Source: a virus
Strand: one strand, 5' to 3'
DNA: 8,355 nucleotides
Virus genome (UHGV): UHGV-0366079
Part shown: positions 1-8,355 of the stretch, one piece after another
Layout of the letters: each line of letters opens with the position of its first letter
Numbering within the stretch: position 1 is the stretch's first letter
Made by a program: the position numbers and the translations under genes
Notes under the pieces: model-generated
What the model saw: only the letters and a program-made list of their open reading frames with translations
The model's database searches: none
What the model was told of the DNA's origin: nothing

Positions 1-40
1 GTCTGCCAAACAAAAGGATTAAGTACCACGAATGGTACAA

Positions 41-78
41 ACGTGCAGTATTACCTACACTGCACGTTCTTTATTGTG
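41..78 (+). terminator. Candidate intrinsic terminator for an upstream plus-strand gene outside the window
   Basis: 9-bp stem acgtgcagt (41-49) / actgcacgt (59-67) with 9-nt loop, followed by T-rich tctttattgtg (68-78). Read by eye, no folding energy computed. Confidence 0.35.
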
Positions 79-110
79 CGGATTTTGAACAGCAACAAAG
101 GATCAAAAGG

Positions 111-539
111 ATGAGTAGAAATAACGAAACAAGCGGCGTTGAACTGGTTGTTGTAGGCGTATTTGCTTTCTGTCTGGCAGTTGTTGCCTGGCTAATGAAA
201 ACTTTCGATGTTGAATGGCAAACAGCACTGGAAACTGCGCCTGGCCTGATAGTCTGGCTGCTTGTTGTCGGTGCGGGGATCTTTTTCGGGATCAAAATGG
301 AAACTGGCCTTATTCGCTGGGGTGCTCCACTGGCGATCGCCCTTCTGATTCCGGTATTCAAGCCAATTCTTAAGGAAGCTGCCGGAGTTCGTGAAACGGG
401 TGGGCTGGTTTTCGATGATATGGTTTCGTGGTATGGAACTGGCTGGGGAATGTCTCTGATGTTCTTCGGGATTCTTATTGTCGGATATGGCCTGCTTTAT
501 GGTGGCACAGAAGAAATTCATATTACTGGTAATCAATAA
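111..539 (+). CDS. Hypothetical small integral membrane protein, 142 aa, about 4 predicted TM helices
   Basis: ATG at 111 with AAAGGA 8 nt upstream. Four hydrophobic stretches (about aa 12-29, 44-61, 70-84, 112-132). First gene of a tight 3-gene cluster. No family recognised. Confidence 0.6.
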   Translation: MSRNNETSGVELVVVGVFAFCLAVVAWLMKTFDVEWQTALETAPGLIVWLLVVGAGIFFGIKMETGLIRWGAPLAIALLIPVFKPILKEAAGVRETGGLVFDDMVSWYGTGWGMSLMFFGILIVGYGLLYGGTEEIHITGNQ

Positions 540-560
540 AACGTAGAAGAGAGGAAACAT

Positions 561-836
561 ATGAAACTGAATCCTGAGAAATACAATAGAAACATTACCC
601 TGCTATGTCCTGTGTGCGGAAATACAGAGATGGAACACGAGGAAGAGTCTGAAGTCGTTAGATGTGTAGGCTGCGGGAAAGAATTTACTAATGATGAGTT
701 AATCCAAGAAAACGGGGTGAGTATTGACGCTCATGTAGATGAAATAAAAGAAGAGTTAACAAAAGACATTCAAAAACAGTTTAACGACATGCTCAAAAAG
801 GCATTTAAGGGAAGTAAGAATATAAGGATCAAATAA
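561..836 (+). CDS. Hypothetical zinc-ribbon protein, 91 aa
   Basis: Strong SD GAGAGGAAA 6 nt before ATG 561. CPVC (aa 16-19) and CVGC (aa 35-38) form a C4 zinc-ribbon signature; charged helical C-terminus. Starts 21 nt after the upstream stop. Confidence 0.6.
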   Translation: MKLNPEKYNRNITLLCPVCGNTEMEHEEESEVVRCVGCGKEFTNDELIQENGVSIDAHVDEIKEELTKDIQKQFNDMLKKAFKGSKNIRIK

Positions 837-1315
837 TGACAACAAGTGATGCCATCGCTTTAGCTGCGCTTGTAGTATCGATTTACACTATCATATCGTC
901 AGAAATGAAATCGAGAAAAAGCGATAGAGAACAAAAGGTTATAAAGGATGAGCAAGACAGGTTACGTAAGTTGCTTCTGGAAAAAGAAACAAAGTCAGCA
1001 ATTAATGAGATGAAAGCTGAGCTTGGTGCTCGCCTCGTAAAAATAGCCAAAAACAACTATAGGCTCAAGATATTTAATAGAGGGAGAGTTGAGGCTAAAA
1101 ATATAGAGATTCATTTCCCTGATAACGATGGAAATGAATATCTTTCAATGCATGATGTAGAAGATAAATTTCCATATGAGGTATTACACCCGCAACATGG
1201 AATTGAAATTTTAGCGGGAATAAGCTTTGGAAGTAAAACTAAATACCGAATAAAACTCATATGGGATGACAATTATAAAAGAAGAAATGAAGAGGAGTTT
1301 TTCATTTCTATATAA
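836..1315 (+). CDS. Hypothetical membrane-anchored protein, 159 aa: N-terminal TM helix, charged coiled-coil-like segment, C-terminal domain
   Basis: ATG 836-838 overlaps the upstream stop TAA 834-836 (TAATG, translational coupling); AAGGA about 10 nt upstream. Hydrophobic aa 5-22, then a K/E/R-rich helix. Visibly AT-rich. No family recognised. Confidence 0.6.
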   Translation: MTTSDAIALAALVVSIYTIISSEMKSRKSDREQKVIKDEQDRLRKLLLEKETKSAINEMKAELGARLVKIAKNNYRLKIFNRGRVEAKNIEIHFPDNDGNEYLSMHDVEDKFPYEVLHPQHGIEILAGISFGSKTKYRIKLIWDDNYKRRNEEEFFISI

Positions 1316-1344
1316 ATTGGTTCGCACAATGACGTTATGCTAAA

Positions 1345-1383
1345 GAGGCCGCTGCGGGATTCGATTTTCGCAGCGGCCTTTTC
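1345..1383. terminator. Rho-independent terminator ending the plus-strand 3-gene operon, possibly bidirectional
   Basis: 11-bp GC-rich stem aggccgctgcg (1346-1356) / cgcagcggcct (1369-1379), 12-nt loop, then TTTT (1379-1382). Sits 30 nt after the stop at 1315. A-rich on the 5' side, so it may also act on the minus strand. Confidence 0.55.
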
Positions 1384-1412
1384 AACATAACGAGTCGTAC
1401 ATTATGCGCACC
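1381..1412 (-). other. dif-like XerC/XerD recombination site with an 11-bp central region (candidate phage att site)
   Basis: Minus strand reads GGTGCGCATAA TGTACGACTCG TTATGTTGAAA. E. coli dif as I recall it is GGTGCGCATAA TGTATA TTATGTTAAAT. XerC arm 11/11, first 4 central nt identical, XerD-like arm 9/11 if a 5-nt longer spacer is allowed. The XerD-like arm abuts the terminator stem. Confidence 0.5.
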
Positions 1413-1450
1413 AATAGTAAGGATGGCGGGAACTGGCGTTACCGGTGCCG

Positions 1451-1684
1451 TCATTGGTCACAGACCGTAATCCACTGGCCCAGGACGTCTTTCAGGCAAT
1501 GTTGGCATAAATCCAGTTTTAAGCGATTACTGTCACCAAAAATTGAACCGTATCCAGCTAAGTGATTAACAGACAGAAACTCATTGAACTCAATGTCATC
1601 TACCACCGTCTTCGCATGGCGACCACAGCGATCGCAGGTCTTCGCACATAACATTACAGTATCGCTGGATGTGAAAAATTGCAT
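1451..1684 (-). CDS. Hypothetical small Cys-rich (putative zinc-binding) protein, 77 aa; phage cargo candidate
   Basis: ATG at 1684..1682 with strong SD GAGGAGA 5 nt upstream. Cys at 13, 17, 20 and CQHC at 61-64 suggest a zinc ribbon. Same strand as the phage genes, downstream of gIV. Confidence 0.6.
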   Translation of the reverse strand: MQFFTSSDTVMLCAKTCDRCGRHAKTVVDDIEFNEFLSVNHLAGYGSIFGDSNRLKLDLCQHCLKDVLGQWITVCDQ

Positions 1685-1755
1685 TTTATCTCCTCGTAAT
1701 GCTGCCGCGCCGAATCAGCAATAACGCTAAAAAAACAGAATTGTTCGGCTTGGCC

Positions 1756-1800
1756 AACCCCTGACACTAACAAAAGCAAGTTTTGTTAGTGTCAGGGGTT
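1756..1800. repeat. Perfect 20-bp inverted repeat with 5-nt loop (hairpin/cruciform); candidate packaging signal, origin hairpin or operator
   Basis: aacccctgacactaacaaaa (1756-1775), loop gcaag, ttttgttagtgtcaggggtt (1781-1800): exact reverse complements. Begins 2 nt after the stop of the 102-aa ORF. The minus-strand T-run lies about 20 nt beyond the stem, so it is not a classical terminator. Confidence 0.8.
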
Positions 1801-1801
1801 A

Positions 1802-2110
1802 TCATATAAACCAATAGACCGTCCTTACGCCATTCTGGTTATCAATAACATAGCCGCATTGTTTCCTTAAAAATTCTTCTGCTAAATCAATGGCTTTTAC
1901 AGAAATCTCATAAGAAGGAAGTAAAGTGTATCCTTTCCCTTCACTGGCAGCTGCTTTGATCGCATCCAGAGTATTATCAATCAGTAACAGAGCAAGTGAT
2001 GCTTCATTTACCTGAGCCGAAGAACTTCTGGCTGCAAGTGTCATTGTTTTTGCTTCTTCCGCTGTAATCGTTCGTTCTGCCAGAGCAGATAAAATCCCAT
2101 AAGAATCCAT
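1802..2110 (-). CDS. Hypothetical protein, 102 aa; phage cargo candidate directly downstream of gIV
   Basis: ATG at 2110..2108 with GGGGT about 6 nt upstream. Helical N-terminal half, beta-like C-terminus. No family recognised. Co-oriented with the phage genes. Confidence 0.55.
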   Translation of the reverse strand: MDSYGILSALAERTITAEEAKTMTLAARSSSAQVNEASLALLLIDNTLDAIKAAASEGKGYTLLPSYEISVKAIDLAEEFLRKQCGYVIDNQNGVRTVYWFI

Positions 2111-2130
2111 TAGTTACCCCAATCAATAAT

Positions 2131-2190
2131 GTCCATTTGATGGATAGCGAGCAGGGCTCACGCACCTACCCGCTATCCATCAAAGTGGAC
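2131..2190 (-). terminator. Large imperfect hairpin at the gIV 3' end; candidate gIV terminator and/or packaging-signal hairpin
   Basis: Arms gtccatttgatggatagcg (2131-2149) and cgctatccatcaaagtggac (2171-2190) pair over 19 bp with one bulged nucleotide; 21-nt loop. Overlaps the gIV stop (2180-2182). In Ff phages the packaging-signal hairpin immediately follows gIV (established knowledge). Confidence 0.4.
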
Positions 2191-3445
2191 GAATGATATG
2201 TGCTGTAAGCAAAATATACATAATACGCTGTTCATTGCTGTCTGCCTTGCTACTGAAAATCCAGCCTATAAGAGGAATTTTACTTATAACTGGAACTGAA
2301 CGCTCGGCATTGCTGAACGATGAATCGATAAGCCCCCCCAATAACAACGTCTGACCATCCTTAATCTGGACTGTCGTCTGAATCTGGCGCTGATTAGTAA
2401 TAATATCGGATGCCTGATCATCATTGCTGATTGAATCAGCGCGAGTGTCGATAGTCAGAACTAGTTGCCCGTTACCCATGACAACAGGCGTTACCTTGAG
2501 AGAAACGCCAACATCATGACGCTCGATAGTCTGAAACGGATTATTTACCCCGGCAGATTCGCCCGTTACCTTTCCGGTGATAAACGGCACATTCTTACCT
2601 ACGGAAATGTAACCAGTCTGACCAGACTGAGTAAGAATACGCGGCGTTGAAATCACCTTAGAGCGTGAATTACTCTGGACAGCACGCAGAGACAGCGCCA
2701 ACACGTTACCATCAAAAATACCAAAAGAACCGCCCGCCGTAGAAAGAGCGCTACCCAGTGCAGAAGTATTAAAGCCCCCCGCAACCTTATGACCGGATGC
2801 AGAACCTGCCGCAAACGATAAATCAACGCCATCAGACAAGCTGGTTTCAAACATCAGCGACTGAATGAGAACCTGATCGCGGGCAACATCCACAGAATTG
2901 ATAAAATCGGACAGAACCGGCAGCAGCTCGTCAGGCGCAGAAACAATCAGCGAGTTATTGCCTGGATAATCCACGACATTACCACCACCATTAGAATCAA
3001 GATAAATTTTAATCAGTTGCTGAACATCGGACGATCTAACTTTTGTCAGCTTAAAATTTCTGACCGTAAGCGCCACAGGTACTGGCTGGTAAGATGGCTC
3101 AGAAGGAAAAGTATCATAAGACTGGTTATCAGAATCATCGGAATCCGAAACCATCTGTGAAGGTAATTTAGACGGCAAAGAGACTACCGCAGGATTGCCA
3201 GAAAGCATGACAAAACCGTTAGCATTCAGAACAGACTTAAAGAAATCATCAATATTTGTTGGATTAACATCAGCATTAAATACGGTTACGTTTCCTTTAA
3301 TATCAGGATTAACAATAACAGGCTTGCCAGTTTTTGAAGAATACCACTGAACAAATGAGCGAACAGATGAATTATTTAAATTAACAGTTTCAGCAGAAAC
3401 GCAGAATGAATAGGCAAATAAAAAAGCAACAATAACAGAGCGCAT
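2180..3445 (-). CDS. IV: Filamentous-phage pIV outer-membrane secretin (virion export channel)
   Basis: Start corrected to ATG 3445 (MRSVIVAFLFAYSFCVSA signal peptide) with AGGAG about 11 nt upstream; the track ORF start 3538 overlaps gI. Collinear with M13 pIV as recalled (NNS..R.FV.WYS, VPFITG.VTGESA.VNNPFQTIER, LLLGGL, SKIPLIG). 421 aa. Confidence 0.9.
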   Translation of the reverse strand: MRSVIVAFLFAYSFCVSAETVNLNNSSVRSFVQWYSSKTGKPVIVNPDIKGNVTVFNADVNPTNIDDFFKSVLNANGFVMLSGNPAVVSLPSKLPSQMVSDSDDSDNQSYDTFPSEPSYQPVPVALTVRNFKLTKVRSSDVQQLIKIYLDSNGGGNVVDYPGNNSLIVSAPDELLPVLSDFINSVDVARDQVLIQSLMFETSLSDGVDLSFAAGSASGHKVAGGFNTSALGSALSTAGGSFGIFDGNVLALSLRAVQSNSRSKVISTPRILTQSGQTGYISVGKNVPFITGKVTGESAGVNNPFQTIERHDVGVSLKVTPVVMGNGQLVLTIDTRADSISNDDQASDIITNQRQIQTTVQIKDGQTLLLGGLIDSSFSNAERSVPVISKIPLIGWIFSSKADSNEQRIMYILLTAHIIRPL

Positions 3446-3452
3446 AATAATA

Positions 3453-3827
3453 TTACTCCTGACAGGTAACAGTCTGTAAATAACGGCCTTTTCTAATAAC
3501 AACACGACAGGCATCTTTAATATCAACGGAATAACCATCTTTAATCAAATCAAAATACTGATATTTCATACCTTTTGCATCAACAAACGTAACGGAAACG
3601 TCAAAGCCAAGTTGTGAAAAAGAATTAATAGAAAGTCGGGGTAAGTCACTGGACGAATCAGGCGTTACCGCCCTCGCCTGTTCAGCATAAGCAGATTTAA
3701 TAGCTGAGATTTCATCAACATTCTTTCCAGACTGGAGCCAGAAACCAAACGCAAGCCCCAGCGCCAAAAAAGAAAGCATTAATATAAGACGGTTCGATTT
3801 GCGAAAATAAATTTTAGTGAGGCGCAT
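3453..3827 (-). CDS. XI: pXI, in-frame internal restart product of gene I (C-terminal 124 aa with the TM segment)
   Basis: Internal ATG at Met241 of pI (MRLTKIYFRK), the same position as pXI in Ff as recalled, with AGAGGA upstream. Expression not provable from sequence. Confidence 0.5.
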   Translation of the reverse strand: MRLTKIYFRKSNRLILMLSFLALGLAFGFWLQSGKNVDEISAIKSAYAEQARAVTPDSSSDLPRLSINSFSQLGFDVSVTFVDAKGMKYQYFDLIKDGYSVDIKDACRVVIRKGRYLQTVTCQE

Positions 3828-4547
3828 ATAATAATTAAATCCTCTGTGAACAGAAAATTGACCGTGCGTGATAAATGGTGGCAAAAGCGAAAATGCGCCA
3901 TGAGGATAATTATCTGTGAACGCTTGTTTGGTATTGTAAGCAGAATAAAGAGATTTTCCTGTATATATCCATTTATCAACAGTGATTGAATTAACATTAT
4001 CACCATATTTGACAATGCCAAAGTGTACCTTTGGTAAAGAAAATCTCGCCCCTGAAACCAAATTCATAATGGAGCCAACAAAAGGAATGTTTAATTTATC
4101 TGAACGGCGACAATAAACAACATGCTCAGCAAGCGCCAGACGAGCTTGCTTATCCATTATCGAAATATCCTGAATCAAAAATATAATATCCCAGCCTAAT
4201 TTTCTGGCATGTAAAAACCAGTCAATAACAGGTTGTCTGTCTTTATCACCCCATGAGCGGGAATTAAACCAAGTACCACATTCATCAAGTACAAGGAGGC
4301 CATTACGGGATTCATCGTAAGATGTATTCCCAATACCAATAGCAAGTAAATCATTTAATGAAGGCTTGTCAGGAATGCGAATAACGCGCGTTTTTTTCGC
4401 ATAACGCCCAACCATAGGCATATTATGCAATTTAAGATCAAGATTAGTGGCAACAGGACAACCCTTAGCAAGTCTTTCCTGTATTCTGGAAACACTAACA
4501 AGTGTCTTGCCTGAGCCTAATTTGCCTGTTACTACATAAACCGCCAT
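3453..4547 (-). CDS. I: Filamentous-phage pI assembly ATPase (Zot-like, Walker A)
   Basis: N-terminus MAVYVVTGKLGSGKTLVSV carries Walker A GxxGSGKT; long blocks match M13 pI as recalled (LLVLDECGTWFN.RSW, RQP.IDWFLHARKLGWDIIFL.QD, ALAEHVVYCRR). One TM segment near aa 254-271. Start abuts the gVI stop (TAAATG). 364 aa. Confidence 0.92.
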   Translation of the reverse strand: MAVYVVTGKLGSGKTLVSVSRIQERLAKGCPVATNLDLKLHNMPMVGRYAKKTRVIRIPDKPSLNDLLAIGIGNTSYDESRNGLLVLDECGTWFNSRSWGDKDRQPVIDWFLHARKLGWDIIFLIQDISIMDKQARLALAEHVVYCRRSDKLNIPFVGSIMNLVSGARFSLPKVHFGIVKYGDNVNSITVDKWIYTGKSLYSAYNTKQAFTDNYPHGAFSLLPPFITHGQFSVHRGFNYYMRLTKIYFRKSNRLILMLSFLALGLAFGFWLQSGKNVDEISAIKSAYAEQARAVTPDSSSDLPRLSINSFSQLGFDVSVTFVDAKGMKYQYFDLIKDGYSVDIKDACRVVIRKGRYLQTVTCQE

Positions 4548-4889
4548 TTAAATCACCCTGTTTGCATAATCAAGAAACTTTTGTTTTAAATCGAAAACAA
4601 AAACACTGATACGAGTAACCATAATAACGTTAACACACGCCTGAAAATGGTCAGGCAATACAGACGCCATTAAATGGGAGAAATCAGCAGGTAAACCGTT
4701 ATACATGACCTCAGCAAGGTACTGCATTAAAAGCGTAACAGTTGTTGTAATTAATGCGACCAATGCAAAGGCGATTAATCCTGTTCTGGTAGCAAGTCGA
4801 GCTAAAAAACTCGCCACATAGCCAATAAACAAAGGAACAAGACCAATAAGAAAACGCAACAATGCAGGAATACCTAATAATAAAGGCAT
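4548..4889 (-). CDS. VI: Filamentous-phage pVI minor coat protein
   Basis: [14 protein letters not shown]... hydrophobic, about 113 aa, similar to M13 pVI as recalled (LLGIP.LLRF, FD.KQK). ATG 4889..4887 overlaps the gIII stop TGA 4891..4889 (TGATG); AAGGGGGTGA RBS upstream. The track start at 4892 is a GTG one codon upstream. Confidence 0.85.
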   Translation of the reverse strand: MPLLLGIPALLRFLIGLVPLFIGYVASFLARLATRTGLIAFALVALITTTVTLLMQYLAEVMYNGLPADFSHLMASVLPDHFQACVNVIMVTRISVFVFDLKQKFLDYANRVI

Positions 4890-6151
4890 CACTCACCCCC
4901 TTTGCGAAGCAATGAAGTTAAAGAAGTAAAGACATACCAGAACGTAAGGCAATAAAAAACCCATGAAAGAACATCTTTAATAGTCAGTAATTTATCGCAA
5001 CCAATATCAATCTGATAAACCTCACCGGGAAAAATAATAAAATCAGAGCAGCCGTTACCATTGGGTAAATTAGGCAGCATAGCACCTTTATTTAAAAACG
5101 CTTCCCATAAAGCACCGTGAGAATCCTTTTCAATTCCCAATTCAGAATCAGCCAAAGTAGAAGCGCCATCTAATTCAGAGTCGCCCTTTCCATAACGAGA
5201 ATCACCACCTGAAGGGTCAGCAAAACGGCCAGCCCCCCGCGTAAGATTGTTAATGGAATCGTCAAGACGATTTATATTATTCCTGGTTTGTTCATCGGCA
5301 TTTTTTTTATCATCTGATGAAGTGTCTTTCTCCGTTAATTTATCATGAATATCGCTGGCTATTTTGGGTGAAGCACCTTCGATCGCAGACTGAATATCAC
5401 CTTTAGAAAGACTGGAACCACTAGAGCCACCGCCAGAACTACCGCCAGAACTACCGCCACCGGACTCACCACCGCCAGACTCACCACCACCGGACTCACC
5501 ACCGCTGGACTCACCACCGCCAGACTCACCACCACCATTTTGGGGGGTTGAGGGTTTATCAGAGGGGTCAGCTACAGCACCTGTAGGCTTCCATGTTGCA
5601 GCGCAAACAGTACCATCACCCTGACAAACAATGACACCAGTAGCCTCATATTCACAGCCGTTATAGTAGATATAGCGACCACCATCATATGAATCAACAT
5701 TATTAAATACACCTTCTTCTGGCGGCTTCGCTTCACAAATTTCTTCTGGTGTCGGGTCAGTAGGTTTTTCATCAGGAACAGAACGCTGAATATTACCAAC
5801 AATATAAGCCGTTAAAGACCAATATTTATCCTTCTGCCCTGGTGAATCGCTGTAAGTACAATCGCCAGTAAAAACAAGACGGAATTCAGAATCAGGCCAG
5901 ATACCCTCATAAGTTGGTTTAATCCGAGTAAATACACTCTGAGCACTGGATTTAGCACCCTGACAAGCGGAGGCCTGCATAGCAGCATCAATATAGTAAA
6001 CCGTTATCTTAGAGCCATCCTGATTGGTTATTTGCTTACTTTCAGCGTAGGCAGAACTTTGATAAGTGGATTTAGTAATGCTTTCCCATGACTCAGCATG
6101 TGAAAAAGGAGAAATGAGGACAGCGGAAAGAATTAATATTTTCCTTCTCAT
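4889..6151 (-). CDS. III: Filamentous-phage pIII adsorption protein: divergent N-terminal domain, N1 (TolA-binding)-like domain, Gly-rich linker, C-terminal membrane anchor
   Basis: Start set at ATG 6151 ([19 protein letters not shown] signal peptide); the track extension to 6295 overlaps gVIII and the terminator. [26 protein letters not shown] resembles M13 N1 (YEGCLWNATGVVVCTGDETQCYGTW); GGGES repeats; C-terminus CDKL...FWYVFTSL resembles M13 CDKI...FMYVFSTF. 420 aa. Confidence 0.85.
5424..5536 (-). repeat. Tandem 15-nt repeats encoding the Gly/Ser/Glu linker (GGGES units) of pIII
   Basis: Plus strand shows iterated ggactcaccaccgcc / agactcaccaccacc units, translating on the minus strand to [39 protein letters not shown]. 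Confidence 0.8.
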
Positions 6152-6160
6152 AGTAACCCG

Positions 6161-6188
6161 CTTTAATAAAGGGGCAACGAGTGCCCCT
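6161..6188 (-). terminator. Intrinsic terminator between gVIII and gIII
   Basis: Minus strand AGGGGCA-CTCGT-TGCCCCT (7-bp GC-rich stem, 5-nt loop) followed by TTTATT, 10 nt after the gVIII stop. Ff phages carry a terminator at this position (established knowledge). Confidence 0.6.
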
Positions 6189-6197
6189 GAGTGAAAT

Positions 6198-6440
6198 TCA
6201 AACCGCTTTTGAAGAGAATTTTTTGAAAATACGAATGGCAAGCCCAGCGCCAACCACAGCAACAACAACAGGCCATACTTTACCAATGAGATCATTTGCC
6301 TGAGTCAACAAAGCATCCATTGCCTGACCTGCATAATCAGTACCACCTGTAGCGCCTTCAGCCGCAAAAGAACTTGCAGAAATAAAAAGCGCAGTTGAAG
6401 CCAGAGCAATTTTATATTTAACAGTAGACAGAATTTTCAT
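6198..6440 (-). CDS. VIII: Filamentous-phage pVIII major coat protein
   Basis: 80-aa precursor: signal peptide ending SSFA with cleavage before AEG, hydrophobic core [15 protein letters not shown], basic C-terminus [11 protein letters not shown] (compare M13 KLFKKFTSKAS). GGAG 9 nt upstream of ATG 6440. Confidence 0.9.
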
Positions 6441-6459
6441 AGGAATAACTCCATTAAGG

Positions 6460-6555
6460 TTACATTAATCGGTCAGAAAATGATTTAAATGAACCGACCG
6501 CATAGAAAAGGGCAAAACCAAAGGTATAAGCCCCGAAGAAATAAACGATATACAT
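6460..6555 (-). CDS. IX: pIX-like minor coat protein, 31 aa
   Basis: MYIVYFFGAYTFGFALFYAVGSFKSFSDRLM: tiny hydrophobic peptide just upstream of gVIII, resembling M13 pIX (32 aa) in size and the RLM motif. ATG 6555..6553 overlaps the gVII stop (TAATG). Confidence 0.6.
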   Translation of the reverse strand: MYIVYFFGAYTFGFALFYAVGSFKSFSDRLM

Positions 6556-6641
6556 TAACGAAAGACCCCCGCAGTAATCGCGCCGAGGCCAAAAGAAATA
6601 ACGATGCCAGACGCTATCAAAATTTGAATAACATCGTCCAT
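6555..6641 (-). CDS. VII: pVII-like minor coat protein, 28 aa (absent from the ORF track; found by hand translation)
   Basis: ATG 6641..6639 lies 2 nt after the gV-position stop; encodes MDDVIQILIASGIVISFGLGAITAGVFR, a single hydrophobic helix; stop TAA 6557..6555 overlaps the gIX start. Position and size match Ff gVII (33 aa). Confidence 0.55.
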   Translation of the reverse strand: MDDVIQILIASGIVISFGLGAITAGVFR

Positions 6642-6643
6642 AT

Positions 6644-8355: not shown

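What the first reader, a model, noticed from the sequence alone, without database searches (positions are those of the whole stretch)
111..1315. Convergent 3-gene operon (4-TM protein, zinc-ribbon protein, TM/coiled-coil protein) of unknown function
Three tightly packed plus-strand genes (21-nt gap, then a TAATG overlap) with good ribosome-binding sites sit between two terminators, convergent to the phage genes and just beyond the dif-like site. None resembles a family I can name. Small membrane protein plus zinc-ribbon plus membrane-anchored coiled-coil protein is a composition seen in abortive-infection, superinfection-exclusion and toxin modules. The last gene is markedly AT-rich, suggesting horizontal acquisition. 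The module is either cargo of the element or host DNA beside the integration site.
Basis: inference. Interest (0 to 1): 0.65.

Follow-up and report, generated by a model that had tools for sequence, protein, structure and literature searches.

The report
Filamentous-phage cargo slot holding uncharacterised gene pair
The three genes are real and belong to a filamentous E. coli prophage, but they are two units: a phage membrane-protein gene, followed by a swappable cargo slot that here holds a widespread, unstudied two-gene module that looks like a candidate anti-phage defence system.

Summary
The three ORFs exist exactly as described: A 111-539, B 561-836, C 836-1315. The window is one circularly permuted unit of a CUS-1/YpfPhi-like inovirus that integrates at dif beside hipBA. 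The trio therefore belongs to the phage. It lies downstream of the phage regulator gene and ends at a folded XerC/XerD attP hairpin.

The trio is not one functional unit. Gene A (4 TM helices, frameshifted at its C-terminus in this copy) accompanies these inoviruses whatever follows it. The stretch between A and the hairpin is a variable slot, empty in some phages. In others it holds an AbiJ-like protein, a CAP12/Pycsar-type TIR protein or a DpnII/MboI-type nuclease protein.

B+C form an independent pair. B directly precedes C in 43 of 44 occurrences across Proteobacteria. The pair also sits on plasmids and in chromosomal defence islands, next to Gabija, type I R-M, SIR2-STAND and CBASS-like genes. 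The C family has about 1,280 clusters and no Pfam, PADLOC or PDB match.

C is a membrane-anchored cytoplasmic beta-sandwich protein. B is a zinc-ribbon protein with a conserved tail.

Best reading: a new candidate defence or abortive-infection pair. Function is inferred, not shown. A toxin-antitoxin role is the main rival.

The parts
8195..8355 (+). 5' part of the 60-aa regulator-position gene (WP_001335098). It runs off the window end and continues at 1..22.
   Evidence: The translation across the junction is identical to the annotated 60-aa protein of L001. A promoter-like site lies at 8134-8161. There is no Pfam hit. A CI-like HTH_3 regulator occupies the same position in sister phages.
1..22 (+). 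3' end and stop codon of the 60-aa regulator-position gene.
   Evidence: In tandem arrays window 8355 is followed directly by window 1.
40..75 (+). Terminator-like hairpin (stem 40-49/59-68) plus a U-rich run, between the regulator gene and A.
   Evidence: RNA fold -24.2 kcal/mol, z -3.0. No sigma-70-like promoter was found in 1..110.
111..539 (+). Gene A: four-TM inner-membrane protein (phrog_4174). It is conserved in these inoviruses next to the regulator gene. In this copy its last 10 residues are replaced by a frameshift at about 500/501.
   Evidence: It sits beside the regulator in every inovirus locus examined, whatever follows it.
561..836 (+). Gene B: 91-aa cytoplasmic zinc-ribbon protein with a long helix and a conserved C-terminal tail, AFKGSKNIRIK.
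   Evidence: NF047912 scores 65.2 bits against a cut-off of 37. Alignment A2. AF2 pLDDT 80. It lies directly upstream of C in 43 of 44 occurrences.
836..1315 (+). Gene C: 159-aa protein with an N-terminal TM anchor (N-out/C-in), a charged helical stalk to residue 59 and a cytoplasmic Ig-like beta-sandwich (63-158).
   Evidence: phrog_6723 1e-96. AF2 pLDDT 83. Positive-inside rule met in 170 of 170 members. 1,281 family clusters. No Pfam, PADLOC or PDB match.
1343..1383 (+). Intrinsic terminator of the regulator-A-B-C arm (GC-rich stem plus UUUUC). It forms the top of the attP hairpin.
   Evidence: RNA fold -39.8 kcal/mol, z -6.7. Inverted repeat I1.
1316..1415 (-). Folded attP. As ssDNA, a hairpin of about 100 nt pairs a dif-identical XerC arm (GGTGCGCATAA, 1402-1412 reverse complement) and a XerD-like arm (TTATGTTGAAA, 1380-1390 reverse complement) with degenerate partners at 1319-1331 and 1335-1345. 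It marks the end of the cargo slot.
   Evidence: DNA fold -31.2 kcal/mol, z -7.3. YpfPhi is described as having inverted XerC/XerD sites like CTXphi (PMC4266046). The hairpin is kept at the slot end in 25 loci.
1451..8067 (-). Inovirus core, given as context: two small unknown ORFs, secretin pIV, Zot/pI, pVI-like, pIII-like, major coat, ssDNA-binding protein and the pII replication protein.
   Evidence: ORFs. RefSeq annotation of near-identical prophages.

Best explanation
The window is one unit of a temperate filamentous phage of the CUS-1/YpfPhi kind. It integrates at the chromosomal dif site through a folded XerC/XerD attP.

The arm that diverges from the replication gene reads: regulator-position gene, gene A, a variable cargo slot, then the attP/terminator hairpin. 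Gene A is a conserved four-TM protein of this phage lineage. Its function is unknown; superinfection exclusion is a guess.

B and C are the cargo in this phage. They form a self-contained, translationally coupled pair that also moves among plasmids and chromosomal defence islands across Proteobacteria.

Proposed mechanism (inferred):
1. The pair is made from the prophage.
2. C sits in the inner membrane with its stalk and Ig-like domain in the cytoplasm.
3. B, a cytoplasmic zinc-ribbon protein, docks on C through its conserved C-terminal tail and acts as the sensor or regulator.
4. On infection by another phage, the complex either opens or perturbs the membrane (abortive infection) or blocks DNA entry at the membrane.
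Either outcome would protect the lysogen population and the resident prophage.

Shown: gene reality, phage membership, modularity, the strict B-C pairing, topology, folds and contexts. Inferred: expression from the prophage, B-C binding, and any anti-phage activity.
For: Phage membership:
- Tandem duplication with the prophage next to hipBA.
- The window end joins the window start.
- The attP hairpin carries a dif-identical XerC arm.
- The literature describes CUS-1/YpfPhi integration at dif, tandem arrays and unknown ORFs next to the regulator.

Modularity:
- A occurs alone with other cargo in about 100 E. coli genomes.
- B-C occur without A on Serratia, Enterobacter, Pantoea and Klebsiella plasmids and on chromosomes.

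Variable slot:
- The distance from the A stop to the hairpin is 38-1,286 bp, with about 10 alternative contents and two empty slots.
- Three of the alternatives carry defence-type domains: AbiJ_NTD4+DUF7014 (8.6e-27 / 1.1e-77), CAP12/Pycsar TIR (2.3e-19) and DpnII-MboI REase (6.9e-59).

Pair conservation:
- B lies directly upstream of C in 43 of 44 occurrences.
- The stop and start overlap by 1 or 4 nt in 15 of 24 loci.

Contexts of the pair:
- SIR2-STAND, type I R-M and AAA_13.
- BrxR, type I R-M and Mrr.
- CBASS-like genes, a TIR protein and a TA system.
- Census of 134 neighbouring genes: integrases, resolvases, GajA/GajB, OLD/AriA/PtuA-type ATPases, RnlAB and SLATT.

Proteins:
- C is N-out/C-in in 170 of 170 members.
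- C is a helix followed by a beta-sandwich, with no catalytic motif.
- B's tail is its most conserved part yet has low model confidence, as docking motifs often do.

Precedent: filamentous prophages at dif in Vibrio have a border hot spot beside a regulator, enriched for defence genes.
Against: - There are no functional data of any kind.
- C and A have no hit in PADLOC-DB. B matches only through its zinc ribbon.
- The defence-island association is qualitative. No background control was run.
- Toxin-antitoxin modules show the same contexts and the same gene overlap.
- A terminator-like hairpin lies between the regulator gene and A, and no promoter was detected before A. Expression in the lysogen is therefore unproven.
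- No sequenced phage isolate in INPHARED carries B or C.
Confidence: 0.45

Rival explanations
1. B-C is a toxin-antitoxin (addiction) module whose main role is to stabilise the mobile elements that carry it: the inovirus, which is easily lost, and plasmids. C would be a membrane-acting toxin and B its antitoxin. This role could coexist with phage defence.
For: - Two small adjacent genes, often with overlapping stop and start codons.
- The carriers are plasmids, prophages and islands next to TacAT, ParDE and RelE modules.
- Inoviruses commonly carry TA pairs.
- YpfPhi is unstable as an episome.
- B has weak similarity to MqsA/YgiT-type zinc fingers (below cut-off).
Against: - B is more conserved than C in 15 of 16 distant loci (42.7% against 32.9% identity). 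This is the opposite of the usual pattern, in which the antitoxin evolves faster.
- C has no known toxin domain. At 159 aa with a folded cytoplasmic domain, it is unlike small membrane toxins.
- In E. coli F11 a C-like gene occurs without B.
- The same slot in sister phages holds Abi-, TIR- and nuclease-type defence proteins rather than classical TA pairs.
Confidence: 0.25
2. A, B and C work together as one three-part membrane system, for example superinfection exclusion against other filamentous phages.
For: - The three genes are tightly packed on one strand between two hairpins.
- The A-B-C order recurs in E. coli, Pectobacterium and Izhakiella.
- YpfPhi lysogens are partly protected from superinfection.
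Against: - A is found with at least 10 other cargos, or none.
- B-C are found without A in 30 or more loci of many genera.
- GC content differs: A 47% against B-C 35-37%.
- In this copy A is frameshifted while B-C are intact.
Confidence: 0.08
3. B-C serve the element or the host in a way unrelated to conflict with phages, for example envelope or stress physiology, fitness during infection, or control of virion secretion.
For: - CUS-1 and YpfPhi give modest fitness advantages in animal models, and the unknown end ORFs are suspected to be responsible.
- C is a non-enzymatic membrane protein.
Against: - The pair occurs in environmental Pseudomonas, Caulobacter, Sphingomonas and marine taxa with no link to virulence or inoviruses.
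- Its neighbours are defence and mobility genes rather than envelope or stress genes.
- Phages with an empty slot exist, so the pair is not needed for the phage life cycle.
Confidence: 0.12

Closest known systems
Accessory-gene hot spot of dif-integrated filamentous prophages in Vibrio (PMC11630473)
   Same: - Small filamentous prophages integrated at dif.
- A variable locus close to the prophage border, often flanked by a transcriptional regulator.
- Enrichment for defence and TA genes, most of them unannotated.
   Different: - A different host family (Enterobacterales) and phage lineage.
- Here the slot is bounded by a specific conserved 4-TM gene (A) and the attP hairpin.
- The B-C pair is not among the systems reported there, as far as the text read shows.
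CUS-1 (E. coli O18:K1:H7) and YpfPhi (Yersinia pestis) prophages (PMC4266046)
   Same: - Integration at dif, tandem arrays and inverted XerC/XerD sites.
- An arm with a regulator gene and unknown ORFs ('orf1/orf1a' in CUS-1, YPO2271/2272 in YpfPhi) at the attL side.
- UTI89's prophage carries an A homologue at 94% DNA identity.
   Different: - The window's morphogenesis genes differ from those of UTI89 (DUF5455/attachment protein against DUF2523/GspD annotation).
- The regulator is a 60-aa protein, not the HTH type.
- The cargo is B-C, not the 374-aa protein.
- The original CUS-1 paper could not be read.
Phage lambda cI-rexA-rexB (own knowledge)
   Same: - A prophage arm carrying the repressor, followed by genes for a membrane protein and a cytoplasmic partner.
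- Those genes exclude other phages by membrane depolarisation. This is the best functional analogy for position and proposed action.
   Different: - No sequence or fold similarity was found.
- RexB has four TM helices and no beta-sandwich.
- RexA is not a zinc-ribbon protein.
- Co-transcription with the regulator is not shown here.
P2/P4 hot spots of antiviral systems in E. coli (PMC9122126)
   Same: - A fixed position in a temperate element where unrelated defence systems replace one another between close relatives.
- Many of those systems were first seen as unknown small operons.
   Different: - Tailed phages and their satellites, not inoviruses.
- B-C are not in PADLOC-DB v2.0.0 (2023): no hit.
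NCBIfam NF047912, 'ECs_2282 family putative zinc-binding protein'
   Same: B passes the curated cut-off (65.2 bits against 37). RefSeq gives B this name.
   Different: - The model covers only the 60-residue zinc ribbon.
- ECs_2282 itself (66 aa, lambdoid prophage Sp12) lacks B's helix and conserved tail.
- ECs_2282 has no C-like neighbour.

Membership tests
NCBIfam NF047912 ECs_2282_CxxC (for B) | Score at or above the curated cut-off of the family model. | tested here: met
   65.2 bits against a cut-off of 37. B residues 12-65 align to profile positions 1-60.
NCBIfam NF047912 ECs_2282_CxxC (for B) | Same full-length architecture and context as the name-giving protein. | tested here: not met
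   ECs_2282 is 66 aa, scores only 18.5 bits on the B profile, lacks the helix and tail, and has no C-like gene beside it.
PHROG families 4174 (A), 4852 (B), 6723 (C) | Significant full-length match to the family profile. | tested here: met
   A 2.8e-77 (1-130 of 140). C 9.6e-97 (1-159 of 159). B 8.1e-18 but covers only 1-82 of a 194-position profile. All three are 'unknown function'.
Known or candidate anti-phage systems in PADLOC-DB v2.0.0 | Match of the component proteins to a system's models. | tested here: not met
   A and C have no hit at E up to 1. B matches only locally through its zinc ribbon: PDC-S64 4.3e-7, HEC-08, Cas12f TNB.
Candidate defence system by genomic association | Recurrent location in defence islands or hot spots, next to known systems. 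| tested here: met
   - The slot alternates with AbiJ-like, CAP12-type TIR and REase proteins.
- Neighbours elsewhere include SIR2-STAND, type I R-M, BrxR, Mrr, Gabija, OLD/PARIS-type ATPases and CBASS-like genes.
- No background control was run.
Candidate defence system by genomic association | Protection against phage infection when expressed. | not testable with these tools
   This needs plaque and infection assays.
Type II toxin-antitoxin module | Two small adjacent co-oriented genes, usually overlapping. | tested here: met
   B and C are adjacent in 43 of 44 cases. The overlap is 1 or 4 nt in 15 of 24 loci.
Type II toxin-antitoxin module | A recognisable toxin or antitoxin domain. Usually the antitoxin is the less conserved partner. 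| tested here: not met
   - No toxin or antitoxin family reaches its cut-off. MqsA-type TIGR03830 scores 18.9 bits against a cut-off of 61.8.
- B is more conserved than C in 15 of 16 distant loci.
Type II toxin-antitoxin module | Toxicity of one partner, neutralised by the other. | not testable with these tools
   This needs expression experiments.
Lambda RexAB-type exclusion system | Homology to RexA or RexB. | tested here: not met
   No Pfam or NCBIfam hit to Rex families for A, B or C. Fold search of C gives generic Ig-like folds only.
Holin | Significant match to a holin family and location in a lysis cassette. | tested here: not met
   The only hit is phrog_1350 at E 0.003 over the TM-and-helix part of C. 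There are no lysis genes, and inoviruses do not lyse the cell.
dif-integrating (CUS-1/YpfPhi/CTXphi-type) inovirus (the surrounding element) | Inovirus core genes, no integrase, a folded XerC/XerD attP, insertion at dif, tandem copies. | tested here: met
   - Core genes.
- Insertion next to hipBA in several strains, and a tandem array.
- attP hairpin with a dif-identical XerC arm.
- That dif lies beside hipBA in E. coli is own knowledge.

The most novel reading that the evidence does not exclude
B-C is a previously unrecognised, widespread two-gene anti-phage system. The C family has about 1,280 clusters across Proteobacteria. A membrane-anchored cytoplasmic Ig-like protein is controlled by a small zinc-ribbon sensor. 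E. coli dif-inoviruses carry a defined defence hot spot, bounded by gene A and the attP hairpin, that shuttles such systems between strains, plasmids and chromosomes.
Probability: 0.4. Interest if true: 0.65.

Novelty: new variant of a known kind. Interest (0 to 1): 0.5.

Why it matters
If B-C protect against phages, they add a new protein architecture to bacterial immunity: a non-enzymatic membrane effector with an Ig-like cytoplasmic domain, plus a zinc-ribbon partner. The family is large enough to matter in many Proteobacteria.

The analysis also shows that CUS-1-like filamentous prophages of pathogenic E. coli, including the ST131 and O18:K1 lineages, have a precisely bounded cargo slot that exchanges Abi-, TIR- and nuclease-type genes. 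This extends to Enterobacterales what was recently described in Vibrio. It also offers a concrete explanation for the long-unexplained 'end ORFs' of CUS-1 and YpfPhi, phages linked to virulence clones.

The slot is easy to mine for further systems. The element is small enough to engineer.

Tried and rejected
- Pfam, NCBIfam, PADLOC and PHROG scans of A, B and C gave no functional name beyond a zinc ribbon.
- The afdb50 fold library was unavailable.
- PDB profile searches found zinc ribbons only for B and nothing for C.
- tblastn of B and C against 50,697 phage records found no match.
- Rfam found nothing in the window.
- I guessed that puvA, the CUS-1 virulence gene, might be one of the trio. 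This is rejected: the review identifies puvA as the receptor-binding virion protein.
- I looked for a universal third gene next to B-C and found none. There is only an occasional 123-127-aa partner, and an ISNCY transposase on four plasmids.
- I checked the gap beside ECs_2282 for a C-like remnant and found none.
- I guessed that the 60-aa regulator-position protein is a ribbon-helix-helix protein. No Pfam match supports this.
- The broad alignment A3 was too diverse for a locus scan.
- The original CUS-1 paper is not held.
- Literature searches by accession and by description found nothing on the pair.
Full report
**1. Observation**

The A-B gap is 21 nt, and the B stop and C start share one base, TAATG. 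Each start has a purine-rich ribosome-binding site 6-8 nt upstream (read).

The genes are real:
- A, B and C match PHROG families 4174, 4852 and 6723 at 2.8e-77, 8e-18 and 1e-96. All three families are of unknown function.
- Each has length-conserved homologues.

GC content is 47% for A, 37% for B and 35% for C, against 41% for the phage core. So B as well as C is AT-rich.

One correction concerns A. In this copy a 1-nt deletion at about 500/501 replaces the family's C-terminal WWHRRNSYYW with GGTEEIHITGNQ. RefSeq marks the identical copy in strain TUM13936 as frameshifted.

**2. Where the trio sits**

The rest of the window is an inovirus on the minus strand, with pII, ssDNA-binding protein, coat, pIII-like, pVI-like, Zot/pI and secretin genes.

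The window is exactly one circularly permuted genome unit:
- A gene starting at 8195 runs off the end and continues in frame at 1..22. Its product is the 60-aa protein annotated in E. coli prophages.
- In a tandem two-copy prophage (strain 20Y000092), window position 8355 is followed directly by position 1. The same is true in an IMG/VR contig.

The prophage lies beside hipBA, which is where E. coli dif lies (own knowledge). This matches published CUS-1 and YpfPhi biology: integration at dif, tandem arrays, inverted XerC/XerD sites, and unknown ORFs next to an RstR-like regulator at the attL side (PMC4266046).

The trio is therefore phage DNA, not host DNA. The 'convergent' look comes from where the circle was cut. 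In the genome the order is: regulator-position gene, A, B, C, attP. This arm diverges from the replication gene.

**3. The two hairpins**

The first hairpin, at 40-68 plus a U-rich run, lies between the regulator gene and A (z -3.0). No sigma-70-like promoter was detected before A. Expression of A-B-C by read-through is therefore possible but unproven.

The second hairpin lies downstream of C. A GC-rich stem at 1343-1382 followed by UUUUC is a strong intrinsic terminator in RNA (-39.8 kcal/mol, z -6.7).

The same sequence is the top of a hairpin of about 100 nt, 1316-1415. As ssDNA this hairpin (-31.2 kcal/mol, z -7.3) pairs two sets of arms:
- GGTGCGCATAA, identical to the XerC arm of dif (own knowledge of the dif sequence), with a degenerate copy.
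- TTATGTTGAAA, XerD-like, with its partner.

This is the CTXphi-type folded attP that the YpfPhi review describes. It marks the physical end of the arm.

**4. The trio is two units**

Gene A alone:
- It is found at 93-96% DNA identity in about 100 more E. coli genomes, including UTI89, and in 23 viral contigs.
- It always follows the regulator-position gene, whether that gene is the 60-aa type, a CI-like HTH_3 type or two small genes in Yersinia.

The segment between the A stop and the conserved hairpin is a variable slot of 38 to 1,286 bp. After clustering, its contents are:

| Cargo | Evidence |
|---|---|
| B+C | 10 loci |
| C-like 155-aa protein plus a 123-aa protein, no B | E. coli F11 and two other loci |
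| 363-374-aa TM protein | UTI89 type |
| 264-aa DpnII/MboI REase-domain protein plus DUF6953 | 6.9e-59; PADLOC Aga_Helical-REase 1.3e-34 |
| 309-aa AbiJ_NTD4+DUF7014 protein | 8.6e-27 / 1.1e-77 |
| 368-aa CAP12/Pycsar-type TIR protein | 2.3e-19; PADLOC TIR effector 1.4e-11 |
| Several unknown genes | |
| Nothing | L073, L074 |

The cargo is therefore dispensable for the phage. The slot behaves like the defence hot spots of P2/P4 (PMC9122126) and of Vibrio filamentous prophages (PMC11630473).

**5. B-C as an independent pair**

B+C occur without A in these places:
- Serratia, Enterobacter, Pantoea and Klebsiella plasmids.
- Proteus.
- 28 loci from a scan of GTDB genomes, spanning Enterobacterales, Pseudomonas, Xanthomonas, Stenotrophomonas, Caulobacter, Sphingomonas, Rhodobacteraceae, Marinobacter, Halomonas and a Bdellovibrionales MAG.

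With profile HMMs, a B homologue lies directly upstream of C in 43 of 44 C occurrences. The stop and start overlap by 1 or 4 nt in 15 of 24 loci, which suggests translational coupling. No third gene recurs universally.

A profile search of 1.84 billion representative proteins found 1,281 C-family clusters at E up to 1e-3 and 471 at E up to 1e-10. Nearly all are 145-160 aa.

Contexts of the pair:
- SIR2-STAND NTPase, type I R-M and AAA_13.
- BrxR, type I R-M and Mrr, beside an AlpA/DUF3987 element.
- An S-4TM effector, a nucleotidyltransferase, a TIR protein and a GNAT TA module.
- RelE/ParE and an Abi protein.
- NACHT, TacAT and ParDE.

A census of 134 genes within 3.3 kb of the pair in 23 further loci returned:
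- 5 integrases, 3 resolvases and MobA.
- 3 AAA_15/AAA_21 ATPases matching AriA, PtuA and OLD-type models.
- GajA+GajB at two loci (down to 6e-165).
- RnlA/RnlB at two loci.
- SLATT_4, AGS_C and DNA methyltransferases.

This is a defence-island and mobile-element signature. I ran no background control.

**6. The proteins**

*C.* AF2 (pLDDT 83) gives one long helix, residues 3-59, and a beta-sandwich of seven or eight strands, residues 63-158.
- The first ~20 residues are hydrophobic.
- In 170 of 170 family members, K+R are enriched after the TM helix rather than before it (3.9 against 0.06). So the N-terminus is outside, and the stalk (41% charged residues) and sandwich are cytoplasmic.
- Invariant positions are N81 and G83. 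Near-invariant positions include P113, W143 and D145. No catalytic motif is evident.
- There is no PDB sequence relative.

*B.* It has a CPxCG...CxxC zinc ribbon, a DELIQENG motif, a helix at 52-83 and a C-terminal tail, AFKGSKNIRIK.
- The tail is the most conserved part of the protein, yet it has low model confidence. This pattern is typical of a motif that becomes ordered on a partner (inference).
- B passes the NCBIfam ECs_2282 zinc-ribbon model.
- ECs_2282 itself is a 66-aa protein of a lambdoid prophage. It lacks the helix and tail and has no C-like neighbour.
- B is more conserved than C in 15 of 16 distant loci (42.7% against 32.9% identity).

**7. Interpretation**

Best-supported reading: A is a conserved membrane protein of this inovirus lineage. 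B-C are interchangeable cargo, a new candidate defence or abortive-infection pair that acts at the cytoplasmic face of the inner membrane. In this reading B is the sensor or regulator, docked on C through its tail, and C is the membrane effector or blocker.

The closest functional analogy is lambda cI-rexA-rexB (own knowledge). No homology supports membership of that family.

The main rival is a toxin-antitoxin addiction module.
- In favour: gene overlap and carriage on mobile elements.
- Against: the upstream partner is the more conserved one, no toxin domain is present, a B-less C-like variant exists, and the neighbouring cargos are of defence type.
- The two roles are not exclusive.

A single three-part A-B-C system is unlikely, given the modularity shown above.

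**8. Novelty**

The architecture is known from Vibrio: a filamentous prophage at dif with a border hot spot enriched for defence genes. It is analogous to the P2/P4 hot spots. I found no report of it for E. coli CUS-1-like phages, and none of the B-C pair.

The pair has no match in PADLOC-DB v2.0.0, Pfam or the PDB. I rate it a new variant of a known kind, of moderate interest, pending any functional test.

Noticed in passing
window 8195-8355 joined to 1-22: The window is exactly one circularly permuted phage genome unit. A 60-aa gene in the regulator position spans the cut. In tandem prophages position 8355 is followed directly by position 1.
   Followed up: yes
window ~500/501 (gene A): A 1-nt deletion relative to all homologues changes the last 10 residues of A. 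The normal ending is visible in the alternative frame (ORF 428..532). It could be a real mutation or a sequencing error. The identical copy in strain TUM13936 is flagged 'frameshifted'.
   Followed up: yes
window 1316-1408; e.g. L052:3501-3593: The 93-nt attP/terminator hairpin occurs at 90-99% identity on 441 plasmids, 393 of them conjugative and mostly from E. coli or Klebsiella. It is usually unannotated. In pINF078-VP it sits next to a relative of the F11 123-aa cargo protein (similarity judged by eye only) and an HTH gene, and the match ends at the XerC arm. These are probably inovirus remnants at plasmid Xer sites.
   Followed up: partly
L021:4535-5419 (E. coli F11); L009:8517-8900: A variant cargo: a C-family protein (155 aa) without B, followed by a 123-aa protein with no zinc ribbon. 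A homologue of that 123-aa protein lies just downstream of B-C on Klebsiella plasmids. It may be an alternative or additional partner of C.
   Followed up: partly
L004:10516-11640 (UTI89 cargo): The CUS-1-type 374-aa cargo protein also starts with a TM helix followed by a TVTNKGKEKEKNVTITIP strand motif. This resembles LKIFNRGRVEAKNIEIHFP in C, although BLAST finds no similarity between the two proteins. A shared TM plus Ig-like design was not tested.
   Followed up: no
window 5408-5542: There are seven 15-nt tandem repeats coding for Gly/Ser-rich linker in the pIII-like gene. Repeat-number differences probably account for most of the 41-nt size difference between this unit and the 8,314-bp unit of strain 20Y000092 (not checked directly).
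   Followed up: partly
window 1451-1684 and 1802-2110 (minus strand): Two small unknown ORFs lie at the other prophage end, in the position of YPO2280a/YPO2281. One is a Cys-rich 77-aa protein (phrog_5435) and the other a 102-aa protein (phrog_4115). Perfect or near-perfect inverted repeats lie at 1756-1800 and 2136-2184 beside them.
   Followed up: no
L024, L043: A contig 100% identical to the window over gene C is filed under a 'Candidatus Nanosynbacter' MAG. A B-C locus is filed under a 'Methanoculleus' MAG. Both are probably binning errors, so the taxon labels of these records should not be trusted.
   Followed up: no
L005, L006, L009, L028 (upstream of B): An ISNCY-family transposase gene lies about 100-130 nt upstream of B-C on four enterobacterial plasmids or contigs. 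This suggests one way the pair spreads.
   Followed up: no
L003/L004 compared with L001/L002: The same regulator-A-cargo arm (about 96% identity) is joined to two different morphogenesis modules, annotated DUF2523/GspD and DUF5455/attachment protein/secretin. This indicates recombination between inovirus lineages at the replication/regulation region.
   Followed up: partly

What the first reader, a model, noticed from the sequence alone, without database searches (positions are those of the whole stretch)
1381..1412. dif-like XerC/XerD site with an extended 11-bp central region next to the phage module
The minus strand carries a perfect 11/11 XerC-binding arm of E. coli dif (GGTGCGCATAA), the first 4 nt of the dif central region, then a 7-nt deviation and a 9/11 XerD-like arm (TTATGTTGAAA). 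A 15-nt contiguous identity to dif is unlikely by chance in 8 kb. Classical Ff phages are not known to integrate. A Xer site beside an Ff-like gene set suggests an IMEX-type filamentous phage using host XerCD (as CTXphi, CUS-1 and Ypf-type phages do). This would be either attP of a replicative form or an att junction of a prophage. The 11-bp central region (dif has 6) would favour one-strand, XerC-only, poorly reversible exchange.
Basis: partly seen in the sequence, partly recalled or inferred. Interest (0 to 1): 0.72.

Follow-up and report, generated by a model that had tools for sequence, protein, structure and literature searches.

The report
Known Xer attachment site of UPΦ phage
The dif-like sequence is real, but it is half of an already described attachment site: a 94-base hairpin-forming module, identical to that of the plague-bacillus phage YpfΦ, which a known group of E. 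coli filamentous phages (UPΦ) probably uses to insert at the chromosome's dif site with the host enzymes XerC and XerD.

Summary
Observation confirmed. The minus strand at 1380-1412 reads GGTGCGCATAA|TGTACGACTCG|TTATGTTGAAA: an 11/11 XerC arm, TGTA, an 11-nt centre and a 9/11 XerD arm. The stated start is one base short.

The window is one complete unit, circularly permuted, of an IKe/I2-2-like inovirus with YpfΦ-like gII/gV. This is a "UPΦ virus" (Shapiro & Putonti 2020). In E. coli chromosomes the same phage sits exactly at dif, with an intact dif regenerated at one end and the 11-nt-centre site at the other. The window's site has phage DNA on both sides, so it is attP of a free circle or a junction between tandem prophages.

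On the strand inferred to be packaged, the 94 nt fold into a forked hairpin (z about -8). This is the CTXΦ-type attP(+) layout.

The module is identical in Y. pestis YpfΦ. Reviews already class YpfΦ and CUS-1Φ as CTX-type elements that integrate as single-stranded DNA.

The IMEX interpretation is supported and the biology is already known. The single-strand, XerC-only mechanism is inferred, not shown, for this family.

The parts
1380..1412 (-). XerC arm 1402-1412 (GGTGCGCATAA, 11/11 to dif). Central region 1391-1401 (TGTACGACTCG; the first 4 nt equal dif). XerD arm 1380-1390 (TTATGTTGAAA, 9/11).
   Evidence: The same sequence forms the hipA-side prophage junction in L001.
1346..1379 (.). Perfect 11-bp GC-rich stem (1346-1356 / 1369-1379) with a 12-nt loop (1357-1368). 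It is the spacer between the two inverted dif-like sites and forms the tip of the forked hairpin.
   Evidence: The consensus scan did not call it an intrinsic terminator.
1319..1345 (+). Site A (attP2-like), an inverted second dif-like site. XerC-like arm 1319-1329 (GGTTCGCACAA, 9/11). 5-nt central region 1330-1334 (TGACG). XerD-like arm 1335-1345 (TTATGCTAAAG, 9/11). On the viral strand it supplies the complementary strand of the folded site.
   Evidence: The conserved module ends exactly at this XerC arm, and cargo diverges immediately beyond it.
1316..1415 (-). Whole attP(+) module: the 94-nt core 1319-1412 plus three extra flanking pairs. On the viral strand it folds as a forked hairpin with a one-sided bulge of about 6-7 nt in the central region of site B.
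   Evidence: dG -31.2 kcal/mol, z -8.46. (six variants, z -7.5 to -9.3). (94.8% of cells paired against at most 52.6% when slid).
6973..8067 (-). gII replication initiator (G2P N- and C-terminal domains). 86% amino-acid identity to the Ypf-type Rep and 56% to I2-2.
6644..6961 (-). gV single-strand DNA-binding protein. 94% amino-acid identity to the Ypf type.
6198..6440 (-). gVIII major coat protein.
4889..6295 (-). gIII attachment protein (maximal ORF). It has a G3P pilus-binding domain and is about 51-53% identical to I2-2 and IKe g3p.
4548..4892 (-). DUF5455 protein, in the gVI position.
3453..4547 (-). gI (Zot-family assembly ATPase).
2180..3538 (-). gIV secretin (maximal ORF; annotated as 1266 nt in relatives).
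1451..2110 (-). Two small ORFs of unknown function (102 aa at 1802-2110, 77 aa at 1451-1684) between gIV and attP.
   Evidence: The UPΦ paper describes two novel genes at this position (PMC7307601).
111..1315 (+). Variable cargo slot next to attP, transcribed opposite to the core. It holds ORFs of 142 aa, 91 aa (zinc ribbon, 'ECs_2282 family') and 159 aa.
   Evidence: Different cargo follows the same module in other loci.

Best explanation
**What it is.** Window 1319-1412 is the attachment site (attP) of a UPΦ-group temperate inovirus. This phage has IKe/I2-2-like structural genes and a YpfΦ-like replication module, and it encodes no integrase.

**Anatomy.** The site has two dif-like XerC/XerD sites in inverted orientation, with 11-nt and 5-nt central regions, separated by an 11-bp GC stem-loop.

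**Proposed mechanism** (CTXΦ paradigm; inferred here, not shown):
1. In the packaged or rolling-circle (+) strand, which is the window's minus strand, the 94 nt fold into a forked hairpin.
2. The hairpin's stem recreates one XerC-binding and one XerD-binding duplex. These flank a 5-nt paired bottom strand and a 6-7-nt bulge in the top strand.
3. Host XerC cleaves the top strand after GGTGCGCATAA. The freed TGTA pairs with the identical first bases of the host dif centre (TGTATA), and one pair of strands is exchanged.
4. Replication converts this intermediate into a prophage.

**Outcome.** The prophage carries a regenerated, functional dif at one end. At the other end is a hybrid site, identical in sequence to site B, that is expected to be inactive as duplex DNA. 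Integration should therefore be essentially irreversible. Repeated integration into the regenerated dif builds tandem arrays. The window's site is either attP of the free circle or the identical junction between tandem copies.
For: **Shown directly**
- Both dif-like sites are present and are the only two in the window. Inverted repeats of 24 nt and 16 nt, each 88% complementary, bracket an asymmetric bubble.
- The viral-sense strand folds with dG -31.2 kcal/mol and z -8.5. Six sequence variants adopt the same fold, z -7.5 to -9.3.
- All core genes are on the strand that reads site B in top-strand sense. The same holds in 40 of 40 related loci where core genes could be detected.
- In E. coli TUM13936 the phage lies between a perfect dif and the site-B sequence, next to hipA. 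The crossover therefore lies within GGTGCGCATAATGTA.
- The empty site is contiguous in 3339 of 5426 genomes.
- Phage-phage junctions identical to the window occur in seven E. coli chromosomes, including a long array in EC5502.
- A circular 7.9-kb record of a relative exists.

**Conservation**
- Among 17 distinct module variants, changes cluster in the bulge and the loop. The module ends exactly at the XerC arm of site A.
- 94.8% of cells are paired, against at most 52.6% in slid controls. Two pairs have changes on both sides.
- A separate lineage, L008 (Rep_trans-type Rep, Gp8 coat), has the same layout with an unrelated, longer spacer and 9/6-nt centres.

**Literature**
- CTXΦ attP1 and attP2 have 12-bp and 5-7-bp centres, are inverted, are inactive as duplex, and work as folded ssDNA with XerC-only exchange (PMC4246890).
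- YpfΦ and CUS-1Φ are listed as CTX-type (PMC4246890, PMC3089051).
- The Y. pestis module is identical to the window's.
Against: - No experiment for UPΦ, YpfΦ or CUS-1Φ shows that single-stranded DNA is the substrate. The reviews say 'may' and 'proposed'.
- The observed junctions are equally predicted by a duplex attP with XerC-side exchange.
- Covariation is thin. The family is closely related (93% mean column identity). The search pattern fixed the first 15 nt of site B (XerC arm and TGTA) plus TTATG, the first 5 nt of its XerD arm, so their invariance carries no information.
- The 40 loci used for orientation are related, not independent.
- The identity of the packaged strand is inferred from gene polarity, as in Ff phages. 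No Ff-type nick motif was found.
- YpfΦ has been reported to insert between resident copies, at the 'imperfect dif' junction. The simple CTX model does not predict this (PMC4266046).
Confidence: 0.78

Rival explanations
1. Duplex attP of the VGJΦ type. The double-stranded replicative form recombines with dif through site B alone, using XerC-first exchange resolved by replication. Site A and the stem-loop would be irrelevant to integration, for example serving as a transcription stop between convergent genes.
For: Junction sequences fit this model as well as the single-strand model. XerC-side identity (TGTA) is also the rule for VGJΦ-type sites (PMC4246890). The replicative form exists as a circle.
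Against: An 11-bp centre is far from the 6-7 bp of active duplex Xer sites. CTXΦ's 12-bp attP1 is reported inactive as duplex (PMC4246890). Site A is conserved, remains complementary to site B and marks the exact module boundary. L008, an independent lineage, keeps the inverted pair with a different spacer. VGJ-type phages carry a single site of about 29 bp (PMC4246890).
Confidence: 0.14
2. The site is a host-phage junction (attL or attR) of a single prophage, not attP. The window would then contain host chromosome on one side.
For: The sequence at 1380-1412 is identical to the hipA-side junction site in L001, because the phage and host XerC arms are the same.
Against: Beyond the XerC arm the window continues with phage DNA (AATAGTAAGGATGG..., orf77), not with the host hipA flank (AACATAAACCAAGG...). 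The window's two ends abut each other inside the prophage. No host gene is present.
Confidence: 0.02
3. Chance resemblance to dif next to an ordinary bidirectional terminator. There would be no Xer function.
For: A GC-rich stem-loop lies between convergent genes. Four T's follow it on the plus strand.
Against: Two two-arm dif-like sites lie within 94 nt, whereas only 2 of 300 simulated windows had even one. The terminator scan found none. Prophages carrying this module sit precisely at dif.
Confidence: 0.01

Closest known systems
YpfΦ (Yersinia pestis) and CUS-1Φ (E. coli O18:K1:H7) attP
   Same: The 94-nt module (both sites plus stem-loop) is base-for-base identical to the Y. pestis NCTC5923 tandem junction. 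gII is 86% and gV 94% identical in amino acids, and the first cargo-side ORF is 98% identical. Both integrate at dif, regenerate dif and form tandem arrays (PMC4266046).
   Different: The structural and assembly genes (gVIII, gIII, gVI, gI, gIV) are unrelated or only 27% identical. By backbone the window is therefore not YpfΦ or CUS-1Φ. The cargo genes also differ.
UPΦ viruses (UPΦ901; Shapiro & Putonti 2020, PMC7307601)
   Same: The window is 98.2% identical, over its full length and in one piece, to the prophage in ECONIH2 (CP014667). The paper names that prophage as a UPΦ tandem triple with three extra ORFs. My comparisons gave the same mosaic the paper describes: IKe/I2-2-like structural genes with Ypf-like gII/gV. 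[quoted passage not shown]
   Different: A term search of the paper's main text found no occurrence of attP, hairpin or inverted. It treats the site simply as 'a copy of the dif site'. The link to the Ypf/CTX-type folded attP is added here.
CTXΦ attP(+) of Vibrio cholerae
   Same: Both have two inverted dif-like sites with over-long and short centres: 12 and 5-7 in CTXΦ, 11 and 5 here. In both, identity to dif is restricted to the bases next to the XerC arm (TGT in CTXΦ, TGTA here). Both lie between the end of the core genes and the cargo/regulator region, regenerate dif and form tandem arrays (PMC4246890, PMC3089051).
   Different: The spacer is 34 nt, a clean stem-loop, rather than about 90 bp. 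The arms match E. coli/Yersinia dif rather than dif1. The Rep is G2P-type rather than RstA-type. No experimental proof of single-strand integration exists for this family.
VGJΦ-type IMEX attP
   Same: A filamentous phage that uses XerC-first exchange at dif.
   Different: VGJΦ has a single 29-bp duplex site and integrates reversibly (PMC4246890). Here there is an 11-nt centre and a paired inverted site.
IKe / I2-2 (Lineavirus)
   Same: Gene order is the same and the structural proteins are about 50-56% identical. The g3p pilus-binding domain is shared.
   Different: IKe and I2-2 do not integrate and lack any dif-like site and the cargo slot (PMC7307601).

Membership tests
CTXΦ-type IMEX (folded single-strand attP) | Filamentous phage with no integrase of its own | tested here: met
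   Pfam found only inovirus core families and no recombinase in any ORF.
CTXΦ-type IMEX (folded single-strand attP) | Two dif-like XerC/XerD sites in inverted orientation, each with a non-canonical central region | tested here: met
   Site at 1380-1412 (-) with an 11-nt centre and site at 1319-1345 (+) with a 5-nt centre.
CTXΦ-type IMEX (folded single-strand attP) | The (+) strand folds so that the two sites pair into one XerC-XerD substrate | tested here: met
   Met in silico only: dG -31.2 kcal/mol, z -8.5. Variants fold the same way. 94.8% of cells are paired. The identity of the packaged strand is inferred from gene polarity.
CTXΦ-type IMEX (folded single-strand attP) | Bases next to the XerC arm are identical in attP and host dif | tested here: met
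   TGTA is shared with dif TGTATA.
CTXΦ-type IMEX (folded single-strand attP) | Prophage at dif, with intact dif regenerated on one side and a hybrid site on the other | tested here: met
   Junctions in L001 and the empty-site test.
CTXΦ-type IMEX (folded single-strand attP) | ssDNA is the recombination substrate; XerC catalysis only; resolved by replication; irreversible | not testable with these tools
   Needs in vitro XerCD assays or genetics. Only tandem arrays, which are consistent with the model, were seen.
UPΦ viruses | IKe/I2-2-like core genes in conserved order, with gII/gV more than 85% identical to YpfΦ | tested here: met
   matching the description in PMC7307601.
UPΦ viruses | Near-identity to a named member | tested here: met
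   ECONIH2 CP014667 covers 100% of the window at 98.2% identity in one piece (H7).
YpfΦ / CUS-1Φ | About 99% nucleotide identity over the 7.1-kb core | tested here: not met
   Only gII, gV, one cargo-side ORF and attP are shared. The structural genes have no match or only 27% identity.
VGJΦ-type IMEX | Single duplex dif-like site of about 29 bp with a 6-7-bp centre | tested here: not met
   The centre is 11 nt and a paired inverted site is present.
Chromosomal dif | 28-bp site with a 6-bp centre at the replication terminus | tested here: not met
   The site is 33 bp with an 11-nt centre and has phage DNA on both flanks.

The most novel reading that the evidence does not exclude
The 94-nt attP module may behave as a portable lysogeny cassette. 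It is identical in two inovirus backbones whose structural genes are unrelated or nearly so (UPΦ and YpfΦ). It also ends a ~2.8-kb non-phage element that carries an AbiJ-like gene. That element is bounded on its other side by a plasmid Xer site in pECOS88. Sequence related to the module region (window 1250-1560) occurs at about 480 plasmid places (ColV/IncF and Klebsiella plasmids), and the same element abuts a UPΦ copy in one viral contig. If this reading is right, enterobacterial plasmids and dif arrays host a family of Xer-dependent mini-elements or satellites that share the phage's single-strand attP and move defence cargo. I did not find this described.
Probability: 0.3. Interest if true: 0.45.

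Novelty: already known. Interest (0 to 1): 0.2.

Why it matters
**For the finding as given.** It matters little, because the phage group, its dif integration and the CTX-like architecture of the identical YpfΦ attP are all published.

**What is modestly useful.**
- UPΦ was described as carrying 'a copy of dif'. This analysis ties it to the Ypf/CUS-1/CTX-type folded attP.
- The module is very compact (94 nt) and is matched to E. coli dif. That makes it a convenient substrate for testing single-strand Xer integration with the well-characterised E. coli XerCD proteins.
- The slot next to site A collects varied cargo, including a Doc-family toxin and AbiJ-like genes, in phages found in urinary and invasive E. 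coli.

Tried and rejected
- **Ff-type gpII nick motif.** I searched for GTTCTTTAATAGTGG to fix the polarity of the packaged strand. Only a chance-level 3-mismatch hit inside a cargo gene turned up, so polarity rests on gene orientation.
- **Terminator scan.** It found no terminator at the stem-loop. The tool only accepts loops of 3-8 nt and this loop is 12 nt, so this argues only weakly against a terminator role.
- **Species-representative genome scan.** The site-B pattern gave four hits: Y. pestis, one E. coli contaminant contig in a 'Nanosynbacter' MAG, and two unrelated chance matches. It added little diversity.
- **Covariation.** Only 2 of 33 pairs change on both sides. The family is too closely related, and part of site B was fixed by the search pattern. 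This is supportive but not decisive.
- **Phage collection.** There is no close relative; only IKe, I2-2 and PEar appear, at about 80% nucleotide identity over about 190 nt. YpfΦ, CUS-1 and UPΦ appear not to be in that collection.
- **Cargo ORFs.** PADLOC and Pfam gave no function beyond a zinc ribbon.
- **CUS-1 paper.** Gonzalez et al. 2002 (PMC135385) is not held.
- **'The window is CUS-1'.** I first assumed this. I rejected it after the structural genes proved unrelated to the Ypf-type backbone.

Full report
**1. The observation**

The minus strand at 1380-1412 reads GGTGCGCATAA TGTACGACTCG TTATGTTGAAA. Against E. coli dif (GGTGCGCATAA TGTATA TTATGTTAAAT; found intact in a related locus):
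- the XerC arm is 11/11;
- the first four central bases are identical;
- seven bases deviate;
- the XerD arm is 9/11.

The 15-nt identity is unique in the window, with 0.01 matches expected by chance even when two mismatches are allowed.

**2. What the window is**

- **Gene content.** All inovirus core genes lie on the minus strand: G2P replication protein, G5P, Gp8, G3P with a pilus-binding domain, DUF5455 (in the gVI position), Zot-type gI and a secretin. Three unassigned ORFs lie on the plus strand just left of the site. No integrase is present.
- **Prophage at dif.** Megablast finds the whole window at 98-99.6% identity in E. coli chromosomes. One place covers at least 80% of the window in 47 of 5426 genomes. 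In strain TUM13936 the element sits between the yde fimbrial cluster and hipA.
- **Circular permutation.** Relative to that prophage the window is circularly permuted. Window position 1 follows directly after window position 8355 inside the prophage.
- **Junctions in TUM13936.** The left junction is a perfect 28-bp dif whose XerC arm continues into phage DNA. The right junction is the phage's XerD-like arm, 11-nt centre and XerC arm, continuing into the hipA flank.
- **Empty-site test.** A reconstructed prophage-free site is contiguous in 3339 of 5426 E. coli genomes. This is a genuine insertion at dif, with the crossover inside GGTGCGCATAATGTA.
- **Nature of the window's site.** It has phage DNA on both sides. 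It is therefore attP of a circular form or the identical junction between tandem prophages. Seven E. coli chromosomes contain that junction. One, EC5502, has a very long array. A Salmonella assembly holds a relative as a 7,938-bp circular record.

**3.

- **Second site.** Scanning with both dif arms finds exactly one more site, at 1319-1345 on the plus strand: GGTTCGCACAA TGACG TTATGCTAAAG. It is 9/11 and 9/11 to the dif arms, has a 5-nt centre, and is inverted relative to the first site.
- **Stem-loop.** Between the two sites lies a perfect 11-bp GC stem with a 12-nt loop.
- **Fold.** On the viral-sense strand the 94 nt fold into one long forked hairpin (dG -31.2 kcal/mol, z -8.5). The two XerC arms pair, with one mismatch and one wobble, and so do the two XerD arms. 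The 5-nt centre is paired, and 6-7 nt of the 11-nt centre bulge out.
- **Geometry (my inference).** The arms are thereby spaced about as in a normal Xer site on one strand.
- **Terminator.** The consensus scan does not call the stem-loop a terminator.

**4. Conservation**

- **Sampling.** Pattern scans of viral, genome and metagenome collections returned 17 distinct variants of the module.
- **Where variation falls.** It is concentrated in the bulged part of the centre and in the loop.
- **Module boundary.** Sequence beyond the XerC arm of site A diverges at once into different cargo. The conserved unit runs exactly from XerC arm to XerC arm.
- **Pair counts.** For the proposed pairing, 94.8% of cells are standard pairs, against at most 52.6% when partners are slid. 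Two pairs change on both sides.
- **Caveats.** The variants are closely related. The search pattern fixed the first 15 nt of site B (XerC arm and TGTA) and TTATG, the first 5 nt of its XerD arm. This is supportive rather than decisive.
- **Independent lineage.** L008 has a Rep_trans-type replication protein and a Gp8 coat. It shows the same layout with an unrelated, longer spacer and 9/6-nt centres.
- **Orientation.** In all 40 loci where core genes could be detected, site B reads in top-strand sense on the coding strand of the core genes. Single-strand integration of the (+) strand requires this orientation. It also agrees with the observed junctions.

**5. Identity**

- **attP.** The module is identical to the junction between tandem YpfΦ copies in Y. 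pestis NCTC5923.
- **Backbone.** The backbone is not YpfΦ or CUS-1. Only gII (86% aa), gV (94% aa), one cargo-side ORF (98%) and attP are shared. The structural genes are unrelated to the Ypf type and about 50-56% identical to I2-2 and IKe.
- **Published group.** This mosaic is the published 'UPΦ' group (PMC7307601). The paper names ECONIH2 (CP014667) as a UPΦ tandem triple with three additional ORFs. That record matches the window over its full length at 98.2%.

**6. Comparison with the literature**

- **CTXΦ.** Its attP has two inverted dif-like sites with 12-bp and 5-7-bp centres. Both are inactive as duplex. The folded (+) strand is the substrate, XerC exchanges one strand pair, replication completes integration, and the prophage cannot excise by Xer (PMC4246890).
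[quoted passage not shown] It also states that integration regenerates dif and gives tandem arrays (PMC4266046).
- **Classification.** YpfΦ and CUS-1Φ are listed as CTX-type members (PMC4246890). Their attP sites are said to show features for direct ssDNA integration (PMC3089051). Endo III is proposed as a co-factor for them (PMC3442271).
- **UPΦ paper.** It notes the 15-base dif repeat, but a term search of its main text found no occurrence of attP, hairpin or inverted.

**7. Verdict**

The site is half of a CTXΦ-type attP whose sequence is identical to that of YpfΦ, carried by a described phage group. The finding is therefore already known.

The single-strand, XerC-only mechanism is the best-supported explanation (about 0.78). 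It remains inferred for this family. A duplex, VGJ-type use of site B alone is the main rival (about 0.14), and only experiments can exclude it.

**8. Side observations**

- **Plasmid matches.** The stretch 1318-1389 matches hundreds of plasmids. In pECOS88 and pINF078-VP these are not bare sites. They are the right end of an inserted element whose left end abuts a plasmid Xer site with a perfect XerD arm.
- **The pECOS88 element.** It is about 2.8 kb. It encodes an HTH/rve-like protein and an AbiJ_NTD4+DUF7014 protein. The sequence next to its XerC arm also abuts a UPΦ copy in one viral contig.
- **Status.** This suggests non-phage Xer-dependent elements that share the module. I did not follow it to a conclusion.

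Noticed in passing
window 1-8355 (ends), compared with L001 14928/14929: The window is exactly one phage unit. Its last base is followed directly by its first base inside the integrated prophage, with no terminal overlap. It looks like a closed circular genome opened at an arbitrary point, or one unit cut from a tandem array. A small 60-aa ORF (WP_001335098-like) is split across the window ends.
   Followed up: partly
L004 (pECOS88, NC_011747.1) 271-3080; L003 (pINF078-VP) 1199-4099; L007 880-1000: Roughly 480 plasmid places (ColV/IncF, Klebsiella, Salmonella) match the module region (window 1250-1560). In pECOS88 the match is the right end of a ~2.8-kb element. Its left end abuts a plasmid Xer site (TGTGCGCACAA TCTATC TTATGTTAAAT). 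The element encodes an HTH/rve-like protein and an AbiJ_NTD4+DUF7014 (STM4504-family) protein. The same element abuts a UPΦ copy in an IMG/VR contig. It may be a non-phage IMEX or satellite that shares the phage attP and carries a defence-like gene.
   Followed up: partly
window 111-1315 and the equivalent position in L002, L005-L049: The sequence immediately beyond the XerC arm of site A is a variable cargo slot. Different loci carry a Doc-family toxin (Salmonella circular record), STM4504/AbiJ-like, PD-(D/E)XK nuclease or DUF6953 genes, or unrelated small ORFs. The window's own three ORFs have no assignable function; the 91-aa one is a zinc ribbon with weak PADLOC PDC-S64 similarity.
   Followed up: partly
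L050 (E. coli EC5502 chromosome NZ_CP092647.1, 4.94-5.0 Mb and across the record start): Seventeen places match the attP region, and the 50 kb I inspected is an unbroken tandem array of UPΦ copies. Many copies have frameshifts, which are probably long-read errors. This is far more than the 2-4 copies reported for YpfΦ. It could be real amplification or replicative-form reads collapsed into the chromosome.
   Followed up: partly
L002 (Salmonella enterica NZ_CP140410.1, 7,938-bp circular 'plasmid'): A complete UPΦ relative is deposited as a circular non-mobilizable plasmid. It carries the same attP (two substitutions) and a Doc-family toxin as cargo. It is most simply the free replicative form.
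   Followed up: partly
L005 (K. pneumoniae plasmid p1, NZ_CP132684.1): Tandem copies of a Ypf-type inovirus, 99.6% identical to the Y. pestis regulator/rep region, sit on an IncFIB/IncHI1B plasmid rather than at the chromosomal dif.
   Followed up: no
L008 1-135 (IMGVR_UViG_3300034682_000200): A different inovirus lineage (Rep_trans-type Rep, Gp8 coat) has its own version of the two-site attP. The XerC arms are perfectly complementary, the centres are 9 and 6 nt, and the spacer is longer and unrelated.
   Followed up: partly
L015 4419-4530: One viral contig has site B and the 5' half of the stem, but the 3' half of the stem and site A are replaced by other sequence. It is a natural variant lacking site A, presumably a decayed or rearranged prophage end.
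   Followed up: no
L022 (JARKOR010000214.1, 'Candidatus Nanosynbacter' MAG): This contig carries the E. coli hipA-side junction with a UPΦ prophage that has the same cargo as the window. It is almost certainly E. coli contamination of the MAG bin.
   Followed up: no

Follow-up and report, generated by a model that had tools for sequence, protein, structure and literature searches.

The stretch of DNA analyzed here (the window, 8,355 nucleotides of UHGV virus genome UHGV-0366079) corresponds to one unit (~8.3 kb) of a filamentous prophage, and two small genes lie in it between the secretin gene and the attachment region. The secretin gene, gIV (2180..3445, minus strand), forms the upstream limit of this cargo slot. 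Downstream of it, in the same orientation, come ORF102 (1802..2110, minus strand; 102 aa with an ATG start; slot position 1; RefSeq WP_000378924.1) and ORF77 (1451..1684, minus strand; 77 aa with an ATG start and six cysteines; slot position 2; RefSeq WP_001159442.1), the latter being the last gene ahead of attP. ORF77 is preceded by a Shine-Dalgarno sequence, GAGGAGA (1689..1695, minus strand), 4 nt ahead of its ATG, and ORF102 by a weaker Shine-Dalgarno-like GGGGT (2116..2120, minus strand), 5 nt ahead of its ATG; both were read from the sequence. Three strong inverted repeats surround the genes: a hairpin that overlaps the gIV stop codon (2131..2190, minus strand; DNA fold of -24.8 kcal/mol, z = -9.2 versus shuffles), a second with a perfect 20-bp stem that begins 1 nt past the ORF102 stop (1756..1800, minus strand; -22.2 kcal/mol, z = -9.4), and a third within the attachment region (1333-1392), where the arms of two dif-like sites pair. 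The attachment region itself (1318..1412, with no strand assigned) bounds the slot on the other side and contains two inverted dif-like XerC/XerD sites, at 1318-1344 and at the reverse complement of 1381-1412; an attP model with inverted dif-like sites is known for YpfΦ and CTXφ (PMC4266046). A preliminary description of this DNA had reported two co-oriented ORFs of 102 aa and 77 aa between gIV and a dif-like site, the second Cys-rich and with a strong GAGGAGA ribosome-binding site, and hairpins flanking them, and it proved correct in every detail of these sequence features.

The backbone of the element is that of an inovirus. gII (6973-8067, minus strand) is followed in the same direction by gV, gVIII, gIII, gVI, gI, and gIV, and the last of these is recognizable as a secretin (Pfam Secretin, 6.6e-43; PHROG "protein IV of M13", 7.7e-153). 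In tblastn comparisons with IKe, amino acid identity is 60% for gVIII, 51% for gIII, 52% for gVI, 66% for gI, and 71% for gIV; gII and gV are 86% and 94% identical at the amino acid level to those of a YpfΦ-like prophage (L009, also by tblastn). The g3p protein has GGGES repeats. The E. coli strain ECONIH2 (CP014667) carries a nearly identical element (99.1% over 881 nt in match H22 and 99.5% over 2,000 nt in match H102). Two copies of the element stand in tandem beside hipA on a complete E. coli chromosome, which places the integration site at the dif locus. The distance from the ORF77 stop to a perfect 28-nt dif is 39 nt in prophage copies, so the dif-like site of the preliminary description was borne out.

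These features match a group that is already in the literature. The UPφ viruses were defined by Shapiro and Putonti (2020, Virus Evol 6:veaa030; PMC7307601), who named ECONIH2 as a lysogen. They share with the window the IKe/I2-2-like morphogenesis genes, YpfΦ-like gII and gV, GGGES in g3p, and tandem integration at dif, along with the location of two small genes, h1 and h2, and three reverse-oriented ORFs (h3-h5) past dif. In the window the morphogenesis genes are IKe/I2-2-like at ~50-70% amino acid identity, gII and gV exceed 85% identity to those of YpfΦ, two co-oriented ORFs extend from gIV to dif, and identity with ECONIH2 is nearly complete; by sequence, the element is thus assigned to the UPφ-type, dif-integrating inoviruses. 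ORF102 is h1 and ORF77 is h2, equated by position and gene order rather than by comparison with the sequence of UPφ901. The existence of both genes is therefore published: h1 and h2 were reported as genes without assigned function, common to all 229 UPφ genomes as defined in that work, at a place where IKe, I2-2, and M13 have intergenic DNA (PMC7307601). The authors found no homologues of either gene and thought it probable that the two products interact (PMC7307601), and our literature search found no later functional work on h1 or h2. What is new here is that h1 and h2 are separable, that they sit in a mosaic slot, that h2 belongs to a large family, and that a flanking hairpin is homologous to a packaging signal. 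Where the UPφ paper described two genes without homologues and suggested their interaction, the present analysis finds separable cassettes and, for h2, a large family of mobile-element proteins.

A second group of dif-integrating enterobacterial inoviruses invites comparison. YpfΦ has two small ORFs without assigned function, YPO2280a and YPO2281, after its secretin gene and beside att, as do the CUS-1 homologues (Derbise & Carniel 2014, PMC4266046), and the gII/gV module is common to YpfΦ and the window. We considered that ORF102 and ORF77 might be YPO2280a and YPO2281, and dropped this identity: only gII and gV are shared, and the slots of YpfΦ-like prophages (L009, L010, and L113-L122) hold unrelated genes for a basic 82-aa protein and a 65-aa protein that are apparently not homologous to those in the window. 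We infer that these 82-aa and 65-aa proteins are YPO2280a/YPO2281.

Both ORFs behave as genuine genes. All 13 full-length copies taken from independently fetched loci have the two of them intact, and most of the 2-kb stretch from ORF77 to gIV is present in 48 complete E. coli genomes, always at ≥99.4% identity and always with the two genes together within this UPφ lineage. More distant alleles allow substitution rates to be compared. For ORF102, dN/dS against a Salmonella allele (60% amino acid identity) is 0.14, falling to 0.077 over the conserved C-terminal two-thirds; for ORF77 it is 0.075 against a plasmid-borne homologue (71% amino acid identity) and 0.11-0.25 among closely related Klebsiella alleles. 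Values of about 0.08-0.14 point to purifying selection on both genes and, with the intact copies, speak against pseudogenized fragments, an outcome that the preliminary description had named as contrary to its proposal. Both proteins also match PHROG families over their full length (phrog_4115, 2e-68; phrog_5435, 4.5e-46), families that have no assigned function. It could be argued that the ORFs are spurious and that the interval is a structured non-coding intergenic region with packaging signal and origins, as in Ff phages and IKe, given that strong conserved hairpins flank ORF102 at both ends and that the gIV-end one has its homologue in the morphogenetic signal of IKe. This is extremely improbable: dN/dS is far below 1 at 60-71% amino acid identity, ORF77 has a confident AF2 fold and a family of 1,656 clusters with invariant cysteines and motif residues, and the hairpins sit between the ORFs, with none inside them.

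The hairpin at the gIV stop corresponds to a feature of IKe (6141-6196) with which it shares the core GGGTAGGTGCG..AGCCCTGC (blastn, 72% over 75 nt, E 3.7e-5); in the IKe record this stem-loop at the gIV stop is annotated "pot. transcription termination, morphogenetic signal". The Salmonella relative retains the hairpin, with an A-T pair exchanged for C-G by compensating changes. Its homology to the IKe morphogenetic signal and its retention in Salmonella make it the probable packaging signal, with both cargo ORFs downstream of it. The order of gIV followed by packaging signal is thus the same in IKe (Lineavirus) and in the window, and the difference lies in what comes after it. The preliminary description stated that Ff phages have only non-coding DNA at this place, and the same is true of IKe: past gIV its record lists the morphogenetic signal and then the minus- and plus-strand origins, and no CDS. 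In the window, by comparison, the DNA inserted ahead of gII consists of 0.7 kb of cargo genes, attP, and four genes in reverse orientation (h3-h5 and a small regulator). The second hairpin, after ORF102, is followed by a conserved GGTTGRCCARGCC...T-run, and the Salmonella alleles also have a hairpin here, both of its arms having changed at several positions; candidate roles are a transcript end or stabilizer, or a single-stranded DNA element such as a minus-strand origin. No Rfam family came near its gathering score for the hairpins.

The signals also bear on expression. A search of 1250-2350 turned up neither a sigma-70-like promoter nor a canonical intrinsic terminator, and the hairpin at the end of gIV lacks a U-tract. 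With no promoter-like site ahead of the two genes and no U-tract at that hairpin, ORF102 and ORF77 would be translated from a transcript that reads through from gIV. The same hairpin may nonetheless terminate most transcripts, by analogy with the annotation of its IKe equivalent.

Profile and structure searches on the two proteins gave results of two kinds. The full-length PHROG families already mentioned and, for ORF77, a zinc-finger family were recovered, in line with the preliminary description of ORF77 as a small zinc-binding protein. The toxin/antitoxin affiliation that it had also proposed gained nothing: neither protein matches toxin, antitoxin, or defence models in Pfam, NCBIfam, or PADLOC. 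A PDB sequence search returned nothing significant for either protein, and tblastn against 50,697 GenBank phage records gave no match to either.

ORF102 encodes an acidic protein of 11 kDa (pI 4.7) with no hydrophobic segment. Residues 1-35 differ among alleles and the C-terminal part is conserved; the latter is predicted to fold as helix-strand-helix-strand-strand and weakly resembles winged-helix DNA-binding domains. Third-position GC content (GC3) is 0.28, like that of the backbone (0.25-0.38). Between the window and the Salmonella phage, dS is 1.8 for ORF102 versus 0.37 for gIV and gI. Apart from the 60%-identical Salmonella allele, ORF102 is a lineage-restricted orphan: the sole remote match is P0135 (E 5.6e-6), PADLOC gave none, and a fold search against BFVD returned uncharacterized proteins only (E > 0.006). 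An apparent homology to gII, suggested by a 90% cluster that contained ORF102 along with many gII fragments, was rejected as chaining through a single chimeric protein (P0005). One conceivable role for ORF102 is that of a small regulator of phage transcription, or of an anti-repressor, comparable to RstC in the RS1 satellite and acting with the divergent repressor beside gII. A repressor/anti-repressor pair would be expected to travel together, and in four phages the gene at slot position 1 did seem to track the repressor type, but three other loci (L028, L029, and L125) contradict this. We regard such a regulatory role as unlikely.

The ORF77 protein is acidic (8.7 kDa, pI 5.4), has a CxxC...CxxC arrangement, and lacks a hydrophobic segment. 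Its GC3 of 0.47, against 0.25-0.38 in the backbone, marks the gene as compositionally foreign. A profile built from six homologues collected 1,656 clusters at E ≤ 0.01, and among 88 aligned sequences of this family C20, C60, C63, E35, F49, D51, and Q61 are invariant, with C17, G44, S47, G50, H62, and W71 conserved at ≥90%; in the P0018 sub-lineage Ser replaces C17. The resulting signature is CDRC...EFxEF...GYGSxFGDG...LDLCQHC...LGxW. In the AF2 model, whose topology is treble-clef-like, two strands (14-16 and 23-25) surround the first CxxC, and a helix (61-68) begins at the second. ORF77 therefore displays the four-ligand pattern of a CxxC knuckle plus a CxxC at a helix N-terminus, an arrangement also present in Lar and in the N-terminal domain of MqsA, which are treble-clef/zinc-ribbon proteins of mobile elements, and like other small treble-clef proteins it is about 8 kDa and is borne by phages and plasmids. 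Zinc binding by ORF77 is plausible on this basis, and alignment and model together suggest that its relatives form a large, uncurated family of small proteins of the treble-clef zinc-finger type.

Members of this family occur in diverse mobile elements. First, in at least three inovirus lineages a member follows gIV as the final gene, and a perfect dif comes 39-213 nt further on (39 nt in the UPφ lineage and 172-213 nt in the Klebsiella lineage). Second, relatives are found on plasmids: 6.5-kb Rep3 plasmids of Proteus and Providencia carry one along with SIR2 and ParE genes, and the 71%-identical homologue is on a large plasmid-like contig (with ParM/StbA, YubE, and a DNA methyltransferase) that has no ORF102. 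Third, tailed-phage contigs carry relatives adjoining DNA methyltransferase genes or genes for what is probably, from its sequence, the large terminase, and environmental metagenomic viral contigs with no tie to pathogens often contain a relative. In some proteins of the family the ORF77 domain is joined at its C-terminal end to DUF4926. No conserved neighbor or partner emerged when 1,426 neighboring ORFs from about 100 loci were clustered; the only recurring neighbors are inovirus gIV/gI, the DNA methyltransferase (7 loci), and the probable large terminase (6 loci). One relative overlaps a 322-aa gene without assigned function, and two neighbors of ~320 aa in chromosomal contexts are mutually unrelated. 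Pfam scans of ten neighbors were empty, and in PADLOC the only match to ORF77 was insignificant (Cas8b, E 0.023). A contig scan returned no Y. pestis and no species representative, its sole return being a misbinned MAG contig.

The position of these genes next to dif suggests one specific function. XafT of Vibrio phage TLCφ is an accessory factor for XerCD recombination, and ORF77 could by analogy be such a factor, controlling integration and excision. The recurrence of an ORF77-family gene as the last one before dif in at least three inovirus lineages fits this idea, as does the dif/cer-like site that the Rep3 plasmids with an ORF77 relative also carry. Most family members, however, have no dif-like site nearby (those on tailed-phage contigs, in defence islands, and on the large plasmid), and the Salmonella relatives of UPφ and the YpfΦ-like phages integrate at dif with no ORF77 homologue. 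ORF77 is moreover acidic and showed no similarity to helix-turn-helix proteins of the XafT type in family searches, and proximity to attP would be expected of any cargo, as with ctxAB in CTXφ. An Xer accessory role is accordingly improbable for ORF77. A general link between the family and Xer recombination was likewise dropped after a scan for dif-like sites, which lie beside ORF77 homologues only in inoviruses, the Rep3 plasmids with their dif/cer-like site aside.

The content of this interval was compared among related prophages. Three Salmonella prophages (L002-L004) with a gIV 94% identical to that of the window have the ORF102 allele with 60% amino acid identity; the ~400 nt between it and dif are unrelated sequence, and no ORF77 was found in these prophages, tblastn included. 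The nearest E. coli relatives by backbone (gIV 93-94% identical in amino acids and 85-88% in nucleotides) have instead an unrelated, very basic 82-aa protein encoded directly after gIV. YpfΦ-like prophages, which have a different secretin, carry the same 82-aa gene (82-83% identical) followed by the unrelated 65-aa gene. In Klebsiella inoviruses and in L033/L034 an ORF77 relative comes directly after gIV with no ORF102. The preliminary view that cargo is present at a site that is otherwise non-coding is borne out for the non-integrating relatives, namely IKe, which was checked directly, and I2-2 and M13, according to the UPφ paper. Close relatives have other, unrelated genes at this site or none. 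Tabulated over 42 loci, slot position 1 is occupied by an ORF102 allele or by the unrelated basic 82-aa protein, and slot position 2 by ORF77, by the unrelated 65-aa protein, or by nothing. When these contents are set against two gIV types and at least four regulator types, nearly all combinations are seen. The interval from gIV to attP is a recombinationally mosaic cargo slot with two positions.

This mosaicism bears directly on the suggestion, made in the preliminary description, that the two genes form a toxin/antitoxin or regulator/effector pair. Put most explicitly, the prophage would be stabilized by a pair of type II toxin-antitoxin or of regulator-effector character, and the interaction proposed in the UPφ paper points the same way. 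The genes are indeed adjacent, co-oriented, and small, and they are always together in the UPφ lineage. The ORF77 domain is in some distant family members fused N-terminally to an Xre/MbcA/ParS antitoxin toxin-binding domain (P0110, P0083, and P0101), and the C-terminal part of ORF102 has its weak likeness to winged-helix DNA-binding domains. Against this, each gene is found without the other in natural elements: ORF102 without ORF77 in five loci (L002-L004, L028, and L029), and ORF77 relatives without ORF102 in about 80. A toxin that needs its partner could not persist alone, so the existence of single-gene elements is inconsistent with an obligate pair. Genes of toxin-antitoxin operons typically overlap or abut, while ORF102 and ORF77 are separated by a 117-nt spacer with a perfect 20-bp hairpin. 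The GC3 values (0.28 versus 0.47) and the divergence estimates indicate that the two genes have different histories, and the ORF77 family is without a conserved neighbor. What is characteristic of type II systems (a tight operon, co-occurrence as a unit, and a recognized toxin or antitoxin family) is not seen here, and the lack of any toxin, antitoxin, or defence family match in Pfam, NCBIfam, or PADLOC leaves the toxin-antitoxin reading, like that of an obligate pair in general, unsupported by the sequences. We judge a functional pair of this kind to be improbable; an interaction of h1 and h2 may still exist that is specific to the UPφ lineage. The reading we favor, and consider probable, is that ORF102 and ORF77 are two genuine and independent accessory genes of a UPφ-type inovirus, carried in a slot that the packaging-signal hairpin bounds on one side and the XerCD attachment site on the other.

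Independent accessory genes in this position recall the cholera toxin genes. ctxAB of CTXφ are likewise accessory genes placed where the morphogenesis/secretion module ends, beside the XerCD attachment site, and CTXφ likewise has an attP with two inverted dif-like sites. Genes that adjoin att are, like ctxAB, obvious candidates for an effect on host fitness, and the bacteria in which UPφ, YpfΦ, and CUS-1 prophages are often found include extraintestinal E. coli, Salmonella, Klebsiella, and pandemic Y. pestis. Enrichment in extraintestinal and urinary isolates has been noted for UPφ and related phages (PMC7307601). A host-directed virulence factor, as a positional analogue of ctxAB, is nevertheless very improbable. 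The UPφ study found no association with patient outcome (PMC7307601). Neither window protein has a signal peptide, a hydrophobic segment (gravy is about 0), or a match to a toxin family, so that nothing in family matches or signal peptides points to a host-directed toxin, and ORF77 relatives are frequent in the environmental viral contigs. The likeness to ctxAB does not extend to sequence, fold, or signal peptide, the window proteins being small, acidic, and, as predicted, cytoplasmic.

If ORF102 and ORF77 are independent cassettes, some expectations about their function follow. Both would be dispensable for virion production, given that IKe is without them and that they are exchanged among relatives. 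Being small, acidic, and cytoplasmic, the two proteins would be expected to act by binding other proteins, and neither toxin-antitoxin action nor an obligate two-component mechanism would be involved. The mosaic of independent cassettes implies that h1 and h2 should be studied singly rather than as a pair, and h2 can be approached as one representative of a mobile-element family of >1,600 clusters instead of as an orphan confined to a phage. No new kind of system emerges from these results. As for the setting in which the proteins act, conflict between phage and host or between one element and another, for example counter-defence or superinfection exclusion, is a tentative proposal that draws on genomic neighborhood, protein size, and charge only. 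A more elaborate version, equally speculative, is that ORF77 is the inovirus member of a large family of ~8-kDa acidic zinc-finger proteins traded among mobile elements (filamentous and tailed phages, small and conjugative plasmids, and defence-island cassettes) as a stand-alone counter-defence or defence-modulating factor, that ORF102 is a second, lineage-private one, and that the gIV-attP slot may be an "anti-defence island" like the leading regions of plasmids. Conflict would be the most likely direction for a role because the ORF77 family recurs in the accessory regions of mobile elements of many kinds and also beside defence genes: a relative lies within a mobile AIPR cassette in Klebsiella, and a relative is found beside Hachiman, Fic, and TacA genes.

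The attachment region occupies window 1318-1412, where sequence reading and an inverted-repeat scan delineated a pair of inverted dif-like sites. The first site (GGTTCGCACAA-TGACG-TTATGCTAAAG) lies at 1318-1344, and the second (GGTGCGCATAA-TGTACGACTCG-TTATGTTGAA) is read on the reverse complement of 1381-1412. Arms of both sites pair within an inverted repeat spanning 1333-1392. A folded single-strand attP of the CTXφ type has been proposed for YpfΦ (PMC4266046), and the attachment region of the window has this same arrangement.

Part of the region also occurs outside phages. The stretch comprising the first dif-like site and a GC-rich hairpin (window 1320-1389) is found at about 93% identity in some 440 plasmids, for the most part conjugative IncF plasmids, and the plasmid matches leave out the second dif-like site. 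In pAPEC-O1-ColBM the copy directly follows a gene of the STM4504/CBY_0614 family. The plasmid copies could represent a plasmid Xer site or the relic of an integrated element.

In the single E. coli EC5502 chromosome (NZ_CP092647.1; nucleotide matches H8 and H84) the ORF region is matched at 16-17 separate places, as against a median of 1-2 per genome elsewhere. Such a number suggests that the element either forms a tandem array of unusual length or was inserted several times. In one Klebsiella lysogen (locus L016, 6232-8753), 2.5 kb separates the ORF77 homologue from dif and contains a DUF6904 gene and a transposase-like gene with an HTH. This pair recurs near the mobile AIPR-ORF77 cassette (locus L133, 9459-10091), and the stretch in the lysogen may represent another element that has stacked up at the dif site.

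The position immediately 3′ of gIV has an alternative occupant that has no kinship with ORF102: a highly basic 82-aa protein (MSVKSR.RDRLP.GRLKSYRRVGSHF...) shared by prophages of the UPφ-like and the YpfΦ-like kind (L105 and L106, each at 6606-6854; L009, 4628-4876; L108-L126). A Pfam scan of this protein returned no match. Among the reverse-oriented genes beyond dif, a 91-aa ORF that is h4 by position (window 561-836, plus strand) encodes a CxxC...CxxC protein. It matches the NCBIfam model “ECs_2282 family putative zinc-binding protein” at 65 bits (cut-off 37), with weak matches to Lar-like proteins and PADLOC PDC-S64. It is a second small zinc-finger cargo protein of the window phage, without kinship to ORF77. 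The multi-pass membrane protein that is h3 by position (140-142 aa; window 111-539, plus strand; L009, 2432-2854; L106, 13545-13967) is 98-99% identical among phages that differ in regulators, slot genes and structural modules alike, and this identity points to very recent exchange or to strong constraint.

Several relatives of ORF102 and ORF77 call for comment. P0005, from a 3.5-kb Citrobacter youngae contig, fuses gII residues 1-43 to ORF102 residues 35-102, and it chains gII fragments into the 90% cluster of ORF102. The chimera implies a mini-prophage (a deletion derivative without the entire structural module) or an assembly artefact. Locus L019 (JARKOR010000214.1), binned as “Candidatus Nanosynbacter”, holds the enterobacterial phage of the window with an ORF102 that is 100% identical; the assignment is almost certainly a misbinning. 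Five longer proteins of the ORF77 family (P0114, P0092, P0127, P0095 and P0103) have in common a short motif, ...D/GFD...HGGEFPN..., C-terminal to the domain.

Finally, a hairpin spotted only by eye on the plus strand at window 50-85 (ACGTGCAGT...ACTGCACGT) is followed by TCTTTATTG. Taken together, the hairpin and the sequence after it resemble the context of the Ff plus-strand nick site; gII-gIV are encoded on the other strand.

Follow-up and report, generated by a model that had tools for sequence, protein, structure and literature searches.

The closest described counterparts of the element reported here are cis-acting hairpins on single-stranded DNA. The minus-strand origin of the Ff phages (hairpins B and C) and the ssi signals of conjugative plasmids, an established concept of which Frpo of F is one example (PMC7690428), are like it in that an orientation-specific hairpin lies in cis on the strand that enters single-stranded, and a dependence on host enzymes would explain conservation across phages and plasmids of the same hosts. 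They are unlike it in their build, since the present element has one 20-bp stem, too short to mimic a −35/−10 pair, whereas Frpo comprises 328 nt (PMC7690428). G4-type primase origins differ from the element in that no conserved CTG is present at its hairpin. Hairpin A of Ff and IKe is, like the element, a long packaged-strand hairpin downstream of gene IV; our element, however, does not adjoin gene IV, keeps its sequence in phages with unrelated assembly modules and is also plasmid-borne. The folded attP of CTX-type phages is likewise a hairpin that is functional on the single-stranded phage genome, and the phage carriers of the element possess such an attP about 350 nt away, but the palindrome itself has no dif-like XerC or XerD arms and the actual attP lies elsewhere (1310–1415). 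Two phenomena considered below are of known kinds, viz. hairpin signals on the packaged strands of filamentous phages and the correction of quasipalindromes. To our knowledge, the conversion of the single strand to the double-stranded form has not been defined for the Xer-integrating filamentous phages (CTX, YpfPhi, CUS-1 class), and neither have complementary-strand priming sites outside the leading region of F-like plasmids.

The phage and its perfect palindrome

The stretch of DNA that we have analysed (UHGV virus genome UHGV-0366079, 8,355 nucleotides, hereafter the window) corresponds to a circularly permuted E. coli prophage of the filamentous CUS-1/YpfPhi type, which integrates at dif; the CUS-1 and YpfPhi family matches this phage type (PMC4266046). 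Prophages in 47 complete E. coli genomes match the window over its full length at 98–99.6%. The prophage of strain UM146, of which the window is a circular permutation, adjoins hipBA, and at the left junction in UTI89 an intact dif site is followed by phage sequence. The features referred to in this work are as follows.

1310–1415, minus strand: CTX-type folded attP, with two inverted dif-like sites that form a forked hairpin on the packaged strand
1451–1684, minus strand: cargo ORF for a 77-aa Cys-rich protein, downstream of the conserved module; no Pfam family
1698–1803, minus strand: conserved non-coding module of about 106 nt, composed of the hairpin, GGCCAAGCCG, which is invariant, and another, predicted stem
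1704–1754, minus strand: predicted second hairpin (packaged strand GCC-AA-GCCG ... CGGC-GC-GGC), absent from the plasmid homologues
1756–1775, minus strand: hairpin arm, the 3' arm on the packaged (window minus) strand and the best-conserved arm sequence in the family
1776–1780, minus strand: hairpin loop, CTTGC on the packaged strand
1781–1800, minus strand: the other hairpin arm (5' on the packaged strand), in which relatives of 99.5% identity have other bases at 1787, 1789 and 1794
1802–2110, minus strand: 102-aa cargo ORF upstream of the hairpin; no Pfam family, and other ORFs in this place in related phages
2136–2184, minus strand: separate hairpin directly after gene IV, with 20-nt arms that are 90% complementary
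2180–3538, minus strand: secretin pIV
3453–4547, minus strand: pI/Zot
4548–4892, minus strand: pVI
4889–6295, minus strand: pIII
6198–6440, minus strand: major coat protein
6644–6961, minus strand: pV
6973–8067, minus strand: pII (Phage_CRI)

The palindrome at 1756–1800 reads AACCCCTGACACTAACAAAA-GCAAG-TTTTGTTAGTGTCAGGGGTT. A repeat search recovers two arms of 20 nt each (1756–1775 and 1781–1800) that are 100% complementary (20/20 pairs) and enclose a 5-nt loop, and a single nucleotide separates the palindrome from the stop codon of the 102-aa ORF (1802–1804, minus strand). The first-pass annotation of this DNA, which had described a perfect 20-bp palindrome immediately after this ORF, was thus correct on both points. 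It was also right to call the palindrome conspicuous, which lies far above chance: the longest perfect stem (with a loop of 3–10 nt) in 60 dinucleotide-preserving shuffles of the window measured only 7–11 bp, and about 6e-8 stems of 20 bp would be expected. The same annotation had pointed to folding of the packaged strand as a check, and the hairpin does fold on this strand, the surrounding 151-nt region reaching −34.5 kcal/mol as single-stranded DNA (z = −6.65 against shuffles) and the hairpin alone −21.7 kcal/mol. Its remark that simple termination is a weak explanation, there being no T-run, agrees with our scan of 1300–2300 on both strands, which found no sites resembling intrinsic terminators or sigma-70 promoters. 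An intrinsic terminator was rejected on these grounds, and also in view of the A/T-rich top of the stem and of the tail, which is GGCCAAGCCG or ATCATATAA. A known RNA family was rejected as well, since a scan of the whole window against Rfam (E up to 1) matched no curated covariance model at 1698–1803. The loop is CTTG, CTCG, CTTGT or TTTA in relatives.

The region 1310–1415 is a CTX-type single-strand attP for XerCD integration. It folds on the minus strand at −31.2 kcal/mol (z = −7.0), and its dif-like sites are GGTGCGCATAA...TTATGTTGAAA and GGTTCGCACAA...TTATGCTAAAG. The folding of this attP on the minus strand confirms that the minus strand is the one packaged. The palindrome was considered as an Xer attP or dif-like site, which would have 11-nt XerC and XerD arms about a centre of 6–8 nt, and rejected, since the dif-like arms are found not in it but at 1319–1345 and 1385–1413. 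Part of the attP hairpin (window 1318–1389) has copies of 90–94% identity on about 440 plasmids, most of them conjugative (e.g. L326 3001–3071); the copy in pJIE186-2 stands directly after a gene of the STM4504/CBY_0614 family, and its second dif-like half has decayed. These plasmid copies represent either a cargo cassette of phage origin or the remains of an attP.

In CTXphi, the place taken here by the two small ORFs on either side of the palindrome belongs to ctxAB (PMC4266046). In some distant inoviruses and plasmid-borne remnants, though not in all carriers, homologues of the 77-aa ORF adjoin the hairpin; those in L228 (6518–6727) and L293 are 54–57% identical, and a further one is present in L212 (3629–3937). 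At the place directly after gene IV that the separate hairpin (2136–2184) occupies in the window, strain 7CC and If1/L013 carry a hairpin of other sequence. The hairpin at 2136–2184 is probably the terminator or packaging hairpin of the window phage and the positional analogue of that of Ff and If1.

The conserved module in phages and plasmids

On the packaged strand, the module at 1698–1803 comprises, besides the hairpin, the sequence GGCCAAGCCG, which never varies, and a loop that the likewise invariant CGGCGCGGC closes; the module is 72–84% identical in relatives whose flanking ORFs are other genes. The state that is conserved is an imperfect hairpin, usually with 16–18 of 20 pairs, together with its 3' flank. 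The pairs of the second stem (1704–1754) are invariant, so that covariation speaks neither for nor against this predicted structure. The carriers are dif-integrating filamentous prophages of Enterobacterales, belonging to the CUS-1/YpfPhi family and including an If1-like prophage. A dif or dif-like site lies close by in every carrier that was examined for one, and the hairpin has the orientation of the core genes in all of the 13 inovirus loci compared (13/13).

The genes that accompany the module vary widely. It occurs with a YpfPhi-type assembly module in L031, L007, L022 and L125 (pIV 26–28% identical, the other proteins undetectable); with an If1-type Rep and without the pII and pV of the window in L013 and L059; with an If1-type Rep (71% identical to that of L013) and a window-type pV (91%) in L240; and with a pV that is only 37% identical in L228 and L293. 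A plus-strand origin or a pV binding site was rejected as the identity of the element because the carriers L013 and L059 have another Rep and another single-stranded DNA-binding protein. The same structural gene block is found with either window-type pII/pV or an If1-type Rep (L059, L240, L013). Most of L013 matches If1 at 93% identity, but in place of the 120 nt that come after the gene IV hairpin in the If1 intergenic region it has a block with the module, attP and cargo. L013 is an If1-like phage that has gained attP, the hairpin module and cargo; these combinations show modular exchange and a route from the episomal to the integrating state. The stretch 7316–8454 of the If1 record (L210, NC_001954), which is labelled "ORF320, homologous to R-pyocin", aligns with the 371-aa Rep gene of L013, and the deposited annotation of If1 gene II therefore looks outdated.

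The element was not found in the free phages If1, IKe and Ff, and a search of deposited phage genomes with the module and its most divergent copy gave no match; deposited phages differ from the carriers in having no sequence similar to it, and a resemblance to the Ff, IKe or If1 intergenic regions, or to the origin of G4, is thereby excluded. A genome scan for TTGGCCAAGCCG...CGGCGCGGC returned mostly chance matches in G+C-rich genomes, with real loci in Yersinia pestis, Brenneria alni, Klebsiella spallanzanii, Erwinia mallotivora and L206 among the matches listed. A second scan, of viral sequences with a degenerate hairpin pattern, also yielded mostly chance matches; L289/L298, an unrelated tailed phage, was dropped as a carrier. 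The locus in K. spallanzanii (L140 4400–7300) lies at dif and holds pII, pV, a coat-like gene and the hairpin, without pIII, pVI, pI and pIV, and is either a truncated prophage or an RS1-like satellite.

At least 5000 plasmid records from Escherichia, Klebsiella, Salmonella and Shigella also have homologues of the hairpin; 81% of these plasmids are conjugative. Among 5426 E. coli genomes, 3318 carry such a homologue. The number of copies is one per phage and usually two per plasmid. The phage and plasmid copies share the hairpin and about 15 nt of its 3' flank (in the sense of the folding strand), and the plasmid copies have wobble positions of their own. One IncF plasmid, pHS1496_3, was examined in full. 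Its first copy lies downstream of traT and the traT terminator and its second downstream of a DUF2726 gene, beyond finO; a covariance-model search of the plasmid, leading region included, found none beyond these two. Some other plasmid matches, in Klebsiella and Pantoea, are inovirus remnants which retain a homologue of the 77-aa ORF. We found no description of this hairpin family, or of its sharing between dif-integrating inoviruses and F-like plasmids, in the limited literature that can be searched, although a dyad symmetry in the region after traT may be mentioned in older work. The element is not mentioned in a review of YpfPhi (PMC4266046).

The strand on which the hairpin folds was assessed from pair counts in 17 aligned versions, plasmid copies included. 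On the packaged or transferred strand 93.2% of the cells pair, with 32 G-T wobble cells at 10 positions, against 84.4% and a single wobble cell on the opposite strand. Changes on both sides are seen in 9 of the 20 pairs, with shuffle and slid controls nowhere near, and every imperfect allele is 2.6–6 kcal/mol more stable on the packaged or transferred strand. The hairpin thus folds better on the window minus strand, which is both the packaged and the coding strand. The wobble asymmetry could in part reflect strand-biased mutation in single-stranded DNA rather than selection, and covariation is weaker evidence here than in RNA because template switching by itself produces two-sided changes.

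On plasmids, the same strand appears to be the folding strand. Transfer of F starts at nic and runs 5' to 3', with the leading region as the first part to enter, and the leading genes have the transferred strand as their template. In pHS1496_3 the tra and leading-region genes all share a strand, and its complement, on which both hairpins fold best, we take to be the transferred strand; this comparison covers two independent loci of one plasmid. Relative to the flanking genes, the hairpin is in sense orientation in phages and antisense on plasmids, which argues against a shared role in RNA and for a role in single-stranded DNA.

Perfect pairing as a rare allele

E. coli genomes and IMG/VR prophages yielded 14 different hairpin versions. 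Perfect pairing is limited to three of them, viz. those of the window, L029 and strain 7CC, the remaining variants having 14–19 of 20 Watson-Crick pairs and mostly 16–18. UM146 and similar prophages have 17/20 pairs, L016 has 18/20 and the UTI89/YpfPhi type 16/20, and relatives that are 99.5% identical to the window have 17–18/20. The first-pass annotation had proposed conservation of the palindrome in related phages as a check on its importance; the hairpin element is indeed conserved, but its 20/20 pairing is not, close relatives showing 16–18/20. Matches to at least 80% of a 161-nt query (window 1700–1860) are present in 49 complete E. coli genomes; identity to the query is 100% in one, which may itself be the source of the window, so that the exact perfect allele is rare. 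The folding energy is −22 to −24 kcal/mol for perfect alleles and −10 to −18 kcal/mol for imperfect ones.

A comparison of the window with L005 points to the way in which the perfect form may have originated. The two differ at 5 positions in 1087 bp, of which 3 (1787, 1789 and 1794) fall within 8 nt of one arm (P = 6e-5 for such clustering). Each of the three changes is a substitution to the complement of the other arm that restores a Watson-Crick pair, and no indels are involved. This is the pattern shown by the quasipalindrome-associated template-switch mutations of E. coli (PMC7202029), and it is seen at these positions against L005, L001, L009 and L033. The likeness to the described mutations lies in the clustered substitutions of one arm to the complement of the other and in the imperfect close relatives; unlike those mutations, the present case is a natural prophage polymorphism and not the product of a reporter assay, and its direction and mechanism are read from comparison only.

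The perfect form would accordingly have arisen by an intramolecular template switch during replication, i.e. by quasipalindrome correction, and its perfect pairing would be a mutational by-product without special function rather than the conserved or selected state. We regard this account of the anatomy and mutational origin of the palindrome, taken together, as very probable. L029 is a perfected form of the L016 type, which has G, not T, at 1762; within the clade of the window, perfection would thus have arisen either twice or once with a compensatory double change, and the lineages of L029 and 7CC possibly reached it independently of the window. An error of assembly or polishing at an inverted repeat might also produce perfect arms, and the exact match in only one complete E. 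coli genome would fit such an artefact; but perfect alleles of other sequence exist in L029 and 7CC and the change consists of three clean substitutions with zero indels, which makes this explanation scarcely credible. The window provides a clean natural example of quasipalindrome correction, and it cautions against taking the perfection of a "perfect" palindrome as a sign of stronger function.

Candidate functions and minor observations

The reading that we favour for the conserved hairpin, with a probability of roughly 35–40%, is that of a putative complementary-strand initiation site, i.e. a minus-strand origin or ssi. It would act in cis on single-stranded DNA just inside the new cell, where SSB would leave the folded stem exposed, a host factor rather than a phage factor would recognize it, and a host priming activity would start complementary-strand synthesis at the stem. 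Consistent with such a site, the hairpin forms on the strand that enters single-stranded (32 wobble cells against 1; a difference of 2.6–6 kcal/mol), and its orientation is fixed at 13/13 inovirus loci and in both IncF copies, which lie on the transferred strand. The argument for a host factor draws on the lack of the element in free If1, IKe and Ff and on L013 (93% If1), which gained the module along with attP. Neither of the two best-defined priming routes can be recognized in the element. The stem is too short for a −35/−10 pair, which makes the RNA-polymerase route of Ff improbable: a 20-bp stem cannot hold both hexamers of an origin of the Ff or Frpo type, and 1300–2300 contains no promoter-like site. 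As regards a primase origin of the G4 type, CTG is present 3' of the hairpin in some members, with no conserved position.

A wider reading, which we put forward tentatively and consider slightly less probable, is that of a shared "entry element" on incoming single-stranded DNA, exchanged horizontally between dif-integrating phages and F-like plasmids and read by a host factor, which would either prime by an undescribed route or shield the DNA from a nuclease or defence system. If this were true, such an element would be present on thousands of plasmids and hitherto unannotated. In either case, a short and widely shared hairpin on the incoming strand offers a concrete sequence that is easily mutated and tested in both systems.

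The first-pass annotation had listed packaging signals, minus-strand origins and protein-binding sites as possible functions. Its general class, a cis signal on single-stranded DNA, is consistent with the conserved element and its packaged-strand fold, whereas perfect 20/20 pairing as the key trait is not upheld; among the functions listed, a minus-strand origin appears the best on the sequence comparisons and a packaging signal the weakest. A packaging hairpin would mark the DNA for assembly and lie at the pVII/pIX tip of the virion, the arrangement known from hairpin A of Ff, and a stable packaged-strand hairpin of fixed orientation would suit this task, as would the fact that the hairpin and attP are the two longest local hairpins of the YpfPhi/UTI89-type genomes, with no strong other one after gene IV. 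In the window, however, the place directly after gene IV, where an Ff-type packaging hairpin would lie, belongs to the hairpin at 2136–2184, a place that is kept in 7CC and If1/L013, and both this hairpin and the 102-aa ORF intervene between gene IV and the element. Moreover, 72–84% identity is maintained between phages whose assembly proteins are unrelated or 27% identical, the free relatives must package their DNA without the element, and its homologues are found on at least 5000 plasmids, which are not packaged. Conservation across assembly modules is not decisive in this regard, because the packaging signals of Ff and IKe are said to be interchangeable, but overall we consider a packaging role improbable, if less clearly so for the YpfPhi type. 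We judge similarly the possibility that the hairpin is a module border or mobile hairpin, viz. a recombination hotspot or hitch-hiker which exchanges cargo ORFs and brings little or no benefit to replication. In its favour, the element often lies at the edges of variable cargo ORFs, differing small ORFs (of 102, 82, 77 or 65 aa, or none) flank the hairpin, the copies on F-like plasmids are in two variable regions (traT-traD and downstream of the DUF2726 gene), phage and plasmid copies have about 15 nt of flank in common, and the arms begin with AAC and end with GTT as in integron attC sites. But no recombinase, integrase or transposase accompanies the element, it has neither target-site duplications nor terminal repeats, and a proliferating MITE would not be expected to stop at one copy per phage and two per plasmid. 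The likeness to attC extends to AAC...GTT only: the flanks outside these are not complementary as R boxes would be (R'' RYYYAAC and R' GTTRRRY), and with no integrase in the window or its relatives an integron attC site was rejected.

The start of the hairpin 1 nt after a stop codon, the downstream ORF that begins 15–25 nt past the module in two phage types, and wobbles that would be G-U in the sense transcript of the phage are all features expected of an element acting in RNA, such as a block to 3' exonucleases or an RNase III site for the mRNA of the upstream cargo ORF, or an insulator of the downstream ORF. Yet the strand that pairs well is antisense to the neighbouring tra genes in F-like plasmids, so that no single RNA polarity fits both settings, 7CC and L013 have no following ORF in that orientation, and T-run, terminator call and Rfam family are all lacking; this possibility seems to us slightly more doubtful than the preceding two. 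More remote still is an operator, in which the palindromic symmetry would serve as a duplex site for a dimeric protein, either a phage repressor or the 77-aa Cys-rich protein, whose homologues adjoin the hairpin in distant inoviruses and plasmid remnants. The 77-aa ORF is absent from many carriers (UTI89/YpfPhi type, L013, L153, IncF plasmids), and a duplex operator predicts neither a 45-bp site with mismatched halves nor strand-specific wobble pairs, which leaves an operator very improbable. A host-recognized signal on incoming single-stranded DNA would accommodate all of the observations, and complementary-strand initiation, the known function of such signals, is the one that we prefer for the conserved hairpin.

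Several other regions of the window were noted in the course of this work. The stretch 8228–8355 together with 40–68, upstream of pII, is 70% identical to part of the major intergenic region of If1 and is a candidate regulatory or origin region; the region upstream of pII also contains a 10-bp perfect hairpin (AACGTGCAGT/ACTGCACGTT) that is present in the YpfPhi type too. In E. coli EC5502, 17 places in one genome match the window, a pattern that tandem arrays of the prophage or the repetition of fragments could explain. The Gly/Ser-rich linker of pIII is encoded by seven overlapping copies of a 15-nt unit (window 5408–5542).

Follow-up and report, generated by a model that had tools for sequence, protein, structure and literature searches.

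The hairpin at positions 2131-2190 (minus strand) of the virus genome UHGV-0366079 is very probably the packaging, or morphogenetic, signal of a UPΦ-type filamentous phage. By means of a packaging signal, a filamentous phage selects the DNA strand that is wrapped into the virion; a signal of the Ff/IKe type is expected to make the encapsidation of single-stranded DNA (ssDNA) efficient in cis, and its deletion to lower the phage yield approximately 100-fold. The first-pass annotation had proposed this hairpin as the best positional candidate for such a signal, and the proposal is now strengthened by homology to the signals of phages I2-2 and IKe, by compensatory changes between the two arms and by a strand asymmetry in stability, so that the packaging reading rests on homology, position, covariation, strand bias and the presence of cognate proteins. 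A packaging signal is an expected component of a known kind of phage. Neither a packaging signal nor a hairpin is mentioned in the published description of the UPΦ phages (Shapiro & Putonti 2020, PMC7307601).

The stretch of DNA that was analysed, hereafter the window, is 8,355 nt long and is one complete circular unit, because a 100-mer running across its end and start is contiguous in E. coli UM146, and a 7,938-nt circular Salmonella episome (NZ_CP140410) has the last 60 bases of the window joined directly to the first 60. The core inovirus genes all lie on the minus strand of the window, and the packaged viral strand is therefore its reverse complement. These genes are gII (6973-8067), gV (6644-6961), gVII (6555-6641) and gIX (6460-6555), whose products of 28 and 31 aa are the two presumed tip proteins that bind the packaging signal, gVIII (6198-6440), gIII (ending at 4889), gVI (4548-4892), gI (3453-4547) and gIV (2180-3445). 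The product of gI is a Zot-type assembly ATPase (Pfam Zot, 6.2e-41; PHROG 1675, "protein I of M13") and that of gIV is a secretin (Pfam Secretin, 6.6e-43, with N0 and Secretin_N domains; PHROG 1012, "protein IV of M13"), which starts at Met 3445 in agreement with the RefSeq annotation. Beyond gIV are two UPΦ accessory genes, ORF h1 (1802-2110, minus strand, 102 aa), which starts 21 nt past the hairpin, and ORF h2 (1451-1684). A tblastn search of the INPHARED phages with h1 gave no match. A further small ORF crosses the ends of the window, starting at approximately 8235 (plus strand) and ending at approximately 31 after the wrap; it is annotated in UM146 as a 60-residue hypothetical protein and is probably a regulator.

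The phage is a UPΦ901-type, dif-integrating, Lineavirus-like inovirus of E. coli. Phages of the UPΦ901 family have IKe/I2-2-like core genes, a dif-like site and reverse-oriented cargo ORFs, with h1 and h2 occupying a region that is intergenic in IKe, I2-2 and M13, and the authors who described them failed to obtain new infections (PMC7307601). The window carries the core genes, both h1 and h2, and a dif-like attP used for integration at dif, placing it among the UPΦ phages (Lineavirus sensu lato). A prophage matching the window at 98-99.6% was found in 47 complete E. coli genomes, and parts of the window in many more. Of 5,426 complete E. coli genomes, 50 (NZ_CP092647 among them) contain the hairpin region itself, which was found at 105 places in total, with a median of 2 and a maximum of 16 copies per genome; this is consistent with tandem prophage arrays at dif. 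The UM146 prophage adjoins a complete dif sequence, with hipBA on the other flank, and is circularly permuted with respect to the window, its junctions falling at 1380-1410 or thereabouts (about 1400).

The position of these junctions bears on whether the hairpin could be a recombination site. XerCD-integrating phages can use folded hairpins as attP, and the window phage does integrate by XerCD; the junctions, however, lie at the XerC arm TTATGCGCACC, away from 2131-2190, and this rules out an Xer/attP role for the hairpin. Chance is excluded as an origin of the palindrome by the folding z-scores, by the covariation and by conservation in IKe and I2-2, which do not integrate. The probability is accordingly vanishingly small that the palindrome arose by chance or serves recombination and plays no part in assembly.

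The attP occupies window positions 1378-1410, where the UM146 junctions are found, and its site TTCAACATAACGAGTCGTACATTATGCGCACC has the XerC arm and the adjacent TACA in common with E. coli dif. Directly upstream of it, GGCCGCTGCG...CGCAGCGGCC followed by TTTTC (1343-1385) resembles a rho-independent terminator of the plus-strand cargo operon, and positions 1310-1408 are also found in many Klebsiella and Pantoea plasmids at 86-99% identity. The reverse-oriented cargo (111-1315, plus strand) encodes a 142-aa membrane protein, a 91-aa zinc-ribbon protein of the ECs_2282 family and a 159-aa protein, all three with strong matches to PHROGs of unknown function. The Salmonella episome carries a Doc toxin in place of this cargo.

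On the viral strand, the hairpin has 27 bp in total, two 1-nt bulges and a 4-nt loop. It was delimited by folding, by a covariance model (R1) and by homology to the annotated signals of I2-2 and IKe. A 5-bp outer stem (2186-2190 with 2131-2135) is followed by a bulged C (2185), a 20-bp stem (2165-2184 with 2136-2155), a bulged T (2164), a 2-bp apical stem of G-C pairs (2162-2163 with 2156-2157) and a GTGA tetraloop (2158-2161). The 5' arm takes in the gIV stop codon, TGA (minus strand, 2182-2180), and the hairpin and gIV overlap by 11 nt. The first-pass annotation was thus correct that a hairpin overlaps the gIV stop codon, the inverted repeat spanning exactly 2131-2190, and the 19-bp stem with one bulge that it described corresponds to the 5 + 14 bp of outer stem interrupted by the bulged C. 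Its 21-nt loop is not a loop on the viral strand, where these bases pair as 6 bp (two of them G·T), the bulged T, the two G-C pairs and the GTGA tetraloop. The apex seemed unpaired on the plus strand of the window because the two G·T wobbles turn into A·C mismatches there.

The viral-strand DNA fold has a free energy of -24.5 kcal/mol, against -7.4 ± 2.2 kcal/mol for shuffled sequences (z -7.6, 0/200), and the fold as RNA reaches -46.9 kcal/mol (z -9.1, 0/200 shuffles). The complementary strand folds less well, at -21.1 to -21.4 kcal/mol, with weaker pairing at the apex. The element is therefore a long hairpin, being imperfect, at least 20 bp in length and far more stable than expected by chance. 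In a window-wide search for inverted repeats with arms no more than 120 nt apart, the only others with arms of at least 20 nt were at 1333-1392, 1756-1800 and 7623-7670, the last being a weak overlapping palindrome that is 70% complementary. An Rfam scan of the window (E up to 1) returned nothing at the hairpin and only a weak, unrelated match at 1329-1380.

As judged by sequence alignment, the hairpin is homologous to the signals of I2-2 and IKe, a relationship that goes beyond analogy of position. In a sensitive blastn search of phage records with window positions 1-2400, positions 2142-2400 align to the end of I2-2 gIV and run into the feature annotated as "morphogenetic signal". The I2-2 and IKe signals used for comparison are database annotations, at 2260-2330 of X14336 and 6141-6196 of X02139, respectively. 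All three hairpins overlap the gIV stop by 11-14 nt. In a three-way alignment the apex, GGGTAGGTGCG-NN-AGCCCTGC, is invariant and the lower stems differ; the apical motif GGGTAGGTGCGTGAGCCCTGC (2151-2171, minus strand), which is the sequence earlier taken for a loop, is the same in the window, I2-2 and IKe except for two loop bases. This apex also includes the motif CGGGT...GGTG, which has been placed on the ascending limb of the Ff packaging signal (Russel & Model 1989, as quoted in bioRxiv 10.1101/2023.12.30.573655). Exact matches to the apical motif in IMG/VR were located at gIV ends in Lineavirus-like contigs in 13 cases out of 13. A comparison with the signals of IKe, If1 and f1 had been proposed for this hairpin; the IKe signal proved to be homologous in sequence, while the If1 and f1 hairpins occupy the same position and have an apex of another class.

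To place the hairpin among its relatives, 47 viral and 80 genomic loci encoding relatives of pIV were collected. Every locus with a pIV at least 48% identical to that of the window, and with sequence available downstream, has a long hairpin at or just past the gIV stop. Absence of a hairpin from relatives had been named beforehand as evidence that would count against a signal at this site, and the opposite was found: the element is present in I2-2, IKe, If1, prophages of Photorhabdus and Xenorhabdus, and an f1-derived contig with the classical Ff signal, the f1 signal being experimentally defined. More distant pIV relatives at 41-43% identity, from halophilic gammaproteobacteria of the Halomonas group, had no hairpin at the gIV end. 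The hairpins fall into two apex classes, one in IKe, I2-2 and the UPΦ phages (GGTGCG-loop-GCCC with a bulged T) and the other in Ff, If1 and Photorhabdus (built around GCGCAGCG). A contig in a "Candidatus Nanosynbacter" MAG (L065) contains a UPΦ phage with a pIV 100% identical to that of the window and a hairpin region that departs from the window at one loop base only (GTAA for GTGA); another, filed under a "SAR11 cluster bacterium" single-cell genome (L071, JPUP01000095), has the classical f1/M13 intergenic sequence. Both are probably the result of contamination or mis-binning.

Covariation was measured on 16 distinct IKe-class sequences aligned with MAFFT, an alignment not fitted to any structure, using the 27 pairs of the window fold. 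Of the cells in these pairs 74% are paired, and double-sided changes occur in 15 of the 27 pairs. The covariation score was 0.373, against 0.200 ± 0.019 in shuffled alignments (0/500) and at most 0.20 in every slid register; on a model-fitted alignment, which leans towards the structure, it was 0.420. RNAalifold recovered only the 8 apical pairs from the MAFFT alignment, because of indels that misalign the lower stems. The apex has a mean pairwise identity of 0.77 and the overlapped gIV codons one of 0.74, and the values fall to 0.56 in the lower 5' arm, 0.43 in the lower 3' arm and 0.33 in the outer 3' arm; the 5' arm is partly constrained by gIV coding. Comparison of the IKe, I2-2 and UPΦ phages thus separates an invariant apex from a freely co-varying lower stem. 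In this class of signal, the lower stem probably needs only to be double-stranded, and the apex is the likely determinant of specificity.

The covariance model R1 matches the window at 2125-2196 on the minus strand with 82.7 bits (E 4e-24), and scores IKe and I2-2 at 61-77 bits. R1 was built from these sequences, including the window, and its scores are in part high by construction; what is informative is that the window and every related genome yield a single match, which invariably falls at the gIV stop of the viral strand, whereas the reverse strand scores only approximately 17 bits. The viral strand was also the more stable one, by 3.2-10.5 kcal/mol, in all 22 hairpins tested (16 of the IKe class, 3 of the If1 class, and 1 each from Xenorhabdus, Photorhabdus and f1). 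The excess arises from G·T pairs, of which each hairpin has 1-5, and one T·G pair is retained in 12 of the 16 IKe-class sequences. In these predicted folds, the bias argues for a function in the viral sense, although the asymmetry of G·T or G·U pairs would be the same for ssDNA and for mRNA.

The same apex occurs outside phage genomes. A scan of metagenomes for the apex motif returned at least 80 loci, most of them matching the short apex alone and, by a rough estimate, about as numerous as chance apex-only matches would be in such a collection; only R1 matches of at least 30 bits were used. Among the metagenome loci, 11 are UPΦ- or I2-2-like phages, and 8 contigs lack pIV and have a long hairpin whose apex is the same and whose lower stem is new. 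Within this group of 8, the ORFs of L145 were read and include a Rep_1 rolling-circle replication protein, and L223, L220, L156 and L161 have the same hairpin and flanking sequence. The hairpin region of L145 matches Col(pVC)-type plasmids of 1.5-2.4 kb. A search of plasmid records found the hairpin itself in 48 of them, for the most part from Klebsiella, E. coli and Salmonella. In pYPE10-2k (L265, NZ_CP041446), a Col(pVC) plasmid where the apex hairpin lies at 1979-2025 on the plus strand, the non-coding region (1575-2137 plus 1-578) is a mosaic of phage intergenic elements with 79-90% identity overall in the segments flanking the hairpin. A segment 79% identical to the minus-strand origin hairpins of IKe and f1 comes first, followed by the apex hairpin, then by sequence 89% identical to the viral-strand origin hairpins of IKe, and last by a hairpin common to I2-2 and window positions 37-66.

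A second kind of small element is represented by L159, a circle of approximately 2.05 kb (its contig ends overlap) whose coding content is limited to a gII (Phage_CRI) homologue and a 124-aa ORF. Its non-coding part contains an f1-like minus-origin segment and the apex hairpin (1684-1753, minus strand), and L197 has nearly the same hairpin and flanks. L159 may be a mini-replicon with gII alone, whether a defective miniphage or a satellite.

Retention of the hairpin where there is no gIV, and beside the other phagemid cis elements in the Col(pVC) plasmid, supports a role in packaging. The arrangement of these elements suggests that Col(pVC) plasmids may be natural phagemids or satellites of Lineavirus-type phages. 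The Shewanella element pDolos is a precedent, and its authors left open whether other rolling-circle plasmids do likewise. A tentative extension of this idea, which we consider possible but somewhat less than even in likelihood, is that the apex is a sequence-specific "address" for pVII and pIX of the IKe type, and defines a class of packaging specificity to which IKe, I2-2 and all UPΦ phages belong, and that it was captured together with IKe/f1-like minus-strand and plus-strand origin elements by the widespread Col(pVC) plasmids and also by the approximately 2-kb gII-only minicircles, both of which would travel as natural phagemids or satellites in Lineavirus-type virions among the Enterobacteriaceae. 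The apex shared with small rolling-circle plasmids suggests a testable route by which plasmids could spread via filamentous phages.

An alternative to packaging is that the hairpin works at the level of RNA, as a terminator or attenuator of the gIV transcript or as a stabiliser of its 3' end, and sets read-through into h1 and h2. The hairpin is placed between two co-oriented ORFs, its RNA fold is very stable as noted above, G·U pairs fit RNA as well as G·T pairs fit DNA, the IKe annotation also carries "pot. transcription termination" and the sequence just past the hairpin of Col(pVC) plasmids is ATTTTCGTTTTG. A rho-independent terminator, however, consists of a G+C-rich stem-loop and a run of T/U, and in the window no T-run lies past the stem, the 3' flank being ATTATTGA; nor is a T-tract common to the 3' flanks of the relatives. 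A scan for terminators and promoters made no call at or beside the hairpin. The h1 gene, preceded by a GGGG Shine-Dalgarno sequence, starts on the same strand just downstream, and since there is no promoter-like site between it and the hairpin, full termination would silence it. In plasmids and minicircles without gIV, moreover, the apex of an RNA element tied to that gene would not be expected to stay invariant. The suggestion in the first-pass annotation that the signal doubles as a terminator is thus unsupported in this phage, where partial termination is still conceivable, and a purely RNA-level role with no part in packaging seems very unlikely.

The hairpin could also be part of the complementary-strand (minus-strand) origin, that is, a single-strand initiation signal priming conversion of the ssDNA to the double-stranded form. 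Its stability bias does indicate function on the viral strand, it directly follows the minus-origin-like segment in Col(pVC), and the rest of the window yielded no IKe/f1-like minus origin. Hairpin A of the Ff phages is nevertheless dispensable for complementary-strand synthesis. In IKe and I2-2, the homologous hairpin is annotated apart from the minus-origin hairpins, approximately 140 nt upstream of them, and the window has kept the hairpin without that type of minus origin, which shows the two to be uncoupled. We regard this alternative as most unlikely. A blastn comparison of the IKe and I2-2 intergenic regions with the window found only the packaging-signal hairpin and one I2-2-like hairpin at 37-69, with no IKe/f1-type minus or plus origin. 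The hairpin at 37-69, AACGTGCAGT...ACTGCACGTT, is 94% identical to I2-2 positions 2666-2699, is also found in Col(pVC) plasmids beside the IKe-type plus origin, and is a candidate part of the viral-strand origin of the I2-2/UPΦ type.

A second hairpin, at 1756-1800, had been listed beside 2131-2190 as a candidate for the packaging signal, which would leave 2131-2190 with another role. This hairpin lies on the same strand, just past the h1 stop, its 20-bp stem is perfect, and where it is kept in relatives it shows the same viral-strand bias from G·T pairs (-15.2 versus -6.6 in L013, and -13.2 versus -10.1 in L012). Its distribution argues against it: the hairpin is present in the window group, L012, L013 and L021, but absent from L019, L020, L022 and L025, as it is from every IKe/I2-2-like genome, and these phages cannot do without a signal. 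Within the plasmid collection it is confined to UPΦ elements, R1 does not match it, and it has no similarity to any annotated signal. The first of the two candidates was therefore upheld and the second was not, being confined to a subset of UPΦ phages; that 1756-1800 is the signal is extremely improbable. As no minus-strand origin of the IKe/f1 type is present, 1756-1800 may serve as the minus-strand origin instead.

If 2131-2190 is the packaging signal, proteins able to recognise it are expected in the same genome, and gVII, gIX and gI are all there. The C-terminal 14 residues of window pVII, ISFGLGAITAGVFR, match those of IKe, VSFGLGAITAGVFR, at 13 of 14 positions, the last 13 being identical, and the C-terminal half of pIX, GFALFYAVGSFKSFSDRLM, is similar to its IKe counterpart, GFALFYGIGFFKSISNRII. 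Wherever the IKe-type apex occurs in phages, pVII and pIX of the IKe type accompany it; none were found on the part of the If1 genome examined (L033, bases 544-7821 of 8454). In Ff phages, pI is genetically linked to use of the packaging signal. There, pV leaves the signal uncovered, and recognition is by the C-termini of pVII and pIX (PMC10175506; bioRxiv 10.1101/2023.12.30.573655). By analogy with Ff and IKe genetics, from which we infer the steps of binding and packaging, the 60-nt segment of viral ssDNA would fold into its 27-bp imperfect hairpin, which would remain uncoated by the gene V protein and be placed at one end of the pV-ssDNA rod. The membrane-anchored pVII and pIX, through their C-terminal parts, would then recognise it jointly with the pI assembly ATPase, and this recognition would start extrusion through the pIV secretin and fix the orientation of the DNA in the virion. 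The apex (GGGTAGGTGCG-loop-GCCCTGC, with the bulged T) would probably be what determines specificity in signals of the IKe/I2-2/UPΦ class. A likely assembly signal is thereby pinned down for a prophage family that resides at dif in approximately 1% of complete E. coli genomes, often in tandem arrays, and the separation of apex from lower stem offers a concrete design rule for IKe-class phagemids and for tests of cross-packaging among IKe, I2-2 and UPΦ phages.

The closest known systems are the signals of the lineaviruses I2-2 and IKe, which, like that of the window, lie on the same strand at the gIV stop, have a long imperfect stem, a bulged T and a tetraloop, and are accompanied by pVII and pIX of the same type. 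The window differs from them in having its own lower stem sequence (TTTGATGGATAGCG / CGCTATCCATCAAA) and a more perfect helix, of 27 bp compared with 21 in IKe. What follows the signal is also different: in IKe and I2-2 it is the minus and plus origins, whereas in the window it is h1, h2, the attP and the reverse-oriented cargo operon, so that in UPΦ phages the signal and the origin region are separated by approximately 2.4 kb of cargo genes and attP, unlike the arrangement in Ff and IKe.

Hairpin A of the Ff phages (f1, M13 and fd) resembles the window hairpin in being long and imperfect, in starting at the gIV stop, in carrying CGGGT...GGTG on its ascending limb and, in f1, in being more stable on the viral strand (-29.7 versus -24.3). 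Its apex is different (…GGTTACGCGCAGCGTGACC…) and is not detected by R1, and the T-rich sequence downstream makes a terminator role plausible there, unlike in the window. The loop sequence of the Ff signal has been reported to be dispensable (bioRxiv 10.1101/2023.12.30.573655), in contrast to the invariant apex of the class to which the window belongs. The hairpins that follow gIV in If1-type phages and Photorhabdus prophages share the position and the viral-strand bias of the window hairpin but form a separate apex class, C(T/A)C(C/A)CTGCGCAGCGGGG, and R1 has no match at the If1 hairpin. Signals of the φLf family of Xanthomonas phages are 20-26 nt long with stems of 7-8 bp, lie mostly inside the replication gene and are orientation-independent (bioRxiv 10.1101/2023.12.30.573655). 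The window phage would have in common with the φLf family a cis-acting DNA hairpin for encapsidation in an XerCD-integrating inovirus, and differs from it in that this hairpin is a long one of the Ff/IKe type, placed at the end of gIV.

Follow-up and report, generated by a model that had tools for sequence, protein, structure and literature searches.

Two questions are raised by gene III of the filamentous phage genome UHGV-0366079: what stands ahead of the TolA-binding domain in its attachment protein, and which receptor that part of the protein could select. The window analyzed here, that is, the whole stretch of 8,355 nucleotides, carries gene III on the minus strand. The initial annotation had placed at 5590-6151 a single N-terminal domain of roughly 170 residues, unrelated to the receptor domain of M13, ahead of an N1-like segment at residues 190-260. 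Based on the translation of the gene, which is colinear with pIII of IKe, I2-2 and PEar6, we arrive at a different map:

4889..6151, minus strand: gene III (pIII/G3P attachment protein), 420 aa plus stop
6095..6151, minus strand: signal peptide, aa 1-19, cleaved before ESWES; in the alignment it matches the 19-aa signal peptide annotated for IKe pIII (NC_002014 2082-2138)
5768..6094, minus strand: IKe-type pilus-binding domain (PBD, PF21443), aa 20-128, from matches to PF21443 and PDB 4EO0
5567..5764, minus strand: N1-type TolA-binding domain, aa 130-195; matched by 4EO1 over 130-195 and by fd N1 (1fgp) over 137-193
5411..5566, minus strand: Gly/Ser-rich linker with GGGES repeats, aa 196-247, from the sequence and Tandem Repeats Finder
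4892..5410, minus strand: C-terminal (CT) domain with a hydrophobic anchor of 24 residues, aa 248-420, from alignment to the CT domains of f1 pIII (8b3o, query 196-417) and of IKe
6165..6187, minus strand: hairpin GGGGCA-ctcgt-TGCCCC followed by a T-run, read from the sequence; it separates the stop of gene VIII from the start of gene III

The start codon is the ATG at 6151, which lies 47 nt past the stop of gene VIII and just after the GC-rich hairpin and its T-run. A longer open reading frame, extended mechanically up to 6295, was ruled out as gene III because it overlaps gene VIII. The hairpin probably works as an attenuating terminator between genes VIII and III, and an annotated stem-loop is found in the same place in IKe (2031-2050); the scan of the window for consensus promoters and terminators did not report the hairpin at 6165-6187. 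In E. coli UM146, RefSeq names the same gene "attachment protein".

In three independent comparisons that agree with one another, two characterized domains account for the N-terminal part of the mature protein. In a phmmer search against the PDB sequences, the best two matches were the IKe G3P structures, adjacent and non-overlapping on the query, with the pilus-binding domain (4EO0) aligning to residues 20-128 (E 3e-26) and the TolA-binding domain (4EO1) to residues 130-195 (E 4e-25). The Pfam family PF21443 ("G3P, pilus binding domain") matched residues 22-125 over profile positions 2-105 of 105 with 89.3 bits (E 2.2e-25), thus passing its gathering cut-off of 27 bits over the full profile, and PF05357 covered residues 135-176. 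The AlphaFold2 model of residues 20-195 reached pLDDT values of 76-87 in the first domain and was of low confidence in the N1 part (50-66). Its only strong fold match in the PDB was 4EO0 (Foldseek E 3.5e-8), and the first domain has the IKe-type G3P fold. The PBD contains two cysteines, C63 and C98, which are invariant across the alignments with IKe, I2-2 and PEar6, and N1 contains four (C139, C166, C176 and C183), with a short Pro-rich linker of 12 residues ahead of it. The order of PBD, N1/TolA-binding domain, single Gly-rich linker and CT anchor is that of IKe.

A domain other than the N2 of M13 is indeed present ahead of N1, as the initial annotation had it, with a size of about 109 residues (aa 20-128) instead of roughly 170. 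The interval 5590-6151, described there as one domain, corresponds to aa 1-187 and comprises the signal peptide, the whole PBD, the Pro-rich linker and 58 of the 66 residues of N1. N1 itself occupies aa 130-195, and the segment 190-260 that had been assigned to it is mostly Gly/Ser linker. A single novel domain over aa 1-187, unrelated to anything characterized and followed by an N1-like domain at aa 190-260, would explain the general impression of something non-M13-like before N1 and nothing more. Considering that aa 20-195 are filled by the domains of 4EO0 (20-128) and 4EO1 (130-195), and that aa 196-247 form a Gly/Ser repeat linker, this reading is hardly tenable. The IKe-type layout, with an order that is the reverse of M13, was recognized correctly, since pIII is colinear with that of IKe, I2-2 and PEar6 over its full length. 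The same alignment makes the layout of pIII ordinary: the N-terminal domain, which had been put forward as remarkable, aligns over its whole length, and in the same order, with a characterized pilus-binding domain, the one crystallized from IKe.

At the DNA level, the Gly/Ser-rich linker is a 15-nt tandem repeat with 6.5 copies at 5441-5537 and a 30-nt super-period (Tandem Repeats Finder). The length of pIII varies with the copy number of this linker in otherwise identical prophages, from 430 aa in UM146 to 420 in the window and 414 in a replicative form from Salmonella. The GGGES copy number has been found to differ among UPphi strains, and most of the strain-to-strain variation in g3p was reported in the Gly-rich linker (PMC7307601). 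Besides, many database entries for gene III are frameshifted fragments (P0002, P0004, P0005, P0008-P0010 and P0012), which probably arose through misassembly of tandemly repeated prophages.

The first domain has no counterpart in the pIII of the F-specific phages. The fd N1 structures 1fgp, 1g3p and 1tol aligned to residues 137-193 or 137-224, and full-length f1 pIII (8b3o) only to 137-224 and 196-417 (phmmer); no PDB chain containing fd N2 aligned to residues 20-128 even at E values up to 1. A BLASTP comparison with fd N1-N2, for which the fd sequence was entered by hand, gave an E value of 0.77 only, and in Foldseek 1g3p matched the model over only 61 columns with 48% identity, a match that corresponds to N1. 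No N2 homologous to fd residues 87-217 follows N1. The claim that the first domain is unrelated to the M13 receptor domain thus holds as far as comparisons of sequence and fold can tell, the PBD being without likeness to fd/M13 N2 in either, and the "reversed order" comes from another kind of domain standing at the N terminus rather than from homologous domains changing places.

The resemblance to the IKe group extends from end to end of pIII, with an overall identity of 54% to IKe, I2-2 and Erwinia phage PEar6. By domain, the identity to IKe pIII is 47% for the PBD, 73% for N1, 56% for the linker and 52% for the CT domain (65% in its last 75 residues). Identities of the other virion and morphogenesis proteins to IKe are 60% for pVIII, 52% for pVI, 66% for pI and 72% for pIV. 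The replication proteins behave differently: pII is only 20% identical to that of IKe and pV gave no match, which fits a replication module (window 6644-8067, minus strand) foreign to the IKe lineage and a genome that is a mosaic, given morphogenesis genes at 52-72% identity. This mosaic structure has been published, with UPphi genes II and V being more than 85% identical to those of Ypf-phi (PMC7307601).

Proteins with a PF21443-type domain form a small and architecturally uniform family. Within the INPHARED collection, such a domain is confined to IKe, I2-2 and the PEar phages. When 1.84 billion representative proteins were scanned exhaustively with HMMER, only three further full-length relatives emerged, with PBD identities of 49% (P0020), 40% (P0021) and 35% (P0022). 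In this set the family comprises about six subtypes that are 25-56% mutually identical, and the domain order is the same in all full-length relatives found. Two additional candidates with 10-13 matched stretches (P0023 and P0024, repeat proteins) were rejected as low-complexity false positives on reading their sequences. Word-indexed protein searches, run with the PBD by itself and with a profile of five sequences, gave for the most part fragments that were truncated or frameshifted, and no full-length IKe-like proteins; they did yield a variant with 83-86% identity.

Two members of the family deserve a separate description. In P0021 (521 aa), the Gly-rich linker between N1 and CT is replaced by an insert of about 150 residues, which contains Cys and a second "GC.Y" motif and may be an extra receptor-binding domain. 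A 14.5-kb "plasmid" of a urinary E. coli from Taiwan (pCREC572-6, NZ_CP183160.1, positions 1-14488) is a head-to-tail dimer of an IKe-like genome of about 7.2 kb per unit and carries an extra zinc-ribbon ORF. In its pIII, the PBD is 83-85% identical to those of IKe and I2-2, with 97% for N1, and the element looks, from its sequence, like the replicative form of an undescribed Lineavirus.

The PBD was more diverged than N1 in every pair compared, and the most diverged domain of pIII in most pairs. Between IKe and PEar6, identities are 54% for the PBD, 85% for N1 and 90% for CT. The window and P0022 share 35% in the PBD and 76% in N1, while a second UPphi subtype found in E. coli (APEC E19057) is 83% identical to the window in the PBD, 88% in N1 and 92% in CT. 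This pattern makes the PBD a plausible specificity module, as the initial annotation had suggested for the N-terminal domain. Of 5426 E. coli genomes, 55 contained DNA coding for the PBD, 48 of them with an identity of at least 95% and 6 with 80-90%.

Nei-Gojobori estimates for the window and the 84%-identical UPphi variant gave a dN/dS of 0.13 for the PBD and 0.03 for N1, from which it follows that the PBD is functional and under purifying selection, being about four times less constrained than N1. For IKe (2139-2465) and I2-2 (5032-5358), whose PBDs are 91% identical, the same method, on few substitutions, gave 1.7 for the PBD, 0.09 for N1 and 0.18 for CT. Here the PBDs differ by ten amino-acid changes, with synonymous changes almost nil. 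This difference may reflect positive selection on receptor binding, on small counts and between two phages that both reportedly use N/I2 pili. In the close pairs of both lineages, substitutions cluster at aa 44-49, 68-87 and 94-97; aa 68-87 form the C-terminal half of a long helix and the loop that follows it, so that the variable clusters fall there and in neighboring loops. These three segments can be regarded as a candidate contact surface. For studies in search of the receptor, the piece to use would be aa 20-128 and not the Gly-rich linker.

The window represents one complete genome unit, circularly permuted relative to the UM146 prophage, since its position 8355 joins position 1 seamlessly in that prophage and the prophage ends at window 1398-1415. 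The six-frame ORF list gave, in addition to gene III, the following genes, so that the complete inovirus core set lies on the minus strand:

8067-6973, minus strand: gene II
6961-6644, minus strand: gene V
6440-6198, minus strand: gene VIII
4892-4548, minus strand: gene VI
4547-3453, minus strand: gene I
about 3445-2180, minus strand: gene IV
111-1315, plus strand, and 1451-2110, minus strand: five accessory ORFs

Chromosomal prophages of E. coli, including those of UM146 and ECONIH2, are 98-99.6% identical to the window across 100% of its length, and 47 of 5426 complete E. coli genomes (about 1%) carry at least 80% of it. A circular Salmonella enterica "plasmid" of 7938 bp is 99% identical to the window and evidently represents, judging from its sequence, the replicative form of the phage. 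The near-identity to dif-integrated prophages of Enterobacterales, the IKe-like morphogenesis genes, the GGGES repeats in g3p and the dif-like site identify the window as an inovirus of the UPphi type, a filamentous prophage of E. coli. The UPphi viruses (UPphi901; Shapiro and Putonti 2020, Virus Evol) were described with IKe-like morphogenesis genes, integration at dif and GGGES repeats in g3p, with two genes of unknown function where IKe has its intergenic region, and with ECONIH2 as a named carrier (PMC7307601). Urinary and extra-intestinal E. coli commonly carry the prophage. In UM146 it adjoins hipBA, and some carriers hold many tandem copies, with 15-17 prophage places in EC5502.

The canonical dif site of E. 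coli was not found in the window with up to 3 mismatches, and a looser search gave a diverged site. Two dif-like sites are present:

1320-1346, plus strand: dif-like site GGTTCGCACAATGACGTTATGCTAAAG, inverted relative to the second site
1385-1412, minus strand: dif-like site GGTGCGCATAATGTACGACTCGTTATGT, inverted relative to the first site

Between them lies a GC-rich hairpin (about 1347-1381), and the UM146 prophage junction at window 1398-1415 corresponds to the XerC arm of dif. Inverted dif-like sites together with a hairpin recall the folded single-strand attP of CTXphi. The segment at window 1310-1418, which holds the sites and the hairpin, also matches many large plasmids of Klebsiella, E. 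coli and Pantoea at 86-99% without an annotated feature, and may be either an Xer site that phage and plasmids have in common or what is left of a phage that had integrated into plasmids.

None of the five accessory ORFs had a Pfam or PADLOC match above the cut-offs. The ORF at 561-836 encodes a zinc-ribbon protein (RefSeq "ECs_2282 family") and the one at 111-539 resembles a multi-pass membrane protein. In two related loci (L006 and L007), the equivalent slot holds an AbiJ-like abortive-infection gene and an HTH regulator, and in the Salmonella replicative form it holds a death-on-curing toxin, which marks the slot as a position for swappable cargo. Those two loci (L006 4794-6399 and L007 4128-5733) are a UPphi variant from two sequencing runs in which pIII is truncated at 257 aa and a shortened Zot/pI ORF (297 aa) overlaps and directly follows it. 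A deletion thus appears to have removed the part of gene III that encodes the C terminus, together with gene VI and the beginning of gene I, and the variant is presumably a defective or helper-dependent element.

Considering the domain map and its evolutionary pattern together, we conclude that gene III very probably encodes an IKe-type attachment protein made of PBD, Pro-rich linker, N1, one Gly/Ser linker and CT, with the PBD acting as the specificity module and a conjugative pilus as its likely receptor. In IKe p3, D1 binds the pilus and D2 binds TolA (PMC6431161), and the phage uses the tips of IncN/IncI2 pili for attachment (PMC7911639). By analogy, the N-terminal domain would capture the tip of a retractile pilus, retraction of the pilus would let N1 reach TolA in the periplasm, and entry would be mediated by the C-terminal domain. 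The receptor would most likely be a conjugative pilus, the type of which is not readable from the sequence. The partner of IKe at the pilus tip is itself undefined at the molecular level, with no cross-link to TraC seen (bioRxiv 10.1101/2022.07.29.501992), and Shapiro and Putonti could not establish new UPphi infections (PMC7307601).

The plasmids of the carriers give some indication of the pili available to the phage. In five E. coli carriers (SCU-118, E1, MB51, ECONIH2 and HUM3355), the 10 typed plasmids were IncF, IncC, IncHI2 or small mobilisable ones, with IncF in all five. No IncI, IncN or IncI2 plasmid was among these 10, in a small sample whose enumeration is perhaps incomplete and for a prophage whose carriage needs no lasting receptor. 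A receptor other than the F pilus, as proposed by the initial annotation, is plausible from the type of its first domain, and F-like pili stay among the candidates because the sampled E. coli carriers mostly have IncF plasmids.

The suggestion of the UPphi authors is that pili of the IncI1 complex are bound, which would make the PBD a second binder of I pili, unrelated to the N2 domain of If1. All four E. coli that carried UPphi901 in the original study had an IncI plasmid (PMC7307601), and the Salmonella strain with the free 7.9-kb phage circle also carries a conjugative IncI1/B/O plasmid of the MPF_I type. Against these associations stand the lack of IncI among the typed plasmids, subject to the same incomplete enumeration, and a background frequency of the I-complex gene pilN of 731 in 5426 genomes; besides, the authors' argument treats IKe and I2-2, which use IncI2, as users of IncI in general. 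We regard IncI1 as an unlikely receptor on this evidence.

The same fold and family as the IKe domain would suggest that the PBD still recognizes, as in IKe, the pili of P-type (VirB-like) transfer systems, for example those of IncN and IncI2, which are used by both IKe and I2-2 with their 91%-identical domains (PMC7911639). However, the identity to the IKe domain is only 47%, at which the specificity of IKe is not transferable to the UPphi PBD and the ligand may differ completely. The PEar phages, a third subtype with 54% identity to IKe, infect Erwinia amylovora, from which it appears that subtypes of the PBD go with different hosts, and neither plasmid type was seen in the sampled carriers. 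Retention of the IncN/IncI2 specificity is, in our estimation, improbable.

A receptor that is not a conjugative pilus would be a chromosomal pilus or surface structure common to E. coli, Salmonella, Klebsiella, Citrobacter and Yersinia, the five genera in which near-identical UPphi phages have been reported (PMC7307601), or else entry would proceed mainly through TolA alone. EC5502, with its many prophage copies and no plasmid found, could be taken as a further sign of this, which is weak because the next accession is simply absent from PLSDB. Conjugative pili are, however, used by all characterized members of the family, and the purifying selection on the PBD shows that the domain is not vestigial, which makes a non-conjugative route quite unlikely. 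We still favor a conjugative pilus as the receptor. Whether the UPphi subtype of PF21443 recognizes a pilus or receptor that is new to the filamentous phages of this family, for instance the IncI1 pilus or a chromosomal structure of Enterobacterales, can only be answered tentatively: we consider this conceivable and on balance doubtful. If true, the small PF21443 family would amount to a rapidly evolving cassette for specificity, in which the receptor is set by the variable helix-loop surface (aa 44-49, 68-87 and 94-97).

Compared with the G3P of the Ff phages (M13/fd/f1; 1G3P, 2G3P, 8B3O), the protein described here shares a homologous N1 (TolA-binding) and CT domain, and it would share the same two-step logic of binding the pilus first and TolA afterwards. 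In Ff, however, the F-pilus-binding N2 follows N1 and there are two Gly-rich linkers, whereas here the PBD comes first and there is a single Gly-rich linker. The G3P of If1 (2X9A, 2X9B) keeps the Ff order, with N1 followed by an N2 that binds I pili, and is without a PF21443 domain.

The closest known system is the G3P of IKe (Lineavirus; 4EO0 and 4EO1; PF21443 and PF05357), the architecture of which was crystallized in 2012. In the structures of Jakob et al. 2012, the domains reportedly fold independently and the PBD is said to have a "unique fold". Compared with IKe, the linker is shorter here and built of GGGES and not of GGDT/GGST repeats, and the UPphi-type phage is temperate, integrating at dif, and has an unrelated replication module. 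With the UPphi viruses (PMC7307601) the window shares the GGGES-repeat g3p, a pair of genes of unknown function past gene IV and accessory ORFs in reverse orientation next to the dif-like site, and it differs from them in nothing substantive. Overall, the architecture was already known from the IKe structures, from a Pfam family of its own and from the RefSeq annotation, and the phage group was published in 2020, with its g3p compared there with those of IKe and I2-2. The assignment of g3p at the level of domains (PBD, N1, linker and CT) is absent from that study, and a corrected domain map for UPphi g3p is what the present analysis adds.
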